A DNA stretch of 63,959 nucleotides, the filler included, from Basidioascus undulatus (lineage: Eukaryota): assembly GCA_000826855.1 (NCBI GenBank). It is 8 parts of 8 records of this genome, joined end to end, with 100 filler letters (N's around TTAATTAATTAA, not from the genome) between each part and the next. Parts side by side here need not be neighbours in the genome. Positions count along the whole stretch, not along the records: positions 21,801 to 47,913 come from JTLS01000196.1; 7 more parts are not named here. One strand, 5' to 3'. Position numbers and translations under genes: made by a program. Shown in pieces: positions 1-63,959 of the stretch. A model generated the notes under the pieces. That model was not told where the DNA came from. It searched no databases and worked only from the letters and a program-made list of their open reading frames with translations. Every line of letters begins with the position of its first letter. The stretch's first letter is position 1.

Positions 1-375
1 GTAGAACATGCTGAGCCCGACGCGGGTGTGCGCGTCCCCCGCCTCCGTCTCCACTAGCACGGTCGGCTTCTCCTTCTCCGTCCGCCTCCGCTCCCGATGA
101 CTCCGTCCCGACTCGGACTTGCACATCCTCCTCTGATGCAGCTGCTTCTCTTCCGCGGCAAGGTCGGGGACAGCGGGCTGCCGGTGCGTACGCCCGCGGA
201 CGACGGTCGCGCCGGTGAGGTGGGCGGCGAAGGGGTCCGCGGCGTCGTCAGCGAGGAAGAGGAACGTCGGGGAGGGCGGGCGCGCGCGCGGGAGGGTGAA
301 GGAGAAGAGGTGCGGGCGCTTTGGGCGGTGAGGAGGAGGAGGAGGATGGTGCGAGGGGAGGGTGGTGGTGGACAT
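1..375 (-). CDS. Hypothetical protein, 5' part (runs off window start)
   Basis: ATG at 375 opens 125 stop-free codons to position 1 (MSTTTLPSHHPPPPPHRPKRPHLFSF...HTRVGLSMFY); divergent from the myosin gene; no recognisable motif. Confidence 0.5.
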   Translation of the reverse strand, partial: MSTTTLPSHHPPPPPHRPKRPHLFSFTLPRARPPSPTFLFLADDAADPFAAHLTGATVVRGRTHRQPAVPDLAAEEKQLHQRRMCKSESGRSHRERRRTEKEKPTVLVETEAGDAHTRVGLSMFY

Positions 376-916
376 TGAGGGTGAGGGTGAGGGTGAGAGG
401 AGAGGGAGGGGAAGCATGATTAAAAGCGGGAGTGGTGGATGGGTTGTGCTCAGTTCAGATGGACAAGAGGCGGGCGAGCGGGCGAACTGGTCAGTCTGGT
501 CAAAGTCGAAACGAGAGTCGAAAGTGAGACTTTGATCGAAAAGAAAGGTGAGTGAGTGCGCCCTGAGCGGGGAGCTTGCGAGTACAGATCGAGTCGAGTC
601 GAAATGTAGAATGTCAAGAGTGACTGCAAAACAAACATCAGACCTTCGTTATGGAAGGGAGTGTCGTGCTCATCGAGCATGGTGCGATGAAGAAAGAGAA
701 TGAAGAGTGTACGGCGGAGAGGCCGACATGGGTCCTGAGACATGACGCGTGCCGGTCCCCCGACCCCCGGAGCTCCAGCCGCAGCGTCGTCGTGCCCCTT
801 GACTGCGAACGATCACCCTACACACCCCTCACACTTACACAGCACCCGCCCCTGCTTGTCCTGAAATATACTCTTCCTCTAGGCACACCGACGCTCCACC
901 CTTCCACCCGGTCGGA

Positions 917-3900
917 ATGGCCATCTCCAAAAAAGCGGGCAAGAAGGGCGCCGCCGCCCCGGCTGCCGGCGCTGCGAAGGGCCCGACAAAGGTCGCCAAG
1001 GTGCGATACGGGCCGTACGAGCATGTTGAATTAGAATCAGAGTGCTCATGAGAGGGATGTGGGGAATGAAGGCCGACTGGAAGGAGGGTTTCAAGAAGAA
1101 GCAGGCGTGCGTCGCGTGCTGTTTGACCAGCGGGGTCGCGATCAGGCGGAGCTGATATGGAGGGGGGATGCAGCGGCGTGTCGGACATGACTCTGCTGAG
1201 CACCATATCTAACGAGAGCATCAACGGCAACCTCAAGAAGCGCTTCCAGAATGCCGAGATCTACGTGCGTGCCCCTCTTACGCTGCTCGAAGACGGTGAA
1301 GCTGAACCGAGAGGGAGGATGCCCGCAGACCTACATCGGCCACGTCTTGATCTCGGTCAACCCCTTTCGCGACCTCGGCATCTACACCGAGCAGACCCTG
1401 CACTCGTACAAGGGCAAGAACCGCCTCGAGATGCCGCCCCACGTGTTCGCCATCGCCGAGTCGAGTGCGTGTTCTACCCCCTCCCCTCTCCTGCAACACG
1501 CCAGCTCCACCCCTTCTGACGTCTTCCATCCGAGCAGTGTACTACAACATGAACGCTTACAAGGAGAACCAATGCGTGATCATCTCTGGCGAGTCCGGCG
1601 CGGGCAAAACCGAGGCCGCGAAGCGCATCATGCAGTACGTCGCGGAGGTGTCGGGCGGGAAGGACTCAAGCATCCAGGAGATTAAGGACATGGTCCTCGC
1701 GACCAACCCGCTCCTGGAGTCCTTCGGATGCGCGAAGACCCTCCGGAACAACAACTCGTCTCGACACGTGCGTGCGCTTTCCGCCGGCCGGGAAGTAAGC
1801 GCGCGCAGGGCTAATGCGGGATGGGGATTGCGGGGGATAGGGTAAATACCTCGAGATCATGTTCAACGCGCAGGGAGAGCCGGTCGGGGCGCAGATCACG
1901 AACTACTTGCTGGAGAAGGTGCGCTTGGGTCTTTTTTCGGGGGGTCGACGACGCGTGCGCTGATGTTCATGGGCCGGGTGAAAGGGCAGAGTGGTCGGCC
2001 AGATCGACGACGAGCGCGACTTCCACATCTTCTACCAGTTCACCAAGGGCGCGTCGCCGCAGCAGCGGGGTGCGTGTTTCCCTTTCAGTGCGCAGAGTCT
2101 TGGCCTCAAGACAGCGGGCTGATAGCGCGATGGGGCTTGCAGAGGAGTTCGGTCTGCAAGGCCCCGAATCCTACGTCTACACCTCCCGAAGCGGGTGCCT
2201 CGACGTCCCCGGCATCGACGACGTCTCCGACTTCTCCGACACGCTCGTCCGTCTCCCCCCTTCCCCTCCCCTCCTCACCCTCCGCTTCTCATACTCTTCT
2301 CCGACCCCCAACAGAAAGCAATGTCTACCATCGGCCTGACGGCCGAGGAACAGAACGAGATCCTGCGCATGCTGGCTCTGATCCTCTGGGTCGGGAATGT
2401 TCAGTTCGACGAGAACGACGAGGGCAACAGCTACATCGCCGACGAGGGCACGCTCGACTTCATCGCGTACCTCATGCAGGTCGAGAAGCCCGCGCTCGGG
2501 AAAGCGCTTACCAGCCGCGTGATGGAGACGCAGCGGGGCGGGCGCAGAGGTGCGTCGCTCCATCACCTTTTCCCCGTCTTCCGTCTTCCCCTCTCCCCTT
2601 TCCCCTCTCCCCTCTTTCCTCCTCCCTCTTCCCTCTCCGTCTTCGCTCCGCTCCCAGCGTAGCAGCTGCTCATCCGAGTGGCGCGGGCACACAGGATCCG
2701 TCTACGAGGTCCCCCTGAACCCGGCGCAAGCGGGCGCGGCGCGCGACGCCCTGGGGAAGGCCATCTACAACAACCTCTTCGACTGGATCGTCGACCGCAT
2801 CAACCGCTCGATGAAGCCCCGCGTCGCGCACGCGCATGTGCTCGGCATCCTCGATATCTACGGGTTCGAGATCTTCGAGGACAACAGCTTCGAGCAACTC
2901 TGCATCAACTACGTTAACGAGAAGTGCGTTTATTGTGCTTGGGAGTTGGGAAGGGATCAAGGGCGCGTGCTGATCCGGAGGGGGTTGCAGGCTGCAGCAG
3001 ATGTGCGTGAAGCTGAACTGGAGGGGGAGAAGGAGAGAAGGCTGATGTGTGAGCCGGGTTGACGCAGCTTCATCGAGCTCACGCTCAAGAAAGAGCAGGA
3101 GGAGTACGCGGCCGAGCAGATCCAATGGCAGCCGATCAAGTTCTTCAACGTCCGTCTCGTTTTCCCCTCCCCTCCTCTCCCAACAACTCACCCGTGTCAC
3201 GCCCCGCAGAACAAGGTCGTGTGCGACCTGATCGAGGAGAAGCGGCCGCCGGGCATCTTTGCCGCGCTCAACGACGCGTGCGCGACGGCGCACGCCGACC
3301 CCGCCGCGGCGGACAACTCGTTCGTCCAGCGCCTCGGGATGCTCTCGTCCAACCCGCACTTTGACTCGCGCGGGAGCAAGTTCCTCGTTAAGCACTATGC
3401 TGGGTGTGTCCCCGCCATCCCTCATCCTTCCTTCTCCCTCCCAAGAAGAGAAGCTGATGCGGAGCGGGCCGGGGATGGTTAGGGACGTGATGTACAATGT
3501 CCAGGGCATGACGGACAAGAACAAGGACTCGCTCCTCAAGGACTTGATCGATCTTATTGGCGGGAGCCAGAACGACTTCTTGCAGGGCTTGTTCCCTGAG
3601 CGGCCCGATCCGAACTCGAAGAAGAGGCCGCCTACTGCGGGTGACAGGATCAAGGTGAGCTTGCAGTGAACTAACACGATATGCAAGAGCTGAAGCTGAT
3701 TTCGCGCTCAACAGACGTCGGCCAATCTCCTCGTCGAGAACTTGATGCGCGCGCAGCCGTCCTAGTGCGTTGGCGGAAGATGATGGTATTTGGGAATGCG
3801 ATGCTGAGGGATGTGCGACCAGCATCCGAACGATCAAGCCGAACCAGAACCGCTCGCCCACCGAGTACGACGACAAGGCGATCCTCCACCAGATCAAGTA

Positions 3901-5366
3901 CCTCGGCCTGCAGGAGAACATTCGCGTCCGCCGCGCCGGGTTCGCGTACCGCAACACGTTCGAGAAGATGATCGAGCGGTGCGTAGAATTTTCTGTAGAG
4001 TTCTTTGGAACATTGGAGACTGATTAGGTGGGCAACACACAGGTTCTACCTCCTCTCGCCTGCGACGTCGTACGCCGGCGAGTACATCTGGCAGGGCGAC
4101 GCCAAGTCCGGGTGCGAGCGCATCCTCCGCGACACGGGCGTCGCGAAGGAGGAGTGGCAGATGGGCGTCACGAAGGCGTTCATCAAGAACCCAGAGACAG
4201 TTCGTCTTCGATCCCTTTGCGGAACGCAACAAGAGACCAGATGCTGACTGAACGTGTGTCGTCGACAGCTCTTCGCGCTCGAGACGATGCGCGACCGGTT
4301 CTGGCACAACATGGCTGCGCGGATCCAGCGCTGCTGGCGCGCGTACCTCCGGCACCGGCAGGAGTCGGCGACCAAGATCCAGCGGTTCTGGATGAGCAAG
4401 AAGGAGGGCATCAAACTCGCGCACCTGCGCGAGTACGGGCACCAGACGCTCGCCGGCCGCAAGGAGCGCAGGCGCTTCAGCCTCGTCAGCCAGCGTAGGT
4501 TCTTGGGCGACTACCTTGATGTGGCCGGCAGGAGCGCCGTGGGCGAAATGCTGCGGGGCGTATGTGGGATTGGAGGTGCGTCGAGAGCAGGAAGGGGGTG
4601 GAGGGCGAGAAGACTGATGAGGGGTCGTTTGTATGTTGGTAGCTGGCGAGGACGTCGCGTTTAGCTCGAGGGCGGAGATCCTCGTTTCGCGGTTGGGCCG
4701 GACGAGCAAGCCTAGCCCGCGGTACCTTGTCCTGGTGCGTTGCGAGTTGTTGCTTGGCAAGGCGGACAATGGAGGCTGACAAGGAGCATCCGCGATTGCA
4801 GACGAGCAAGGCGCTCTACATCATCGTCACGACCAAGGAGGGCACGTCCGTCGACCGCAAGATCCTCCTCGGCGCGATCAAGAGCGTCGGCTTGACGAAC
4901 CTTCAAGACGACTTCATCGTGCGTCGCCATTTACTCTGGTATGACAAGCAAGGCGTGCAGCTGACGGGTTGATTACTCTTTTAGATCTTCAACCTCGGCC
5001 AGACCGAGGAGGGCGACCCGATCCTGGCGTGCAAGCTCAAGACGGAGCTCATCGTGCACCTCCTGCAGCGCACGGGCGGGACGATCCCCGTCAACGTCGG
5101 CCCGACGATCGACTATAATAAGAAGAAGGACAAGCGCGCGCAAATGAAGGCCGTCAAGGGCGACGTGTCGGCCATGCCTGCCGCGCAGCGCATCTCGGGC
5201 GCAACGTACAAGAGCGGGACGATCACTATCGGGCCGGGCGAGCCGCCTACCAGCCGTAAGTGGCGATCCTTCTGCTGATGATGAGCTGGCATGATCTGAT
5301 CGATCTCGTTCTATGACGACAGAATCACGTCTTCCCGCGGCGCGGAAGCCCCGGCCTCCGAAGGCT
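917..5366 (+). CDS. MYO1: Class I (fungal type I) myosin, multi-exon, 3' end lost at contig end
   Basis: Spliced translation gives [31 protein letters not shown]-loop [39 protein letters not shown] site [31 protein letters not shown] motifs ([17 protein letters not shown]) and a TH1-like tail. SH3/acidic tail not reached before the gap. Confidence 0.97.
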
Positions 5367-5466
5367 NNNNNNNNNNNNNNNNNNNNNNNNNNNNNNNNNN
5401 NNNNNNNNNNTTAATTAATTAANNNNNNNNNNNNNNNNNNNNNNNNNNNNNNNNNNNNNNNNNNNN
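5367..5466. other. Artificial contig-join linker (N44-TTAATTAATTAA-N44)
   Basis: Identical 100-nt spacer with stops in all six frames; also at 10822-10921, 16262-16361, 21701-21800, 47914-48013, 53348-53447 and 58781-58880. Confidence 0.99.
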
Positions 5467-6760
5467 CGCCATACATCCTGCATCTTGTCACCAACCCTGC
5501 TGGTAGTCCCCGCTGCGGTCTGTCTTGCCCAGCCCAGTCCTGACAGTGGCAAGGGTACAGGTTCGCTTGCAACAGGACAAGAGAGCAAGGGCTGGACAGA
5601 GTGGGGACTAGGGACAAGAGAGGCAAGATCAGATGGAGAATTAGGCTAGCTAACCAGGGGGCTTATATAGACAAGAGAGAGGGTGGAGCGGAAACTGCTA
5701 GAACTGTGGCAATGGGGTAGAGCTTGCTAGAACTGTGGCAATGGAGTATAGCTTGCTAGAATGTGGCAATGGAGTGGAAGCTGTTAGAAACTGTGGCAAT
5801 AATGTGGCTGGCTTGGTTCATGATGGAGGGTTCCTGCATTAAGGACTGTCTCTGCCCTTGGGGCCATCATTTGGGGAAGGTCAGTTTCCTAAAGAAAGAT
5901 GGTCCTTGAAAGAAGGATGGTCCCTGCATTGTGGACCATCCCTGCCATACAGGCTGTCCTTCCCTTCAGGACTGCCATTACCTCAAGGCCATTCTTTTCT
6001 CCAAGACTACCATTTGATCCAGGGCCCCGTCCCCTCCAGGACTGCCATTTCATCAAGGACATGCTTCTCTACAGGACTGCCATTTGGTCAAGGCAGTCCT
6101 TCACTCATGGCTGTCCCTCACTCCAGGAACTGCCATTTCACACAGGACTTGCATTTCATACAGGACATCATCCTCTGCAGGACTGTAGAAATGGCAGTCC
6201 TCGAGTGAAGAACAGCATGAGTGAAGGGCTGTCTTGAGAAAATGGCAGTCCTTGAGTGAGGGACAACCATGAGTGAAGGCTGTCTGCACGGACAGTCTGG
6301 TCTGGTCTGCCAGTCTGTTCTGGTCTGAATTCCTGAACTGACAGTCTGGTCTGGTTTGGAGGTCTGGCCGGGTCTGAATTTCTGGTTTGACAGTCTGGTC
6401 TGGTCTGGTCATCTGGTCTGACAGTTTGGTCTGGTATGAATTTCTCGCAGGATGACAACCAGCTGGATAACAACAACTAGCCATTCTGTCAGAATGACAA
6501 TCAGCAGAAATTTGGTCAGAATGGCAAAACCACTTGTCTGTAAACAGATATGCATCTGCCAAATAGACATGTGTCTGAAATTGCAGACAGGGTGCATCTG
6601 CTTGGATAAGCATGTGTCTGCTGGGATAGACATCTGCATCTGCCTAGATAGACATGTGTCTGCCTGGGCAGACATGCACATCTAGCAGGACAGACATGTG
6701 TTGGCCTGGACAAACATGCCGGTCTGGCTGGATAGACAAGTGCCAGCAACAGACCAATAA
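5467..6760. mobile_element. CpG-depleted nested repeat array, probable transposon-end/LTR relic
   Basis: Four ~30-bp TGCTAGAACTGTGGCAATGG units (5696-5800); AGGACTGCCATTT-type units (5968-6160) with inverted copies (6188-6285); CAGTCTGGTCTGG units (6290-6435); AGACATGTGTCTG units (6540-6720). CpG nearly absent. CTATATAAG on the minus strand near 5662-5670. No transposase or RT seen. Confidence 0.5.
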
Positions 6761-8445
6761 TACCAGAGAAGCAGTCACAGTGGTGCTTCATCTCCCACAG
6801 ATCCTGCTGAACCAAAACATGAGAGGTGATGTTCTGTGACAGAGTTAGCAAGAGCTGCACATTTCACTCAGATCCACTGAGAGACATACCTTCAGCTCGT
6901 TGATGACAGTCTCCCAAAGCTGCCGATACACAGCAGTAGCCAGTTCTGCAGTCTAGGCAGATCAAAAACCATTCCAAAGGTACCGTTGTGGATGGTGCGC
7001 TGGGACAGCCTCGAGAGATAAAAGAGGTTCTTGCGGTGCCAGTATCTTCCGTGCAGATGCGTTGATGAAGAACCAGCTATGATTCAGTCCATACTTCAAC
7101 TCTTGTGCTGTCGATGTGAAATCCGGGGAATTTATAAGTATCACCGCTCTGTAGGACAGGTCGCAGCCTGTCGATGTTGAAAAATACCCATGTCGACATT
7201 GCCGAAGATGGTCCACAAGTACCAGAACACGAGCAACCCTCCGAAGATGAGGAGCATCCTAAGAGTAGGAGTAGTATAGGGGGGAGAGTGAAGGGGACGA
7301 GAAGAGGAATGAAGGACGAAAAGGCGAGTGTGATCAGGATCGCGAGTGGGAGAGCCAGGGTCGCTACGTTGAGGACGAGGAGCACGACCTGCTCGAAAAA
7401 CGCCAGCCAGTTGAAAATATTGGCCCAAGCGAGCTCAGCGTGAGGGTCATTAGAAGCGGAAAGTGCCAAACGATGCCGAAGCTGTGCGTGGTAAACAGCG
7501 CGTGGTAGAGAACGAGCCAGATATTGCGGAACGAGTGCCAGGCCTTGTGGTGAGACACGGAGTGGGCTTGCGGGAGCTGGGGGGCTACGCGGAACATGCT
7601 GACTTAGGGGTTGAAAGAAGGGCCTCTCAAGACCGGATGCTAAAGAATACCTTTTAAGAGCGGGCGATATGTCGGCTTGGGATCCCTGTGGCGAACTACC
7701 AAGGGTGTTGTCGAGCTTCCCAATCAGACAGACTGTTCGGGTCCTTTGCGACTGGGGATTCTCAAAGAACTCCTTCTCGTAAATCCTTGGGCCCGTAGCC
7801 CACATATTGCCCCATGTGCAAATCCTGCGAAAGAGCAACACGGTGGCTGAGAAATGCAGCGGTTGTTGCGAAGAAAACGGCAGTGTCAAGCGAGACACTC
7901 CTACAGCAAAAAATTCCTACCGACTCGACCCTCAGTAAGGTTGTAGCCGAAATGCCGTCGAGTATCCAAGGACATCAAGAGTTTTGACTTGAAGTGTTGA
8001 ACCTAGCTCAAAGAGAGCATTGTACCGATAGAAAGTCTGCACACCTTTGCCGAAGGCGTTCATGGTCGGACTTGACCGAAATGTTGCATGATTTTTAGAC
8101 TCAAGTAGGCTACTTCGAGAAAGTAGCCAGTAACAACCGCATAACATGACAACTTCGGTGGACATCCGTTCATGAGCATGACCGGCTTCACGCTTGACGA
8201 TCTATGAAACCCACGAGAAGTTGGCGAGGCGCGGAGGTCAAACTACAGGCCACAGGGTAAATTGGTCTTTTTGAATCTCCCAGCAGGAGCCACAAGTCGA
8301 TTGAGGACCAAATCGCATCAGAGGGTGTTCGCCGAATATTCGTCAATCAATGAAAGCCCATAATACGCGCGATACATGATCGAGTCAGAAAACGGATATG
8401 TGATATCGAGTCAACAAGGTCAACCATGTCCTGCTGAATCGAAAG

Positions 8446-9033
8446 GCCTTCAGCGCCGCCAACCACTTCTGTTCCCCCTCAGTCCGTTCGACGCCGACGG
8501 GGCCGATATTCGGTGCGTTGGTCGGGGCGTTGGTCGGCGGGGCTGCTGGAACCGCGGCCGGCAAGACCGCTGGTCCGGCCGCTCATGCGGCGGCTGGCGT
8601 TTTGGGCGGTCTGTCTGGTGGGGCGACTGGTGGCTTGGCTGGGCGGGCGCACACCGAGCATATGTACATGGAGTACTACGCGAACCGGGGCGAGCTCGTC
8701 GCTCAGATCAGCACGCTCCACTCCCACTCTGCGCAGCCGGGGATGCTGGCGAACAGCTTTTGCGGAACGGTTGGCAGCTTTCCTGTACTTCTTCTACAAA
8801 AAGCATCTCTGTGATACTGACGAAACTTCCTCTACATCTCATCGAGGCCACCCAGAACTCTGGTCATTTGCTGAACCAGGCGAGTCCTTCCTTTTCGTTT
8901 GTCTTGGGGAGGTGAGGCTTAGGTGGGTGCTACTCTTCAGGACTACCTCGACCGCATGTTCTTGTCGATGGATGCAGGCAGTCGCGGCAGCTTGCGTCTT
9001 TCGAGCTACTTGAACGGTCAGAATTGGGCGTAG
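8446..9033 (+). CDS. Orphan small protein with glycine-zipper segment (first exon/start uncertain)
   Basis: Exons 8446-8769, 8847(or 8856)-8879 and 8941-9033 join in phase 0 (GT and GC donors): ...FGALVGALVGGAAGTAAGKTAGPAAHAAAGVLGGLSGGATGGLAG...NSFCGT|NSGHLLNQ|DYLDRMFLSMD...GQNWA*. Confidence 0.5.
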
Positions 9034-10494
9034 CGATGCCGAAACACGCTGTGAGCCGTCCGACGTGTTCAGCCCCTCTCTTCGGCTTAAGGCTAATGCC
9101 TTTCTCCCCCTGTTCCTCTAGGTGTTTTGACTGGCACGGTTGCAGGAGAGAACCGGGTTTCTTGATTCGCATCAGTGTTGTTCCGCCTCACGATGTATGC
9201 TTGCTGGCATGCTTCAGTTCGAGTGTTCCCCGTGTTCGCTGCAATGCGAGCCATCGTAAGCGGCATGAGTGTCCTCAAGTGTGGTACAATGAAAGGGGAA
9301 AGTGAGTTTCAGAGCGAACTTCAAGCGGCTTCACCCTCTCCGTTAGCGGCGGTTCTTGCCAGAATGCCCGTGCCCGTCCAGTCATCGTACCGTCGTGGGT
9401 CCACCATGGCTGATGCACTCCCAAAAATCTACGGAGAGTCATACGAATTTAAGGCTTCACCCTTCGACTCAGCCTCCATCCGGCGATGCCCGGAGGGGAG
9501 GCGGTGAGGGTCGGCGGTACGGCTGGGTGCAGCGACGACGAGACTGCTTGTCCCGTTGGCAACTTTGACGAGAATACGAGTGCTTGAACTCTAAACAAAG
9601 GTTATAATGAGCTAACTTTCACTGGGATAAACAGTCCTCTGCAGCCCTTTGAGGGTGATGCCGTCCCCTGCATGTCCGACGAATGCGTCGTCCTGCATCC
9701 ACAGCTGCCGTCCTGTCTAGCTCGACCGCTTCTACGTGTGAGCATCGCCGGACATGATCGCGATTGTTTGTCTAAAAACTGCTTTTTAGCTCAAGTTTCT
9801 TTCATGGGATCTATCTGTGATAGCGCTCCGATCCGCATCGCACGGATACATTGCTTCCGATTCATGCCTGCTTTTTTGTACCGTCGCTCTTCTGTACACC
9901 AGCTTGTTCTGTGCAGATAAACAGCACTTGTGGTCCAACTTAATTTTACCGTTCGGTCTGTCCGCGAGCTTTCATGCACTATCGCACTTGGCTGAGCCGC
10001 AGCAGGTTGGTTCCTGCGTAGTGTACAGCGCTGTGGTTTTGCTGTGTCTGCGTTCATTTTCCAGCGCGATATACTCGCTGACCTTGCCAAGACAGTGATG
10101 ATCCTGTGCGTTTGAAACAATGTCGCTCTGCGACTGCATGCTGCATGGGCGTCACATGCCGTTCCTCCTCAAGTGGAAAGAACAACCACTATGAGCCTCC
10201 CTGCTTTCTGGTCGAGCGTAGCCGATGGGCCACAATGCCATATTTCCACTGGCGTTCTCGTACAAAAAGCTGAGGGTATCTAATAATGACTGCTTCAGGA
10301 GCGGAGGCCCGTCCAGGTTCAGCGGTGCGTCCAGATGGTGGAAGAATACCTTCACTCGATGCGAAAGCAGCTCGTTTTCGACTCACAAATGATCCAACAT
10401 CACACATATAAGGCCCGCAAGGTATAGCTCCTCGACTCGTGTATAGCGAAGGAGACGCCGAATTGCGACAGGGGGTATTATAACAAGCCACAGA

Positions 10495-10821
10495 TCAACC
10501 GGTCGGAGTGATCTCCACCCCTCTCCTTTCCATCTGGAAATACTCCGACCCCGTACCCGCCGCCGTCATCCCCGCGCCCTCCTCCTCCGCCTCGGCTGCC
10601 TGCCCGCCAAGCGCAACCATCGGGGGCACAGGCAGCTGTGGCGTGCCGGCGTGCAGCTCGGGCAGGGGATGTGGGAAGGGCGTGGGGATGTGCACTGTTT
10701 CGCCGCCGACGTCGATGGAGGGCGGGGAGGGCGACGGGAGGGAGATGCGCCAGGCGCTGCGCGGGGTGTTGGAGGGCGAAGGGCTTGAGGAAGAGGGCTG
10801 GGGCGCGGCGACAGGGGGCGC
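10495..10821 (-). CDS. 3' end of a Pro/Ser-rich hypothetical protein (5' lost at contig end)
   Basis: GC-rich open frame from the gap to the stop at 10495 (...HIPTPFPHPLPEL...GSEYFQMERRGVEITPTG*). Confidence 0.45.
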   Translation of the reverse strand, partial: APPVAAPQPSSSSPSPSNTPRSAWRISLPSPSPPSIDVGGETVHIPTPFPHPLPELHAGTPQLPVPPMVALGGQAAEAEEEGAGMTAAGTGSEYFQMERRGVEITPTG

Positions 10822-10921
10822 NNNNNNNNNNNNNNNNNNNNNNNNNNNNNNNNNNNNNNNNNNNNTTAATTAATTAANNNNNNNNNNNNNNNNNNNNNNN
10901 NNNNNNNNNNNNNNNNNNNNN

Positions 10922-11490
10922 CGGTTGCGGGGGGGAGGGAAGTGTGAGCGGGGAGGGAAGACGGTTGGGGCGGGTTTGAGGCTCCTGTTCAGATTGAGGT
11001 GGTGTGCGGTGCGATCGGATAGAGCACAGAAGGGGCGTACCGACTCGGTTTCCATCCCCGTGTCCTCCTCCGCTGGCGCTGCACTCTCCTCCACCACCAT
11101 ATCGCCATCCGACCCCAGAGACTCCTGCTGCCCCTTTGCCGCCCACACTTCAATGCCGCCGAACGGGCTATGCAGCCTGATCGCCTCGGTAGCAGCGATG
11201 AAGTCGGCCGTGGGCGTGCTTGTCCTGCTCCTCGTAGAGCTCCGTTTCTGCCACACGCCAGCGCGGGCGGTCAAGTCAGCCGAGCGGGGCCCACCTCCTC
11301 CCCAGCTGCTCAATGACAAGACTGGACGCACTGCATCATGCTCAGGCGAGTTGGAAGCGGGGCTTCTGGGCCTCTTGCGTGGAGGAGAGGTGCGCGGCGG
11401 AGCGAAGCTGGCTGAGGGAGGAGGGGCGTAGAAGGCCGCCTGCGGGGCTGCCGTGGCTGATGGCGTGGTGGATGGCCGGTCTACTTCCAT
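10922..11490 (-). CDS. 5' part of a low-complexity hypothetical protein (3' lost at contig end)
   Basis: MEVDRPSTTP...PPRKRPRSP (NLS-like)...; two GT-AG intron-like segments; runs into the gap. Confidence 0.5.
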
Positions 11491-12095
11491 GGTCGGCGGC
11501 CCTCTATGAGTGGTATGGGGGTGAAAGGAGGCGGGAATGATGGGGATGATGGAGGAGGCGAAGGAAGGAAGGCAAAGGCGGTTCGGTGAGTTGCCAGACA
11601 AGTCGCGGAGGAGCGCGTCCGAGCAATTTCAGATCTGTCAATCCACGCGACCGGACTCGCTGTGTGCGAGAGTGGTGGTCAATTAAGCGGCGTCTGTGAA
11701 ATGTATCTCTAAAAAACTCTGTGGAGCTATTTTCAAAGATATACCTGCTCGGAAGTACTCTGAATCTCGCAGGATGGGCGTACTGATGCCAGTCACGTCG
11801 GCCTCGCGTTCAACTTGGAGCTCCTCCATCGCCTCATCAGACCGTTAACGTCCAAGGCCTATGGCTTTTGGGTCCTTTCTGAAGTAAGTAATTCGTATCC
11901 ACTGTAGAATCAAAGACATATCTGAAAGGTCTTCCTGGGTATACAGTTGCATTCCAGACCTTGCACTTCCCTCGAACCATCTTCAATTCGTCACGTGTGC
12001 GAAAGCGGGGTGGGGACACGAGCGAGAACTGGCCACTCACGCGAGTTGCCGACTTACTCCCATCATCGACCGCTTACTCGTTCAACGCACTGACC

Positions 12096-14239
12096 ATGTC
12101 CGAGTGTCCTCTCTGCGGCACAAAGGACTCTATCGAATTCGATCCTGCGGCGCTCGCCCAGGTCTGCATCTCGTGCGGCTATATCGGCCAGGCCGAGCTC
12201 GAGCATGTCGATGTCTGGGAGGACGGGAGGACGACGGGCATGACCTGGGTAGGGGACCCGAATTGGACGGCAAAGAAGGTGAGTTTTTATGAGTTTCGAT
12301 GCTGGTTTTATTTTCGAAGCTGACGCGTCTCTCTTGCAGGCCGAGGACGAAAGGATCTGTAGGGAAGCGCTCGAGCGCCTGCGAGCGCCTGGCGCGCTCG
12401 GCCGCGCGATGCAGCTCTGGGAGCAGTCGAGCCCCAAGTTCATCAATAGCCCGCGCAAGAAGCTCTTGATGGCGGCGTGCGCATGCATAGCGCTCACCGA
12501 GAACAAAAAGAGCTCTGCCATGGACGAGATTGCTGTACGTCGCCGCTTGCCGTATTTCTCCTTTCACAGTCTCCGCGTTTCGCGCAATAGAAAACTGAAA
12601 GAGTGTTCCCCAGGCCAACTTCCAGGTCGAGGAGCACACGCTGCGCAAGTTCCTGTCGTCCTTCAAGCTCATGATCAAGTACTCTCCGCCCAACCCCGCC
12701 GACTTGATGGACCCCTCGCACTACCTCCCGCGCATCACCTCGCTCCTCACGCAGCTCGCATCACCTACCCCGCCCGCGAACCCCTCCATCCCCGCCTCAG
12801 CGCGCACACACCTCCGCAACGTCTCGCTGCGCGCAGTGCAGGACCTCGCGGGCGGGATCGCGTCCCTCGCGGTGTCGTCCAAGCTCACGCTCAACCGGCG
12901 CAACACCGAGCCGCTCGCGTGCGCGGTCATGCTCATGGCGCTCGACGCGCAGCCGGGCGGGCAGATGCGCGTCGCAGACCGGAACGCCCTCATGAAGGTC
13001 CTCGCGATCGAGCTGTCGGCGAACCTCGCGGCCGTCGAGGAGCGCGTGACGGACGTCCTCAAGATGCTCAAGGACCTGAGGCGCGAGCTGCCGTGGTTCA
13101 ATGACTCCGTGGAGGGCGCCGCGCGCGGGAAGAAGGTCGCGAAGGCGAAGGAGGCGCCGGGTCGGCAGGCGAGGAAGATCTCCGAGTCACTCGTCTGGGT
13201 CAAGGAGGTTGTCGACTTTGGCGCGCAGGTCATCAAGCGCCGCGAGCAGCAGCGCGTCAGCAGCGCGTCAGCGACGACGGCCCTTCTTCCAGCGTCTGCG
13301 TCCGACTCCAGCTCCAACGCAAGCTCTTCCGCGTCCCCTGCCCCCTTCGCCTCCGCTTCCACCGACTCGCCCTCTTCCACCTCCAACCCCTCTCTCAAGC
13401 GCAAGTCCACCCACGACCCTTACCACGGCCGGCCCTCCTACACCGGGCGGACGAACTATGACACGCATCCCGCCAAAGACGCAGCGCTCGCGTCTTCTGC
13501 CATCTCCCTCCTCACCTCCACGCTCTCCACCCTCCCCACCGAGCCCGACACGTCCGGCTCCGGCCCTTCCCTTGCAGCCATCGACTCCCTAAAACAAGCG
13601 ATCCTCGACTCCGCCGCGCGCCCGCGCCCGTCCCGCCCGAAGAAGCCCTCGCGCCTCACCGTCCTCCTGCAGGAGCGGCGCGTCTCCGCGGACGACCTGG
13701 GCGACGAGGACCTGTTCGAGGAGGGCGAACTCGAGGGCCTCGTCCGGGACGAGGCGGAGGTTGCGCCTCTCCGCGCGGAGTGGGAGGCGCCGGGAGGCCG
13801 CTTCGACATCCCCCCGCCGCAGCCGAAGAAGGCGCGGACGTCCGCAGCGCGCGGGGCGGACGGACAGAAGGCGAAGCGGACGAAGGCGCGGAACAAGGAG
13901 GACTTTGAACGGATCTTATCTGGGCTCGACACGATCGAGAACGACAGGGAAGGGGATGGAGATCTAGACGAAGACGACCGCCGCTCGCTGTCGCCTTATC
14001 ACTCCCCGCCGCCACCGTCACCCGCGTCCGCGTCCGCGTCCTCCTACCCCGTCTTCCCACTCCCCGATAACCTCCTCTCTAGCTTGGCAGCCAGCTCGAA
14101 GCGCCAGCGCTTGGATGACCCGACCACGGGGCTCAGCGCTGCGTCGAGCTTCTTGAGCTCGGCGATGCGCCTCGAGGTCGAGGGCGGGCCGGACGAGGAC
14201 GAGCTCGAGGTGATTGGGACACTCAGTGATGGGGAGTAG
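12096..14239 (+). CDS. TFIIB/Brf-family transcription factor (Brf2-like architecture)
   Basis: Exons 12096-12278, 12340-12534, 12614-14239. N-terminal Zn ribbon CPLC-x18-CISCG; cyclin-fold-like segments (LMAACACIAL, DPSHYLPRI, EPLACAVMLMAL); C-terminal acidic motif DEDLFEEGELEGLVRDEAEV resembling the Brf TBP anchor. Confidence 0.72.
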
Positions 14240-14596
14240 TTGGACCTTCGACGTCGCTGTACTTCGGCTGTACTTTCCGCTTAGCATGGTGTAACGTTAT
14301 AATTGATAAGCCCCATCGGCGTACAGTTCCTTTGGTTTGCCGTGTGCCACACCGCCGGGGCGACAACGTCTGCATAATGTAATCGACGACCGAGCATTTA
14401 ATTCTACCCCCTTGAATGGAACTCAATGCCAATCAAGAGACAACTACGGAGGGACGTTGAAATCGACTGTATGCCATAAAAGCGTGCCAAACTGCGAACC
14501 GCCTCTTGTCTTCTACCATCACCTCCTCCTCCGCATCCTTCAAACTAATCCCGCTCACTCTCCAACGCACTCGCTACTAACCCCTCGCACCTTCCA

Positions 14597-15495
14597 ATGA
14601 CCTCTTCCACCCCAAACCTCCCTGCCGAACCCCTATACACCTCGCATTACTGCGAAGAAAACGTGGTACACCTCATCTCGCACTTCACTACAACCTCCCC
14701 TTCCTATGACGCCTCAGCCGTCTTCATTTCGAACCCCGCCCGGAGCGTGGTGCTCTGGGAGCAGTGCGCGGGGATGTCCGAAAATGACGGGCAGGTCGTG
14801 TGGGATTATCATGTAGTTGTGCTCCTGCGGGAGAAAGCGGGGGAGGGAAGAGGAGGAAGGAAGTGGGTGGTGGATTTGGACTCGAGGTTGGGGAGGGTAA
14901 CGGAGTTTGAGGGTGCGTAGTAGATTCACTCTACTATTTGATGAAGTTTTGAGGACGGATACGCTGATGAGCCTCGGAAGAGCAGAATACGTCTTGCGCA
15001 CGTTCCGGATCGACCTGGCGCTCGAGGGGCTGATCCCCGAGCGTTTTCTGAGGTACTTCTCGGTCCCTCACTCGATCTTCAGAGCACAAGAAGAATCTTG
15101 ACCTGGCCTTCCCGAGGAAAAGCTCCTTTCGCGTCGTACCCGCCCCGGCTCTACTTGCGCACTTCGCATCCGACCGCTCGCACATGGTCCGTCCTCTCCC
15201 CCCTCCCTGCCTCTCTCTTCCTTCGTTCTCGCAAACAAATCGATCCGTTCTGAACCCCTTTTCCCTTCGAATTGCGCAGATCGACCCCATCACCAACCAG
15301 TACTTCCGCCCGCCGCCGCCCTGGCCGTGCATCCGGGGCGAAAGCGTTTTGCCGGGGGTGAAGAGCAACTTGATGGAGCGGTATGTGCGGATGGACGGGG
15401 AGAAGGGAGAGCAGGAAGGGGAGGAAAAGGGGAGATATGGGAAGGTGCTGGATTGGAGGGAGATGTTGCTTGGGATGGGGGATTGGGGAGTATGA
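14597..15495 (+). CDS. NTAQ1: Protein N-terminal glutamine amidohydrolase (NTAQ1/WDYHV1 family)
   Basis: YTSHYCEENV, AVFISN, VVWDYHVV, DLDSRL, FRVVPA..FASDRSHM, PPPWPCI and SNL motifs across short introns; Cys-His-Asp triad residues present. Confidence 0.93.
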
Positions 15496-15944
15496 AGAGA
15501 GGCAATATAGTCGACACGCGTGCATGCGAGAAAGCAGGCCGGCGTTGTGTGTGAGGCACGAATAGCGGGTGGGTGTCGGATCGTAGGCGTGCTGACCTTG
15601 GCCGACCCTGGTGAAAGTGCAAGGTGCTGCGGGCGGAAGAGTCAGCGTGCGCGAGCGCGGGGTGAGAGGAGACTCGGACGAAGGAGCAGGCGGCAGGCGA
15701 GTTCCATCGGACGGAGCACTCTGTCGGGTCTTGCCGCCCGGGCTGGACGGGGAATGTCAGAGAGTCGAAGGTGCAAATTGAGCTGCGCGCTGTGTAACCC
15801 AGAGTAGGGCCGGTGCCTGTCGCGAGATGTGCACTGTGTCGTATCGGAGCGCAACCCATTTCGACGGCCTAATTTGCAAGCACAGTCCTGCGCAGTGGCA
15901 GCGAAAGTGCAAGTCCATATAGCATCACATCCCCCCCTCTACAT

Positions 15945-16261
15945 CTACTGCGCCGCCTGCTGCTGCTGCTGCTCCGCTGTCCTCACTCCCCCAACCTCTT
16001 CCGGCCCCCCTCTGCTCTTCCCCCACGCAAGCCCCTCAATCCCCCTCGGCTCGACCGGGCCCTGCACCGCCGCGCGCTCGACCGCCTCGACCGCCGCCCT
16101 CCCGACGGTGTCGACGTGGAGGGGCGGGGTGCGCAGCAGGCGGTGCACCGCGCTGAGCGGGTTCGCAGCGCCCTCCGCTGTGAGGAGCGGGTGCGTCGAG
16201 GGCGGGATGAAGGAGCGGACGGACAGAAGCATTTCCTTGGGAAGGGATGAGCGTAAGGGCA
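15945..16261 (-). CDS. C-terminal fragment of a Coq11-like NAD(P)-binding SDR protein
   Basis: RLLRTPPLHVDTVGRAAVEAVE...VQGPVEPRGIEGLAW resembles the end of fungal Coq11-type atypical SDRs (recognised from memory); Rossmann N-terminus missing at the gap. Confidence 0.5.
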
Positions 16262-16361
16262 NNNNNNNNNNNNNNNNNNNNNNNNNNNNNNNNNNNNNNN
16301 NNNNNTTAATTAATTAANNNNNNNNNNNNNNNNNNNNNNNNNNNNNNNNNNNNNNNNNNNN

Positions 16362-18770
16362 CCCATCACGCTCTCGTCGTCATCCATGACCTCGGCGGGG
16401 CGCTTGCCCGGCACGGCGGCGGGCACGCGACCGACGACGAAGTTGATGACGACCTTGCGGACCTCGCGCAGCGGCACGTTGCTCGCCATGCGCAGCGTCT
16501 TGAGCTCGATCGCGGCGTTATCGATGCTGTGGCCCTCGTCGAATGCGCGCTCGAGGCTCTGCACGCACTCGGAGTGGAAGTCGGCAGACGAGGACGGGTC
16601 GAGCGAGAGCGTGGGGATGCCTTGCACTGATGCGGCAGAGGAGTGGACGGAGAGCGCGGGCGAAGAGGCGCGGGAGATGGTGCTGAGCGTGGAGGTGCCG
16701 GAGGGAGTCGGAGATGGTGCACGGTGGCCTGAAGTGAGTGACTCTATCATCGTCAGCAGGCAATCGCGATGAGCGAGGCGTGTAGGACGCACCGAGACGA
16801 GAGAACGCGACGCTCAGGGGGTCTTCGCCTTCTTCGTCATCCGATTCCTCCTCGCCTGCGTCGGTCACCATGTCCGCCGGCCACAGGTAGCCGATGGAAT
16901 CCGGCCCGAGAACACGCAGCCGCTCTGCTGCAGCGCAACCAAAGATCAGCGACGGCCTCCGATTCGCAATCACCCGAAACTCGCTTACCCTTCTCCTCCT
17001 CGGTCTCCTCGTCCTCCTCTTCCTCATTCCACCTCGTCCGACCAACCCGGCTAAACGCGGGCAGATGAACGCCCTTGCCGAGGGTGACCCCCTCGCCGAC
17101 CAAACATCCGCGTTCCAGCACCACGCCATCCTGCAAGACCGCCCCGTGCCCGACGATGCTTTCCTCAAGCAGACAGTCCGCCCCAATGCGAGCGCCCTCC
17201 CAGACGTAGCTCTCGCGGACCGTCGTAGACGCGCCGACGGTGACGCGCTGACCGAGGACGGACCGCTCGATGCGCGTGTGCTCGGCGAGAGTCGCATGGG
17301 AGCCGATGAGGGAGTGGGAAGAGACAGTGGAGGACCTGTGATAAGATGATCAGTTGCCGCCCCGTGACAGCAGTGCACGGACGTACTGTGCGAGAACAAT
17401 GCCTTCCTTCCCGATGTATTGGTAATTTTGGCGGTGCTCGTAGCGCTGGCCGTCGGGCATGTTCTCATCCGGTGCCATCGGAAACGTCCACCGGGCGATA
17501 ATATCCTTGCTGTCATGGCGGCGCAGTCAACTCAGCGGGTGAGTTTCAGCTGGACCAGCGAACACCACTCACGAGATCGCAGCGTAACTCCGCCCATCCC
17601 GTACACGACCGGCGTAGCCCTCGTTCTCGCTCACGACATGGACGTGGATCGTCTTGCCGAGCAGGTCGGACGTCAAGATGCCGTTGACGAAGTCGTGTCG
17701 TAGATCTTGGTAGTCGAAGTTCTCGGTGAAGAGGAGGGGCACCTGTGCGTTGGAAGCTGGTCAGGTGGTGCACAGCAGGAAAAGGAAGATTGCGAGCGCA
17801 CATCGACTGAGCAGATATCGATCGAACAGTCGACGAGATCGTTCCGGAACTCGAGCTCCTCGTTGGACTCGAGGATCTCGTACGGAATCGCGGCGCGCTT
17901 TTCGGAGGTCGAACGGTGGACGGAAGGGTGGGAGAGGGTAGTGTAGGCGTGGAGTTGGGCGGTGGTCGGGTTGATGACGAAGACGGGCGCTTCAGGAAGA
18001 GGTCTGTCGGGAACAATGGAAGTAAGCGTGCTGCCCGCACCTCCAGATTACGAACCCCTCCCGCAGCTGCTGCAGCCAACATGCTCCCTGATACTTGGAG
18101 CAGATCTGAAGCGTACCTTAAGCGGTGGACACCACCGACCTCCCGGCAGACGATGCTCATGATTGCATCCTTCGACTTCTTCCGCCGCTCGCGGTGCTCG
18201 TTCACGATGTCCTCGATGTTAACAGTCGAGACTACGTCGCCGGAGATGAGGACAAAGTCGGAGACGATGAGCTGCCGGGCGTCCAGCTCGCGGAGAGCGT
18301 CGCCGGTCGAGAGGGACGAGTTAGAGATGATGGGGTGAATCTTGATGGTGGAGAGGTTGGAGGAGAATTGGGACGTGCTGGAGGTTGAATTTCTATGCTT
18401 AGTTTGAGGTGTGAGCTAAGAGGAGATGGACGGGCGCACCTGAGCCAGTCTTTGATCCGCTCGGCATGAGCACAGCAGAACACGAAGACCTCCTTCACCC
18501 CCGCCGCCGCCAAGCTCTCCAGCGTCCATGCAAGCAGGGGAACGTTCAAAAGCGGCAAGAGGCACTATTTTGAAGGCGCAGGTTCAGTGAAAAGTCGTCG
18601 AGATGGCGCTCTGGGACACAAGCAAGCTGGGTTCGGGAAGAGAGAAGACGCACTCGGGGGCGGTCAACGGTAAGAGGTCTGAAGCGAGCGTTGAAGGAGT
18701 CGGCGAGAATAACAGCCTGGAGCTCCTCCTCCTCCTGCTCGACCTGCTGCTGTTGTCCTTTTGGCGGCAT
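16362..18770 (-). CDS. GCD6: Translation initiation factor eIF2B epsilon subunit, 3' end truncated
   Basis: LQAVILADSFNARFRPLT..PRCLLPLLNVPLLAWTLESL, DALRELD, LFTENFDYQDLR, hexapeptide beta-helix repeats, and W2/catalytic segment SLERAFDEGHSIDNAAIELKTLRMASN. Confidence 0.96.
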
Positions 18771-20108
18771 TGAGAAAGAGATGGCGTTCAGCTGTTGGTG
18801 ATCGTTGGGCAAGCTGGAGCGGCTAAGTCAAGCTGCAACGCACGCCGAATCTCTCAAGACCGTCAAACTAACCTACGTGGAGAGTGGCAGGGACTTTGGC
18901 CTTGTTTTTCGTTTTCACGGTCGAGCAAGTCATTACCATTCTCTTCATCATTGATAACGTTTTAGTATTCCCTGCACATCTCTTTAGGACGTGGACGCCG
19001 TGGAGGCGAACCTGGGTTGGGGAGGCGGCCTCGCTGACTTTTTGGTGGTACTATCGGACTGCTCACGGCTGGGAACGTGCCATACAGGAAGGCAAAAATA
19101 TTGAGTTTGAATGTGTAAGAAACTCTACGTGAGGATTCTTGCCTCCATTCAGCTCGTCAAGTGTTGGCACGCTGGCAGGGAGACACTGTCGTCGTTGCCG
19201 ATTACCGCTTTCAGGACGTCCTGGTCGGGCCAGCTGCAAGTAGTCTTTGATTAAGTTGCAGTGGTCTATCCGTCTCATTAAATTCGAGTGTAGAATGTCC
19301 AGGTGGAAAAGGCCCTGAATGTGCCTTGTCGAGGCGACGTTGACGCAGTGAGAGGGAGCAAATCACCGCTCCCGAACACTCACTTCTCAAGATCACAGAA
19401 GACAAACGTGAACCTGTGGTACGAGAAATATGGAACTCATGGGACGTACAACATCTTCAATAATGTATCCCACAAAAACGTACTTCGGACCACGAAAAAC
19501 GCTCAGATGGTTCGTTTGCCTTGGCTCGACCATCTCATTGTCGAGGCTCACGCAGCGCTACACTTCGACTACAACGCATCTCGTCTCACGATCCCTCTGA
19601 AACAATCACCTTGTCTTCACGTTTCGAAGAAACGACGTTACTGGTCGGTCGAATCAAGTCGACCGCCTCACGTTTCGCCTCTCTCCCACCGACGACCATC
19701 TACAAGTAGTTGGCTTTCTTCGAACATTTGTCTCATCTCAAATTCTCCCTCTTCTCCCCTTACACTGGTGCGGATGTCCTTCTGCACCCCCCTTTACCTT
19801 TTCTTTCTGTGGGCACCGGCGAGCGGTGGGTGACATGGCGGGGTCAGCATGGGCACAGGAGCCATAGCCTCTGCCTGGAGCCATAAGAGTGAGAAAGATC
19901 AAATTCCTTGGATGAATACAAGCCTGAGTTCATCTGCTCTACAAAACGCTTCTGACCTTGCTATGTGACATATGCAGGCTCTCCCGTCTAAATCCCACGG
20001 ACCCGCTTGACAGGTCCTTGATCGAGAGGTCTAGGGAGCTGGTGCTCACGTGATTGGGGAACGAATACCGGGATAGTGGGGGAACGGGAAGTTTAGAGGA
20101 GGGCCCAC

Positions 20109-20152
20109 GTGTGTGGGTGTGTGGGTGTGTGGGTGTGTGGGTGTGTGTATGT
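20109..20152. repeat. (GTGTGGGT)n microsatellite
   Basis: About four 8-bp units followed by a GT-rich tail. Confidence 0.85.
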
Positions 20153-20989
20153 GTCGATCGTGTCGAGATACCTAATGCTTTCGGATGAGATCCCGAACGC
20201 CAGTCAACACACTCACCCACTCGTGGCAGCCTTGGTATGAGGAAGGAAATCTCTGTAGGAAAGCTTTATACCCGACGGGCCACGCCTAACGTTCCAACAT
20301 CAAACCTTGCGCTTTGTTTGGGCAGCCTGCGCACTGTCAGGATCTATGGTTAGGCGGTGATGAAAGTATTCCTGCCACGTTCCTCCTGCAGTAGCTATGG
20401 TTAAGAAATAGGTTATGCGAGACTTGTACGATGTTCGAGCACCAGTCCGCTGGAGAAACCGTTTTGTCAGGCACGGCGGCACAGTGTCGTCGGTTCAATC
20501 GGCACAGCTCATGAACTGCGCAGCGAGGCTTTGCTGCCCGAGCAACGCTCTACCGAACCTTCCCTAATAAATCTTCCCCTAGGTACTAATGGGAGCCAGT
20601 GGAACATGGCCCGGTGGCATCGAGCAAGCCTCAGATGGCAGGACGACGTTGTGGATGCCGTCCCGCACTGCAGATGCCACGCGTTTCTGTGAATCGCAAA
20701 ATTCGTCCGGTGCAACTGCGGCTATGAGACGCTAACAGGGCTCGTAAGCGCTGAAAGAGAGTGGACTAGCGGCACGAAGGGGTATAAATTCGCAACACGG
20801 CTTGTGAATGTACCGTGCGCATGCGCTGCTGATTCAACCAAAAGTGCAAATGTCTCCTGCACTGAGATTGAAATAAAGACAAATTACATGTGTTCTTTGA
20901 TTGCGAATTCTTGCATGCGCCATCTCCTCGCAGGATTGATGCTCTTCGTTCTGGCTCGAGCGCTCACGCAGCACCAAACTCAAGAGACA

Positions 20990-21690
20990 TATTCCTATCC
21001 CAACCAATTTTTTTGTATGTCCCTTCTCCGCTCCCGCGATGCAAAGCCGAGCAACGCCCCTCAAATAACCCTCACATTCCTCAACGCCTCCCCCGCCGTC
21101 GCTGCAAGGCGCATTACGTCCGGGTCGATCTCGGCGGGCGCCACATGGCAGGATGGGTTGAGGGGGGGTTCGGGGTCTGGTGTGGGTGTGGGTTCCCCCC
21201 CTCCCCCGCGCTTCTTGGAGAGGGAGGGGTTGAGTTGAAGGAAGGAAGGGGAAGGAGGAAGTCGATGAGCGTCGGGAGAGACTCGGACGGGCAGGAGGAG
21301 AGGGTCGGGCGGAGCGCGTCGAGGAGGGCACGCTCGACTTCGGGTGAGCGTCGCGCAGCGAGGTGGACTGCTGTGCGGACAGTGGGGGACGTGAGGAACG
21401 AGAGAACGCCTTGATCGAGCGAATATGCTGCGGTGGGGATGAGGAGTTCGAGAGCCCCTAGCGGGTCGAGCTCGGAAGATTCGATCGAAGACGGGGAAGT
21501 CTGAGTCCCCGTGCTCGTCCTCGATACCTTCTGCAGCTTCCAGCTCCTCCAGCTCCTGCACCCTCCTCCGTAGCCTCTGCATCCCGCTGAGCCCAGCTTC
21601 AAGGCGCTCAGCTCGGGCGTTTGGCCCACGTGTGCTCGTGCTTCTTGTTGAGGGAAATGGTCTGTTCAATGGGGAAAAGTCTGTCAACAA
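20990..21690 (-). pseudogene. Disrupted or partial hypothetical gene
   Basis: The protein-like reading switches frame (LQRLRRRVQELEELE-like segment; ALELLIPTAAYSLDQGVLSFL; EIDPDVMRLAATAGEALRNVRVI*GALLGF) without clear splice sites; 5' part at the gap. Confidence 0.3.
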
Positions 21691-21800
21691 GACATCCGGT
21701 NNNNNNNNNNNNNNNNNNNNNNNNNNNNNNNNNNNNNNNNNNNNTTAATTAATTAANNNNNNNNNNNNNNNNNNNNNNNNNNNNNNNNNNNNNNNNNNNN

Positions 21801-23321
21801 GACGCACTGTTTCCCTATAGGCGAGACGAGCACTTTCTTGCGGAAGAGGTCGTACTGCGCGGGAGGCGGAGGAAGGGGATCAGAACGAAGCTCCCACGGA
21901 TAATCCACTCAGCAGCGCGCACTTTATTCAAAAACAGGATCTGTACATCCGCCGCGCGTGAGTCCGAGCGATCGGGAAGGGGAATGGGAGGAGGGAAGGA
22001 GGAAACGCACGATGGATGTGCTAGTAAAGTACGACGAGGACGCGATCGAGTCGTACACGAGGAGGGCTTCTTGCATTTGGTTCTGTGCAATACGAGGGGG
22101 AGGATGAGGATATGGGACGGAACGAAGACCGGGGAGAGGGGGGTAGGGGGAGGGAAAGGAAGGGAAGAGGAAGGGAAGGGAAGGGAAGACGCACGGAATC
22201 CGTATCTTCGTGCAGGCAGAGGTCGTAGCCTGGTAGGGAGATGAGGAAGAGGATCTGTGGGGGAGTCAGGCGGATGGGCGGAGGATGAAGAGGCTGGGAG
22301 GACGGACGGCGGTGACCTGCGCGAGTGGGAGCGAGGTGGCGATCAGGCTGAGGAAGGGGGAAGTGGAAGAGAAAGGAAGACGCACGTCCGAGAAGCAGTT
22401 GATCCACTTTCTTCGTTCGCTCCTAATTTTGAGTGAAAGAAGAGGCGTGAGCAGGTCTAACAAAACGGTTCAACGACAAGGAAGACGCACCTCTGCCCAC
22501 CCACATCGCATATCCTCACCACTGTCCCCCTCCCCTCGCAATCAGCCTCCTCCCTCCACCCTCACCCACCTCCCAAGCACGTACCCTGCCCGCCCATATC
22601 AAAGTCCGTCTCGCTAATGCCCGTCGTCTTGGCCCTCGCATGCAGGACATCCCGTTCACTAGGCCTGTACCCCCGCTCAAACAGCCTCGGCAAGTCGGCA
22701 TAGTAGTGCGGGAGGTTCTCGAAGAAGGCCGCGCGGTCGCCCTGCGTCGCGTACGTCGTCTGGACTGCGGGGTCGGCGTAGAGCGCCTGGAGGACGGGGA
22801 GTAGCGAGAGGGGGAAGGGCTCGCGACCGGAGAGCTCGGGGGCGGCGTGGAGTTGGGGGAGGAGTGCCTGCGGGGTGGAAAGGCGAAGCGTGAGCCAGGG
22901 GAGGCGGAGGGGGTGGTGAGAGAAGATGCACCTCTTTGGATGGATCTGCGAACGGGATCTGGAAGTCCCTCATCGCCTCCAGCACCGCCTCGAGCCCCCT
23001 AACGACATTCTCATAGATCAAATTCCGGTACCTGTCCTCCCCACCGCCGCCTCTCCTCCATCAGCTTCCCCGTCTTCCACCCTCCCGGCCCTCCTCCCGC
23101 CGTCCAACGCACGCTTCCATCTCGTCCTCCGAGAAGGGCTGATTGTGTATGATGCGCATGCTCTTGAGCGTCGTGCTCTTGCCCGAGTCGCCCGCGCCGA
23201 GGAGCAGCAGCTTGATTGTGCGCGCGGCCTCCTTCGCGTCCGAGCGGAGCTGCTTCTCGATCGCAGCGTGCCGGGCGGCCTGCTCGGGCGGGACGGACGG
23301 GCTCGAGAAGCAGGTGCCCAT
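21801..23321 (-). CDS. Heterotrimeric G-protein alpha subunit, 3' end truncated
   Basis: MGTCFS (myristoyl Gly2, Cys4), [47 protein letters not shown]; many short introns. Confidence 0.96.
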
Positions 23322-24854
23322 CGTCGTCGATTTCGATTTCCTTCCGTTTTTCTGGTCCGGATGCAGGACCGCGAAGCTGGGGATCGAGAATGAGAGGGAG
23401 AACGAGTGCTGAGAAGACGCCGGAAAGTTGGGAGCGACAAGACAAAAGATCCACAGTCGATCAGCTGCAGCGGAGTCCATCGCCGTCTCATCCCCCAGAC
23501 GCCAGCCGCCACGATGACGCCCCTTGCCAGCGGAGAAATTGAACCGAGATGCCGGCAAGGCGCAGATCAGGCACACCAGCCGTCAGCGTCTTCTTCTTGC
23601 GCCACGAACCTGCAGGCGGCAGGAAGTGCTCCTGCGCATCTGCAAGAGTTTCACGGACGGCAACACCTTGCACAGTCAATCTTGCTTGAGAAGTTACTTC
23701 GGATGGTTTTCCTGTCTCTTTTGTCTGGTCCAGAAGATCTACAGATCAGCCGTTGGAGCAAGTAAGCCTCCGCTAGGCCCATGGTTTTCATAAGCTAGCT
23801 GCGGAACTAGCAGCCGCATCGCCGCGGCGAGGAGGATCGTTCATTTTGGGAGCACGTCCCACAATCGTGTGCTGAGCTTCTTCGACTTCGGTTGCGCTGT
23901 CTTAAGTGAGAATGGCATCGGTGCACAAATCGTGCTCAACCAGACGGTGGGATTTTCCATTTATGTTAAGCAGCTGCCTTTTACTACTGTCATCCTCTTG
24001 AAACAGGACCCTCTCCCGCGCGGATTCTGCGGTCAGTCGAACACCTGCTCTGTCAGCCTTTCCGGACTGAACGTTCATACCGTCCAGACGCTCTGCCCCC
24101 GTCCCTTACGACTTCTCCATTGGCACGCCGAACGCGGATCCGCCACTTCGTCATGTACAAACGTCCTGCGCGGTGCAACGCATGCAGGGGAATGGCGGTA
24201 CGCCAGTCCGCCCTTGCCAGAAACCCTCACTCCCTCGCTATATATGGGCTGAAGTGCATCTGAATTCGTCTGGATGCGAACTGTGAGAGTGTGGGGAAGG
24301 CCGGCATTTAGAAACAACTCATAGCTCGCACCAGCACGCCCGCGATACCTAGCAGACGGACTGGACTCTAGAAATAAGTTTCGAACGCAACCCCTCTCGA
24401 GTTTCGTGAAGCCAGCGGGTCCGCTATCTCTATGAGGTGGCAGGTCGACAGCGGCCACAGTTTCCACCTACCATCCGTTCAAATCATAGCGCTTCGAGGC
24501 CCAATCACCCGTAACATGATGCACGCTGGGTACGGGCCTGTTAAGATAGTCCGTTCTCCTTTTCCTTGTCATTTGACAAGGAACCGCCAGTTCCCTTAAG
24601 CTTCTCCAGCCTCAGCACAGATTGAGATGAACTTTCGAACTCAGCATGGTCCTTTACCCTTGGGCTTTCCGAGTCGCCAGGTTAAGAACCAGAAGAAGGC
24701 GAGACGCTCTGCCTGTCGGGTAGCCGTCGCGCGAGCGCACTCGGAATAAAGGTCAGGTTCAAGCAGTCGCCCAGGCCGCACGTGCTCACCATCTGACGAA
24801 CGTGCATTTTCGGAGACTAAGGAATGAGGATTTAAAGAACAGCAAACAGACATC

Positions 24855-24927
24855 GGTTCTTTAGCTCATCTGGGAGAGCGTCAGATTGAAGTCCTGAAGG
24901 TACCGTGTTCAATCCACGGAAGAACCA
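24855..24927 (+). tRNA. tRNA-Phe (GAA) with variant anticodon arm
   Basis: Acceptor stem GGTTCTT/AAGAACC, D arm GCTC/GAGC, anticodon arm TCAGA-TTGAAGT-CCTGA, T arm CCGTG-TTCAATC-CACGG, T5 terminator downstream. Confidence 0.85.
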
Positions 24928-25223
24928 ATTTTTGCATGAAATTTCTTTGCACTCATCTGCGGGGAGAGTCATCTTGACAACTGCCCTTTTCATCCTCAGG
25001 TTCTGAGGTACCTCCTCATTGTGCAGGAGACACGCTCATACATGCTTTGACCTATCCTTTGTCAGCGGCGGCAGTGTATTCGCAGTGTTGCATCATACGC
25101 CGCCCGGCTGTCTCGTTTCACATTTTCGGGGTGTGCGCAAGTCAAGGCAGTGAGGACAAGCGATTGAAAATTGTATATGATAAATGTGTATGGCCAAAAC
25201 CCCAAAGCGACAACACAGAAGAA

Positions 25224-26790
25224 TCAAGCTTTCATGGCATACGCGAAGGCGATTCCGTATTCAGTGTGAGACGTCTTACAGCTCCGTGCGTAAATGGCTA
25301 TGCATGTCCTGCGGCTCGGCCTCCGGACGAGGGTCGGGATCAAGCCGCTGAAGGTAAACGTCGAGCGGCTTCGACATAACAGAGTACGCGTGATGAAGGC
25401 GCACCGGAAGATCAGATGCATGTCGATCTCCCACAGGCGTCCCCTCTCGCGGAGACGCGGGTCTGAAAGAAAGCAGAATGAAAACGAGCGCAGCCTTGCA
25501 GATTAGGCAGCGGAAACCTACCGGAATCCACTCGCCCACAGGCCATTTGACGTATCTGAATCCAGCGCACTGAACGGTTCCTTCAGCCTGGCACTCAGCC
25601 CACAGTTTCTCGACTGTGATGTCTCGATGGTGAGCATGCGTGACGAAGAGGTGAGTGGAAAGAGATACGCGCACTGGTAGATGGGACGTGAAGGTTAATG
25701 CCGCTCGGTGCCATGATGTCCAAGACCTTGCCACCACAGTTGACGATAAACAGGTCCTCCGTCCATGGCCTCGTCTGTAGCGCTCCACAGATGTGGCTCG
25801 GCGAGCAGGAGAATGCCGCCGGGGCGAAGGAGGCGCAGAGTGCTCTCGAGCAAGGAGCGCCAGTCCGTGACCTGAGCCACATGAAGTTCATCACCTTTAG
25901 TCGAGACTAAAAGGGAGTCCAATGCTAGCTAATTGTCGTGACACTTACACCCGCAGTCATGGCACACATGTGGACAACGTCGAAAGACGCGGGTGCGAAC
26001 AGCTCGAGATCTTTTGCGCATCGCAGACCTCAAAGTTAACGTTGGGCGGAACAGAACTGCTGTTGTCTGAAGTCAGAGAGTTACCTAAAAGCGCGGGGAC
26101 ATTGAAGGAATACGTACTGAGGCTGTAGAGGAACAAGATCCACACCTGTGATCTAGCAGATTCGTACTGCTGGGCCGTCGATGGCCCTAGACGATGTAAA
26201 GTGCATTCTCAGCGGGTGTCTCTTGAGCGGCCTGAAAAAGACCTCATCATTTTCCGGTGCCTATCCCAATGTCTCTGCACTCATTCGTGAGCTCGAATTG
26301 CTAGATCACAGCGCGCGGTGGTGCACGTACATGACCCTGGGCGTGCCGCCTTCACTGGCTCGCCGCTCAAGGACCTCCTAGAAGTACAGCTTGCCCAGCA
26401 CAGTAGGGTAATTTGGTGCTATAGAACCCACAATGAAGCTTCAGTTACTTTAAGATCGATCGAACGTGCGCTGAACCATACATGGATGTCAAGCCGTTCG
26501 ATTTCCTCCTCTGCATTGGTTTTGGTTCAGCCAAGGTGCGTGTTGTGAAGGAATATGAGGCAATTTACCATCATTTGGCTTCGAATACACCTCGTTGGTG
26601 CTTTGAAACCTCCGGAATGCCATGCGCATGGTCAGCATCGTGCACGCTGCTTTACGAAGATCTCGCGACTCGCCGTGCTGGAGATACAGATCCTCTCGTA
26701 TGGTCGTCGTCAGTGAAGCGGTGCTCGGTGATGGCGACGTTGGAACAACCTCAGATCCCGGGGCGAGAGAAGCGAAGGCTGTCAAAATCC
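25224..26790 (-). pseudogene. LaeA-like/TAM-type SAM-dependent methyltransferase, disrupted
   Basis: RRFQSTNEVYSKPND|EEEIERLDIH, DIGIGTGKW, ITGVDLVPLQP, VPPNVNFEVCD, SFDVVH, LLRPGG, WPVGEWIP|DPRLRERG, AYAMKA*. Several frameshifts and a donor reading AT instead of GT at 26247. Confidence 0.8.
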
Positions 26791-28143
26791 CGGTTGGATA
26801 TTCTCAGCAAGTATCTCCCCCACAGCCATCCGTGTCGTGGTCATAACAACTGTGACTTACCCAGCCAGTCTCCAGGCGTAAGTCAGGGTCGAGCGTCGCC
26901 GCCGGAGAGGGAGGGAACAAGGCGGCCAAGAAGCGCAAGGTGAGGATTTGATAGTCGTTTCGCATATCTTACTCGCTCATGAAGTCTGTTAGGTCGAGCC
27001 GCTCAGGTCGACTGAATAACTGTATACCTCTCTGGGAGACGCTGTCAGGGACGTTCTTGAAGCTTGGGCGGTGTCCGTGAGGCTCGCTTTGGAGCGTTTC
27101 AGAATGTACCTTGTGTTGTTCTTGAAGAACAGAACACAGTATAGATGGTAATGTCCGAGTCTCCCAGAGAAGGAAGGACGCCGCTGGACGTTTACGTCGA
27201 ACGCAGTGCTTCGCGCCTTTCTCATTACCGTCCGTCAGAATGGACAAATGCTGGGCAAGATATGACAGACGGAAAAATATTTGAAAAGAAACTTACTGCG
27301 CGTACCATGCAGATGTTCAGGTTCCAGGCTTTTGGTGCACTACGTACAAACGTATCCGCTAGCGCCCGATCGGCGCATTTGCTCTTTCCTGCTCCATGCG
27401 CAGGCGGGCAGCCGCGTTGCAAAGGGGTATCGATACCCGTCTCGATCGAAGGGCTTCTGTTTGAGTGACCGACTTTCGGTGAATATGGGCAGCAGGGCTG
27501 AGACGGAGGCGAGGGGACGAGCGGGGAGGAACGCGTGAAACGCCGACGGAGTGCGAGTGCGAGATCATCGCACCGTCAGCTCCAAAGATGATGAGCGGGA
27601 AGAAAAGCGACAGAATTGAGCGGTATCAGCTACAGATTCGAAGAAGACGAGGTCAACGCGCAGCGTTCTTTCGACAGTTGTACAGCGCCGAGAAGATGGT
27701 AGCGAATAATGGACCACGATAGATTGGAACAACAAAAAACTGTCAGCAATGGTCTTCATCTTTCTCAGCGTGAAAGCATAGAATCGGTGAGAATGTCCGT
27801 GTTAATTGGACGATCGAGCGAGACGGGGTTAGGTGAAAGATCTCGATGAGCGGGGACAGTATTCGGAGCAGACCGAGCGCAGTAAGAGCACATGGTACGA
27901 TGAGTGATAGCACACATTTCTCTTCTGTTAGTTTTTGTGAGATGGATGTGGTGAGGAGGAAAGGTGGAAGGGAAAGGGAAGCCTCCAAATGCCTTTAAGG
28001 CCGGCCCTGAATTTGCTATGATACCTAGTATGACCGACTATGGCGCGCGCGTCCAACGCCTGCTCACCCTCATCACCTGCACCCACTCGCACTCCCCTCC
28101 CCCTCCCCACCTTCCCCGTATTCTCCCCTCTTCTCCCCCAAAA

Positions 28144-29795
28144 ATGTCCAAGCGCGCAGGCGAGGACGGCGCGGTTGCGCTGGTGAAGCGCCCGCGGCAG
28201 GACGAGGACGAGGGGCGGACGCAGGCGCTGGCAGTGTCCGCGCGCAAGGACGACGAGAAGAACGCGCTCATCCGCCAGGTGACGCGTACTTCGGGGCTGT
28301 CGGCGCCGATTGTGAAGCTGGAGGGGGCCCATTCGGTGAGTGGGAGGTTCGGGAGGTGCCTGCGCAAGCGTAGATGGTGAGTTGAAGCTCATGGACGGGC
28401 GTAATGGCGCAGGCGGAGATCACGAGCTGTAGGTTCGACCAGACGGGGAATAGCATTGTCGCGGCTGGAGTGGACAGGACCATCTGTGCGTACGCTCTCT
28501 GGTTCAGCGCGAGGACAGGTAGAGAACGCCAAGTTTTACCCTTACCTCCCCCAACCCCCCTCCAGCTCTCTGGCGAACCTATCCCCCCAACACCAACTAC
28601 GGCCTGATCCAGCACGCCCACAAGCAGGCCATCACCTCCGTCCTCTTCTCCCGCCTCTCACCCTCCGCGCCGCTCATCTACTCCGCCTCAGCGGACGGCA
28701 CGCTCGCCGTGCACTCGTCCAAAACGGGCGAGCTCGTCCGCCGCCTGCGCAACGGCCACACGGACATCGTCAACTGCCTCGACCGCACACGCCACGGCCG
28801 CGAGCTCCTCGTGAGCGGCGGGGACGACAGCTGCGTGATTGTGTGGGATCCGGAGCAGCGGGATCCGGTTGAGATGATCGAGTGGATCTGCCCCGTCACC
28901 GCCGTGGCGTGGAGCGATGACGGGGCGCAGGTATTTATTGGCGGATTGGATAACGACATTCATGTGCGTTCCATCACCCAGCCTCCCCTTCTAACCGTTT
29001 CGGTCCCCTTTTCACTTTGCCCCGATCCCTTCTGCTCACCGCGCCCCTCCGCCCTTAACAGGCATACGACCTCCGCACGCACAACACGTTCTACACCCTG
29101 CGCGGGCACACCGACACGATTGCCGGCCTCCGCCTGTCTCCAAACGGGCAATACCTCCTCTCGACGTCCTACGACTCCGCCGTCCGTGTCTGGGACGTCC
29201 GCCCCTTCTCCGCCTCCCCCACGCGCGAGCACCGCGTCCTCCTGGGCTGCCCGGCGGGCTTCGAGGGCGTCTACTCCCAGCCGGCTTGGAGCCCCGACGG
29301 CGCGCGCGTGGTCGCAGGAGGCGCGGATCGCGCGGTCACGGTGTGGGAGGTCGAGAGCGGGAGGGTGCTATACAAGGTGGGTGGGTTGCTCGGAGAACGC
29401 TGGGGTTCGCTGGACGCGATGGATGTGGCAGGTGCGGTTGGATATGAGGGAGCTGCTTAGGGGTTGAGAGTTAGCGAACACGAACTGGAGTTTCCGCGGC
29501 CGCGCACTAACTGAACCGCATTGGGCTGGGCGTGGGACACAGCTGCCGGGCCACACTGGTACGGTCACCGCAACGGATGTGCACCCGAAAGAGCCAATCA
29601 GTGCGTTTTTCCTTCGTCTCACTACCGGCATCTTCATCTCCTGACCTTCCGCGTTGCTCCGCCCGCAGTCGTATCCGCAAGCAAAGACGTGCGTATTCCG
29701 CTTTTGGTGCGCAATCTGCGCTTGAGACTGCTTCAGCTCATTTGGTCTTCCTTATATAGGCGACGATGTTCCTCGGCGAAATCGAGCCGTCTTGA
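28144..29795 (+). CDS. SNRNP40: U5 snRNP 40 kDa WD40 protein (SNRNP40/Spf38)
   Basis: RTSGLSAPIVKLEGAH, NYG, SASADGT, LLVSGGDD, VTAVAWSDDGAQVFIGGLDNDIH, VRVWDVRPF, GADRAVTVW, LYKLPGHTGTV..HPKEPI, MFLGEI; complete spliced model. Confidence 0.93.
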
Positions 29796-30484
29796 TGAGT
29801 AGAGAGGGGGACGGGCCGGTGCGAAGGGCGGCCGGATGGGCGCGGATTGGGTGGTATACCGGGCGGAGGCGGGGGCCATGGACAACAGAAGGCCTTGTTG
29901 TGTCTGTACGTTTGGAATGTACAGGCTATGCGACTCACGCGGTTGTGCTCCGGATAGTGGGCAGTGAGGTTGGTACTCCACCGTGCCGTTGGAGAAAGAA
30001 GCCGAAGGCAGATGGTGCTTTTCATCTATGGCCGCGTTACCTATCGCTCACACATTTTCGCAACTCGATCGACTTGAGTTTCGAACATTGTCTCGCTTGA
30101 TACCGCACCATCGTGGTGCGCAGACGAAACGAAGCTCGACGACGGCACGACCGCTTCGCGCACTAACGCTCTTGCCTCGCTGCCCAAGGCTACAATGTTC
30201 ATCTCCGCCATTTCGCCTCCGTCAGGCTACTCACCGCCGCGCTCCGGGCGGAAGCTCATTGTATCTGGTGTGAGCGCCCGACTGCATCTCGACAGGCATC
30301 GAGTTGGCGCTGTGGAGGGGCGGGGCACGTGGACGCTCCCATTCACTCGGCGCTCGCTATCGTTGGTCTCGTCGATTTTGCGCGTAACTTAACAAAACCA
30401 GGAAAGATTTCAATGACTTCCTGCACGCCCTTTTGCCTTCACACGCTCATCAATCTCGTCGTTCCCTCAACCCAGTCGAACAGC

Positions 30485-32224
30485 ATGTCGAGCTCGTCGC
30501 GCACTGGCCTCTTTCTCCGTGTCCTACCCATCCTTGCCGGGGACTGGGCGCGTCAACCCTTCGAGCCCATCGGTCGCGTCTCGCCCGGCACTCTCGATCT
30601 TACGCCGCTCCTCTATCCTCTTCGTCAGCCGCGCGACATACGACCTCGTCAAGGGCGAAGTGTACAGGTCCACGCGGATGTTCCGAGCGCACGCCGATAG
30701 CCTGGAGCACACGACCTGCAGGCGCGGCCGCTGCTCAATGGATCGCCTGAAGGATGTGCCTCCCCTTTTATGGTGCGTTGATGCCGTTGGTCCTTATTTT
30801 AACGCCAACCCTTTGTCTGACACCCTTGTTTTATTCCCCTTTGCGAAACAGGAGCTTGAACGTCCAAGTCAAGGTGGCCGACGGCGGGATCGATCTCCGC
30901 TTCTTGCTTCCTTGGCGCCCTGACGAACCTCCGCTCTATCGGCCTCACCTTGTCCGACCTCCGGTATAAGGAGCTTCGAGAGCCATCCGATCCTGCCGCG
31001 ATGAGGAACTCTTTTCGACGCTTCGATCGCTGCCGCTCGAGCATCTTGCGCTGTTATATCAAGCATTCGATGCCTTCGCCGTCGTCCCTTTCTTGACGCT
31101 CGCGACGCTCTCCCGCCTGCGGTCGATCCTTTTCTTCCAGGATAAGAGCGGAGATCCGGGCGTCTTGCGGGCCCTCGCACCAGCCGCTACACTCGAGACA
31201 GTCGGGCTATCAAACAGCTCGCGCTCTGAATCGACAGCGACGACTACTTCCCTTCGTCGCTCGTGCTGCCCCGTCTCCGCTCTCTCGCTACCATCCACTC
31301 TCTTCGTCTGAGCCCCGACTTGGGGATCAACTTTCTTCGCCAACCACCCTTCACTCGAGTTCTTTTCGCCCGGAAGCACGTCGTCCCTTCCTTCCGAGGA
31401 CGTGGACGACTCGTCGGACGAAGTTTACATCACCGCCGTCCACCCGCCGCCTCTCGATCCGCCACCTCTCGCTGTCGGGCATCCCGTACCGCTCCGACCG
31501 AATGCTCGAGTTCTGCCCTCACCTCGAGCGCCTGGAATTGCACAGCACTGCGCTCGTGGCGCGCGAGTACGCCGCTAAGCTCGACCTCCTCGTGCGACGG
31601 CTCGCGCGTGTTTTGAACAGGGCGAAAACCATGCGCGCAGCCTAACTTCGTCTTCGGGCCGTCCTCAACCCCCCGGCGCTGATGTCCTCTGCGGCTCGAT
31701 GCGGGGCGTGGAAAGCCTCGAGCTGTCGGCGGGCTGGCCTGGGCGCGCGGACTTCGGTTCCACTGCGGATCTAGTACGTTGCATTCCTTTCCCTTTTTCC
31801 TTTCCTCTGAATTATGCTTGAGACATGTTTGACTCGCTACTAAGCGCGCCACAGTCAACGTTCATTGCCGCTTTTCGACCTCTGCAAGGTATCCGCACGC
31901 TCAAGCTCGTCGACGTCCTTCCCATTCCGTCCGGCGTCCGCAGCGAAAACGTCCGGCCTCACCGACCCGCGAGAGTTCGACGATGTCGCCGATCCCGCGG
32001 CGTTCGAGAAAGAGAGGCGCCGGATCCGCGAGTGGTTCGCGAGGTGGGTGCGCGAGAGCAGGCCCGCGTATAGGAGCGCGATGGAGGAGATGGGCGAGGT
32101 CCTGCCCCAGCTGCAGAGGCTCGTGTGGTCCTCGGAGAGGTTCGATGCGAGGGGTTCTTGGAGGCTTAGAGGAGGAGCGACGGAAGCTGGGGCTTGCAGT
32201 GGCGTCTGTGGTACGACTCTGTAG
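30485..32224 (+). pseudogene. F-box/RNI-like leucine-rich protein, disrupted
   Basis: LFVSRATYDLVKGEVYR (F-box-end-like) followed by LRR-like segments (LATLSRLRSILF, LPRLRSL, LQGIRTLKLVDVL, LPQLQRLVW) scattered over different frames. Confidence 0.45.
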
Positions 32225-33002
32225 GTAATGTGTGGAACGCTTGAGCCGCAATTTGGGCCCTTCCATTTTCAATATCATACCTATTTCAGCGCGTACGTTG
32301 AGCTGGCTCTATGTCTCAAAGCAGGGTCAGACTCTCTAATAAGATTCTCAGGCAACGTCTGCCAGTCGCGCCTGGAGGCAACACACGGCGCGCGTCGCGG
32401 GAGAAAGATTGCACAAACGCGCACGAGAATGACAGAGACTATATGGCGTCGCTACGGATAGTAGGATAGAATCCATGCAGTAGTTGCAAGCGAATGTGCT
32501 ACCATTCGAGCAGGTAAAGCCTAGACGATGATAATGCAGTCAGGAAACGCTTCGCATTGGCAAGCCGTACGCAATGAAAGTCGTTCGACCGATCAGATAT
32601 CAGCTGCCTACTGGTTAAGCCTGTCGGTTAATCCTTGTTCATCCACCGGTAAGACATTTAGACAGCGGACTATACTCCTGATACCGATTGGCATTTGCAT
32701 GCGATTGAGCGAGCACAATTAACTACAGTGTTCCGTCGGGATTCACAACCCTCTCAGAGGATTTTCTGGGAGGCGACACTACTCATTATAAATTAATAAT
32801 AAAGAAGAAGAAACAGGCGGCTGCAAGAGATTCTTGCAGTCCGTGTTCGCAGCACGTCCGGACGTCGGACGTCATCCCGGGCTGGAGACGATTCCCACAC
32901 TCCCGGCTGTTCGCATTCTCCTTTGGACCTTGAGCCCCTTCCATCATCACCTCACCGAGCAGTAACGATAGATACACACAAGAATCCTACTTTCCCCGCA
33001 CG

Positions 33003-36000
33003 ATGGCCCTCCCGCGCTACACGCTCTCCCAAATCCTCAGCGGCCACACCGACGACGTAAAGGCCCTGGCGTCTTCTTCCTCCTCCGGGACGACCACGCT
33101 CTACTCTGCTTCTCGGGACGGCACCGTCCGGGCCTGGAGCCGAGGTGCAGGCGCCGGAGAAGCGCACGAGGGGGAGTGGGCGCAGGACAAGGTGTACGAG
33201 GGGCACAAGGGCTTTGTGAACGCGGTTGCGGTCCTCGACTCTCCTGAGCCGTCCGAGAGTGCGTCCTCCATCTGCGTTTTTTCCATATCCAAGGTTGGAG
33301 AGAGCTGATGTGAGGGGTGGTGGGGAGAACAGACCTCTTAGTGTCAGGCGACATCGACGGCCTCCTCCTCCTGCACGACCCCGCGCGAACGGACAAGCCA
33401 CTCCATGTCCTCTCTGAGCATTGGGCGAACGTGTGCGCGCTGGACGTGGATCCCGCGCGGGGGTTGATCATCAGTGGGAGCTGGGACAAGACCGCGCGGG
33501 TATGGGCGAGGGAGGAGGGCGGCGAGTGGGCGCAGGTGCGGAGGCTGGAAGGCGCGGGGGAGGCCGTTTGGGCGGTCAAGGTCTTGCCGGACGAGGGGGG
33601 GTTCTTGGCGGGTGAGTTGCGCTGTAATACTGAGGGTGACTCATCGCTCATATGGAGGGGATGGGACGCGCAGGCTCGGCAGACAAGTCCGTTCATATCT
33701 GGTTCCCGCCCTTGGCACCTTTTCCTAACTCATCCACCTACCTTGCCTTCCCCAGACTGATACGCCACTACTCCACTGCCGGCGAACTTCTCCGCACATT
33801 CTCGTCCCACAGCGATGCCGTCCGCGCACTGGTCCTGCTCGACTCCGACCGCTTCGCCTCGGCATCTAACGACGCGTGCGTTGATCTCCTTTCCCCTCCT
33901 TCCTGCCTTCACCTTCCCTCTCCTCCCCTTTTCGCGAGAAACAGAAAACTTACACACTTTTGAGGAACAGCACAATCCGCAAGTGGTCCCTTTCCAGCGG
34001 CGAGGAGCTCTCCACCCTCTCCGGCCATTCCTCATACATCTACGCCCTCGCCGTCCTCACCTCTCCTTCCCCGTCCTCCTCTTCCTCACCTAACGAGGAC
34101 TACCTCATCTCAAGCGGGGAAGACTACGAAGTCCGAATTTGGCTGGGTACGCCTCATTTTCACTCTTTACCCCCACCGGCTGGCCTTTTACAAAGAAGGT
34201 GCGCGGGATGCAGGCGAAACATGCCTCCAGACGCTCTACCTCCCCGCCGTGTCTCTCTGGTCCCTCGCCGTCCTCCCCAGCGCCGGCGCCTCGCCAACAG
34301 GGGATGTCGCCCTCGCCGGGTCGGACAAGAAGATCTACGTCCTGACTTCTGCGCCTGAGCGCGCGGCAGAAGGGGAGACGCTGGATGTGCGTCTGTATCT
34401 GTTTTGGCGCTTGTTCCTGGGGAGCGGAAGAGACGCTGATGGATTGCCCGGCGGGCGAAACAGGCTTGGTCGGAATGGCAGGAAAGCCTTCCGATGCGGT
34501 CAGTCCCGAGATCGGCATTCTCTACTTCACCGCTGACTCCCCGCACCCACTCCACCCACAGCCAAACCGGCCGCAACGCGCCCCCCGCGCTCCCAGCGCA
34601 GACGCTCGAGCTCGAGCTCGACACGGCCGACGACGCGCCCAACCTGCTCTTCACCTACACGCGCGGGACGGACTTCGAGGCCGCTGCGAGGGAGTTCGTC
34701 CAGCAGCATGAGCTGCCGGAGTCGTATGTCGGTAGGATTGCGCAGTTTGTGAGGGGGGCTTTGGAGGAGGGGAGAGAGGGGGAGGCGGAGGCGGAGGCGG
34801 AGGTTGAGGTGGAGGGAAAGGGGGAGGGGAAGGAAGAGGATGGGGAGGAGAAGAAGAAAGATGAGGAGGAGAAGGTTGATCAGGACGACAAGGCGGAACA
34901 GGAGGAGAAGAAGCCAAGCAGACCGGCATGGGACGAGTATGAGGGGTTCGCGACTGATGGTGCGTTCCTTGCTCGGTTTTCCTTCCATTCATGCTCGACG
35001 TGCTCGTCTGACCTGGGGATTGTGGGTACGTCAGAGGACAGCAACGCAGGTTCTTCGGACGTGAGCTTTTCTTGGCCTCACTTTCGCCCTTCAGTGGAGG
35101 AAGCGCAAGAAGCGCTGATGTCTTGCTCGCTCTGGCTCGTTCTCGCGCAACTCAGGTCGGCTCGAAACCATTTGAGGCCACTCTCAAGGGCGTGGCGGAG
35201 CTAATCAAGTCCGGAAAAGGTGCTCTCCCCCCTCTTCCCTCCGCCCCTGTAGTCCGAGTTAGCCAGCTGATGAGATAATGGGAGCACAGTCAAGAAGATC
35301 ATGATTATGGCCGGCGCGGGGATCTCTACCGCCGCGGGGGTGCGTTTTTCTCGGACTACGTGCGGGGGTGCGCAAATGTATTTGTTGGCTCATCTGCCCG
35401 CATAACAGATCCCGGATTTCAGGTCGCCTGAGACTGGGTGCGCTTCCTTCGCTCGTCCCTTAGATACATGACGGCGGCTAATTGAAGACGATGGGCGCGC
35501 GCACAAAGGCTGTATGCGAACTTGCAGTGCGTCACGTCCGGTTCGCATCCCGGGCCAGGAGTGTGCGGGTGGAACTGAGCAATGCGAGCCGCTGCAGAAC
35601 GTATGGCCTGCCTTACCCGGAAGCGATCTTTGAGATCGGGTACTTTTCGCGCAAACCGGAGGTGCGTCGTTGAACAGCATGAAGAGCACGCGGCCCTTTG
35701 AGCGTGGCAGATTGACGCATTCCGATGCTCGGATAGCCGTTCTACACCCTCGCAAAGGAGCTCTATCCCGGTACGTGTACCTACTCTTCCCGAACGCAGC
35801 GAGGGCGGCGGCTGATGCTTGTGGGGTGGTGCGCGTGAGGAAGGTCGCTTCTTGCCGACTATGACGCACTACTTCTTTGTTCTGCTGGAGAAGAAGGGAC
35901 TGCTTCAACGAGTGTTTACGCAGAACAGTTCAGACTTTCTTTCCCCGATCATTTGGGCAGAGCTGAGCTGGCGACCGAACTGAATGTGCGACTTTCTGCA

Positions 36001-37011
36001 GTCGACACGCTAGAGCGGATCGCGGGTCTACCAGCAGAGTGCGTCGACTTGTCTCTTCCTTTCGCAGTACAAGACTGACATGGAGCTGGACGGGCACTGA
36101 TGGGATCGGACAGGCGCATAGTCGAAGCGCACGGCTCGTTCGCAACAGCGCGGTGCATCCGATGCAAGCGCCTCGCAGACGCAGACTGGGTGCGCCAGTG
36201 CGTCGAGCGCGCAGAAGTCCCGCGGTGCAGGGAGAAGTGCAAGGGGAGGAAGGATGCGCTGGTTAAGCCTGATGTGCGCATCGAGGTCTAGTCTGGATGT
36301 ACGGCGCAAGGGGAAGGTGCTGATCTTGGGGAGTCGCGGTAGATTGTCTTCTTTGGAGAGGTATGTTGCACGCGGAGGGCGGTGGTTGATGTGGTTTGTG
36401 GATGAAGAGCTAAACTGCTGCCGTGCACGACCAGGGTCTTCCAGACTTGTTCTTCCAACGCCTCTCCGACTTCGCACAAGCAGATGTACGCTTCTCCTCG
36501 CGTTCTTTCCCCCATCCCTCATTTCCCCACTGAACCCCATTGTTCCCTCTCCCGCCTCCGCAACCAGCTCCTAATCGTCCTCGGCACATCCCTCAAAGTG
36601 CACCCCTTCGCCTCGCTCATCGCCCATGTGCCCCCGCGCTGCCCCCGCGTGCTATTCAACCTCGAGCCCGCGGGGGAGGAAGGTCCCGGCGGATTCGATT
36701 TCTTCCGCGAAGGCGGGAGGGACGTGGTTGTGCTCGGCGAGGCGGACGACGGTGTGTTGAAATTGGCGGACTCGCTGGGGTGGAAGGCCCGTATTCCTTC
36801 CTCGCTTCCCGGTTTGGAAGAGCAGGAGGCTGAAAGGTTTTTACGGCGAGGGCAGGACGAGCTAGTGGAGTTGTATGAGACGGAGCGGGAGAGAAAGACC
36901 AGGGAGTTCGGAATGGAGGGAGCGGCGAAGGAACAGCCTAAACTGTCGGCGGACGAGGAGCTCGAGAAGATCGCGGAGCAGTTGGAGAAGGTGTCGGTCG
37001 GGCTCAAGTGA
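33003..37011 (+). CDS. Fusion protein: Doa1/PLAA-type WD40 + partial PFU + acidic linker + Hst2/SIRT2-type NAD-dependent deacetylase (22 exons, 819 aa model)
   Basis: WD40: LSGHTDDVK, SASRDGTVRAW, FVNAV, HWANVCAL, SGSWDKTARVW, AVWAV, GSADK, HSDAVRAL, FASASND, GHSSYIY, SSGED, PAVSLWS. PFU-like: LELDTADDAPNLLFTY..AAREFVQQHELPESYVGRIAQFV. Sirtuin: GAGISTAAGIPDFRSPETGLY, TQNIDTLE, EAHGSF, CIRC..CREKC, KPDIVFFGE, GTSLKVHPF. All junctions are phase-compatible. Confidence 0.82.
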
Positions 37012-37369
37012 GCCCCAAACTGGATGACTATGTTGGATGCAGATATCGAGTGGTCGGTCGAGAGGAGTGCACCCTGCTCAGGTGCCTGCCTATCTCGTCT
37101 CGCGAAGGATGCTTGTAAAAGAGAGCAATTGAAGTTGGGACAACAGAGAGGCATCGAAAGGGCTTTTTGTGCATGAGACTGCGTCAAGTAATATTCCATG
37201 TTCGAGCCTGCCCGATGGCCGGTGAGGCGCCTTCAAACGTCGCATACCGGAACCTGTGCCTGTTGGCACGCCCTCGTAAACTGCGCCTCAGTGTACGTCG
37301 TGCTGTTGAAAAGGCCCACGATCCTGCCAGACTCCCAATTTGAGAAACATGTTTGAAGCAGACGATAGT

Positions 37370-37680
37370 GTCAAGCACTTAACCACTCGACCTGCGGGAC
37401 TGCGTCTTGAATAGGCGGCCCGGCCGTCCACGAACCCGCCGTTGCTCCAGACATTCATCATAAGCCTTGCGCTGGAGACACATGGGTTCATCAGTCCATA
37501 ACACATTAAATGCGACCAGGGAAGGTACGTACGAGTGTCTCAGGATGTTCCTAGTGATAACAGCGGTCTGGGCGTCGTTGACGTAGAATGTCGACTGCTG
37601 GGGCGTCCAGTCGGAACGATGGACATTGTAGTTCCTGCGAGAATGTTCACGGGTTACAATGACAGTATTCCTTTGAGTCA
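37370..37680 (-). pseudogene. GH16 glycoside hydrolase C-terminal relic
   Basis: NVHRSDWTPQQSTFYVND...LMMNVWSNG[frameshift]SWTAGPPIQDA matches the fungal GH16 YRFDW..FYVD / NxWSNG..W..GPP..DA pattern; catalytic ExDxE not found. Confidence 0.6.
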
Positions 37681-39432
37681 AATTAATGTAAATACCTGAA
37701 ATGACCTGGTTTCCAATGTGTGCTACCCTAAAAAAGCTCCTCCATTTTATAATATCGCTTCCTTGCTCATTCTTTCCAGATACTCCATGATGAAGCCGAA
37801 GAAAAGGGATGACGAATGGTGGCGGGGAAGCGGTTGAGGCATGGCGTACAGGCTCGCTTTTGGGTAATCGAAGGAGATTGGGGTCCGCATGAGGAGGGAA
37901 TATCCTGTAAGAACTTACATTGCTATATCAGAGTCATAAATTCCTACGGCAGTGCAAGGGAGCGGCACAAAGTAATGTGCAAATAGAGACAGACGGGCTG
38001 CTCGAGTGCAAGCAGTCAGGCCTCTGCCGTGGCCCAATACTTACAATCCGCCCAATCAAACTCAAGAAGCAGGCCAGATCAGGACCCGTGGGCAGGAAAC
38101 CGGCCTTTTTTGTGGGTAAAGGTATAGAAGAAGGAAGAGGGCAGCGCTCGTACCATTGCAGTAGCAGCGCAGGGGATACTACGGAACAAAGGTGAAATAA
38201 CATAAGCATGTCGACCGAACGGGGAAATCTCCCAACGAGGGCATTCATCTGTTCGCACGACGAGGACGCACTTTCAAACGATGAGCACGACGCGCGCAGC
38301 GACGAAAGCGCGCGAAATGGCGTGCCGAGCACGCTGAGGAGCCAGCGGTCGGTTAAGCCGACGGCCAGGCTGGCAGATCCGTCTCCACGAGCAGTATTCT
38401 ATTTCACCTCATACTATTGCCAGTTAACAAGTGGGGGATGCCTCAGGCATTTCAACTGAGCTTCGCGTTAACCCTAAGAGGTACTTTCGGGGTAACCTAC
38501 GCTAGAGGTGGCGGAGGCCGGAGGGTAAGGCTGGATGGGCCCCCCGGTCGGACCTCACCAATGACGACCTCAAGCTTCTCCGTGAGAAGGTGCGCCATTC
38601 CCCATTCCCGTTACGGCGGCATGCGAGCAGTCCAATGCTGATCCTGTGGAGGCCCTCAGTACTTCGTGCTCGTCTCGGACCGCAACGTCGCCACTCATAA
38701 CATTACAGCTGCCGACCTCGCCGGCTTCCGCTGCAGCTGCAAGCTCCGCCGCTCCGACGGCTCCTCAGCCGCCTCTACAAACCGTATACCGGTTCACCCC
38801 CGAGGAATGCCAGGGCATGCCGCAGCGCGTCCAGGACCAACAAATACAAAATGGTGCGGTCTTTTTACGCAGAATTTGAAGGGAGGTGACGCTGAAGATG
38901 CCCCTGCGTTTTTAGTCGGCAGCGACGATGGGGGCTTCGGCTCGAGCTCCGGCGAGGAGGACAGTGATGTAGAGGTTGGGGCCTACGTCGTGTGGGTATT
39001 CTGTCGTCTGTTGTATGAGTTGAGGAAGCCGACGTGCTTGATGCAGAGTACACCGCCATAACGTCGTTGCAGCTGCCTGGTCTCGCGAGAACTTTGTCTG
39101 GCACATGACGTGCTGCGGCTGCGTGTCGAGGGCTTGCTCGGGCAGGCTGTCGATTTTCGAGCCGCTTGTGTACAGCCCGGATCGTCGTCAAGCCGGACTG
39201 CTCCTGCTGGACCTTCGCTGACATGTTCCTCCATACCTTCACCACAGATTCCTCTGCTTCGCAGTCCCGTTGTCAACGGCCTACCCACCTGCCGGCTCGC
39301 TCATGATGCCTCTCACGGTGCCTCGGGAGCCTCCGCTGCCAACCTCGTCCTGGCCGAATCATGCTCGGCCCGGCTTATGCGCATCAGGCATTGACTATAC
39401 TTCTAATGGATAAATGCTAATCCATAGAAAGT

Positions 39433-39504
39433 GGTTGGATAGTATAATGGTTAGTACATTGGATTCTGATTCCAAGGATCTGGGTTCGATTCCCAGTCCG
39501 ACCT
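39433..39504 (+). tRNA. tRNA-Gln (CTG)
   Basis: Acceptor GGTTGGA/TCCGACC, anticodon arm TTGGA-TTCTGAT-TCCAA, T arm CTGGG-TTCGATT-CCCAG, T-run terminator. Confidence 0.96.
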
Positions 39505-39936
39505 TTTTTGTTCTTTTGAGCTGAGCAAATACAGCTGTTGAGGCAAACATACGCACACCATATTCCCACTCTCTGTTGCATCACGGTGGACTCTGTACTC
39601 TATTATCCTCCAAGGCCCATGACGGATCTGAACGTGGATGGGGATCAACAGAACATTGCGCGTCGTCTGGAATGGTGAATTTGGACGGTTCAGTAGAACA
39701 GTAAAGAACAGCTTTCAGGCCCCGCGCGTGTGTCATCCGTAGTCACTAGTTGTGTGTTCGTTGGCCACGTTCCGGTCCTTTCAGCTCTCCCTCATCCGCG
39801 ACGACGACGCCTAATCTCCTGTTCTCATCCGTCCAAGCGCTGCCCTCGCCTCGCCCTTCGAGCCTGAGTCTTCGACGCTCCCGCGCTACTCACAGAACCC
39901 CAGATCTCAGCATAACCTCTCCTGCTCTCATCGGCC

Positions 39937-40930
39937 ATGACTCCATTTCCGCTCCTTGACATTCCCCCTGAGCTTCTCATGACAATCGCCACCGAGGCGG
40001 ACCGTCCGTCTCGCCTCACGTTGTTGCTCGTTTCCGCTGTCTGAACTTCAACTCGATCACCTACCCGCTCCTGCTTGAGTGTGTACACCTGAATTTACAA
40101 AGCGCGGCTGCATGCTCGTTCAGGGAGCAGGTGGAACTCGATGCACGCTTGAGAGAGACTGTCCGGTGAGCGGCACCTCCCGGCGCCTCAGAGCAACCTC
40201 CCGCAGTATCAGCTGAACATTCCTCCCCTTGCATCAGAGCGGCCAGCATGGAACAGCTGGACGACTCAGCTCAAGCACACGCTTGTGTCTTTACAACCCT
40301 TATCGCTCTGCAGACCTTGCCTCGTTTCGAGGCGCTCACTGTATACGGTCAAGAGTTGACTCTCGAGGTAGCGAGCCAGCTTGCCTCTCACAGATCTTCG
40401 CTCTATATCAATTTTGTGTTCCTTGACTCGAAACACGGAGCGGGTCACTTCCTCACAAAGCTCACCAAGCTGGAGAAACTCGAGCTTTCTATGTGAAATC
40501 GTGGCTCAACGGGGTGCAGCTTCCAGCAGAGCTTCTACCTCTTCTAAAGAGCGCCATTCTCACCGAGCATGACCAGGCTCTCGAGCTACTTTGCACCCTC
40601 AGCAGCTTGATCGAGCTTGATATAGGCTGTTGGAGGTGCGACCCCATACCTGACTACGATTTTGGGCTAGTGCTTGCGGCTCTGCCTTGCATGGTTGCTC
40701 TTACGGCTTTTAGCGCGCCTCTCGAGACCGTGTCAACGTCGCTGCTTTTCCAGATGGCTCATTGCATGAAAAATTTGACTCATCTGGAGCTGGAAGCGAC
40801 TTCCCTGCATGACGATACCGAACTGGAAAGCGGAGAGGTGCGGCGAGGTACGGAACGAACAGTCCAGCTCCCTGGCTGGTCCACAGAGGACTCGACCCCC
40901 CCTCGCTCTCAATCTCGTTGCAAACCATGA
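39937..40930 (+). pseudogene. F-box/RNI-like LRR gene, disrupted
   Basis: MTPFPLLDIPPELLMTIATEADRPSRLTLLLVS (F-box), then a stop/frameshift near 40040; LRR-like LTKLTKLEKLELS, LSSLIELDIG, MKNLTHLELE in shifted frames. Confidence 0.65.
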
Positions 40931-41148
40931 GCATCCACCACGTCCACTTCAAAGCGAGCAGCACCCGAACCAGGTAATGCGCAATACAATTACGACCAAA
41001 CGGCGCCAACCAAGCTTACAACTGCGATGCTACACTATGAGCGGAAAGAACAACAACAAGCGTTCGTCAATTCAAAGCAGGTACACGTCCTCCGAGCATG
41101 TACACCGGCAGATAAGACGAGACGAAAAGCAGCGGCTGCTCTCCTGCC

Positions 41149-44100
41149 TCACCGCCCGACAACCTCCCCCACGCCCATGCCCGTTCCTGCGCCGGCAGCA
41201 GCACTCGCCACTCCCTCCTCGGAAGCAGGCACCTCGTCCATCCAGCTGTCGTCGCCGTCCTCCTGCGCGGCGCCGCCGCCCTCCTTCTCCCCGACGCCCG
41301 CAAGTGCCGGGTCGATCGCGGGCCCGCTCGAGCCAGTGACGTCCGCCGCGGCGTCCGCACCCGTGGCGACGCCGGGGGTGATCCCGAGGGACTGGAGGAC
41401 CGAGCGGCGCTCGGTGAGCGTGTCGAGCGCGGAGAGACCCTGGCGCGCGGTCGCGTTTTCTCCGTCGTCCGCGAGGGTGGTGAGCAGCTGGCGGGAGAGT
41501 TCGATCACTGCGCAGGGAGGGGACCGGCCGGGCTATTAGCGACGACGACATGAAAACGGATTAGAAGACTAGGAAAGGGAACGCACATTTCTCCAACTCC
41601 GCCAGCTCCGTCCCCGGAGGGTTCATGAGGATCGACGATGCGAGGATAAGCGCCGGCTCGAAAACGAGCAGCGCGACGGTGTACAGTCGCTTCTCTGTTT
41701 ACGATTCGCCCCGGCCTTTATCAGCGACGGCACTTGTCCTTACAAACATAACAGTGAGAAAACGTAGACGTACGGCTCTTCGGCATCCACGCGCACGCCT
41801 CCTCCATCACCCTGAGCGCGTCCCCACTAGCCTTCAAGCACGCTGTTCGTCTCGTGCAACCTTACATCAGCTCACCTGTCCCTCTCCCTCACATTTTCCC
41901 TGTTCGAAATGAACTCACCGTCCCTGCTCTGTCCGTATCTGTCGTCATCAAGGCCGAGGTACGGTTTGTGGAGCCTCGCCCTCAATACCTTGAGCTGCGC
42001 GCGCATCACAGCGTGGGGCAGGTCGTGCTCCTGCTCCTCCGGGCTGCGGGAGCGCGACACGCGCTCCTCCAGTGCCAGGAGCTCCTGCTCGAGGGTGAGC
42101 ACGGCCCGGTACGCGGGCGGCTTGATCGTGTAGTCGAAGATCGTCCCCGCGAGGCGTGCCAGCGCGATCTGGCGGAGGTGGTAGGCTGGGACACGGGAAT
42201 CCATACGTTCCGCTTAGCTCCAGAGCAAGAACCAGAACGAGCGAAGGAAGGAAGCGCACAGTACTCCGACTCCCCCTCGCGCTCCTCCTGTCCCTCGTCC
42301 CCAATCGCAGCGTCGTCAACGTCCCGCGGCAGCCGCACGTCTACATGCCGCTCGTCGATCCCGTACGGCTTCTCGAACTCGCCCCCGCGGAGGCGGTCGA
42401 GCGTGAAGAGCGCGTACCACGCGCGTCGGCGCGCTTCGGCCTCGGCCACGGGGGAGGAGGGCGAGACGCGCTGGGGGTCGCGGTGCAGGTGGATGGACTG
42501 CGCGAGGCGCACGACGTTCCCGATCGAGAGGAACGAGTCGGAGGGGCGGTTCTCGTTCTGTATAGGCGGGCGGATGTATGGCGAGGTTAGTGATGGGAGG
42601 TGAGAGGGAGAAGAAAAGGGTGGGAAGAAGACGGTGGCAGGAGGCAACGCTCACCTCCAGGTAGATAGCGTTGAGGAGGCCGATCTGGACGCGGAGGACA
42701 GTCGGCGTATGGTTCGCAGCCTCGTCCTCGTGCAGCGCAGTACGTGCGAATGTGAAGAACGTTGAGCGAAGCATCGAAAGCTGCGGGTCGACGAGGTGGT
42801 GCTGTCCATCCCAGCAACAATCCATCAGTCATTTGAATCCTGAGAAGAAAAGGCAGAGGAAACAAGGGGCGGGAGGGAGAGAAGACTCACGTGTGTCTCG
42901 GGAAGAACTTGCAGGCCCAGCGCAACGATGATCAAAATGAGTGCGGTGTTTTCCTTCGTCTGCTGGCCGTTCCAGTACGCGTTGTACGCTTCGTCGAACG
43001 TCGGACGCTGCTCGTCGTAACATGGTCACCTCGTCAGCGCCTGCGTTTCAAGAAACACAGCGTAATAAAGACTAACATGGAAGACACCATAGAGTCTGTT
43101 CAGGCCGTTGGGACTAAAGAACGCGTCCACAAGCGCGTCGCATGTTGACTTGGGCGGCACGTGCGGCTCGGACCCGAGAGAGGAAAAGAGGTGCTGCAGC
43201 GTCGCGGCGGGCACTGCGCCCGGTGCTGGGGCAGGCGCGGGCGCTGGGGATGTCGCGGAGGCGGAGGTGGACGGGGACGCGGCGGCGGATTGCATTTGGG
43301 CATTTTGAATCTGACTCGTATGCGTGAGTGGGAAAAGCCAAGAGACGGAGATACAGTTAAAGAGGAGAAGCGACGCACCTTGTTGAGGACATTGACCAAC
43401 CCCGCCGCCTCGAAGAGCGCCAATCCGCCCGCGCCGTCCGCACCGTCCGCGGGGCGCTGACTAAGCTGCTCGAGCGCCTGAGCAGCGTGCTCCGTGTCCT
43501 GGTCGCGGGACGCGCCGCCCTCGCTCGCGGGTCTCGGAAGGCTGCTGAGCATGCGCTGGAGCGCGTTGGGCGAGGGCGGGTTCTGCTGCAGGTGCCCGAA
43601 GAGCTGCTCGACCGCTTGCGCTTGCGAGGTGGTGAACTCTTCGGAGGTCCTGGTGTGCACACCCCAATCCTTGATTCAGTTCGGGGCGTCAGGCAACTTC
43701 CGAGGGAAGGGAGAAAGCACGGGGATGGAGGAGGAGAGGAGCAGAAAGGAAAAGAACACGCACCGCAACCGCTTCCTGTGCCCACCCGCCTGGCCCGACC
43801 CGTCCTGCGGCTCCATCACGCACTCGTGCGGGACACCGCGGCGGATGCAGCGCGAGCACGGCTGGCCGCGGTCGCACTTTTGCTTGCGGCGGTGGCAGGG
43901 GATGCAGCTGAGCGTGATCCTGTTGCGCTTGCGCTTCGGTTTGTCTGGACGGAATATGGACGCGTCAGAAACGCGACGCGTCTGGGACAGGGATGGACAC
44001 GTAGGATTGGGACGCACCATCTTCAGCGCCACTGCCGGGCGTGCTTATTCCGGTGAACATGACTCCATGCTGCCCCAGCCAAAACACACATATTCAGCAC

Positions 44101-44263
44101 TGTGTCCCAGCGACTGCATCTGCCTCCAACTGCCCACCTGCTGAGGCTGCGGCTGGGCCTGCGCCGCCTGTGGACGCTGTGGGGTGGTGAATGTAGGGAG
44201 ATTGAGCGCAAGGCTTGACGAGTCTGATGGGAGTGTCGAGCCGTTAAAGAGGTGGTGAGCCAT
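41149..44263 (-). CDS. Zn(II)2Cys6 fungal transcription factor with Fungal_trans-type middle region
   Basis: KRKRNRITLSCIPCHRRKQKCDRGQPCSRCIRRGVPHEC; VPPKSTCDALVDAFF; VVRLAQSIHLHRDP..EAEARRRAWYALFTLD; VDVRLPRDVDD; RLHKPYL. Confidence 0.93.
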
Positions 44264-45899
44264 TGCTAGTGCTTTCAGGCTGGCTGCCGGGCTGTCGCCG
44301 ATAGCAGGTGCGATATCGAAGCTCGGGTGTCGGCAGTGAGTGTGTCGGCGATGAGGGAGGCGCAGAAGAGCCACAGAAGCCTTTCGGCTCACCCGTTGGA
44401 GCCGAAGCCCAAGATTAGCAAAGCAAGTCTCGCGTTGGGGTCGCTGCGTGTTCTTTTTTCTTCCTTCACCCTAAAGAAACGATTTGATGGCCCTGATTTT
44501 GCCTGAAAGACTCTAGCGGTCAGCTTTTCTTGAAATAATACACCAGGGAATGTGAAGGCCAAGCTTACGGCTGTCTCTCTTGGATGCTGTTTGTCCGTAT
44601 GGGATATGACCGCCGACACTCGGCCACACCGTAGGACTCCTGCACGGTAGACACCTATGCTCACCCATCCTGTGCCCGTTCAATCCCAAAGTTGCAGCTG
44701 TCCCAAGCCTTTAAGATAAGCAAGCTTTGGAGAGAAAGATCTCGGCATGTCGGTCAACACAACGTCTGCCAACTACTCTTTGACATTTCGTATCTTGAGA
44801 AGCACTGGCTTAGTCTATATGGACAGCAAGCTGTGCGCCTGTATGTGCGCATGAAGCTGGGCGGAACGTTCGTGGGCTTCGCAAAGAGCAAGTGTCCGCC
44901 CGACAAGCATGTACGACTTGGACCTTTCCTTCGAGGTAGTGGAACAGGTGAATAGTATACCCATATACAGATATACATTAATTCCTGATGGCTCAACTGA
45001 GTCTGGTTTCACAGGCGCCGCACCTGCAGCATCGGCTGTTCTGCAGCATAGCAACGCAGGGATGCATAGAATAAGCCTCCAGCAAATGATTCAGACCGAT
45101 GATGTCCCATTACCGGCTTGAAGTACCCAAATGGGTACATACAGGGCTACTGCTCCTCCGTGGTACCACCGTTGCGCTCCATGCCTAACTCAGGCGCGGA
45201 GCAGTGTCCCTGCCTGTACGATTCATGTATAACATCCAGACCAAGTAGTCACCCAGAGGAAAGCTGGACAAAACGTGATTAATGCAAGGCCTTTAAAGGG
45301 TTCCCTTAGTCACCGCATAATGGCACGCGCCTGCCCTAGTCGCGTCTCGAAGGTGCGAGGCAGCGAGCGGCACTGATCTTCCCTTCACGCACCGCAACGG
45401 ACGATGATGTGCAGAGCCCCGCGTCAGCCACAATAATTTACTATACTTCTTTGGATATTTGTAAAAGGAAGGGGGGGAAATTTGCCAGGTCGAAGTCCGA
45501 AGAATGACAGACCTGAGGGACTGGCTGCACGAGTGGACGCAGCATGAGCGCGGCTAGTAGAGCTCACAATTCTCTGACGGTGCGATGTTTTGCAAAGCCT
45601 ACGGGCAAATTTCTCACGATCCGACAATAAGGAAGCAGGCCGGTACAACAGGTGTTCGAGAGAAGGGAGCGTGTCAGCCCTGGCAGTCTTTCGACAATGT
45701 TGCGTGCGTGCGGGAAGATACCTTTCCACTATAGGGTTGCACAGGTAGGAACGTGCCCAATGAAGCCCTTCTAAGCCGTCAGATTTCTCGACATCAAGAA
45801 AATCTTATCGAAGGAATTGTTATGAAAAGGTGTTGAGGCTGACTGCATGTCTGCCTGCAATCCGCGCCCTCCATCGAACGCAGCCATTTTCAACCCCAC

Positions 45900-47892
45900 A
45901 TGCGACATGCGTGAGTTCTGGTCCCTGCATACATTCAGATCCCGACCAAACATCCAAGATGTCCCTGTCCATCCCAAGCAACCCTCCATCCACTCATTCC
46001 GATCCAAGAAAACCCGCGCAACCCTCGCGCTCTCCCTCCCCGCCATCCATCCCCACTCAACACACAACCCCCAACCCCCTTCTGCCCCCGCATCTCCTCA
46101 CAAGCACCAGCTTCTCCTCCCCTCCTCCCTCCTGCTGCTCCCTCTGCTCAACCCACCGCTCCACCGCCCCCTCCCCCTCCCCCTCATCCCGCACCCAAAA
46201 CTGCACTTCACCCTTCCCCTCCCCCTCCCCGCCCTCCCCGCGGCGGACGATGCGGTACGCCCTGCACCACCCGCCGCCGCCTCCGCAGCGGAAGACGACG
46301 TGCGCGAGCGCGGGGCTGCACGCGCCCGCGAGGGAGGCGCACGCGTCTGTGAGGGCGTCGAAGAGCGAGGGCGCGAGGGAGGGGGAGGTGGTTAGGTGTG
46401 TGAGGGAGGGGAGGTAGGAGGAGGAGAGGAGGGGGAGGTGCGCGTCCTATCTTCGGTTCCTAATCAGCGAGGAGCGGGAACAAAGGGAGAGAGAAGAGGA
46501 AGAGGAGAGGAGAAAGAAAAAAAGACGCACGAACCGTCCCGCGTACTCGCCCAGCACCGCGAGTCTCCGCACGCCCGGGCACGCAGCGCAGACGCGGTGC
46601 ATCACGCACGGCGTGATCGGGTCGGCGAGCTCGAGCCAGAGCGCGCGGAGGGAGTGAAAGAGCGGGAAGAGCGGGAGGAGCGAGGCGGAGGATGTGGGGC
46701 GGGGGAGGGCGAGAGTGTGGAAGGAGGGCGGTGTGTGGGGGAGGAGGTGCGCGGCGAGGGTGGAGGGACCGAGGAAGGACTGCGTCCGGAGGGGGTCAGG
46801 TGAGGGAGCGAGGGAGCGAGGGAGCGAAGAGCTGACCTCGAGTGGCTGTAATCGAGGTTGATCGGAGAGATCACAGCTTCTCAACAGCGGCCGCTGGACA
46901 GCGAAGCATTCCCCGAGCAGCGCAAGCCGCCTGAGCGCCTTCAGGCGCGCGAGAAACGCGAGTAGCACGGCCGCGCTCACGTGCAAGCCGGAGGGGAAGA
47001 AGTTGGGGAGGCTCAGCGTACGGAGGCTAGGCCACAGCTCATGCGCGGGGGTAGGCAAGAGCACGGGGCCGAGCGAGTGGTACGTTTGCGGGTGGAGATG
47101 CACACTTGGTTTGGGCGGAAGGGGGTGAATGAGCGCCGTACGGGAGGATGAGGGTGCGGACGGACGAAAGGTGAGTCAGGGAGACGTGCTCTGTTAGAGG
47201 GGTGAGGTCGAGGATTGTTGGAGGGTTGGAGGAAGAACGGTCTGTGTTGCTTGGAGGTGTGTGAGCGGGAAGCTGAAGGGGTTGGTGGGAGATGGGCGGG
47301 GACGGACGGTGGGTACCTCGACGCTGCGTGAGCGTGATACGGATTTCGGTGAGGGTGGGATGTTTTCCGGCCTGCACAAGGAACGATCTTCGAATAAACC
47401 CAAGGAATTTGTAGCCGGATGCAAGAAAGTGGGACGCACGAATGAAATAGCAGGCTCGAGCACGTCCATGTCCCCACGCATCTCGAGCCTTTCGAGCATC
47501 CTCCAGCCCTCCGCTGCCCTCCAGACGCGTTCCGCCCCACGCGCATTCGCGTCGCTCCACTTCAGCCTGCGCACACCCTCGCAGCGGCGCAAGATGCCCT
47601 CGAGCGCCTCGTCCTCCCCGCCCACAATATGCACATCCCGCACGTGCGCCGCGTGTAGCGGGTTATCGTAGAGCGTGCGGACGAGGCGGGGCGTGAGGGT
47701 GAGCAGGGAGCGGTAGAGGATGGGGATGAGGGATGCGTGTAGGTATGGGGACGAGCATGCGAGGGCCGCGAGGGAGGGGATCGGCAGTGAGGACGCGAGG
47801 AGGACGAGCAGCTCGAAGGGCAGCGAGTGCAGCCCGGCGGGCGCGAGGGGTTCTGGCTCGGGCTCGAGGTCTTGCTCTGCGTCTGGGGCCAT
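45900..47892 (-). CDS. F-box protein with leucine-rich C-terminus (3' end uncertain)
   Basis: GLHSLPFELLVLLASSLPIPSLAALACSSPYLHASLIPILYRSL (F-box); WPSLRTLSLP, FLARLKALRRLAL, FHSLRALWLE, CPGVRRLAV. Confidence 0.7.
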
Positions 47893-48013
47893 GGGGGTGG
47901 GAGTAACGGGGGGNNNNNNNNNNNNNNNNNNNNNNNNNNNNNNNNNNNNNNNNNNNNTTAATTAATTAANNNNNNNNNNNNNNNNNNNNNNNNNNNNNNN
48001 NNNNNNNNNNNNN

Positions 48014-48990
48014 TTGATATATAAAAAGATGGGGCCGTCATGGTGCGCAGTTGATGAGCCCTGAGGGGTGTGGGAGGCGGAGGCGGGGGTTCGGGGAGGC
48101 GCGGGACGGTCGGGTGCATGGGGAGATGCGAGCCGGGGGTGGTGTCCCAGGACGAGGAGAGGAGCGAGGAGGGGGAAGGGCGGAGATAGGAGAATCTGGG
48201 GAGGGGTGAATGGATGGCAGGAGAGTGAGAAAGAGTAGGGCCATTGGGGTAAAAGGAAGGGGAAGGGGAAGACGCACGGGTATTTCCACACCGGCTCGTC
48301 GTCCTCGTCGTCCCTCTTCGGGAAGTGCGGTATAGACAACCTGCGCGGCTTGCTCTGGATATCGATAGCTCCCAGAAGCTGACCAATCCACTTTCAATCA
48401 GCAATTCTCCTGCAAAACACGGGAGTGTAGGAGAAACGACAGGCTACCTTCGGCGAAGACTTCACCGCCTTCTCCCCCTCCTCCGCCTCGTCCTCCACGT
48501 CCTCCGGATCAAACACCTCTGCCCAATTCAAGTTCTGCAGGTATGATACCCTGCTGCCCACGCTCGCGCTCATGCTCTCGGCGCGCGAGCTCGGGATGCG
48601 GCTGAGGGTTTCGATTGCGTGGCCCGACTGGACGAAGCGGTCTGTGAACGCGTTGCCGATGGATCAGACGATTTGGGCTGGCAAAGGACAGGAATGTGTG
48701 TCCTACACATGGCTTCGGAGATCTCGAAGCGGTAGGGGTAGTGATCTGCGGAGCGCGGGCGCGAGGGCGGGGTCGGGTATGGCTGCAGCGAGTGGAGCGA
48801 GTGCGGGAAGGACGAGGGCGAGAGGGTGCTTGTGTATGAGATGCCTGTGTATAGAGTGCAGAGAACCGATATCAGCATGGCGTATCATGAAAGCAAGGCT
48901 GGAGGAGTAGCGTACGGCGAGCACGAAAACTCGAAGGCAACCCGTCGTCCCCGTCGCAGCCTGCGCCGTCGCCATTGGCAACGTCAGGTT
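48014..48990 (-). CDS. Multi-exon low-complexity hypothetical protein, partial
   Basis: Phase-consistent GT-AG splicing gives ...ISYTSTLSPSS..YPYRFEISEAM|YRFVQSGH..LNWAEVFDPEDVEDE..SSPK|LLGAIDIQ..EPVWKYP|FSYLRPSP; start not located. Confidence 0.4.
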
Positions 48991-50235
48991 CTGCCCGACG
49001 ACAAACTCAGAACGACGTTTCTTTAGACACTGTAACAGATCCTCTCACTGTTCTCCTTCTTGTACACGGGGTGTATGGGGGAGAAACCTTCGAGACGCAT
49101 CGCTTACACTGCGGTTCCACTCGAGAAAGATGGCGGTTGGAGTCAAGGGACGAGGGACGAAGGGGAACTTGAAACGCACACGCCTGGTATGGAAAAAGCC
49201 TACAAACAAACGGGGATAAAGATAAGCTTCATTTGCGCATGCGCGTTATGCGACAGCCACGGCGAATTGCGGCAATACGCGAGACGAGACGGCACGGGGA
49301 GGCGGAGAGGCGAAGACGGGCCGCCAGTCTGCCTGGTCATGTACGCTTGGAATAGCGGAGGTAGAAATTGGGTTCTGGGAAAATCAGGGCAGTGTAGAGT
49401 AGAGTGTGTACACCTGTTGGGAAGTTTCTGGAATGTGCAAGCTGGCCGACTGGCACGACTCGCAACGCCAGTGCCAGTGCGTTGCTTCGAATTGTGCAGT
49501 GCTCACCAGGGCTTTGTGGCCTGTCGGACAATGTCTCTACAGCACGAGATATTAACCTCTCAGCTCATGTGTGAGGTTTGGATCAGGGGAAGTGTTCTAA
49601 ATCACTGCATCGCGTCCACGTTGGCCCGTTGTCAACATTCAACCCCGAACAAGTGGAGCGACCGCTAGCACAACATTGCTCGTTGACACTACATTTGCGG
49701 TATGTCTCTAATAGTTCAATATTAAAATAGATTGAAAGAAGTGGGGCTTAAAAGAATGTGCACACACTCTGAAGTGATAATTTCAACGAAGGCGCTCGAC
49801 CCGCCGACTGTCCAGAATAGGTATACATCCCAATGCATGCCTTGAACATAGGCCAATATAACAGGGCAAGTTTATTATAGGGACAATTTCTTTCAGCTCG
49901 AGAGGGCGGGGTGTACATGTGGAGTAGGGAGCAGTCTAGCCTTCAGAGGCGCTGCCAGCGTCGGCATGGAGTCCCAAACAGGCTCCCGGCCTCGAGGTTA
50001 CTCTGAATAGTATGCAGAAACAATAGAATAAGCCTACAAAACTATGGCTCTGAGCAGGTATGTTGTATTTTGGCAATGCAGGTCATTTGAGGCAGTGTCA
50101 ACTGCATCTTGCCGCATCTCCACACAGTCGCCTTGCTTGGACCGCTCGTTGCCATCGCTCTCTCGGTTGCGTTTCTTGTGCTTTTCCCTTCACAACATAT
50201 TGCCTGCTCTTCTTTTTACCTTCATGTCAGCGACC

Positions 50236-50853
50236 ATGTCCCGGAGATTCTATGAGGAGGTACCTCTTCTCCTTCCTTTCCGTCCTCCACAGTCTGACCT
50301 CCCTTCCCCCCGCAGGCGATCGATGCATACACCCCCGACGAGCTCTTCCATTCCCTCTCGGGCGATCCCGCCTCCCCCTTCCCAACGTCCATCCCTTACA
50401 CCGAGTACACGCGTCTCTACACAGCCGCCTACATCGCGTGCACGTCGCTCGACGACCCCGATCCGGAGCCAGCCCCCCAACGATGGAGCGGTCTCATGAA
50501 GCGAGCCGGCGGACGCATGCCCACGTTGCAAGACCGCTCACACAAGAAGCCGCGCGAAGAGGAGGACTGCTGAGCGGGTTGGGGAGGAGGGGGTCGGCTG
50601 CAGGTTGGGCGAGAGCTGGAAGGAGTGGAAGGAGAAACTGAAGTGGTTGGATAGGCTGTTCATGTACTTGGCAGGTCTTATTTCCTTCAGTGGCGTGCAG
50701 TTTCACACGACAGGACGCTAATAAGCTGAACCTTTTCTGATACAGTCACGGTATTACATCCTCGGCGTGCAGGGCGCGGCGGAGAAGGACATACAGCCTT
50801 TTCAAGTGCTGGGGAAGAGGAGCTGCGAAAGGCGTCGGAGGTTTGTTTCGTAG
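50236..50853 (+). pseudogene. Stand-alone cullin N-terminal (repeat 1)-like gene with frameshift(s)
   Basis: Exons 50236-50259, 50316-50670, 50746-50853. YTEYTRLYTAAYIACT and WKEWKEKLKWLDRLFMYL|SRYYILG match the cullin helix-2 and helix-4/5 patterns; the two motifs are in different frames (TGA at 50571 in the first); final stop at 50851. Confidence 0.6.
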
Positions 50854-51466
50854 TCGAAAGCGGGGTCGGGATCTGCGTTGGTTTAGTGGCTGTGGACTAT
50901 CGAATTGGGCAGTCAATTAAAACCATTCCGCATGTGCTGTGACATGCCTATGAGATCAGAATAGCCAGATAACAAAACAAGGCTGAAGAGATCGCAAGTC
51001 TGTCCGGCTACAGCCCCGGCGACGGGCTGGATGGCCCCGCAATGGGTGTCAGTAGCGTTCTTTCACCGTGACTGTCGCCTGACATGCAACCCCATGCGCC
51101 GATGACCGACGCAAGAGCACTTGTTCGGAAGCGGGCACTGCCGATTACATGTTTTTCACAGCGCAAATAATTATTCCCTCTTGTGTAACTGACTTTGCTG
51201 CAGCTTGCAAGGCATGCGCGATGTCATCTTTCCGCTTCCGAGAGCGTATTCAAGTCGCAGGTCTGTAATGAGCGCTCCGCTCGGACGCCCGTCGGAAGAG
51301 TTCCTGCACTGTTTGAATCACCAGACATGGCAGGATTGTTATCAACCGTCGCCATCAAAGCACTGACAATCCCTCTTCCCCGGGCCTTCCACAGTCCCGC
51401 ACCTTTCCTCCGCAAGCCTCGGCTCATTGCCTGCATCCCTCAAACAGCCCGCCCCAGAGTAAGCTC

Positions 51467-52610
51467 TTAGACCCTACAATCCCAACCCGCAAAGATCGAC
51501 GCACAATCAAAGATCACGCCCCAGCTGCGTTCCAGCGAGTGACCGCTGGAGCACCCGCCAATTTCAGCTCGGCTGGCGGCTTCGAGGAGCAGACCAGGAA
51601 CTTCACGCACAAAAATGGGTTGCTCGGGTCGCCCTTGGGGAACCACTCAGCTGTGTCGTTGTGGATCGGGTCGTCTGGAGGAGCGTAGAGCATGCGCTGT
51701 GTCTCGGTGTATGCCGAGAGAGGGTTGGCGAGGATCCGCGCCCGAGAGACGATGAACTGGCCAGCCCAAGTTACCTATAATGGCGGCAGGTGTTATTCCC
51801 AAGCCAATATCGCAAAACAAGACGAGGGAAGGGGGCTTGGGCCGGACGAACCAGCTGCGTCTCCTCCTCCGGGCACTTGGTCCCCCGAAAGAGCTCCCAG
51901 ATCCGGACCATCTGCGGGTATATCAAGCCTTGGTCGGTGTGGCCGCACTGGCCGGTGCGGTACGGCGCGAGGGAGAGGAAGCCAGTGTTGCGCGAGATGA
52001 AAGGGAAGCGGCCCATGCCGACGTTACCCCACGCCATGTGGCCCTGCACAAAGAGCGTTTTGTCTGCGAGTGTGCGCGGGGAAGAGGGGGAGGTGGTGTC
52101 TGGGGAGGAGGAAGGGTAGTGCGTGATTATGTGGTGTAGGTATGCTCCGCCTGCCGGAGTGTCTTTAGTTCGTCCTTCGAAAGAGCTGTGGGCGACGAAG
52201 GGGTGGACCTCTAAGAACTCACCTTCTCGTCCAAGATTCTCCAACCGCTCCCAGTGGTCCACCCACCCCTGCCCGTCCAACCACTCATTCATCCTCACCC
52301 CCTGCTGCTCCTCCGGACCCTTCAAATAGACCACATTCCGGATTCTGAACTTCCACCCCAGCCGCATGTTGATTCTCCGCACATGGCGCTCGAGCCCGTC
52401 TCGCACGCCAAGGTCCTCCTCGTAGTGCGCGTAGACGACGTCGAGCGCCGCGCGCGTGCGGAAGGCGGCGAAGGAGGTGTAGACGCTGTGCAGCGCTGGG
52501 GGTACGAGGAGGAGGAGAAGCAGGTAGAGGATGATGTGCCGCGACGGAATTCGAAAGGAGGGGGAGGACGAGGAAGAGAACGGCAACAGAGATGCTGCTT
52601 TGGAATACAT
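51467..52610 (-). CDS. DUF3431-family membrane-anchored protein
   Basis: N-terminal TM (IILYLLLLLLVPP), VVYAHYEED, LENLGREG|GAYLHHIITHY, LADKTLFVQGH, TGFLSL, WAGQFIVSRARI, GHSLERSWGVIFDC. Confidence 0.82.
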
Positions 52611-53262
52611 GCCCCTCGAGGCCCTCTGGCAGAGGGTGCGGGTCGTGAACGTCGTGAAAGAAGAATACCAACATGTCAATTCGCACTTCATGATACGGTC
52701 TTTCTTTGGCACCGCCATGTGTACCGTAGGTACCGCCAAGCGCAGCATGTGGCGACACGGCGAGTTTGGGCCAGTCCGCAAAGACGGTATGGTAAGGCAG
52801 TGCACGCGGACAGCCCTGACACGCGGCGGTTGTGGTCCGCTGCTCTTCCGAATCGGCGGGGCCTCTGCACGTGGCACTCACACACTTTCAACATGTACTT
52901 TTTTAAAAAAACGTATAGCGCTGATGAAAAATAACTTGGCGAGGCCAGCCCGCACTGTGGAAGCGATGCAGCAACCGTTCGTTTGAGGCTTTAACACTGA
53001 GGAAGCCGCGAAAATTTGGCCAAGTCGGTAAATGCGGTCGTTGAACCTGCATTCATTAGGCGTCACCACCGTCAGAATTATAAATTATGTCACTCTCCTG
53101 CCATAAATAGTCCGACAGGAGACCGTAAAAGGGCTACAATGCATGTCAAATCCGGCTCGAGAAGACTCTGTCTGTCCTGGTTTTCCGTCGCGCTTCGACT
53201 GCGAGGCAGAGGTAGACAGTCGGTACGGAGAGAAGATGCAGGGGGGGTTAGAGTGATGCTTT

Positions 53263-53322
53263 GCAGTCCGCAGTCCGCAGTCCGCAGTCCGCAGTCCGCA
53301 GTCCGCAGTCCGCAGTCCGCAG
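53263..53322. repeat. (GCAGTCC)8 heptamer tandem repeat
   Basis: Eight perfect 7-bp units plus GCAG, 25 bp from the contig end. Confidence 0.95.
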
Positions 53323-54362
53323 GAGGGCTTCTTCTTCTCTTCCAGAGNNNNNNNNNNNNNNNNNNNNNNNNNNNNNNNNNNNNNNNNNNNNTTAATTAAT
53401 TAANNNNNNNNNNNNNNNNNNNNNNNNNNNNNNNNNNNNNNNNNNNNGGGTAGGGGAGGGTGTAGATGTCCTTGGTGAAGGGAGGGAGGGTATTCATGAC
53501 AGCCGCATCCTTGCATGCGCAAGTCACCAGGAATGTGCAGATCTACATCCCTTCACCAAGGTGCGGCCCCCCTCCGTCTCCTGTTTGAGGACTGGGTATC
53601 ATTATGCATGCGGAGCAGCTTTTGTGTTTGACAGTCTTGATCTACTCTAGCGAGGAAACACCTCGACAGCGTGACTGTCCTTCACGTAGCAGGGTGCCTC
53701 ACCAAATGCAGTTTCCTGGACAACTCACAGAACCTGGTATTTAGGGCTGGAAAATGCTGTATATATGATGACTGTCAAGAGCACGGTCAGACTGCAAGGC
53801 CAAATTGTCCTGGATAACCCTAGGCGAGCCGACGACTGAGACCTAAGGCACTCGCATGACCTGCCGTTACGATGGACCTGACGCATTTGGAAGGACAGTA
53901 GCTTCCTTCTGTCAGCTCAGGTGACGCTTTTGAGCTCATCCGTATGATTAACTTGGTTCACAAGCGAGATTTGCAAAGTGAACTGAAACTGTGACTGCTT
54001 GCCAGCCAGCATGGACACTTGACCAATAACGTTGGCCGGTGCCGGGCCAGTGGTGGGCCAACGCGTTTGATATCAAGACCTGAAACCATCTAATATACAT
54101 TTCTCTCTACGTTTTCAACCGGTTCTGATCTCCCGACGATACAAAGGGCGGGCGATGCATGAGAGGACAGCGAGTGCTTACGAAATCTCTTCTCGTCGAC
54201 CTTCCCGCCGTGCCTGTTCCTGACCTCTCCCCACTCTCAATATTAAAGCCCACGTCCACTTTGTCGTTCATATCCTCGCAGCGCACCGAGCAAAGCGAAT
54301 CACCGGAGCTGTCAGCGCCATATTTTCCTCGATCGATCACCGCCGCGCCCGCGCCGCCCGCT

Positions 54363-56887
54363 ATGCGACTCCGGCAGCTCGCCAGTCCGCTGCTGGCGCT
54401 CACATGCGTCGTCCTCTCGTCCCCCTCCTCGTCCGCCGCCGCCGCCCCCCCACCTCCCACCGACAAGGGTGTCTCCGCCGAGCATGAGCTACGAAGACTG
54501 ACCGACGCCAACTTTACAGCTTCCACCGCTCAGGGGATGTGGTGAGTCGTCGGCGAGGGCTGACGGCGAGCGAAGCGGGAAGACACCGCTGACACTTGCT
54601 CTCCGGGACCAGGCTGGTCGAGCACTTCTCGCCGCACTGTCCACACTGCAACCATTTCTTCCCGACATGGGAGAAGCTGGCGAAGGAGAACAGGCACTTG
54701 GAGGACAGGACAGGGTTCTACATGGCGCAGGTGGACTGTACCGCGCAAGGAGGTGCGTCGCCTGGCTGTTCCATTCCTGGCGAGGGTCCAGGCTGAGATG
54801 GGCGGGGGAGCTGCTCAGACTTGTGCAAGAGCAACGGCGTTAAGGAGTACCCTCAGATCATGCTGTATGCCTCCCGTCAACTTGCGTTCGATTGCCAGGC
54901 TCTGGCTGACCCCGGCCGCCGGCTGCCTGCACAGCTTCCAGGACGGCACGAAAATCGACATTTACACCGGTGACCGATCGCACGACCACCTCACCTCCTA
55001 CATCGCCCAGCACTCGACGGATTACGCCCGTCGGCCAGCCTTGCCCGCTGCGAAGGCCGCCAGCGGCGACTCGGTCGTAGCCGGCGCGGTGCTGCCGAAC
55101 CCGGAGGGCAAGGTGCTGGAGCTGGCGGACTCGACGTTTGCGAAGGCGGTGGGCGCGAAGGGCGATGGGAAGCTTGTGTGGATCAAGTTCTTCGCGCCTT
55201 GGTTTGTCCCATTCTTCCGGTGGTGCGGCCTGCTCGGTACATGGGACAAGACTGATCGGCGAGCGGCTGGGCAGGTGCACTCATTGCGTGCGTTCACTGA
55301 TGACTTCCCGGACTGAACTGAGTCACTGACGAGTAATGCGGAGAACAGAAACACCTCGCACCGACCTGGAAGCAGCTCGCTGGCCTGTTCAAGAACCAGC
55401 TCACGATTGCGGAGGTCGACTGCGACGCGCACCAGGCGCTCTGCCAGCGGGAGGGGGTGCGCGCGTACCCGACCTTGAGCTTGTTCGTGGATTGCTTTGT
55501 TCTGTCGGCCTTGCGACTGACCGACTGACAATGCGCTTCGCCAGCTACGCCGATGGCCAGAATGTCGACTACAAGGGCTCGCGCACGCTCGAGGCGCTCC
55601 AGAAGTGGGGGAAGAAGGCGTCCTCTCCGTGCGTGTGCCGACGGCCGCTTGGAACAGTGCGGGAGGGCTGACGCATGGGATGATGACAGCGGCGTCATCG
55701 ACATTACCTTGGATGACTTTGCGCGGGTCGCAAAGGACAACGAGGTCTTTTATCTGTTCCTACACACGTTCGGCACGCCGAAGGATGATGTTGTGCGTTC
55801 GCGCGGGTTCCCTCTCCCTCAAATCCAATCCTGACTTCTACTTCCACGCAGGACGCTGTTTCTCGCGCTGTGCACTCCTTCATCGGCGGGCCGCCCGTCT
55901 TCCGCTCGCGAGACCCGACGCTCTTCGAGAAGCTCTCGCTCTCCTCCCATTCGGATGCCTACCTCCTCGCATTCAAAGACCACTCAACCGTCCCCGTCGC
56001 GCACCTTCCCCTCTCGCACGTGACCAAGTCCCCGCTGAGCGTCGCGGAGCGGCAGACGGCGGTGGGGCACTGGCTGGCGGACAACAAGCTCCCGACCGTC
56101 GTGGACATTAGCACAGTCTTCTCGGACATCATGCACTCCCCGCGCCACGTGTTTGTCGTCCTCGTCGCGCTCGACCCGGCCAGCCCGGACGCCGACACGC
56201 ACAGGGAGAAGCTCCGCGAGGTCGCGGTTGCGTGGAGGAAGGGCGGAAGAACGATGGGCGACGGTGCCGGGGTCGGGGGTGGCACGGTGTTCGCTTGGGC
56301 GGACGGGAAGAAGTACAAGGGATGGCTGAAGAGTACGTACGGCATCAAGCCGAAGAATTACCCCGCCGTCGTCGTTGCGGACCCTTCGGTGCGCGTCCTT
56401 CCTAGTCTCTCGCTGTTGGAGATAGAGTGCTGATTTGTTGGCGGGGCCTGTGCAGCGCATGGAGTACTACAATGTCGACCTCGACCTGCAGCCCACCATC
56501 CTGGACGGTCCCTCGATCTTCTCCACGCTCGAGGGCGCTTACCAGGGCTTCCTGCGCCCCAAGTCCTCCCACAACTTTGCCGAGCGTTTCGCCTTCCGCA
56601 TCCGGGATGCGTTCCTGGCAGTCGAGGTTCGTCGCCCCTCCCCCTCGCTTCCCCATCCCCACGCCCTCTCAACAATCCTTGACATCGCTCCTCCCGCTCT
56701 CACGCAGGCCGCCATCCGCGCCCACCCGATCAAGATCTTCCTCGGCTTTGTCGCGTCGTTGGTGGGACTGTACGTCTGGCTCCAGCGTCCGAGCAACGTG
56801 CGTGGCGCCGGCGGCGGACGGAAGGGCGCGGTTCTGTGGGGCGAGAAGGGCGGGTACTCGCCTGGTAGTGGGAGGAGGATCGATTGA
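54363..56887 (+). CDS. Membrane-anchored protein disulfide isomerase-like protein (Eps1/TXNDC5-like)
   Basis: Signal peptide; thioredoxin domains with FSPHCPHC and FFAPWCTHC; VDC/YP motifs; redox-inactive domains; C-terminal TM (IFLGFVASLVGLYVWL) and end GRRID*. Confidence 0.9.
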
Positions 56888-57637
56888 TCTGGAGTGGCTG
56901 AGGCGCATTGCATTGTTTCCGTTATGGCCGGGGCGCTGGCCGGGGTGCGAGCGAGGATGCCCGCGTGCTAATTCGTGAAGGAGATCGACTCGAATAACTC
57001 AAGCGCAGGATGAAGATTCCACACTTCTTGGGATAGGGCGCCATACTCGCCCATCAACTTGCGCTTGTGATGTTCATCCATAAGACGGAGGTGTACACCC
57101 ATAATTGGTGGATCTTGGCTGGATAAGATGTGTAGCCTGAGGGTGTCGCTGCGCATCGACCCGCCCTCTGATATTGTTCAAGCTGTGCCCCTCTCATACA
57201 TTCAGGTCACTATATTCATTAGCTCTCTCTAAGTTTCCTTTTCGAAGCCAAAAAAACCAGAGAGAGAGAACGGCAAGACAGCAGTGCCCAGCTCAAGCAG
57301 AAAGAAGACGATTGCCAGTTGGTGTCCAGTTTGTCTTTTAACAAATTCCGAGTCTCCGCTAGATATCTTTCGTTTCTCATTCAACCCGATACCTTCACGG
57401 GTACACTTTGACAGACACGCCTTGAAAGCAAACGACGGTGAGCTGAACACACATTGCAGGCTGCAATGAGCCGGATTTTGAAGTCTCTCCCGCTCAACAC
57501 CCTCGTCACTTCAATTCCAGTTGGAAAACTTGACTTCTGAAACATGTGAAGGCTATAATACACCTTTCACTCAGGAATCCGTAGCGGTGATTGGGGCTTT
57601 GAGGATCGGAATCGATCAAATTTACTGCATGGGCACC

Positions 57638-57709
57638 TCCTCGTTGGTGTAGTGGCTAACATCGGGTGTTCTCACCGCCCAGCCCCGGGTTCGATTCCCG
57701 GACGGGGAA
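57638..57709 (+). tRNA. tRNA-Glu (CTC)
   Basis: Acceptor TCCTCGT/ACGGGGA, anticodon arm GGGTG-TTCTCAC-CGCCC, T arm CCGGG-TTCGATT-CCCGG, T-run terminator. Confidence 0.96.
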
Positions 57710-59245
57710 TTTCTTTTTTGTCACTTGCTCGGATGATGTCCTATGGGCTACGATCTTTATGAAGATTTGATGGACATCAATATCCCAGTGCTTGTGAGCG
57801 AAACTTTTCCCTATGGACCTTATGATATCCGTAGTTTTGTTCACGAGCTGCTACAGTTGCCAGGTTGATCGGAGCTGACGACTTCCTGATGTATCATCCT
57901 TCAGTATATCTCGGCAGATCAATTTCGGTGTCTTGGTCATGCGACCCGATCTGAAGCGCGCTTCCCGAGCTTCAACAAGCTGCGGCACCTCCACCGCTCC
58001 GCTCCGTTAGCTACGGTGGCGAGCCGGTATATACACCATGGCAAATGCATGTTGCTCTGACCGTCAAGTCTTCCACACCCTTGGAAACGATCTCGAGCGT
58101 TTTTGAGCGTACATTATTGAAATTTACACCGGGCACAGACTGTGATGGACGGGCCGAGCGGCAACGAGGCCGCTCTCCTCCTTTTCTCCCCGCTGTCGAC
58201 TGCCGCTCCGTTTCCGTTCACCACGCCGCAACAGGGTACAGAGCGGATCTGAGGTGTAAAATTTGAGGTCCTCCTCGCGGTACAGCCGCCTTTCAGTGAT
58301 GTCGGGGTGAGGCGACGGCAGGTGACATTCTGTGATTGCAGGCAAGCACGAGCTCCCCATCACCAGAGTCAACTTCTGCAGGGCAGTCTGTATAAGAACA
58401 AGGGGAATATTAGTGTCCCTGAGCGCTTTGACGACGAGGGGGCGCAAGCGGAAGGCAGGAAAAATTGGTGTATCCTCGGAGCGGTGAAATAAGCGCGCGC
58501 GATGCTTAGGGACATTCGGCTGCTGAGAAAGCAGCGCCTGCCGTTGCCGTCGGCGGTCTCACTCCTCGCCCATTCGCGCGCTCTGCAGCAAGGAGGCCCC
58601 GCGTTCTTCCGCTCCTGCCCTCATTGTCTTCGACGCCCCCCTCGCCCTCCCGCTCGTACTCCTGTATACGCCCATCAACGAGCCCGACTTTTACACACCA
58701 CCGACAACGACACATTCGACCGCAAAAGCGCCGCAGATCCAGCAGCGCGGGCTGTAGAATCGCCCCTCCCGACACCCCATNNNNNNNNNNNNNNNNNNNN
58801 NNNNNNNNNNNNNNNNNNNNNNNNTTAATTAATTAANNNNNNNNNNNNNNNNNNNNNNNNNNNNNNNNNNNNNNNNNNNNATCGCCATCGCTGCGTACCA
58901 GCGCGTAGTCCTTCCTTCCGTTCCTTTGGCAGCTTTCTTGAATTTCGTGTACCACCTCGTTCAGACACTCGCATGTCCCCATTGTTCTCCTTCACATCTA
59001 TCTGCTCCCTCAAATTCTGAATGCGAATGCGAGACTCGATCGAAACCTGTGCAGACTGCGATAGAGACCCGTAGTTTGCCGCCCACCGCAAGGGCAGGGG
59101 CCCGCTCTCCCTTCTCGGCGGGCGAGCCACGCACGCACGCCGTCATCAGCCGAGCTGTCCTGCCTCTCCTCTCTCTCTGAACCTCCTCCTCTTCCACCTC
59201 ACGTCTTCCCTCGTTCCCCTACCCCACCCCACTCTACATTAAACC

Positions 59246-60016
59246 ATGTCTTGGCAGAGTGCGTTCTTCCTTCTGCCTTTGCTGGAGGAGAGAGGAGGAG
59301 AGAGGAGAGGCTGACGTGTGGTGGGGTGACCAGCTTACGTCGACTCGAACCTCGTTGGCACGGGCAAGATTGCGCGCGCCGCAATTTTGGGACAGCAGGG
59401 CGGCGTGTGGGCGATTTCGAGCGGGTACAACGTGAGTCGGCGAGAGCGCTGGCTTGACTCGTCTGCTTGAGATTGGTGAAGGGAAGGGGATGCGGAAGGG
59501 GATGGGGGGTGGGTGGTTTGAGATGACGATGCGGGGTGGGGGATTGAAAGTAGGGATGTTGGGAGAATGGGATGTTGGCAAGATGGCGGGGTGGTGCTGC
59601 GACACTCGGACGTGGCACGGCAGCAGGGACGACGGACTGAATGCTCCGCTCTTCCCTGCCCCACAGCTCTCCCCTGAAGAGCAGTCCGCGGTGATCAAGG
59701 CGTTCTCCGACCCCGCCGCGACGCAGGCGAACGGCGTCCGCCTCGGCGGCCAGAAGTTCTTTACCCTCCAGGCGGACGACGTGCACGTCTACGGGAAGAA
59801 GCAGGTGCGTCCGCCGTCTTCCCCTTCCTCCCCTTGCTCCGTTCCCCAGAGAGTGAAGCTAAACGGATATTGGTACGCGAGCAGCAAGACGGCGTGATCA
59901 TGATCCGGACGACGCAGGCCATCCTCGTCGCCGAGTACGCCGCGCCCACGCAGCCGGGCGAGGCGACGAAGGTCGTCGAGCAGCTCGGGGATTACCTCAA
60001 GGGCGTCGGCTACTAA
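59246..60016 (+). CDS. PFY1: Profilin
   Basis: Four exons: MSWQTYVDSNLVGTGKIARAAILGQQGGVWA..LSPEEQ..ANGVRLGGQKFF..YGKKQQDG..TTQAILVAEY..QPGEATKVVEQLGDYLKGVGY*. Confidence 0.97.
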
Positions 60017-60746
60017 GCCGCTCGCTGCCTTTAGCGCTTCCACACGACGTAATCTGCATCGCATAGCTCTTTCTCCGTGCGTCCTTTCGTGCTTCTCCCG
60101 GGAGAAACATGTTGACGTGCGATGCGGGCAAGGCAGTGATTCGAATCTTGGGCTTTCATGCTCTCCCCCCCACATCCTACCCTTTATAAACCCGCCCTCC
60201 CAACCCGCGCGCATCGTACTTTCCTCGCCCCCTGCACTCCGCTTCGTTCTCGTGACAACACAGCATGTTACCTATCCCTCGCCTCATCTCGTCCCCAAAC
60301 CGAATAAAGCGAACCGACGCACCTCCCGCCCTGCTTCGCTGCGTGTCTGCGCTCACCTCTTTTCTGCTCGGATGATTGACGGCGACGGCGGCCCACTTAT
60401 CCCGCTCGCCTCGCACCCCCACGCGAGTGCGGACTGATTGGCCGCCGAGAGCGAGCGCACGCTCGGCCTCCTCGCTAGAAATCCACCGACGCTCTTGGAT
60501 TACTACGGAGTCGAGTCGACCGGAACGCGAGGGACATCTTTTGACATTTTCGGAATGGTTATATGGCGTGAGCGGGTGTGGTATTCTCCATTCCCCCGAT
60601 TTCCGAGCTGTCCTTTGCTGCATTCTGAGAGTGCTCGGTGGTGGTGGTCGACACCCTATGTTGGTATGTAGAAGGCTGCCGGTCGAAGATGTTCTTCCGT
60701 TCTGACCGTCTAATATCTTCGCGGGTCCCACAACTCCTGATCGCAA

Positions 60747-60804
60747 TGTATCCAACATGATCAACTCTGCTGGGTTGTATCCAACATGATCAGCTCTGCT
60801 GGGT
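60747..60804. repeat. 29-bp tandem duplication
   Basis: TGTATCCAACATGATCA(A/G)CTCTGCTGGGT twice, one mismatch. Confidence 0.92.
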
Positions 60805-61395
60805 TGGTCCCTGGTCGTCGCCTGAGCACATCGTTCCCGTCGTTTGTTTGGCGCTCCCTCGGCCCCTCGGATGCGTTATCTCTCCTCGCCCAACCTTTGT
60901 CCACACTTGATACAGACCGTTTCGTTCGTTCCACGTTCGCCCCTCTGAGAATTAGTCCGAGAAGTACCTGCACACCTAGCAATACAACCCATATGCGAGC
61001 CAATGGAGAATGTGCAGTCGCCGGGGGTCAGACGATAAGGCGCAAACAGTCACGCGCAAGCGAGGCAGTCTGACGAGACTGCCAGTCGAGTCGAGTCCCC
61101 GTCGCGCCCCTGGCCTGCCTGCTTGCCCTGTGTCCGGTCCTGCCCTGCCTTGCCTGCCACCCCACCTCCTCCTCCCCAATCTTCCTATTCCCCACTCTAC
61201 AGCGCTTTGTTGCATCCCCCCACACTCCACTCTGGATCAGTCTCCCTACGCTCCCCAACCCCCACACACTCGCTCCCTGATCCCTCAATTGAATCGATAG
61301 TCCGGGGCTCGCATCTCACGTCCGAGAACCGAGCGAGCTGCCCTCCCATCACGGCGTGACGCCAGCAGCACGCTCAAAGCCACACACGTATCTGA

Positions 61396-63959
61396 ATGTC
61401 GTACCCTTCCGAGGGGGCGGCGGCGGTCGCGCCTAGGATGCGCAGGGAGGCGTCGGTGGAGGCGGGCCCGAGCCAGAGCCAGGCGAGCGTCGCCAGCGGC
61501 GGTGAGCCGGATCGGAGGAACCTCGCTAAGGCAGATCAGATCATCTCGGTGAGTCTGGATGGGCAGCTTTCAGAGGATTGGTGGGAGGATGGTGTGGGCT
61601 CTGTGCGCGCGGCGTGTGCAGTGGGAGGGGACTGTTGTCCAGCGAGCGAGACAGCTCCGCATTGGCACCCTGCTCGTATGATTACAGACATACTGACCAT
61701 GGAAACCAACTGGTACACTCAGAACTTCTTCTCCAAGACCCTCCAAGTCCTAACCGCCGCGCGCCTAACGCACGTCGACGACCCGCCCCCACCGTCCCCG
61801 TCCACGTCCTCCGGCTTCTCCGCCGCGAAACCCCCCAAGATCTCCAAATGGGTTCGTTTTCACCCTTCTCTCCTACCCCCCCAAGCCAAATCTCCCCTTG
61901 CCCCTTTCCCCTACTCACCCCCTCTCCCGCAGTTCAACCTCCAAACCCCCGAGCCGCCCTCGCACTTTCGCGCCGAGCTCCGAACGTGGAAGGGCCTCTC
62001 AGCGTCAGCGGACCCCGTCCCGCCCATGCTCCTCGACTTCGTCCTCGACGCGGAGGACGTGCCCCCCGGGCAGGCGCTCCTGTTTGTGGACGCGCAAGGC
62101 GGGCGGACACGCATCGGCGGGGAGGGGAGGGAGCGCAAGCGCGGGATCGTGCTGGAGCGATGGAAGCTGGAGCTCATGTGGGTCCCCCGCTTTCTAGGTG
62201 CCTTCAATGCGGAAGGCATAGCTGACAGGGCAGAGCGACGGGGGATCCAGTCCGCCAGCGGACGATGCGCCAGCCCCGCCCGAGCTCCCAGTCATCTACA
62301 AGCGCTCCATCGTCCTCTTCCGTTCGCTCTACGCGCTCGTCCGCCTCCTCCCCGCGTACTCGCTCCACCGGCGCCTCAAGAAGCGCAATGCGCGGGGCAG
62401 CGCGGGCCTCAAGATCGGGTGTCGCCTGTCCATGAGGCCGGTCGAGATGGAGGGAGAGCTGCCGCTCGGTGCGCGACCCTGCTCGGAGAAACCTGGTGTT
62501 GGGAAGGTCCTTACAATGCGGGTTTGGGGTGGACAGAAGCACCGCTTTCTTCCGAGCCGGAGAGCGACCGGCTGGAGAACTTTGAGTTTGGGGGGATCGC
62601 AACTCCGCTTGGGTGCGTGTTCATCTCCTGCGCGAAACTGCAGACACAGTGCTGATCTCAGCGATGGAGGGGATCGCAGGACGTTGCAACTAACCACGAC
62701 TTATCGAGCTCATGTGGATCTTGTTGTGGACGACGTAGAGACGCTGCTATCATCCCGATTCGTGGACGAGGACTACTACACGCCCACGCTTCTGCAACAT
62801 CGGCGGCGACGCGAGGTGCGTGTGCTCCATTCTCTGACAGCTTCCCACCTTTCCGCCGACTCGTACTGAAGCGTCCTACCTCCCACAGTCCGGCTCCACT
62901 CCTGGCTCGCTCCCCACGCCCCCCTCAGCGCCGGTCCCAGATCGCGGCCAGCCGTCCTCCTACGGCTCGCTCTCCATCCGACATCAGCAGCAGCAGCCCA
63001 TACCCAACACGACGTCGCCGCATACGCGCGTCGCGAGCGTGCCCATCGCCCAGCCGGCGAGCTTGCCCACGCGCTATGGCGGCGAGGGCGACTTTGCGGG
63101 CAGCTTTGGGAGGAGCGGCGCGAGTCGCGTGAGGACGAGCAGCTTGCTTGCTGGGAGGGTGCGTTGGACTTCAACTTTTAGATGAAAGTATGCTGGATTT
63201 TTGATACTGATCTGGGGTGGTTGTGGGGGCCACAGGAATCACCCAGTTCGGCATCCCCGCTCCCCGTCCGACCCCTAAACCCTTTCCGCGCCGGCCCCGC
63301 ATCCTTCTCTCCCTCCTCGCCCCTCCGCCAATCCTCCTTCGGTCCCTCCTCCTCCTCTCCCCTGCACACCTCCTCCTCCCGCCCGCCACTCGTCCCCCCG
63401 ACCTTCTCCTCCGGCTCCCCGACTCCCTCTCTCACCGCGCAGCGCTCCCCGCACTCGCCCCTTGCCGCACAGCCCATCCCGCCCCCCATGCCCAAGCGCT
63501 ACTCTAGCAGCTTCGGGTACCGTCGCGGCAGCGCGGCGAGCTCGGGCGGCAGCGCGGGGGAGGGAGGCGCGTTGGGCTTGAGGAATAGCCCGGGTGCCGG
63601 GGTGGAGGGCCAGGGGACGCTGGGGAGGAGGAGGAGCTCGAGGCTTGCTGGGAGCCCGAGTGGGACGCCTGAGACGGGACAGTCGGCGCAGGGCGGGCAG
63701 TCGGTAGGTTCGGGTGTTTGGACAGTGGAAAGTTGCTGTCGCTTATGAGGAGTGGGACGGCAGAGCTTCTTGAGTCAAGCAACGGACGAGGACGATATTG
63801 GGGATTTCATTCGGATGATCGATTCCAAGTACGCCTTATCTGACCAAATCCCCCGAACGCATTTGACCAACTTGTCCGCCGTCGCCCACAAGACCCAACC
63901 TCCGCACGGCCTCCTCCCCCGCAGCCCGATCCGTCATGTCGCGCTCGCAGCTGGAAGAC
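61396..63959 (+). CDS. ATG13: Autophagy protein Atg13 (HORMA domain + Ser-rich disordered region), runs off window
   Basis: KADQII|NFFSK..ARL, SKW|FNL, IVLERW, ELPVIYKRSIVLFRSLYALVRLLPAY, LKIGCRLS, TPLG, DVETLLSSRFVDEDYYTPTL, later PKRYSSSFGYR and DIGDFIRMIDS. Confidence 0.92.

Follow-up and report, generated by a model that had tools for sequence, protein, structure and literature searches.

A gene of the basidiomycete Basidioascus undulatus is predicted to encode an Hst2/SIRT2-type sirtuin to which the WD40 propeller of the Doa1/Ufd3/PLAA family is joined at the N-terminus, and this WD40-sirtuin fusion is very probably real. The gene lies on the + strand at positions 33003-37011 of the window, i.e., the whole stretch of 63,959 nucleotides that was analysed (GCA_000826855.1), within the part coming from JTLS01000196.1 (positions 21,801-47,913). 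In the predicted protein the propeller comes first, followed by what remains of the PFU domain (its C-terminal half), an acidic and disordered linker, the core of the sirtuin and, at the end, a short tail of helices. From a functional perspective, we lean slightly towards the view that it is an Hst2/SIRT2-type deacylase of about 820-840 residues, which the Doa1 propeller would target, most likely, to ubiquitin or ubiquitinated proteins.

After removal of 20 GT-AG introns, a single open frame on the + strand runs from the ATG at 33003 to the TGA at 37009-37011 without internal stops, giving 21 exons, a coding sequence of 2529 nt and 842 amino acids; when an additional GC-AG intron is removed, the result is 22 exons, 2460 nt and 819 amino acids. 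The coding region is colinear with three fused proteins of other basidiomycetes (P0001, P0022, and P0031, see below). A sequence-only reading of this DNA had counted 22 exons totalling 2460 nt, with all junctions in phase, and the same structure was reproduced with an exon 3 of only 13 nt (33674-33686, donor GTCCGT) and the GC-AG intron at 36787-36855. The short exon 3 is backed by alignment with the Wallemia orthologs, and an alternative later donor at 33702 leads to an in-frame TGA. As for 36787-36855 (+ strand, 69 nt, in frame), its retention would add 23 residues that are missing in the three orthologs, and its removal restores the conserved GW..EL.ELYE helix of the alignment; it is a probable GC-AG intron, and a GT-AG alternative (36791-36850) likewise preserves the frame. 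The choice of this last optional intron has no effect on the fusion.

The two halves of the gene are bridged by four introns of 63-95 nt (34387-34463, 34499-34561, intron 8 at 34960-35034, and intron 9 at 35061-35155), all of the form GT...CAG and each with a CTRAY motif 23-37 nt upstream of its 3' end; donors, branch motifs, acceptors and peptide junctions were all found as initially described. Introns 8 and 9 fall in an unconserved linker and were placed by splice signals and frame, being the only splices of the model without a homology check. By length arithmetic, skipping of exon 9 or retention of intron 9 breaks the frame. The GC3 value is 0.78 for the whole coding sequence, and each of its three parts taken separately gives 0.75-0.81. 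The GC content falls to 0.51 on both flanks of the gene, where the upstream low-GC spacer (32300-33002, GC 0.51, no strand assigned) is, from its composition, probably promoter and 5' UTR; no comparable dip is seen at the boundary between PFU and sirtuin, with 0.58-0.59 in 500-nt windows over 34750-35749.

The Doa1-type propeller corresponds to exons 1-6 (33003-34386, + strand, approximately amino acids 1-335), located at 33003-33258, 33333-33611, 33674-33686, 33756-33875, 33971-34146, and 34214-34386. Pfam WD40 matches were obtained in five exon pieces, three of them above the 27-bit cut-off. Exon 2 matches the yeast Doa1 structure 3odt (E 5.6e-15), and the ortholog P0001 is colinear with residues 7-301 of the same structure (E 3e-55). 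With three canonical Doa1 proteins the propeller shares 39-42% identity, about as much as with the fused ortholog of Phaffia (41%); the human and yeast propellers share 43% identity, according to the available portion of PMC5420347. Some signatures, for example around the blade preceding the connector, are specific to the fused family and unlike canonical Doa1. Seven blades would be expected in a propeller of the Doa1/Ufd3/PLAA family; in the AF2 model of P0031 the propeller is poorly predicted, whereas the sirtuin and the half PFU come out well.

Downstream of the propeller, exon 7 (34464-34498, + strand, 35 nt) encodes a connector, and a conserved RQTGR motif is formed where it is spliced to exon 8. 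This motif aligns with both Wallemia proteins, so that the splice sites of intron 7 are validated. Inside exon 8 (34562-34959), the segment 34614-34754 (+ strand) encodes only the C-terminal part of PFU, a half domain of two strands and two helices that matches positions 60-106 of the 113 of the Pfam profile (26.5 bits vs. a cut-off of 26.2). In P0001, P0022, and P0031 the profile match likewise covers this half (positions 57-111 or 59-109), whereas canonical Doa1 matches from 2 to 111. In the AF2 model of P0031, residues 497-550 form a strand-strand-helix-helix block with pLDDT of about 85-96. Against solved structures, the half PFU gave no match at E <= 1, and together with the connector it is only 17-24% identical to canonical Doa1. 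The gap between exons 6 and 8 measures 175 nt, with no room for the missing half, and about 70 residues of the PFU N-terminal half are deleted in all four fused proteins relative to three canonical Doa1 proteins. Hence, of the PFU domain proposed in the sequence-only reading the C-terminal half stands and the N-terminal part falls; since only half of the domain is left, the accompanying statement that WD40 and PFU bind ubiquitin cannot be simply transferred to this protein.

The acidic linker (34755-35170, + strand) extends from the last part of exon 8 through intron 8, exon 9 (35035-35060) and intron 9 into the start of exon 10, and has no homology to known domains. Its 79 residues include 23 E, 10 K, 9 D, and 9 G; among the four fused proteins its length is variable and its conservation poor, and the equivalent region of P0031 has pLDDT below 50 in the AF2 model. 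Neither the pieces of the window nor the fused orthologs gave a Pfam match to PUL, a domain that is matched in the canonical proteins P0250 and P0113. The sirtuin sits in the position of PUL, as had been suggested for this WD40 gene of Doa1/PLAA type, and the absence of PUL makes a link of the fused protein with Cdc48 unlikely.

The catalytic core of SIRT2/Hst2 type is encoded by exons 10-21 (35156-36786, + strand), with Pfam SIR2 matches on exon pieces; in the orthologs the SIR2 profile is matched in full (1-180 of 180). Exon 10, which is devoid of ATG, corresponds to the N-terminal helix conserved in SIRT2-type enzymes. The Rossmann NAD-binding motifs of the SIRT2/Hst2 type are present (GAGIS, at 35313-35327 on the + strand, PDFRS, and TQNID), and so are, on the same strand, the catalytic His (36130-36132) and the four zinc-binding Cys, whose codons start at 36154, 36163, 36226, and 36238, the second pair being spaced Cx3C. 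Chains of SIRT1 and SIRT3 can be aligned with exon 18, whose His and four Cys are in register with those of SIRT1, and every one of the 62 columns with a conservation of at least 90% has the consensus residue. All the NAD-binding and catalytic elements earlier noted as intact were thus located, and from these residues it is quite probable that the sirtuin is catalytically competent. The core is 54-62% identical to those of the fused orthologs; among solved structures, the best match of P0001 is human SIRT2 (E 2e-83), followed by SIRT3 (1e-78), yeast Hst2 (5e-68), and SIRT1 (1e-56). A C-terminal helical tail, whose start is conserved in the orthologs, and the stop codon occupy 36856-37011 (+ strand). 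In a tree of sirtuin domains the fused sequences fall among basidiomycete Hst2, with B. undulatus and Wallemia together (97/91) and Phaffia grouped with unfused Tremellales Hst2 (93/84). From this position, the fused gene seems to be the ortholog of Hst2 and not an additional copy, and its product would be the lineage's own Hst2/SIRT2-type NAD-dependent lysine deacylase. Its propeller may stem from a duplicated Doa1 N-terminus, the origin proposed in the sequence-only reading.

A search for the fusion in relatives, suggested together with the first description of the locus, found it in three other basidiomycetes, all colinear with B. undulatus: P0001 of Wallemia mellicola (1445 aa, 48% identity over 792 aa), P0022 of W. 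hederae (1514 aa, 45.5% over 789 aa), and P0031 of Phaffia rhodozyma (975 aa, 40% over 729 aa). They share with B. undulatus the order of parts, namely Doa1-type WD40, half PFU, variable acidic linker, SIRT2-type sirtuin and conserved tail. Colinear parts, deletion of the N-terminal half of PFU and lack of an initiator Met before the sirtuin are found in four of the four proteins, B. undulatus included, and in each of them Met occurs between the PFU helix and GAG only 2-4 residues before GAG. In B. undulatus, the claim that neither a stop nor an in-frame ATG lies between the PFU and the IMIM strand holds, except for the two Met within that strand. The Wallemia proteins differ from B. undulatus in an N-terminal MRD1 part with five RRM domains, which is most likely a merged upstream neighbour gene, since a Met at this junction aligns with Met1 of the B. 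undulatus model; over-merged in this way, the Wallemia models are weak witnesses on their own. The Phaffia protein carries long low-complexity inserts in the propeller. In its source record P0031 is named 'sirtuin 2 ...', and 'RNA-binding domain-containing' and 'hypothetical' are the other names under which fused proteins appear; none of the three is characterised. The Tremellales, Cryptococcus and Pucciniomycotina Hst2 sequences that were compared have no counterpart of the fusion, which is therefore dispensable in those lineages.

The architecture had been put forward as one unknown from the literature. No description of a Doa1-propeller/sirtuin fusion was found in main texts outside subscription journals, and to this extent the claim stands; NCBI/UniRef records of Wallemia and Phaffia do carry it. 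The architecture is therefore already in database records of three distant basidiomycetes. An exhaustive search of representative proteins was carried out with P0031, which is itself absent from the resulting list, and 48 of the 150 best matches were scanned with Pfam (mostly those with a sirtuin match starting about 100 or more residues in, plus P0149, P0193, and the WD40-type P0250). The combination WD40+PFU+SIR2 occurred in none of these 48; the other 102 are nine giant WD40 proteins and 93 proteins whose sirtuin match is too N-terminal for a propeller. No match was found among longer proteins in a word-index search with the half-PFU exon, residues 440-975 of P0031 retrieved plain sirtuin clusters only from the ESM Atlas, and a metagenome scan with the half-PFU alignment gave 590 pattern matches, none confirmed. 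P0041 of Cryptococcus amylolentus, which combines WD40 and SIR2, was rejected as a family member, being PWP2/Utp12 joined to a sirtuin with no alignment in the PFU region, and P0146 and P0147 are tandem sirtuin fragments.

As regards the mechanism, the sirtuin would be active and the tethered propeller would act as its targeting module. Ubiquitin or ubiquitinated proteins are the most likely target, because the Doa1 propeller is the higher-affinity ubiquitin-binding domain of its family: in the accessible part of PMC4828692, the Kd is about 40 uM for WD40 and about 1 mM for PFU. The Doa1 propeller is also presented, in the portion available of PMC5663479, as a transplantable ubiquitin-binding module with no linkage specificity. 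A fragment consisting of WD40 and PFU by itself gave no pull-down of substrate in vivo, within what is accessible of PMC4828692, and a propeller without PUL may thus bind weakly. All considered, the chances that the propeller still reads ubiquitin appear close to even. If it does, deacylation would be concentrated, free of Cdc48, on ubiquitin-marked substrates or on ubiquitin itself. A more specific proposal, which from the sequences compared we advance tentatively and hold to be somewhat doubtful, is that of a conserved basidiomycete 'ubiquitin-reading sirtuin', in which an Hst2 ortholog took the Doa1 propeller, lost PUL and has its deacylation recruited directly by ubiquitin marks; such an enzyme could deacetylate lysines of ubiquitinated substrates, or those of ubiquitin itself, to permit chain building.

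Among the other explanations, the one that survives best accepts the fusion as real and supposes that the propeller no longer reads ubiquitin, serving instead as a scaffold for another partner or substrate of Hst2 (chromatin, tubulin or a regulator) or as a regulator in cis. WD40 propellers are generic interaction platforms, and the loss of PUL and of the PFU N-terminal half, the divergence of the half PFU and connector from canonical Doa1 and the family-specific signatures of the propeller all fit this explanation. However, the propeller has remained as similar to canonical Doa1 as to its Phaffia ortholog, which argues for a conserved surface, and independent fusions of zf-UBP with SIR2 indicate that the pairing of ubiquitin binding with SIRT2-type enzymes recurs. 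A scaffold of this kind is rather unlikely, though a serious competitor of ubiquitin targeting.

Far less probable is that HST2 and a truncated Doa1-like gene lie next to each other on one strand as separately transcribed genes, and that only splicing in silico, in the relatives as well, has made them one. Such merging does happen: the Wallemia models demonstrably include the neighbouring MRD1, and the databases contain further sirtuins joined to neighbours of no relation to them, such as PWP2/Utp12 (P0041), MBOAT, and Avl9. Moreover, introns 8 and 9 are supported by signals and frame rather than homology, and frame 1 is open without splicing from 34440 to a stop after 35201, where a protein devoid of the sirtuin could end. 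On the other hand, a separate sirtuin would have no ATG in exons 9 and 10, the ATGs of introns 8 and 9 either lie in another frame or lead into stops, and the linker is without Met in all four fused proteins, in contrast with the false MRD1 junction of Wallemia and its aligned Met. Furthermore, neither a spacer nor a drop in GC separates the two parts, while both true flanks show one, and the arrangement has been kept across lineages, PFU deletion included, at an identity of only 40-48%. The colinear proteins of Wallemia and Phaffia, the shared PFU deletion and the missing Met for a separate sirtuin start argue that the fusion is not an artefact of splicing in silico. An assembly chimera of two unrelated loci within 34700-35200, raised in the sequence-only reading, can be dismissed as extremely improbable, given that no point in its support was found, that three other species have the same part order and that there is no break in composition across the region.

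Acetylation competes with ubiquitination for the same lysines and, to our knowledge, few enzymes physically couple the reading of one of these marks to the erasing of the other. The Doa1-sirtuin protein would be a case, natural and conserved, in which the module of Doa1 that binds ubiquitin with the higher affinity is fused to a SIRT2-type deacylase. It would be directly testable, with an in-built hypothesis of substrate choice, and would indicate that the propeller of Doa1 is able to function independently of Cdc48. With respect to annotation, the fused proteins currently go only by the names given above, and in no fewer than two of the models an adjacent gene has been merged in.

Compared with known systems, the propeller of B. 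undulatus is homologous to, and colinear with, that of yeast Doa1/Ufd3 and human PLAA, in which WD40, PFU, and PUL make up an adaptor of Cdc48/p97. Of their PFU, B. undulatus keeps the last two strands and the two helices, the N-terminal half being deleted, and PUL, the known docking site for Cdc48/p97, is replaced by a catalytic sirtuin, whereas PLAA/Ufd3/Doa1 are described in the accessible part of PMC5420347 as adaptors with 'no catalytic activity'. With yeast Hst2 and human SIRT2, class I cytoplasmic sirtuins, the fusion has in common the complete catalytic core, and it differs from them in an N-terminal extension of about 490 residues that includes the folded propeller. In 7 of the 48 scanned SIRT2-like representatives a zf-UBP ubiquitin-binding finger precedes SIR2, and precomputed Pfam assignments list a Perkinsus protein with PF02148 and PF02146. 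HDAC6 is a deacetylase that bears a ZnF-UBP ubiquitin-binding finger. HDAC6 and the zf-UBP/SIR2 proteins follow, by analogy only, the same design as the B. undulatus fusion, that is, a lysine deacetylase combined with a ubiquitin-binding module; the fold of the reader is a zinc finger in the former and a WD40 propeller in the latter, with no homology between the readers, and the deacetylase of HDAC6 belongs to a different class from the sirtuin. If the sirtuin of B. undulatus does read ubiquitin, it would have arrived at the reader-plus-eraser design independently, by a third route beside those of HDAC6 and the zf-UBP sirtuins of protists.

Rebuilt from its coordinates, the gene lies on the plus strand of an intron-rich, GC-rich window of fungal look, and its coding region runs from an ATG at 33003 to a TGA at 37009-37011. 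It comprises 21 exons and 20 introns of 62-95 nt, all with GT at the 5' end and CAG, TAG or AAG at the 3' end, and the resulting 2529-nt coding sequence is translated into a protein of 842 aa. At exon 3, a donor at 33702 leads to an in-frame TGA, while that at 33687 (GTCCGT) gives a 13-nt exon whose peptide aligns with the orthologs. A further, probable in-frame intron of the GC-AG type lies on the same strand at 36787-36855; the 23 residues that it encodes are absent from all three fused orthologs, and its removal yields 22 exons, 2460 nt and 819 aa, which reproduces exactly the exon number and length of the sequence-only reading. A GT-AG alternative at 36791-36850 is likewise in frame, and the choice between the two is without bearing on the fusion. 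The last sirtuin exon is also covered, on the minus strand, by an antisense open frame of 237 aa (36519-37232), taken to be a by-product of the high GC content and not a gene.

The four introns that bridge the two halves of the gene (34387-34463, 34499-34561, 34960-35034 and 35061-35155) are placed as that reading had them, and a CTRAY motif precedes the 3' end of each by 23-37 nt. The splice between exons 7 and 8 is validated by the RQTGR motif, since this motif straddles the junction and is conserved in Wallemia. The last two of these introns, 8 and 9, lie within the unconserved linker, where the evidence for them consists of splice signals and reading frame. The frame is lost if intron 9 (95 nt) is retained or exon 9 (26 nt) is skipped; intron 8, 75 nt long and lacking a stop codon, keeps the frame, and its retention would do no more than lengthen the linker. 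Even unspliced, the frame of exon 8 can be read on the plus strand from a point ahead of exon 7 as far as a stop immediately past 35201 (34440-35201), and an unspliced intron 9 would give a protein with the propeller and the half PFU and no sirtuin, which could be an alternative isoform. From a compositional perspective, the GC fraction is 0.628 in exons, 0.575 in introns and 0.51 in both flanks, GC3 is 0.81 in the propeller-PFU part and 0.75 in both the linker and the sirtuin part, and no GC dip like that of the flanks was found between the propeller-PFU and sirtuin halves.

Pfam scans of the single-exon translations revealed WD40 repeats in exons 1, 2, 4, 5 and 6, three of them exceeding the 27-bit cut-off, and SIR2 matches in exons 16 and 18. 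Exon 2 matches the structure of the yeast Doa1 propeller (3odt, E 5.6e-15), and exon 18 aligns with SIRT1 and SIRT3 chains, with the catalytic His and both Cys pairs in register with SIRT1. The PFU match, in exon 8, reaches 26.5 bits (cut-off 26.2) and spans only profile positions 60-106 of 113, so that of the PFU previously described here the C-terminal half is present and the complete domain is not. Taken alone, this half PFU has no match at E <= 1 among solved structures. The linker between the PFU helix and the N-terminal helix of the sirtuin has 79 residues (23 E, 10 K, 9 D, 9 G), and the PUL domain is absent from the fused protein.

The best match of a word-index search with the last exon was P0001, a 1445-aa protein of Wallemia mellicola, and P0022 of W. 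hederae was also returned; the precomputed Pfam lists of both contain WD40, PFU and SIR2. In a second search, with the relevant part of P0001 as the query and limited to proteins of 794-2529 aa, the three domains occurred together in at least three of the best 120 of 868 matches, namely these two proteins and P0031 of Phaffia rhodozyma (975 aa). The one other candidate with WD40 and SIR2, P0041, was rejected as a PWP2/Utp12 protein joined to a sirtuin. All three orthologs align colinearly with the window model: P0001 with 48% identity over 792 aa, P0022 with 45.5% over 789 aa and P0031 with 40% over 729 aa.

MAFFT alignment of the four fused proteins with three canonical Doa1 sequences showed that all four lack the same ~70 residues of the N-terminal half of PFU, and the Pfam PFU span is 57-111 or 59-109 in the fused orthologs versus 2-111 in canonical Doa1. 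The missing part was sought in all three frames of the 175 nt between exons 6 and 8 and was not found. This common deletion marks a single family and makes independent gene-model accidents very unlikely. Furthermore, no start codon for a separate sirtuin was found in the window or in the fused orthologs. In the four fused proteins, the stretch from the last helix of PFU to the GAG motif is free of Met except 2-4 residues ahead of GAG, inside the first Rossmann strand; exon 10, which specifies the conserved N-terminal helix of SIRT2-type enzymes, has no ATG, and each ATG within introns 8 and 9 either lies out of frame or leads to a stop codon. On this sequence evidence, it is highly probable that the region from the propeller to the sirtuin is one gene, and the fusion observed at the outset is confirmed, being conserved in three colinear orthologs.

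Both Wallemia models begin with an MRD1-like protein with five RRM domains (approximately residues 1-746 in P0001 and 1-771 in P0022). The predictor has probably merged two genes in each of these records, because the Met at the MRD1 junction aligns with Met1 of the window's protein. This neighbourhood seems not to be shared by the window, as no MRD1-like gene is evident upstream there. The long open frames found upstream on the plus strand at 28523-29467 look WD-repeat-like and seem to belong to an unrelated neighbouring gene.

The sirtuin half is intact. In an alignment of 68 sequences (A1: the three fused orthologs, three canonical Doa1 proteins and 62 SIRT2-like proteins), 62 columns are invariant or at least 90% conserved, and the window carries the consensus residue at every one of them. 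The best solved matches of the ortholog P0001 are human SIRT2 (E 2e-83), SIRT3 (1e-78) and yeast Hst2 (5e-68), and the window's protein agrees with a class I sirtuin in every sequence test. A maximum-likelihood tree was built from 34 sirtuin domains, that is the window and 33 database matches (30 with a named organism, three without), the remaining matches being excluded. The window clusters with the two Wallemia sequences (support 97/91), and Phaffia with unfused Hst2-type sequences of Cryptococcus amylolentus and of a Tremellales species (93/84), on an unresolved backbone. These groupings match the species relationships, which makes the fused gene look like these lineages' own ortholog of Hst2. 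The simplest scenario would be a single old fusion event followed, in Tremellales, by loss of the N-terminal part; in Rhodotorula, Rhodosporidiobolus and a Microbotryomycete, too, the Hst2-type sequences lack the propeller. In the same tree, the SIRT2-like sequences of Ganoderma, Punctularia and Serendipita join Ascomycota (99/95) and not the other basidiomycete Hst2 sequences, a grouping that suggests two old SIRT2-type lineages in fungi.

An AlphaFold2 model of the Phaffia protein, built with alignment A1, has a mean pLDDT of 61. The sirtuin is confident, most 10-residue blocks being above 90, and the half PFU (residues 497-550) forms two strands and two helices with block pLDDT of ~85-96; it is thus predicted to be a compact folded unit. 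The linker (residues 552-647) has pLDDT below 50 and is predicted to be disordered. The model is poor for the propeller, where the alignment has little depth and the Phaffia inserts are long.

The protein tethers an intact SIRT2/Hst2 core, via a flexible acidic linker, to a Doa1-type propeller, without PUL. In Doa1, WD40 is reported as the stronger ubiquitin binder, with a Kd of ~40 uM versus ~1 mM for PFU, and PUL binds Cdc48 (PMC4828692); in PLAA, WD40 is likewise the high-affinity and PFU the low-affinity site (PMC5420347). The Doa1 propeller binds ubiquitin without linkage specificity, and it can functionally replace another ubiquitin-binding propeller (PMC5663479). The window propeller is 39-42% identical to canonical Doa1 proteins, the same range as the 43% between the human and yeast propellers (PMC5420347). 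In the most likely reading, the propeller would recruit the deacylase to ubiquitin or ubiquitinated proteins in a Cdc48-independent manner. Against such recruitment, the WD40+PFU fragment alone was reported to pull down no substrate in vivo (PMC4828692), and PFU is incomplete in the fused protein. In the main rival reading, the propeller has been turned to a different ligand and no longer serves ubiquitin. The sequence-only reading, in which a duplicated Doa1 N-terminus would direct deacylation to ubiquitinated substrates or acetylated ubiquitin, is partly supported: its fusion is real and conserved, its PFU is only half a domain, and both the origin by duplication and the role in ubiquitin binding are putative.

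With respect to the Doa1/PLAA family as defined, the window's protein is not a member, because two of the three family domains fall short: PFU is incomplete and PUL is absent. It is most closely related to the uncharacterised records from Wallemia and Phaffia, and since these sit in NCBI and UniRef, according to their source columns, the architecture is already catalogued. When 1.84 billion representatives were searched exhaustively with P0031, the 48 scanned of the 150 best matches held no additional WD40+PFU+SIR2 protein; P0031 and the Wallemia proteins are themselves absent among these 150, and their cluster may be represented by another or a shorter sequence. An Atlas look-up returned plain sirtuin clusters only. 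No description of the fusion was found by full-text search of main texts, mostly from outside the subscription journals. 'WD40' is absent, by full-text count, from the available text of two basidiomycete sirtuin surveys (PMC5399365, PMC10126416) and of a sirtuin-evolution study (PMC9486876), as are 'PFU' from that of PMC10126416 and 'ubiquitin' from that of PMC5399365 and PMC9486876; the last reports 'little evidence' of chimeric sirtuins. Together, these searches indicate an architecture that is rare and undescribed.

Fusion to unrelated domains is frequent among database sirtuins (PWP2/Utp12, MBOAT, Avl9, ZPR1 and protein kinase, in P0041, P0036, P0092, P0171 and P0264); most cases look like merged neighbouring genes, which calls for caution whenever claims about fungal sirtuins are based on architecture. 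A ubiquitin-binding zf-UBP zinc finger (PF02148) lies N-terminal to SIR2 in seven of the 48 scanned SIRT2-like representatives (P0169, P0236, P0244, P0260, P0268, P0277 and P0282), and the same family pair is listed for P0074 of Perkinsus chesapeaki. Here a ubiquitin reader seems to have been joined independently to sirtuins of the same class, and the seven proteins suggest that the pairing of a ubiquitin reader with a SIRT2-type deacylase arose more than once.
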